The notes beneath the pieces were generated by a model. That model worked only from the letters and a program-made list of their open reading frames with translations, had not been told where the DNA came from and did not search any database. From Promethearchaeota archaeon (GTDB taxonomy: Archaea; Asgardarchaeota; Thorarchaeia; Thorarchaeales; Thorarchaeaceae), in the NCBI GenBank assembly GCA_048939765.1, contig JBHLPF010000061.1:1-13245 (forward strand): a DNA stretch of 13,245 bases, in the 5' to 3' direction. The first letter of the stretch is position 1; every line of letters starts with the position of its first letter. A program made the translations under genes and the position numbers. Positions 1-13,245 of this stretch are shown one piece after another.

Positions 1-1658
1 GTATCCAACAACATCCCATCCATTACTTGGTAGTCAAACGTGTCTACCCCATACCAGTCCGGATTCGGCGTATAGGTAAATGAACCGTCCACATTGAAAT
101 CCAATGATCCATGCGACGGATATGTTACAATCTGAGAAGCTAGTACATCATCATCAGGATCAGTATCATTTACAAGAACACCTGATAAAGCGTCAATGAT
201 TAGCGGAACATTCTCATCGGTAATATAGAAGTCATCTTGAGCTCTTGGCGCATCGCCAACAGCACTGACTTCTATTGTAACAGTCACGATGCCGCTATAA
301 TCTGTCCCATCGAACGCCTGATAGGTGAAGTAGTCTGTGCCATACCAGTCTGCATCTGGGATATAATTCAGAGAACCGTCTGCATTGAGAACAACTGAGC
401 CATGGAGAGGTGCATCTACTATAACAGATACGAGAGAGTCCCCATCAATATCAGAGTCATTTTCCAAAATGCCAGGGGCGACTACGTCCAGCGGTGTGTC
501 CTCATCAATGGCATAACTATCATCGATTCCCACTGGGGCATCATTGACTGCATTGACCGTAATCGTGACAGTAGCGATGTTGCTAACAGTGAATCCATCG
601 GTCATACTGTAGGTGAAGGTGTCAACGCCATTGAAGTTTGGAAAGGGGATGTACTGGAAGGAACCGTCATCGTAGAAAGATAAACTGCCTGATGAAGGTC
701 CTGCCTCAAGATCAGCTGTTAGTCCATCACCAATGTCATTTATCAGAACGCCAGGAGCGGCTACATTGAGCAGGACATCCTCATCAGTTCCGAAGCTGTC
801 ATCCACAGCCTCAAGCGGCTCCTGAATGCCCCCATCCAGATAGCCAAGTCCAAGCTGTCCATTATGGAAATGCTGTAGAATGTCTTCGGCTGAGAGCAAC
901 GCATCATATACAGCAACTTCGTCTATGAAGCCATTGAAGAATGTTGGCGAATGACCTGTCATCGGATCTTGTCCATATCCTATTGTGAATCTCGAGTATG
1001 GTACGCCAGTGTATGGGTCATTGAAGCCACCTATTGGATCCTCAACATCATCAATATAGAATCTGAGCTCATGCATACCCTCGTCCATTAGCACCGCAAC
1101 ATAATGCCACATGCCTGGAGTCACTTGTATGTGAGATCGATATACATTGGCAGGACTTGAGGACCCATCGTATCGGTCGAAGTATAGGAATCCGTCCTCA
1201 ACTGCAAAATGGTACATCTTGTTCATTATATCATTCCCATTCTGCACAATTGTTCGAATACCTTGTGTGTCAGGGAGCAGCACCCATGCCTCTATAGTGA
1301 GTAGTGTCTGGATAGAGAGCGATGGATCACCTCCGCACTCCACATAAGCATGTGGTGCAAGGTCTACTCCAGTCCCAGCTATTCCTGGAACCCACATTCC
1401 GCCATCCCTGAGCGTCCCATGATTGAATCCAATGCTATCAGAAGCAAGCACCCCGCCGTCTTCATTAAACTCCCAGTATGAAACCATGCCGGAGGGAGGA
1501 GGTAATTGCGCAAGGGAATTTGCAGCTTCGGGTTGGGGCAGCTTGCTTTCTGGAAAACTAGTGACTGGCATGGTAGCCCCCAATGTTGCGACTGACAACA
1601 GAAGAATGAAGAACGCGAATGATAGACCGATCAGGTATACCTTATGCTTCCTAGGCAT
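1..1658 (-). CDS. Secreted/cell-surface adhesin-like protein: signal peptide, LamG/concanavalin-A-like domain, then at least 3 tandem ~95-100 aa cadherin-like (Big_9/tandem-95/VCBS-type) repeats; 3' end lies outside the window
   Basis: Manual translation from ATG at 1658 (purine-rich GGAGAGAG upstream) is open for 552 codons to the window edge. It reads MPRKHKVYLIGLSFAFFILLLSVATLGA (signal peptide); MVSYWEFNE...LTIEAWV...WHYVAV...FYID...FNGFIDEVAVYDALLSAEDI (LamG-like); then repeats such as AVDDSFGTDED...GVLIND...DGSFQYIP..NFNGVDTFTY, VNDAPVGIDDSYAIDED...NDSDIDGD...DGSLNYIPDADWYGTDYFTY and DAPRAQDDFYITDEN...NDTDPDDD...DGSFTYTPNPDWYGVDTFDY. It is absent from the ORF track because no stop codon falls in the window. 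Confidence 0.92.
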   Translation of the reverse strand, partial: MPRKHKVYLIGLSFAFFILLLSVATLGATMPVTSFPESKLPQPEAANSLAQLPPPSGMVSYWEFNEDGGVLASDSIGFNHGTLRDGGMWVPGIAGTGVDLAPHAYVECGGDPSLSIQTLLTIEAWVLLPDTQGIRTIVQNGNDIMNKMYHFAVEDGFLYFDRYDGSSSPANVYRSHIQVTPGMWHYVAVLMDEGMHELRFYIDDVEDPIGGFNDPYTGVPYSRFTIGYGQDPMTGHSPTFFNGFIDEVAVYDALLSAEDILQHFHNGQLGLGYLDGGIQEPLEAVDDSFGTDEDVLLNVAAPGVLINDIGDGLTADLEAGPSSGSLSFYDDGSFQYIPFPNFNGVDTFTYSMTDGFTVSNIATVTITVNAVNDAPVGIDDSYAIDEDTPLDVVAPGILENDSDIDGDSLVSVIVDAPLHGSVVLNADGSLNYIPDADWYGTDYFTYQAFDGTDYSGIVTVTIEVSAVGDAPRAQDDFYITDENVPLIIDALSGVLVNDTDPDDDVLASQIVTYPSHGSLDFNVDGSFTYTPNPDWYGVDTFDYQVMDGMLLD

Positions 1659-1925
1659 ATCTCTCTCTCTCCGATGATGCGACGAAAGCTATCAAGGTGT
1701 ACCGTTATCGTTTGAGTTGTTCAGAGCAAATGCGGTATCGACGTGTCAATTCTCCCTCGCAACGCTCTTCGCCGTATGTGAAAACTACTTATTAATCAGG
1801 GCCAATTTTCGGGATTTTAACAACATGGTCGGAAAATGACTCATATGTTCCATTTACCAACCGTGAGCCTTTAAAATGGAAACTTCGCAAAATCGGACAG
1901 GCACATTGATTAGGTCTCAACTGGA

Positions 1926-1970
1926 TTTAATAGGTGGATAGCATATTATGTGCGTAATATGCCGGGAGGT
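1926..1970 (+). promoter_or_regulatory. TATA-like box, palindromic operator-like site and RBS for the gene at 1977
   Basis: TTTAATA at 1926-1932; perfect 8-bp inverted repeat GCATATTA-N6-TAATATGC at 1941-1962; GGAGGT at 1965-1970, 6 nt before GTG. Confidence 0.6.
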
Positions 1971-1976
1971 CAGAGT

Positions 1977-2285
1977 GTGTCTCATCTTGGAGATGACGCC
2001 TCAGAGGTGAAGATGCTTCGAATCGGAAGAGCATACGGGAGGTTTTTCCTTCTTGAGGAGGAAGAGGAGAGAGACCTCGCACTCATCCGAATAGCCAGAG
2101 CATATGGGGAGTACTTCAATAGTCCTCAGGGAAGAGGGATCATCATGACTATGGCGGAGGGGGAAAAATTCACACTCAAGTTCGAGGAAGAGATACTCAT
2201 AGTCACGAAGGTTGATGGCAAAGCTGTTGTAGAGGCAATGAAGTTGGATGGGCGTGAGAGCCTGTTCAAATACAGCCCTACATGA
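1977..2285 (+). CDS. Small hypothetical protein (102 aa) with an internal 23-aa-period repeat
   Basis: GTG start with a well-spaced GGAGGT RBS, preferred over the track start at 1950. Repeat units are MLRIGRAYGRFF and LIRIARAYGEYF; the C-terminal half has beta-rich character. Confidence 0.75.
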   Translation: MSHLGDDASEVKMLRIGRAYGRFFLLEEEEERDLALIRIARAYGEYFNSPQGRGIIMTMAEGEKFTLKFEEEILIVTKVDGKAVVEAMKLDGRESLFKYSPT

Positions 2286-2295
2286 TTTTGTCGGT

Positions 2296-2451
2296 TTAGC
2301 CAGTATCTATCTTGGTCAGAACAGATGTGGCAATCTTAACCGCATCAACAAGAACTGATTCATCTATGTTGTCTGGCATTTCATCAAGCGTGTGCCAGTT
2401 CTCAAGGAACCCTGCTTGTGATATACCCTGTTGCACGAAGGCCTGCTTTGA
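2296..2451 (-). pseudogene. C-terminal remnant of an M28/M20-type Zn-exopeptidase gene
   Basis: AFVQQGIS...NWHTLDEMPDNIDESVLVDAVKIATSVL resembles the M28 C-terminal pattern (xxFxxxGI...[YW]HTxxDxxxNID..L). The upstream DNA is AT-rich non-coding sequence with no room for the catalytic domain. Confidence 0.55.
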
Positions 2452-2472
2452 TTCGATTGGATGATTTATCAG

Positions 2473-2580
2473 ATTGAAATAAAAAGCACATAGTCGCCCT
2501 AATTTCAATTTAAAGCACTATAAGAGCTTTAAATTTGACGAGTTAAGTTTATATCCAATTAAAACGGAAAATAAGGGCGA
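2473..2580. repeat. AT-rich block with nested inverted repeats
   Basis: AATTTAAAGC-N9-GCTTTAAATT (2507-2535, perfect 10 bp); TCGCCCTAATTT (2494-2505) versus AAATAAGGGCGA (2569-2580, 11/12 complementary); ATTGAAAT (2473-2480) versus ATTTCAAT (2502-2509). Confidence 0.7.
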
Positions 2581-2684
2581 GGTTCTTTTTGTACAGACTG
2601 CTCACGAAACCGGACTCTATTAAGAGAAGGTCAAATGGCTGTCCGAGGCATGAGCGACCTACATGGTCATACGAGGTGAAAGAG

Positions 2685-2738
2685 ATGGCCAAAGACAAGA
2701 ACCAGAAACCAAAAGCAAAACCGAAGCCAAAGAAGTAG
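2685..2738 (+). CDS. Putative 17-aa Lys/Pro-rich micropeptide MAKDKNQKPKAKPKPKK
   Basis: Strong archaeal RBS GAGGTGA at 2673-2679, 5 nt before ATG; TATA-like TATTAA at 2618-2623; TAG at 2736-2738; downstream hairpin. It is below the ORF-track length cutoff. Confidence 0.55.
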   Translation: MAKDKNQKPKAKPKPKK

Positions 2739-2782
2739 CGGCCCGAGAACTGCTAATCCTCTTTGACCTAACAACGCACCCC

Positions 2783-2808
2783 CAGGAGGATTTGTTGAAA
2801 TCCTCCTG
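2783..2808. terminator. Perfect hairpin between convergent ORFs (candidate bidirectional terminator or 3' stabilising stem)
   Basis: CAGGAGGATTT-GTTG-AAATCCTCCTG, an 11-bp stem with a 4-nt loop, 2 nt after the stop codon of 2811..3371(-). There is no adjacent U-tract, so the function is inferred. Confidence 0.55.
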
Positions 2809-2810
2809 AA

Positions 2811-3371
2811 CTATTTCTCGTATTCGTCCTTCCTGAAGTTGTGCTGAGCAAATGCGCGAAAGTGAGATCCATCAACAACATAGTAGGTACGGCTCGCATA
2901 TCCGCCATAGCTTGTCAGACTGCGTTCGAATATGGTTCCATCCTCAAACCTGTGAGCATGGGCAGAGTCTCGAGTGAACTTTCGGTCAAGCCCCCATCGG
3001 TCATGGAATCCAACGACTCTGGCAATCCTGACATCCATAACATCATTGCTGTCACGTTTCTTTGACAGAGTATCGACAAGAGTTTCGTCAGTGACAAGGA
3101 AGCCACCTCTCTTCAGGAGATAGTTGGTCACCTCTTGCAATAGCTTGCTTTGCGAATCCGCACTGGCTATCTTTTCTTCATCTACATCTAGTAGGCGACT
3201 CCCTATTACTTTGACTCCAGGAGATAGTGAACTTTCCCCTCGCCGCCTTGCAATAATGCCACTCTCCCTTACTCTCTTTGCTCTTTGTCTGGCTTGTTCC
3301 TTCTTTCGCTCCAAGCCTTTCAGCCGCTCTTTCTTCTTTGTGTCTGGCAGTTCTTTGCTCCTCCGAGACAT
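2811..3371 (-). CDS. Hypothetical protein (186 aa) with a highly basic N-terminal helix and a beta-rich C-terminal domain
   Basis: Open frame 12 nt downstream of yjbQ on the same strand, ending at the hairpin; K/R-rich first ~45 aa. Confidence 0.8.
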   Translation of the reverse strand: MSRRSKELPDTKKKERLKGLERKKEQARQRAKRVRESGIIARRRGESSLSPGVKVIGSRLLDVDEEKIASADSQSKLLQEVTNYLLKRGGFLVTDETLVDTLSKKRDSNDVMDVRIARVVGFHDRWGLDRKFTRDSAHAHRFEDGTIFERSLTSYGGYASRTYYVVDGSHFRAFAQHNFRKDEYEK

Positions 3372-3383
3372 GTCTGTGAAATT

Positions 3384-3803
3384 TCATTCACCTATGATCT
3401 TGACCAGAACACGTTTATTCCTTCGGCCATCAAACTCTCCGTAGAAGATGGCTTCCCAAGGTCCAAGATCGAGCTTCCCGTTCGTGACTGCAACTACTAC
3501 CTCCCGGCCCATAATCTGACGTTTGTGATGGGCGTCCCCATTGTCCTCGCCTGTACGGTTGTGCTTATACCGGCTGATTGGATCATGAGGTGCTAGCTCT
3601 TCTAGCCAACGCTTATAGTCATCATGCAGTCCACTCTCATTGTCATTGATGAAGACGCTGGCTGTGATGTGCATGGCATTGACGAGGCAAAGTCCCTCTT
3701 TGACTCCGCTCACTGAAACTTCCTCTTGTACCTGGTGCGTAATATGAACAAAGTCCATTCTTGCTGGCACATTGAAGGTAAGGTATTTCGTATGGCTTTT
3801 CAT
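3384..3803 (-). CDS. yjbQ: YjbQ/UPF0047 family protein (secondary thiamine-phosphate synthase activity family)
   Basis: Motifs [22 protein letters not shown] and [18 protein letters not shown]. Start at ATG 3803 (MKSHTKYL) gives 139 aa, typical for the family; the track start at 3845 is probably too long. Confidence 0.95.
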
Positions 3804-3893
3804 GATATTCGCTTTTCCAAAGGACTCGGGTAAAAACATTGCCAAGTAGAGATAGATGGCTAAGCTCCGTCCTGCTCAACACATAGAACCATA

Positions 3894-4664
3894 TCATTCA
3901 ATCCAGTCCCTTATCGCAACCTTCACGGAACGACGCATTTCAGCTGCAAAGTCAGATCCCGTCTTTCTCAAGTAGATTCCCTGTCCCAAGTTCTTTGCGT
4001 TCTTGTAGAAAGTCGTTGGATGACCGAAATGGTCCAGAAGTGCACTTTCGAACTCTGATCCATCTACTCGTCTGTAGGTATCTTTGAAGTAGACGAAGCG
4101 TTCAGGATATCGCCTTGTCTTCTCTCGCTTGGTTCTGCCTTCAAGCGGATACCCAAGACAGAGAAGCGCAATCGGAAAGACCCAATTTGGCAGGTCAAAC
4201 ATCTCTCTATGAATCTCTATGTTCTCCATGATGTCACCGATATAGCATGAGCCAATCCCCAAAGACTCAGCCGCAATCACGGCATTCTGAGCAGCTATCA
4301 AAGCGTCACAGCAAGCTAACAGAAGGTCAGACTCTTGAGGTGTCATGTAGTCCACTTCATTCTCCATACAGTATTCCGGCACAGAGGAATAGGTGAAGAA
4401 ATCATACCACCTCTGCATGTCAGCGAGGAATAGAAGAACCAGAGGCGCCGTCGCAATGAAGGGTTGATTGTCACAGGTCTTGACGAGCTGTTCTTTCTTC
4501 TTCTGGTCAGCTACCTCTATGATAGAGTAGTGCATCATGTTTCCTGCAGTTGGAGCGCGGAAGGTACTATGGATGATACGCTCCTTGTGTTCCTGAGAGA
4601 TAGGTCGTTGGTCATAGCCCCGGAGAGACCTCCGATCATCAAGCACCTTAAGAGTTTCATTCAT
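3894..4664 (-). CDS. Nitroreductase / flavin reductase, NfsA-Frp-like subfamily
   Basis: RRSLRGY, APTAGN, NQPFIATAPLVLLFLAD, DALIAAQNAVIAAESLGIGSCYIG and LCLGYP. ATG 4664 (MNETL) follows a GGAGAG RBS. Confidence 0.93.
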   Translation of the reverse strand: MNETLKVLDDRRSLRGYDQRPISQEHKERIIHSTFRAPTAGNMMHYSIIEVADQKKKEQLVKTCDNQPFIATAPLVLLFLADMQRWYDFFTYSSVPEYCMENEVDYMTPQESDLLLACCDALIAAQNAVIAAESLGIGSCYIGDIMENIEIHREMFDLPNWVFPIALLCLGYPLEGRTKREKTRRYPERFVYFKDTYRRVDGSEFESALLDHFGHPTTFYKNAKNLGQGIYLRKTGSDFAAEMRRSVKVAIRDWIE

Positions 4665-4805
4665 TGTTGCACTCTCTCCTGAAATTGAGAGATTGAGTAT
4701 CAAGAAAAGAGTCTTTGCATCAAGATAGGAAGACTACGAACTCTTTAATCCAAAACATGCCTCCGAGCTAGCATCTTTTCCTTAGAAGAAGAGGATTGAC
4801 GAAAC

Positions 4806-5123
4806 ATGGCCAAAGTAAGTCCCTTTGTGAAGCTTCTGAGAGGCGAGTATGAGCTCACTGTTATTCTCCTGCTTGCACAACTAAGAGGCAGGTCGAGAGC
4901 TGATGAGATCATCAAAGCGGGATTGAAGACCAAGACATTACCTGCCCTCAATGGCGCAAGAGTTGCCGCGGCGAGAAAGTTCCTGTTGAAGAATGAACTC
5001 ATCACAATTGAGAAAGAAGGCAAAGAGATAATTCACATTCTCACCAAGAAAGGAGCAAAGCTAGGCAGGCTCCTCAATTCAATTGCTGACTTCATTGTAA
5101 AGGACCTGAAGTGGAAACGCTAG
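4806..5123 (+). CDS. Winged helix-turn-helix protein (HxlR/MarR/PadR-like transcriptional regulator)
   Basis: 105 aa and basic, with the wHTH wing signature L.K.ELI...KEGKEIIHILTKKG..L. GAGG RBS upstream; divergent from the nitroreductase. Confidence 0.75.
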   Translation: MAKVSPFVKLLRGEYELTVILLLAQLRGRSRADEIIKAGLKTKTLPALNGARVAAARKFLLKNELITIEKEGKEIIHILTKKGAKLGRLLNSIADFIVKDLKWKR

Positions 5124-5127
5124 AAGG

Positions 5128-8100
5128 TCACCACTGGTATTTCTTAGAAGACCGCTGTCGGAGGTAATTCGCCGTCACCATTACAATAATGATTACGAAT
5201 CCCCCTGAGAACACTAGAAGAACTAGGCTCAGAATGTCAGTGTCAAATGGATTGGGAGGCACAGTTGTGGTTGGAGTGGTTGTTGGCGGAGTAGATGTTG
5301 TGGTCGGTGGTGGAGCTAGGAGGATTACCTCAATGGACTCCACATTGCTCCATTGACTAGATACATTATGATAGTCGAATGCTCTTACTCTGATAAAGTA
5401 GACTCCAGAACTCAACCCTGTAATGTTGAAATTCGTTGTAGTTTCATTCCATTCGGCTAGGACTATTGAGAAGTCATCGAACCTGCTGATCTGGAGATGA
5501 TAGTGATCTATCTCGCCCTCTAAGTCACTGCTCGGTGTCCAAGTGACATATACATGCGAAACGTAGCTTACAGAACCAGGATTGGCAAGGGTGGGATCTG
5601 AAGGAGGCTGATTGGTGATCTCGAACATCTGAATTGTTGTGTTCGCCATGTTGTATGCTGTTGTATTGTCAAAGGTTTCGATATAGTACTCTACAACATC
5701 ATCGACGAAGAAAGCACCCAGATCGCAACTATACATATCCCCGGTCACGATTGTCATGCTCTCATTCAGCCATAACCCAGCATTGACTCTGTAGAAGCAA
5801 GTCACATTTTTGATGTTGCTTGGGTCAGTTATATTTGCGTTCACAGTCAATGCTTCACCATGTAGTGGATTGACTGGTGAGTGCATGAAACCCGATATTG
5901 AGGGCCCACTCATGTCGACAAAGATGGATTCGTTGTTACTCCATGGACTGCCAGCTCCTCGGTCATCGACTGTCATCACTCTGAAGTAGTAGGTTCCATC
6001 TGACAGACCGGTGACTAAATGGTCCGTCGTGAAGGCAGACCACTGATCTAGTATCACACTAAAATCAATGGAGGAACTCATCTGAAGCTCATAGTGGTCT
6101 ATCCCACCCTCAAGGTCGTATCCTTCAGTCCAGTTCACTAGCAGGTTTGACACCGTTATTGTTGTTCCTGGATCATAGAGAACAGGTTCCGCGGGAGGTT
6201 GATTCAATATCTCAAATGAATAGGTGCTCGTGGTTGTGGGATTGTAGCTTGTGGAGTTGTCGAAGGCTTTGATGTAGTATTGAACAACGTCATCAACGAA
6301 ATACGTACCAAGACTACAGTTGTATGTGTCACCAAGCTGATTTGTCATATTCACGTTCTGCCAGGGCCCAGCGTTGACACTATAGTAACAGGTGACATTC
6401 TTGACACCATCTTGGTCTGTCACATCCACACTCAACGTCACCGAGTCTCCGTGCTTAGGTTCTGAAGGTGAAAGGACTGGTGTTGATGCAATTGGACCCT
6501 GTATGATGACTACATTGATCCATTGTTGGAAGCACCAGAAACCTACAGTTCCCTTATTATCCACTGCACGGACTCTGAAGTAATAGGTGTCATTCTCAAA
6601 CATAGTCATTAGGTAGTCATCTGTGTACGCGGTTATCATAGCGTAGGTATCAAGGAACTGACTGCTAGTACTAACGTGAATCTCGTAGTGGTCAATATAG
6701 CCATCAGCATCAACAGATGCAGACCAGTTGAGGAGGAAGACGCCATCATTATCGGTTGTTCCGGGGTCGTATAGTGATGGTGTATCTGGGAAGTAATTGA
6801 ATCCATTCAGGTAAACGACTTCAGAAACTGACTCCATCATGTCCGTTGAAATGTCGAATGCTCGAACGTAGTAGTCCTTCTCTTCACTAGCGTTGAAGTT
6901 CCCAATAGCCGCTGAGTATCGGTCACCGCCCTCGGGAGTCATTGACACATTCTGCCAGATGCCAAGATTATCACGATAATGGCAGGTGATGTTGGCCAGT
7001 CCATCGGTATCAGTCGCATTGACATAGACAGTTACGGGGTCTCCATGGGTGGGACTTGAAGGGGTATGAGTCAAGTCAGATAGAAGAGGAGCGTCATTTG
7101 TAGCTCCAATTCCTGCCAACCAGCAAATTGTGTTCAGCAGGAGGACATCGTTGTCGCTGTCGAAGTAGTTAGTCTCTCCATCAATGTCATTATCAGCATA
7201 ACTAGGAACGAGGCTCCGAGTTACATAGTCCATGAAGCCGCCATCAAGGACCACTGACACCCTCCCAGCACCATATTCTGAAACTGCCATCAGTGTGATG
7301 TTATCTGCTCCAAGCCAGTTATCAAACCAGCCACCCTCTCCCCAGCAGGCAGTCCGATCTGTGTCTGTCACTATGATGCGCTCTACATTTGCAGGAAGTG
7401 TTTTGAACCCATCACTGGCATAGAACTCTACTCGTGATACGTTGCGTGTTATTGAATGAGAGAGAATATTGTCACCCGTATATGCAATCTCGCTCTCGAC
7501 CCAGTAGCGCATAATATCATCTGTGTCCAATAGAGTGTCACGATGCCAGTCATAGCCAAAATTGTTCGCTAGGGCTCGTAGGTAATCCCCGTCGGTGGAA
7601 GAGTCAGACTGGATGAATATCGACCCCCCGTCTGCAACGTAGGCATCGAGTATGGCTATCTCTGCAGGTTCATATTCGTAAACGTACTGCTGCGGAGGGG
7701 GGCAGATGACCACATCACTAGCATTGAGGAGGGCTGCATCCATTGTATCCATCCGCGAAACTGCGAATCCCGCATCCACCAGATCCTCTACAAATGCGAT
7801 TGCAGGGTGTTCCTCATCATAGTAGTCATCCGGACGTTCGTTTGTCCAAGTGTATGCCGTATTTTGTGATGCATCGAAAACAACATGATTCGGTAAACGG
7901 ATAGCATTTCCCACTATCTGCTCGTAGTATGGACCAGGATCTGATAGGTCGAAGCCGAGGAAGACAACATGTCCCCGACCCATTGTCTTGTGGACACATA
8001 CTGGACTGTCTGTATCATAGTCGGCAAATGCATTGACACCATCTGTCGTAGCAACTGCAAATGTATGATTTCGGGGAACCCATCGATACTTGACTTGTCT

Positions 8101-8676
8101 ACCCAGTGCATCACCGAACGTGATGCGATTCATCTCCATGAGTGCGGCACTGGGATATTGGCCCAAGATTGGACCAAACTGCATGAGACTTGACTCATTG
8201 TAGATATGTAGGCCAAGTCCTGGGGCCGACGCATTTCCGAAATCAAGAAGTACTACAACACCTCCATTGTTCACAAAATCTGTGAGTGTCGAAGCCCATG
8301 CTTGGCCAACAGTCTTCATCTTGGCAATGTCTGCATTTTCTTGCTCAGGGATAAGGAGCACATCATTACCTGGTAGCTCTGTATCGAGGAGAGTGTAGTT
8401 GATGAGGTTTGAATATGCATAATTGGTGCCGTAAGTATTGTTGATTGCCATCATAGTGTTCTCAAGTTCTTCGCCAGGATTCTGGTCAGCAAACTCAGTA
8501 TAGACAAGAATCGAAAGCGGGTCTAGTGACAACCCACCGGCAGTCATTGGAGTTTCTATTGGGAGCGACTGAATAGTGTCCATAGTCCCATTAATCACGA
8601 ATAATGGACTGGCTACAAATATAGGACTAGCTAGAATCAGCAGAAAGAGAAGGGGAAGGGATTTCTTGAACTTCAT
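5128..8676 (-). CDS. Large type I membrane-anchored surface glycoprotein: signal peptide, two class I GATase-like (DUF4350/GIFT-like) domains, 3x(Ig-like + fibronectin type III), Pro/Thr linker, TM helix, basic tail
   Basis: Signal MKFKKSLPLLFLLILA (ATG 8676; alternative GTG 8685). GATase-like motifs DVLLIPEQE...FVNNGGVVVLL...GRGHVVFLG and VVFDAS...DVVICPPP...EIAILDAYVADGGSIFI...GAGRVSVVLD...NTICWL. FN3 motif W....D.....DHY.L.......F...YYFRV.A.D occurs three times. Then PPPTTTSTPPTTTPTTT, a TM helix ILSLVLLVFSGGFVIIIVMV and the tail RQRSSKKYQW. More than 25 N-X-S/T sequons. Confidence 0.92.
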   Translation of the reverse strand: MKFKKSLPLLFLLILASPIFVASPLFVINGTMDTIQSLPIETPMTAGGLSLDPLSILVYTEFADQNPGEELENTMMAINNTYGTNYAYSNLINYTLLDTELPGNDVLLIPEQENADIAKMKTVGQAWASTLTDFVNNGGVVVLLDFGNASAPGLGLHIYNESSLMQFGPILGQYPSAALMEMNRITFGDALGRQVKYRWVPRNHTFAVATTDGVNAFADYDTDSPVCVHKTMGRGHVVFLGFDLSDPGPYYEQIVGNAIRLPNHVVFDASQNTAYTWTNERPDDYYDEEHPAIAFVEDLVDAGFAVSRMDTMDAALLNASDVVICPPPQQYVYEYEPAEIAILDAYVADGGSIFIQSDSSTDGDYLRALANNFGYDWHRDTLLDTDDIMRYWVESEIAYTGDNILSHSITRNVSRVEFYASDGFKTLPANVERIIVTDTDRTACWGEGGWFDNWLGADNITLMAVSEYGAGRVSVVLDGGFMDYVTRSLVPSYADNDIDGETNYFDSDNDVLLLNTICWLAGIGATNDAPLLSDLTHTPSSPTHGDPVTVYVNATDTDGLANITCHYRDNLGIWQNVSMTPEGGDRYSAAIGNFNASEEKDYYVRAFDISTDMMESVSEVVYLNGFNYFPDTPSLYDPGTTDNDGVFLLNWSASVDADGYIDHYEIHVSTSSQFLDTYAMITAYTDDYLMTMFENDTYYFRVRAVDNKGTVGFWCFQQWINVVIIQGPIASTPVLSPSEPKHGDSVTLSVDVTDQDGVKNVTCYYSVNAGPWQNVNMTNQLGDTYNCSLGTYFVDDVVQYYIKAFDNSTSYNPTTTSTYSFEILNQPPAEPVLYDPGTTITVSNLLVNWTEGYDLEGGIDHYELQMSSSIDFSVILDQWSAFTTDHLVTGLSDGTYYFRVMTVDDRGAGSPWSNNESIFVDMSGPSISGFMHSPVNPLHGEALTVNANITDPSNIKNVTCFYRVNAGLWLNESMTIVTGDMYSCDLGAFFVDDVVEYYIETFDNTTAYNMANTTIQMFEITNQPPSDPTLANPGSVSYVSHVYVTWTPSSDLEGEIDHYHLQISRFDDFSIVLAEWNETTTNFNITGLSSGVYFIRVRAFDYHNVSSQWSNVESIEVILLAPPPTTTSTPPTTTPTTTVPPNPFDTDILSLVLLVFSGGFVIIIVMVTANYLRQRSSKKYQW
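5325..7101 (-). repeat. Three tandem ~590-600 bp Ig+FN3 coding units
   Basis: Units start near 7101 (TNDAPLL), 6501 (QGPIAST) and 5910 (SGPSISG); FN3 halves start near 6801, 6204 and 5613. Shared motifs include P.HG..vTV....TD, N.TC.Y, W.N..MT and YY..AFD. Confidence 0.85.
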
Positions 8677-8850
8677 TGGAGTCACCGCGCGGCATTAAAA
8701 GAATCACAGGTTTCAGATTGTCAATAACTGTAGGAATTCGTTTTGAGGGCATAAAAGTCAATGTCGTGCGCTTTTAGTAGGAATTAACTATCAGAAAACA
8801 GGGCCAGCCTTGCTCATTCGTGTGCGTCTACCCAGAAGGACATATCGGGC

Positions 8851-9075
8851 TTAGGTGAATCCAGAGAGAACAGTTCCAAGCCGCTCCTTGAAGCCCTCAT
8901 TATCTTCTTGAAGTCGCTTCCTAATCATCTTCCAAGTGGCGGCACAGTTCTTGTATTCGACACTCAAGTAGTCGTGAAGAACCTCATTGATATCATCTCT
9001 GTTCTCTTTTGTCACTGTGATTCCAAGTTCGTCAAACAACTCCTTCATTCTGGAGTTCCTGAAATAGCAGGTCAT
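8851..9075 (-). CDS. Small conserved-looking hypothetical protein (74 aa, MTCYFR...YKNC..TWK)
   Basis: ATG 9075 with AAGTGA upstream; amphipathic helical sequence with two Cys. It resembles a small uncharacterised family recalled from archaea and anaerobes (not verified). Confidence 0.75.
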   Translation of the reverse strand: MTCYFRNSRMKELFDELGITVTKENRDDINEVLHDYLSVEYKNCAATWKMIRKRLQEDNEGFKERLGTVLSGFT

Positions 9076-9228
9076 GCACATCACTTGACTTCAGCAGATT
9101 CATACCGGCTTGATAAGTCTGATTGCATCAGATATTGCAGACAAATCGCATGGCATAGATTATGGAGAAGCAACAACTGCTTTGCCACTTGACAAGTAAT
9201 ATATCTCAAGCATCACCAGTCATGGCAA

Positions 9229-10065
9229 ATGATTGATGGATTGGCGGCTGACATCGATAATGCATCAGTGGAAGAATTCCAGAAAAGAGTGATGACTTGG
9301 TGGAGGGAGAATGCACGAACCCTCCCGTGGAGAGAGAACCCTTCCCCCTACAATGTACTGGTCTCAGAGGTCATGCTCCAGCAGACACAGGTCAATCGCG
9401 TGGTTCCGAAATATCTCGAGTTCCTTGAAGCATTCCCCAACATTGAGAGCCTTGCTGAAGCTGAAATCAAACGATTGTTGCAGGTATGGAGCGGACTTGG
9501 CTACAATCGGAGGGCTATATGGCTGAGAGAAGCTGCAAGAGAGATTGTGAACAGGGGATCTTTCCCTAAGACTGCCGAGGGATTGTGTGCGCTCAAGGGC
9601 ATAGGACCCTATACATCACGTTCGATTCTGATTTTTGCCTTTAATGAAGATTTAGCCGCCATTGATACCAACATCCGCAGAGTGCTGATCGCCAGTGGTT
9701 TTGCGACTGAAGAGATGTCTGAAAGTCAACTGCAGACAGTTGCGAATCGGTTGCTGCTCGAGGGTCGTTCCAGTGATTGGCACAATGCCCTTATGGACTA
9801 TGGGTCGGAGGTCCTGACCTCAAATGCAACTGGTATAGCTCCATCGTCTAGCCAGCCCAGGTTCGCAGGATCCAATCGCCAAGTGCGCGGTGCGATTGTC
9901 CGACATCTTACCTGTGCCAACTCTCTCAGTCTTCAAGAGATCCTAGAGGCGCTAAACCAAGAGGGCATTGACATCTGTTCTCCCGAGAAGACCCTTGAGC
10001 AACTTATCGATGAAGGATTCATAGAACGAACAGCTAATGGCAACTTCAGGATATCTGAATGCTAG
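9229..10065 (+). CDS. mutY: A/G-specific adenine DNA glycosylase (HhH-GPD), short form without Fe-S cluster cysteines
   Basis: RTLPWRE, PYNVLVSEVMLQQTQV (catalytic Glu), WSGLGYNRRA, HhH LKGIGPYT, IDTNIRRV (catalytic Asp) and NALMDYG. TATA-like TAATATAT about 26 nt before the ATG suggests a leaderless transcript. Confidence 0.92.
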   Translation: MIDGLAADIDNASVEEFQKRVMTWWRENARTLPWRENPSPYNVLVSEVMLQQTQVNRVVPKYLEFLEAFPNIESLAEAEIKRLLQVWSGLGYNRRAIWLREAAREIVNRGSFPKTAEGLCALKGIGPYTSRSILIFAFNEDLAAIDTNIRRVLIASGFATEEMSESQLQTVANRLLLEGRSSDWHNALMDYGSEVLTSNATGIAPSSSQPRFAGSNRQVRGAIVRHLTCANSLSLQEILEALNQEGIDICSPEKTLEQLIDEGFIERTANGNFRISEC

Positions 10066-10118
10066 CTCAATCTTGGCAGATTCCTCTCTAGAACTGAAAG
10101 GACTACGCTTATGAATAG

Positions 10119-10157
10119 CTTAATATACTCAAGTAAAGTAGATTATACTTGAGTAAA
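10119..10157 (+). promoter_or_regulatory. TATA box overlapped by two tandem palindromic operators (probable TetR sites)
   Basis: TATACTCAAGTAAA (10124-10137) and TATACTTGAGTAAA (10144-10157). Each has a TACT-N2-AGTA core, the period is 20 bp, and the two 10-mers are exact reverse complements. CTTAATA lies at 10119-10125. Confidence 0.8.
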
Positions 10158-10162
10158 ATCTG

Positions 10163-10861
10163 GTGGTTCACGTGAGTCGACAAGACAGGATCGATAGCAC
10201 CAAGCAAAAGAGATTGGAACGCGAACGAGTGTTGCGACGAAGAGCAATAATCGATGTTGCCGAGGATTTCTTCATCCGCGAGGGATATGAAAGCACAATG
10301 GTGGACAAGATTGCACTTGAGGCAGGGTACACCAAAGCTACAATCTACAACTACTTCGACTCTAAAGATGATCTCTACATGGCAGTAGCATCGAGAGCCT
10401 TTGAACACATGCACAGAATCATGGAAGAGACTCTCTCACATCCTGACACAGCATATGAACTGCGCGCCCTCGGAGATGCCTATCTTGCCTTTGTAGACCA
10501 GTATCCAGAACATGCAGAGATGATGGACTCAGGTCAACTGAGTATTGCATTCAACGGAATCGTCAGGAAAGAGAAGGCAAAGCAGCCCTTGACAGAAAGT
10601 GAAACTGAGCTTCGGCAGCATCAGCTGACCATCGAGAAGCTCATGACTGATGTGGTGACACAGACCATGGAAAATTCTGGAGTCCAAAGAAAGGCTGATC
10701 CTTTTGCCGTAGTCTATGCCCTGAGTACCTTGGGGCTTGCAATCAGAGAGCTTGTGATGCGTGGAAAGACAGGTGACCTACCAGAGGAGCAGACCAGAGA
10801 GTATCTCTCGGTCTTATTCAACATAATCGACCAAGGATTGAAACATTACGATGCAGAGTAA
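10163..10861 (+). CDS. TetR/AcrR family transcriptional regulator
   Basis: RRRAIIDVAEDFFIREGYESTMVDKIALEAGYTKATIYNYFDSKDDL is a canonical TetR N-terminal HTH. The start may be GTG 10163 or GTG 10172. Confidence 0.96.
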   Translation: MVHVSRQDRIDSTKQKRLERERVLRRRAIIDVAEDFFIREGYESTMVDKIALEAGYTKATIYNYFDSKDDLYMAVASRAFEHMHRIMEETLSHPDTAYELRALGDAYLAFVDQYPEHAEMMDSGQLSIAFNGIVRKEKAKQPLTESETELRQHQLTIEKLMTDVVTQTMENSGVQRKADPFAVVYALSTLGLAIRELVMRGKTGDLPEEQTREYLSVLFNIIDQGLKHYDAE

Positions 10862-11315
10862 ATTACAGGAATTAGAAGTAATCAACGATCAGAAAAGCGC
10901 CACCACATCCAAAGTCGTGGGATTCGCAAGGATTATCGGAATGGCCCTGATTTGGGCGTTCATTATTGCTGCCATTGTGGGAAGTGCAGCTGCCGCTCTT
11001 TGGACAGTGATACCTACCGAGATGCTTGAATGGGGGGCAAGCAGTCCTAACCTTCTGGGATATGTGTCTCATTGTTCCTTTGTTCCCATCAGCACAGGGA
11101 TTCTTTCTGTGGTTTCATTGTTAGGGATTCTGATAGCTTGGAAATTGAAAAGCGGTAGGGAAATTGCCAGTGGTGTCTTCATAGGTACTGCAGGAGGACT
11201 CCTTGTAGGGATGCTTGGAGGAATTGACATAACCATGTTCATGGGTATGGGAGCGGGCGTGGGAGTTGGTGTAGTCCTAGGCATTCTCATTGGACTTTTC
11301 AGGAGGCCTGTGTAA
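10851..11315 (+). CDS. Integral membrane protein (~4 TM) with a PNLLGYVSHCSF loop and Gly-zipper helices
   Basis: Four hydrophobic segments and GxxxG repeats (GMGAGVGVGVVLGILIG). It overlaps tetR by 11 nt and the flavodoxin gene by TAATG. Confidence 0.85.
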   Translation: MQSKLQELEVINDQKSATTSKVVGFARIIGMALIWAFIIAAIVGSAAAALWTVIPTEMLEWGASSPNLLGYVSHCSFVPISTGILSVVSLLGILIAWKLKSGREIASGVFIGTAGGLLVGMLGGIDITMFMGMGAGVGVGVVLGILIGLFRRPV

Positions 11316-11821
11316 TGAAGAAAGCGCTTGTACTGTACCACTCTCTCTATGGAAATACGAGAGCAGTTGCCATGAGTCTTGCCGCCGGCATCAGAGAAGT
11401 CGGTGTTGAGACGGACTGTCTGGGTATTGATGAAGTCGACATGGAACAGATTCCGAGCTACGGCCTCATTGCCATTGGTGGTCCAACACATATCCTCCGT
11501 CCTTCCAAGGACATGAAGGAATTTCTTCAGAAGCTCAAGGCATTAGACCTGAGAGGAAGAGCAGGATTTGCCTTTGACACAAGGAATCATTCTCGAATGA
11601 ATAGTAGAAGTCTGCTCATGCTGGAGAATAGTGCCGCAAGAAGCATTGAATCCTCGATGAAGAGATGCAAAATCAGAATGATAATGCCTCGTGAATCTGC
11701 CATTGTTGAGGGACGTGAAGGGCCCTTGGATATAGGCGTCGAGGAAAGATTCTTCGAGATTGGGAAGGAGTTGGGCAGGTTTCTTGCACCCCAAATCGCT
11801 CCCAAAAGCGTCAATGATTGA
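11315..11821 (+). CDS. Flavodoxin-family protein
   Basis: FMN phosphate loop YHSLYGNT, IAIGGPTH and AFDTR...SAA; translationally coupled start (TAATG). Confidence 0.93.
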   Translation: MKKALVLYHSLYGNTRAVAMSLAAGIREVGVETDCLGIDEVDMEQIPSYGLIAIGGPTHILRPSKDMKEFLQKLKALDLRGRAGFAFDTRNHSRMNSRSLLMLENSAARSIESSMKRCKIRMIMPRESAIVEGREGPLDIGVEERFFEIGKELGRFLAPQIAPKSVND

Positions 11822-11859
11822 TACAAAACCTATATCGACCCATGGTAGGAGGGGACTCA

Positions 11860-12495
11860 ATGACTCCAGAGAGAAATCCAGAATTCTTCGATCGATGGGC
11901 TGCCGACTACGACTGGTTTGTTGAAGGCTGGGCAAACAGCTTTCCATTTGAAGGATACGACAGGATTTTGGACAGGATTGTCGAGCTTGCAGATCCGCTA
12001 CCTGGCATGAAGATTCTGGATATGGGAATAGGGACGGGAAACCTTGCAGAACGATTCATCGATACGGGCTGTGAGGTATGGGGCATCGACTTCTCCGGAA
12101 AGATGCTTGAAGAGGCAAAGAAGAAGATGCCTTCGGCCCACCTAATGCAGGTCGACATCCTCGCGGACTGGCCCTCTGAACTTAAGACCGGATTTGACAG
12201 GATAGTCTCAGCCTACGTCTTCCATCATTTCATTCTGGAGACGAAACTCATGGTCATTGAAAGAATTCTGAATGAGCTGCTTCGAGATAGTGGGAGAATA
12301 ATAATCGGTGACACGTCATATCCATCTTTTGCCGCCAGAGCAAATGCTCGCAAAGAAATGATAGACGTGTGGGATGACACGGAATTCTATTGGGCTGCCG
12401 ACGAGATCAAGCTCATGTCAGCGGGGAAGAGCGCATCCATTGTCTACGAGCAGATCTCCTCATGCGGCGGTGTATATCTTATCGTACCTTCATAG
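11860..12495 (+). CDS. Class I SAM-dependent methyltransferase
   Basis: FDRWAADYD, motif I ILDMGIGTGNL, GIDFSGKML and FDRIVSAYVFHHF. ATG 11860 follows an AGGAGGGG RBS and is preferred over the track start at 11818. Confidence 0.94.
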   Translation: MTPERNPEFFDRWAADYDWFVEGWANSFPFEGYDRILDRIVELADPLPGMKILDMGIGTGNLAERFIDTGCEVWGIDFSGKMLEEAKKKMPSAHLMQVDILADWPSELKTGFDRIVSAYVFHHFILETKLMVIERILNELLRDSGRIIIGDTSYPSFAARANARKEMIDVWDDTEFYWAADEIKLMSAGKSASIVYEQISSCGGVYLIVPS

Positions 12496-12576
12496 ATAGT
12501 ATCAAACCAGAAGGCAGGATTACATACTCAGACAGGTTTCAGTTCTAGTTCCACTGCTCTTCAGGAATAGGCAAGA

Positions 12577-12641
12577 TTTATATGCAAATGTGTATTACGT
12601 AATATGTAATTATTATACGCAATACGCAAACAACAAGGTGA
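12577..12641 (+). promoter_or_regulatory. TATA box, palindromic/repeated operator-like array and RBS
   Basis: TTTATA at 12577-12582; perfect palindrome TATTACGTAATA at 12593-12604; ATACGC repeated at 12615-12627; AAGGTGA at 12635-12641, 6 nt before TTG. Confidence 0.6.
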
Positions 12642-12647
12642 TGATGA

Positions 12648-13175
12648 TTGAGCGGGAATGAAGGTATTCGCACCATCGCTGATGAGATTCTGAGAGGGTC
12701 AGTGCTTAGTATTGCAGAACCTATAATCCACCCAGGACTAGCAATCGTTCCAATCATTAGGAGCAATGGGCACGACAAAGATATTGCGCGGGCAACCAGA
12801 TCCACCCGCAAAGCCATCATAATGGGCCTTCCTCAACACTCATGCGGGGCAATCATCCTCAACTCCGAAGGAGAAGTAGTCGCATTCAAACTCCATCGTG
12901 GTATCAGAGCATTCTGGGCCCGACTTGGATTCATTCAGAAGCTAGTTGTAGAGCTCTACAAAAAGGAGAGCAAGCCGATTGGCAAAGCAACTGCTCTGGC
13001 AAAAGCAGTCGTCTTCCTAGCGCGATTGAGAGATGCAGGCCCTGAAGGGATTATGAACAACTCAAGATTTGACTACTTTGCTATCGGGTTCACAGACATG
13101 CCCACGCAACAGGAGGCATTCTCAAACTCCTTGGGGTCCACAGCCCACATTCTATACAGTGCTGTAGCTGGATAG
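12648..13175 (+). CDS. Hypothetical protein (175 aa), possibly an internally shortened ARPP-1/DUF6569-like protein
   Basis: TTG start with a good RBS. LSIAEPIIHPGLAIVPI and CGAIILNSEGEVVAF...FW resemble the N- and C-terminal parts of ARPP-1 (recalled pattern, not verified). Confidence 0.65.
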   Translation: MSGNEGIRTIADEILRGSVLSIAEPIIHPGLAIVPIIRSNGHDKDIARATRSTRKAIIMGLPQHSCGAIILNSEGEVVAFKLHRGIRAFWARLGFIQKLVVELYKKESKPIGKATALAKAVVFLARLRDAGPEGIMNNSRFDYFAIGFTDMPTQQEAFSNSLGSTAHILYSAVAG

Positions 13176-13245
13176 GCAGGAATAGGATTTGTTATTGTCG
13201 TCATCATGAACTTCATCATGACATGATAATTGATCCTGATTTGGG

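Follow-up and report, generated by a model that had tools for sequence, protein, structure and literature searches.

Between a 70-aa frame (2296-2508) and a 186-aa gene (2811-3371) of the window, a stretch of 13,245 nucleotides on contig JBHLPF010000061.1 of an archaeal MAG (completeness 88.5%, SSU rRNA archaeal), lies a gap of approximately 300 nt that is occupied by a micro-gene unit. Both bordering frames are on the minus strand; the 70-aa frame is questionable, and the 186-aa gene is convergent with the unit. On the plus strand of the gap, a BRE/TATA promoter element with the core TTTATATCC (2547-2558) stands 137 nt upstream of an ATG at 2685. It is followed by a 5' leader of approximately 105-110 nt (2576-2684), the start of which is placed by the distance from the TATA element. 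Toward its end the leader carries a Shine-Dalgarno (SD) sequence, GAGGTGA (2673-2679), separated by a 5-nt spacer from an open reading frame (ORF) of 17 codons and a stop (2685-2738; TAG 2736-2738). A scan for terminator-like structures finds a 6-bp hairpin over the stop codon on the plus strand (2736-2755) and, assigned to neither strand, a perfect 11-pair hairpin closed by a loop of 4 nt (2783-2808) and then a T-rich stretch; the stop codon of the 186-aa gene (2811-2813) lies 3 nt past this second hairpin. Each element named in the preliminary description of this DNA, namely a TATTAA (2618-2623, within the leader), GAGGTGA, ATG 2685, the 17-codon ORF and the downstream hairpin, was found where it had been placed. 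To judge from its sequence, the interval 2547-2808 is a self-contained monocistronic micro-gene with a putative promoter, leader, SD, ORF and hairpin terminator. As a complete and clean expression unit, it is open to direct testing.

The pairing of an SD sequence with a basic micro-ORF exceeds chance. GAGGTGA, which is complementary to the 3' end of the window genome's own 16S rRNA, occurs 481 times in that genome and is followed by a start codon 3-9 nt on in 195 cases. Fifty ORFs of 10-30 codons are led by the heptamer at this distance, and among them the 17-codon ORF ranks first in basic content, with a Lys plus Arg fraction of 0.47 compared with 0.35 for the next. Over the micro-gene region, a tRNA search found none and Rfam returned nothing at its gathering thresholds and noise only at E values up to 10.

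A BLAST search with the whole unit was run against 86 genomes of the same Thorarchaeota family. The unit is 92% identical in two congeners (G005 and G015) and 68-86% identical in eight genomes of genus g5 and in genus g23. From 12 loci found by BLAST, a sequence-only model was built and used to search the family further, bringing in genera g25, g2, g7, g9 and g6. Collectively the searches place the micro-gene at 27 loci in 22 of the 86 genomes, or 26% of the family, and in 8 of its 16 genera. All loci share the same plan: GAGGTGA stands 4-9 nt ahead of an ATG (23 loci), GTG (three) or TTG (one), the ORF spans 17-26 codons, and a GC-rich hairpin follows 30-60 nt past the stop. Model matches in G076 and G089 lie within long ORFs and were discarded as false, and a BLAST match in G004 was judged by eye to be an apparent chance match of 24 nt in a different context.

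An independent pattern was built from an SD, a start codon, 36-66 nt, codons for P-K-K and a stop. It picked up 22 true loci, spread over 19 of the 22 genomes, and a single false locus; the reversed pattern that served as control gave two matches. Outside the family, the model was run against 125 genomes of 26 other Asgard families and found no genuine member, its three weak matches being false on inspection. A second pattern, an SD followed by M-[A/G/S/T...]-K-[D/N]-K-K, was searched over 400 Asgard genomes, where its control gave no matches; all but two of its matches are confined to this family. Those two (G012 and G223), which are N-termini of longer proteins, and the three weak model matches lie inside or at the beginning of longer ORFs or have no SD-led micro-ORF. 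When a similar pattern was searched over 185,579 prokaryote species, one genome each, 59 matches were returned, of which 11 belong to the micro-gene family. These 11 are Lys-rich and 17-21 codons long, save one cut by a contig end, and all come from Thor-type MAGs labeled Thorarchaeota (five), 'uncultured archaeon' (four), Promethearchaeota (one) and Hermodarchaeota (one). The other matches are the starts of ordinary proteins, with the exception of one 18-codon oligolysine ORF from an actinobacterium. No member of the family was found in the viral contigs searched, nor in the JGI metagenome collection, where the sole match is unrelated. The ribosome-binding site, start codon and frame, the loss of which the preliminary description had named as a refutation, are kept in 27 of 27 loci. 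The unit as a whole is conserved in 21 other genomes. The earlier reading of an unannotated gene that stands by itself, has its own expression signals and encodes a small basic protein is borne out.

Within the family the distribution is patchy. The micro-gene is present in 3 of the 16 genomes of its own genus and in 8 of 28 in genus g5, and it is missing altogether from five genera that are represented by at least three genomes each. In genus g6 it occurs as two diverged tandem copies, separated by approximately 500 nt and both equipped with a leader, an SD and a hairpin (L055/L061 in G090, L056/L063 in G091 and L057/L062 in G021). One more copy in G090, near-identical, lies where a contig begins. 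The micro-gene is an accessory, lineage-restricted family, stable in subclades and missing from many close relatives.

Is the ORF translated? It has no T outside its start and stop codons, and since this leaves all three frames open, openness alone is no proof of coding. That circumstance, along with a length far under the thresholds of gene callers, would suit a chance ORF within a conserved intergenic or untranslated region. Genes so short escape standard annotation. The pattern of substitutions, counted within each genus as the fewest changes that each alignment column requires and compared by a binomial test, speaks against a chance ORF. Changes at codon positions 1, 2 and 3 number 12, 10 and 41 (p = 2.6e-7), a concentration at third positions that settles in favor of the gene the comparison of synonymous with non-synonymous change suggested earlier. 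In genera g1, g2 and g9, 8 of 8 differences are synonymous, third-position changes, and the coding signal recurs in six genera. Indels tell the same story. Length differences within the ORF are all multiples of three (3 nt in G080, G017 and G054; 3 or 6 nt between genera), and the sole 1-nt indel, a deletion in G086, falls between the SD and the ATG. The frameshifting indels that had been named as a possible refutation are absent from all 27 loci. Residues other than Lys are kept despite third-base variation, including a small residue at position 2, Asp or Asn at positions 4-5 and the Pro in the C-terminal K-P-K-K. Start, stop and SD are likewise kept in the 27 loci across eight genera. A chance ORF is therefore scarcely credible. 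From these substitution and indel patterns, drawn from related and thus non-independent genomes, the ORF is very probably protein-coding and its encoded peptide appears to be under purifying selection. The comparative evidence for the micro-gene is as strong as sequence alone can give, and its host group comprises the archaea closest to eukaryotes.

Two longer frames were considered and set aside. One is a 49-aa frame from a TTG at 2589 and the other a 48-aa overlapping frame from an ATG at 2663. For both, changes upstream of ATG 2685 are non-synonymous, and G086 has lost 1 nt from the spacer that separates the SD from this ATG. In the 48-aa frame the variable sites are first positions, which argues that this frame is not conserved.

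Turning to the expression signals, the preliminary description took TATTAA at 2618 for the promoter. That assignment does not hold, since the hexamer sits inside the leader and is not conserved outside the genus, while a conserved TATA element lies 70 nt upstream. The BRE/TATA core TTTATATCC is found 124-137 nt ahead of the start codon in genera g1, g23 and g5 and in G017; it is invariant or nearly so in g1, g23 and g5, and variants are equally placed in other genera. The usual distance from TATA to start would put transcription initiation near 2577. The promoter 9-mer has eight sites in the genome, three of the others lying ahead of the genes for uS15, for a protein with a KH domain and for ATPase subunit AC39, which makes it look like a strong housekeeping promoter.

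The leader is itself conserved. It is more conserved than the flanks in every pair compared, and within the genus its identity reaches 92-94% compared with approximately 60% for the DNA just upstream. Two of its motifs are invariant, TGTACAGAC (2590-2598) and GTCCNAGGCA (2641-2650), and their combination occurs once in the genome. In a fold built by hand on 12 sequences, the 5' end of the leader is paired with a stretch immediately before the SD; 82.6% of cells pair, compared with 37-53% in slid controls, with covariation no higher than in those controls. RNAalifold over 20 leader sequences gave no consensus fold. A structured leader is plausible on this modeling. The SD sequence GAGGTGA is invariant in 20 of 20 aligned leaders and present in 27 of 27 loci. 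Its mean unpaired probability is 0.52 in native leaders and 0.39 in shuffled ones, and it is more open than its shuffled counterparts in 17 of 21 loci, which rules out SD sequestration or an RNA thermometer. On these values the ribosome-binding site is not hidden by the leader, which more probably stabilizes a very short mRNA or binds a regulator.

A leader with long invariant motifs, conserved well above its flanks, raises the alternative that the RNA is the functional product, as a regulatory or dual-function small RNA. Translation of the Lys-codon ORF would then sense, for example, the supply of lysyl-tRNA or the state of the ribosome, and the peptide would be inert. That the conserved codons are mostly Lys, in an ORF that is T-free and purine-rich, fits such a role. 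Against it, conservation of the ORF exceeds that of the leader in all pairs. The order of identity is ORF, then promoter plus leader, then 3' region and flanks in 11 of 11 pairs, as in G062a and G024 with 94% for the ORF, 73% for promoter plus leader, 59% for the 3' region and 45-57% for the flanks. Residues other than Lys are held while third bases vary, no co-directional downstream gene is conserved, covariation does not support the consensus fold, and the leader motif occurs only once in the genome. Since the ORF is the best conserved part and evolves codon by codon, a purely RNA-based function cannot explain the locus, and the RNA alternative as a whole is improbable.

The 3' end of the unit is marked by a hairpin with a GGAGG/CCTCC core, present after the ORF in 12 of 12 aligned loci. 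Two of its pairs change on both sides among these loci with pairing kept. The hairpin at 2783-2808 probably serves as terminator for both the micro-gene and the convergent 186-aa gene. The smaller hairpin at 2736-2755 is kept in G005 and G015 and absent from the other genera compared. As a side observation, the terminator hairpins (alignment columns 264-283) carry an SD-like GGAGG in the 5' arm and an anti-SD-like CCTCC in the 3' arm, and the rest of the stem varies.

Neighboring genes offer no constant companion. The downstream gene is convergent in most loci (G000, G020, G081, G062a/b, G091 and others), and neighbors differ between genera. In g5 a flavodoxin-like gene, of either orientation, adjoins every locus. 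Genera g6 and g9 share another arrangement, in which (L052 and L054 in g9; L056 and L062 in g6) a 4Fe-4S dicluster protein of approximately 175 aa and pI 4.6 is followed by the micro-gene or micro-genes and a convergent 475-aa MvhD/FlpD-ferredoxin protein. At other loci the neighbors are DUF362, HTH regulators, a solute-binding protein, CorA and a STAND NTPase. The micro-gene is without a fixed partner gene. An attenuation-type leader peptide was considered and excluded, since there is no conserved co-directional downstream gene; the downstream gene is convergent, the neighbors vary and no consensus alternative fold was found.

What may be a loose redox theme runs through the neighbors in g5, g6 and g9. 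The flavodoxin, Fe-S and MvhD neighbors in g5, g6, g9 and g2 prompted the idea of an electrostatic adaptor for acidic electron carriers, which is weakened because the flavodoxin-like neighbors in g5 are basic, with a pI of approximately 9. In the window's genus, four congeners retain the 186-aa neighbor gene without an adjoining micro-gene. Two of the four, G009 (L163:2031-2480, minus strand) and G014 (L164:1071-1520), have an unrelated ORF of approximately 66 codons, apparently for a membrane protein, in the slot that the micro-gene occupies in G000, G005 and G015. This resembles the exchange of one cassette for another with the flanking genes retained. The 186-aa protein itself (2811-3371, minus strand) has a strongly Lys/Arg-rich N-terminal third, a pI of 9.95 and no Pfam family, and it was found in 7 of 17 genomes searched of the genus, G000 included.

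Patchy occurrence in variable contexts, the tandem duplicates of g6 and a long leader are also what might be expected of a selfish or addiction gene resembling a type I toxin, in which a peptide gene with a long structured leader is held in check by an antisense RNA. Several features do not fit. The peptides have no hydrophobic residue or a single one, so none can be a membrane toxin, and on the opposite strand no conserved TATA-like element was found between -150 and +220. The SD is exposed (0.52 compared with 0.39 when shuffled), and no copy was found in viral contigs. The synteny shared by g6 and g9, together with the common synteny of all g5 loci, points to vertical descent. Low hydrophobicity, the missing antisense promoter and the open SD exclude a type I toxin role, and a selfish gene of this kind is very unlikely.

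The peptide encoded in the window has 17 residues, of which eight are Lys and three Pro, with no Arg and a pI of 10.5. Across the family the peptides are 17-26 aa long with 8-11 Lys regardless of length, 0-1 Arg, 0-1 hydrophobic residue and a pI of 10.2-10.8. The 20 aligned members start alike with M, a small residue, K, residues of the D/N type and K. A K-P-K-K C-terminus is found in 16 of the 20; the exceptions are one g9 paralogue and the peptides of g7 and g25. For annotators, this yields a family model of an SD, an M-A/G/S-K start, a K-P-K-K end and a hairpin. In total the family contains 174 Lys and 4 Arg in 399 residues. In the long ORFs of the window genome, Lys makes up 46% of Lys plus Arg, and by comparison the ratio of 174:4 suggests that Lys itself is required, beyond positive charge. 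Such strict use of Lys over Arg narrows the possible roles of the peptide, and the preference could in part reflect selection for A-rich, unstructured mRNA.

The preliminary description recognized no described family, and database searches agree. Pfam and NCBIfam scans, restricted to the nine members of at least 20 residues, gave no families at E values up to 10. The family profile found no matches in the PDB, which holds many ribosome structures, at the same limit, and full-text literature searches turned up no description of such a gene. The peptides form a new, undescribed family among the small basic proteins encoded by sORFs.

After probable removal of the Met, the product would be an intrinsically disordered polycation of 16 residues with a net charge of approximately +7, using Lys specifically and having no hydrophobic core. 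Such a free peptide would most likely bind a polyanion electrostatically. Tentatively, and with somewhat less than even confidence, the whole is best explained by a polycationic peptide that acts in free form and binds nucleic acid. Nucleic acid binding and ribosome pausing, both raised in the preliminary description, are putative roles. Neither a conserved partner gene nor homology to a DNA- or RNA-binding family singles out a ligand. DNA or chromatin, bound in the manner of a linker-histone tail, may be somewhat likelier as the target than ribosomal RNA; composition nearest to linker-histone tails and SPKK binders, combined with a non-universal distribution, would place it slightly ahead.

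The ribosome is a rival site. As a ribosome-associated micro-protein of the eL41, Thx or bS22 kind, the peptide would occupy a pocket in rRNA and be autoregulated through a leader that mimics this rRNA site. In size and charge it resembles such proteins, the promoter is strong and of the type that precedes uS15, the SD is perfect, and the leader is long and conserved, as is often the case on ribosomal-protein mRNAs. The likeness extends to eL41 (eS32), Thx, bS22 and bL37 as a group, which are free-standing genes for polycationic peptides of approximately 20-35 residues with no fold of their own, strongly expressed and often missed in annotation. Known ribosomal micro-proteins, however, are Arg-rich or mixed and occur throughout their lineages. 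The present peptide is Lys-only, at 174:4, and its gene is found in 22 of 86 family genomes and missing from the syntenic slot in four congeners. Profiles were no more encouraging. The 25-position Ribosomal_L41 profile (PF05162, eL41/eS32) run against a six-frame translation of the window's genome gave no match at E values up to 10, and Thx (PF17070) and TMA7 (PF09072) gave none; eL29 (PF01779) had no match at the locus and a sole match with E = 0.9 on another contig, inside a 398-aa frame. The PDB search, again at E values up to 10, was equally negative. With its patchy distribution and Lys-only composition, the peptide hardly fits a core ribosomal protein of the eL41 type, and the ribosomal alternative is unlikely. 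The comparison with eL41 drawn in the preliminary description is accordingly weak, given the missing profile match, the near absence of Arg and the presence in only 22 of 86 family genomes.

A nucleic acid-binding peptide remains the preferred reading, and for it the C-terminal tails of linker histone H1, the S/T-P-K-K minor-groove motifs and the tail-only H1 of kinetoplastids form the comparison set. The peptides share with them a composition of Lys with some Pro (and Ala in the window peptide), almost no Arg and no hydrophobic residues, and a presumably disordered chain that in most members ends in K-P-K-K. The likeness to histone H1 is the best-fitting part of the earlier reading, with respect to composition (Lys, some Pro, no Arg). 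Ser/Thr, the defining residue of the SPKK turn, is absent from most members. The peptides are also far shorter, at 16-25 residues, and to our knowledge shorter than any characterized linker-histone-like protein. Each peptide has only one or two such units, and homology by sequence is out of reach for peptides of such low complexity. On a more elaborate and rather doubtful version of this idea, the product would amount to a free-standing 'histone tail without a histone', a polylysine peptide of minimal size and linker-histone-like character with which some Thorarchaeota might neutralize and compact histone-bound DNA. Its lysines might be written and erased by Asgard lysine acetyl- and methyl-transferases, and if so it would belong to a wider and as yet undescribed class of oligolysine micro-genes with repeated origins in prokaryotes.

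Among characterized archaeal small proteins, a parallel by description rather than sequence is sP26 of Methanosarcina mazei. It is a 23-aa protein translated from its own small mRNA (spRNA26) that acts as a free peptide on GlnA1 (glutamine synthetase) and GlnK1 and is conserved at the nucleotide and amino-acid level in one lineage (bioRxiv 10.1101/2020.05.06.080432). Both are archaeal small proteins with a dedicated, lineage-conserved mRNA. The sP26 mRNA is leaderless (bioRxiv 10.1101/2020.05.06.080432), whereas the micro-gene has a leader of approximately 105 nt and a perfect SD.

Two further micro-ORFs came to light during the searches. The actinobacterial oligolysine ORF lies in the high-GC genome of Trujillonella endophytica (L083:2917-2973), where it forms a separate 18-codon ORF with 12 Lys behind GGAGGTGA. 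It is preceded by repeated TTGAC/GTCAAC inverted repeats and followed by a strong GC hairpin. Like the Thorarchaeota micro-gene it is a Lys-rich ORF unit, but it comes from an unrelated lineage with a different leader and tail, and it looks like a convergent analogue; no publication describing it came up in the literature searches. In IMG/VR contigs, an SD-led micro-ORF of 18 codons (23 in one) recurs at L195:242, L204, L217, L252, L279, L294 and L200:2162. It encodes a basic Gly/Lys peptide, identical in six contigs, that ends in P-K-K and is unrelated to the Thorarchaeota family; its G-T-Y-G core is presumably reminiscent of Thx.
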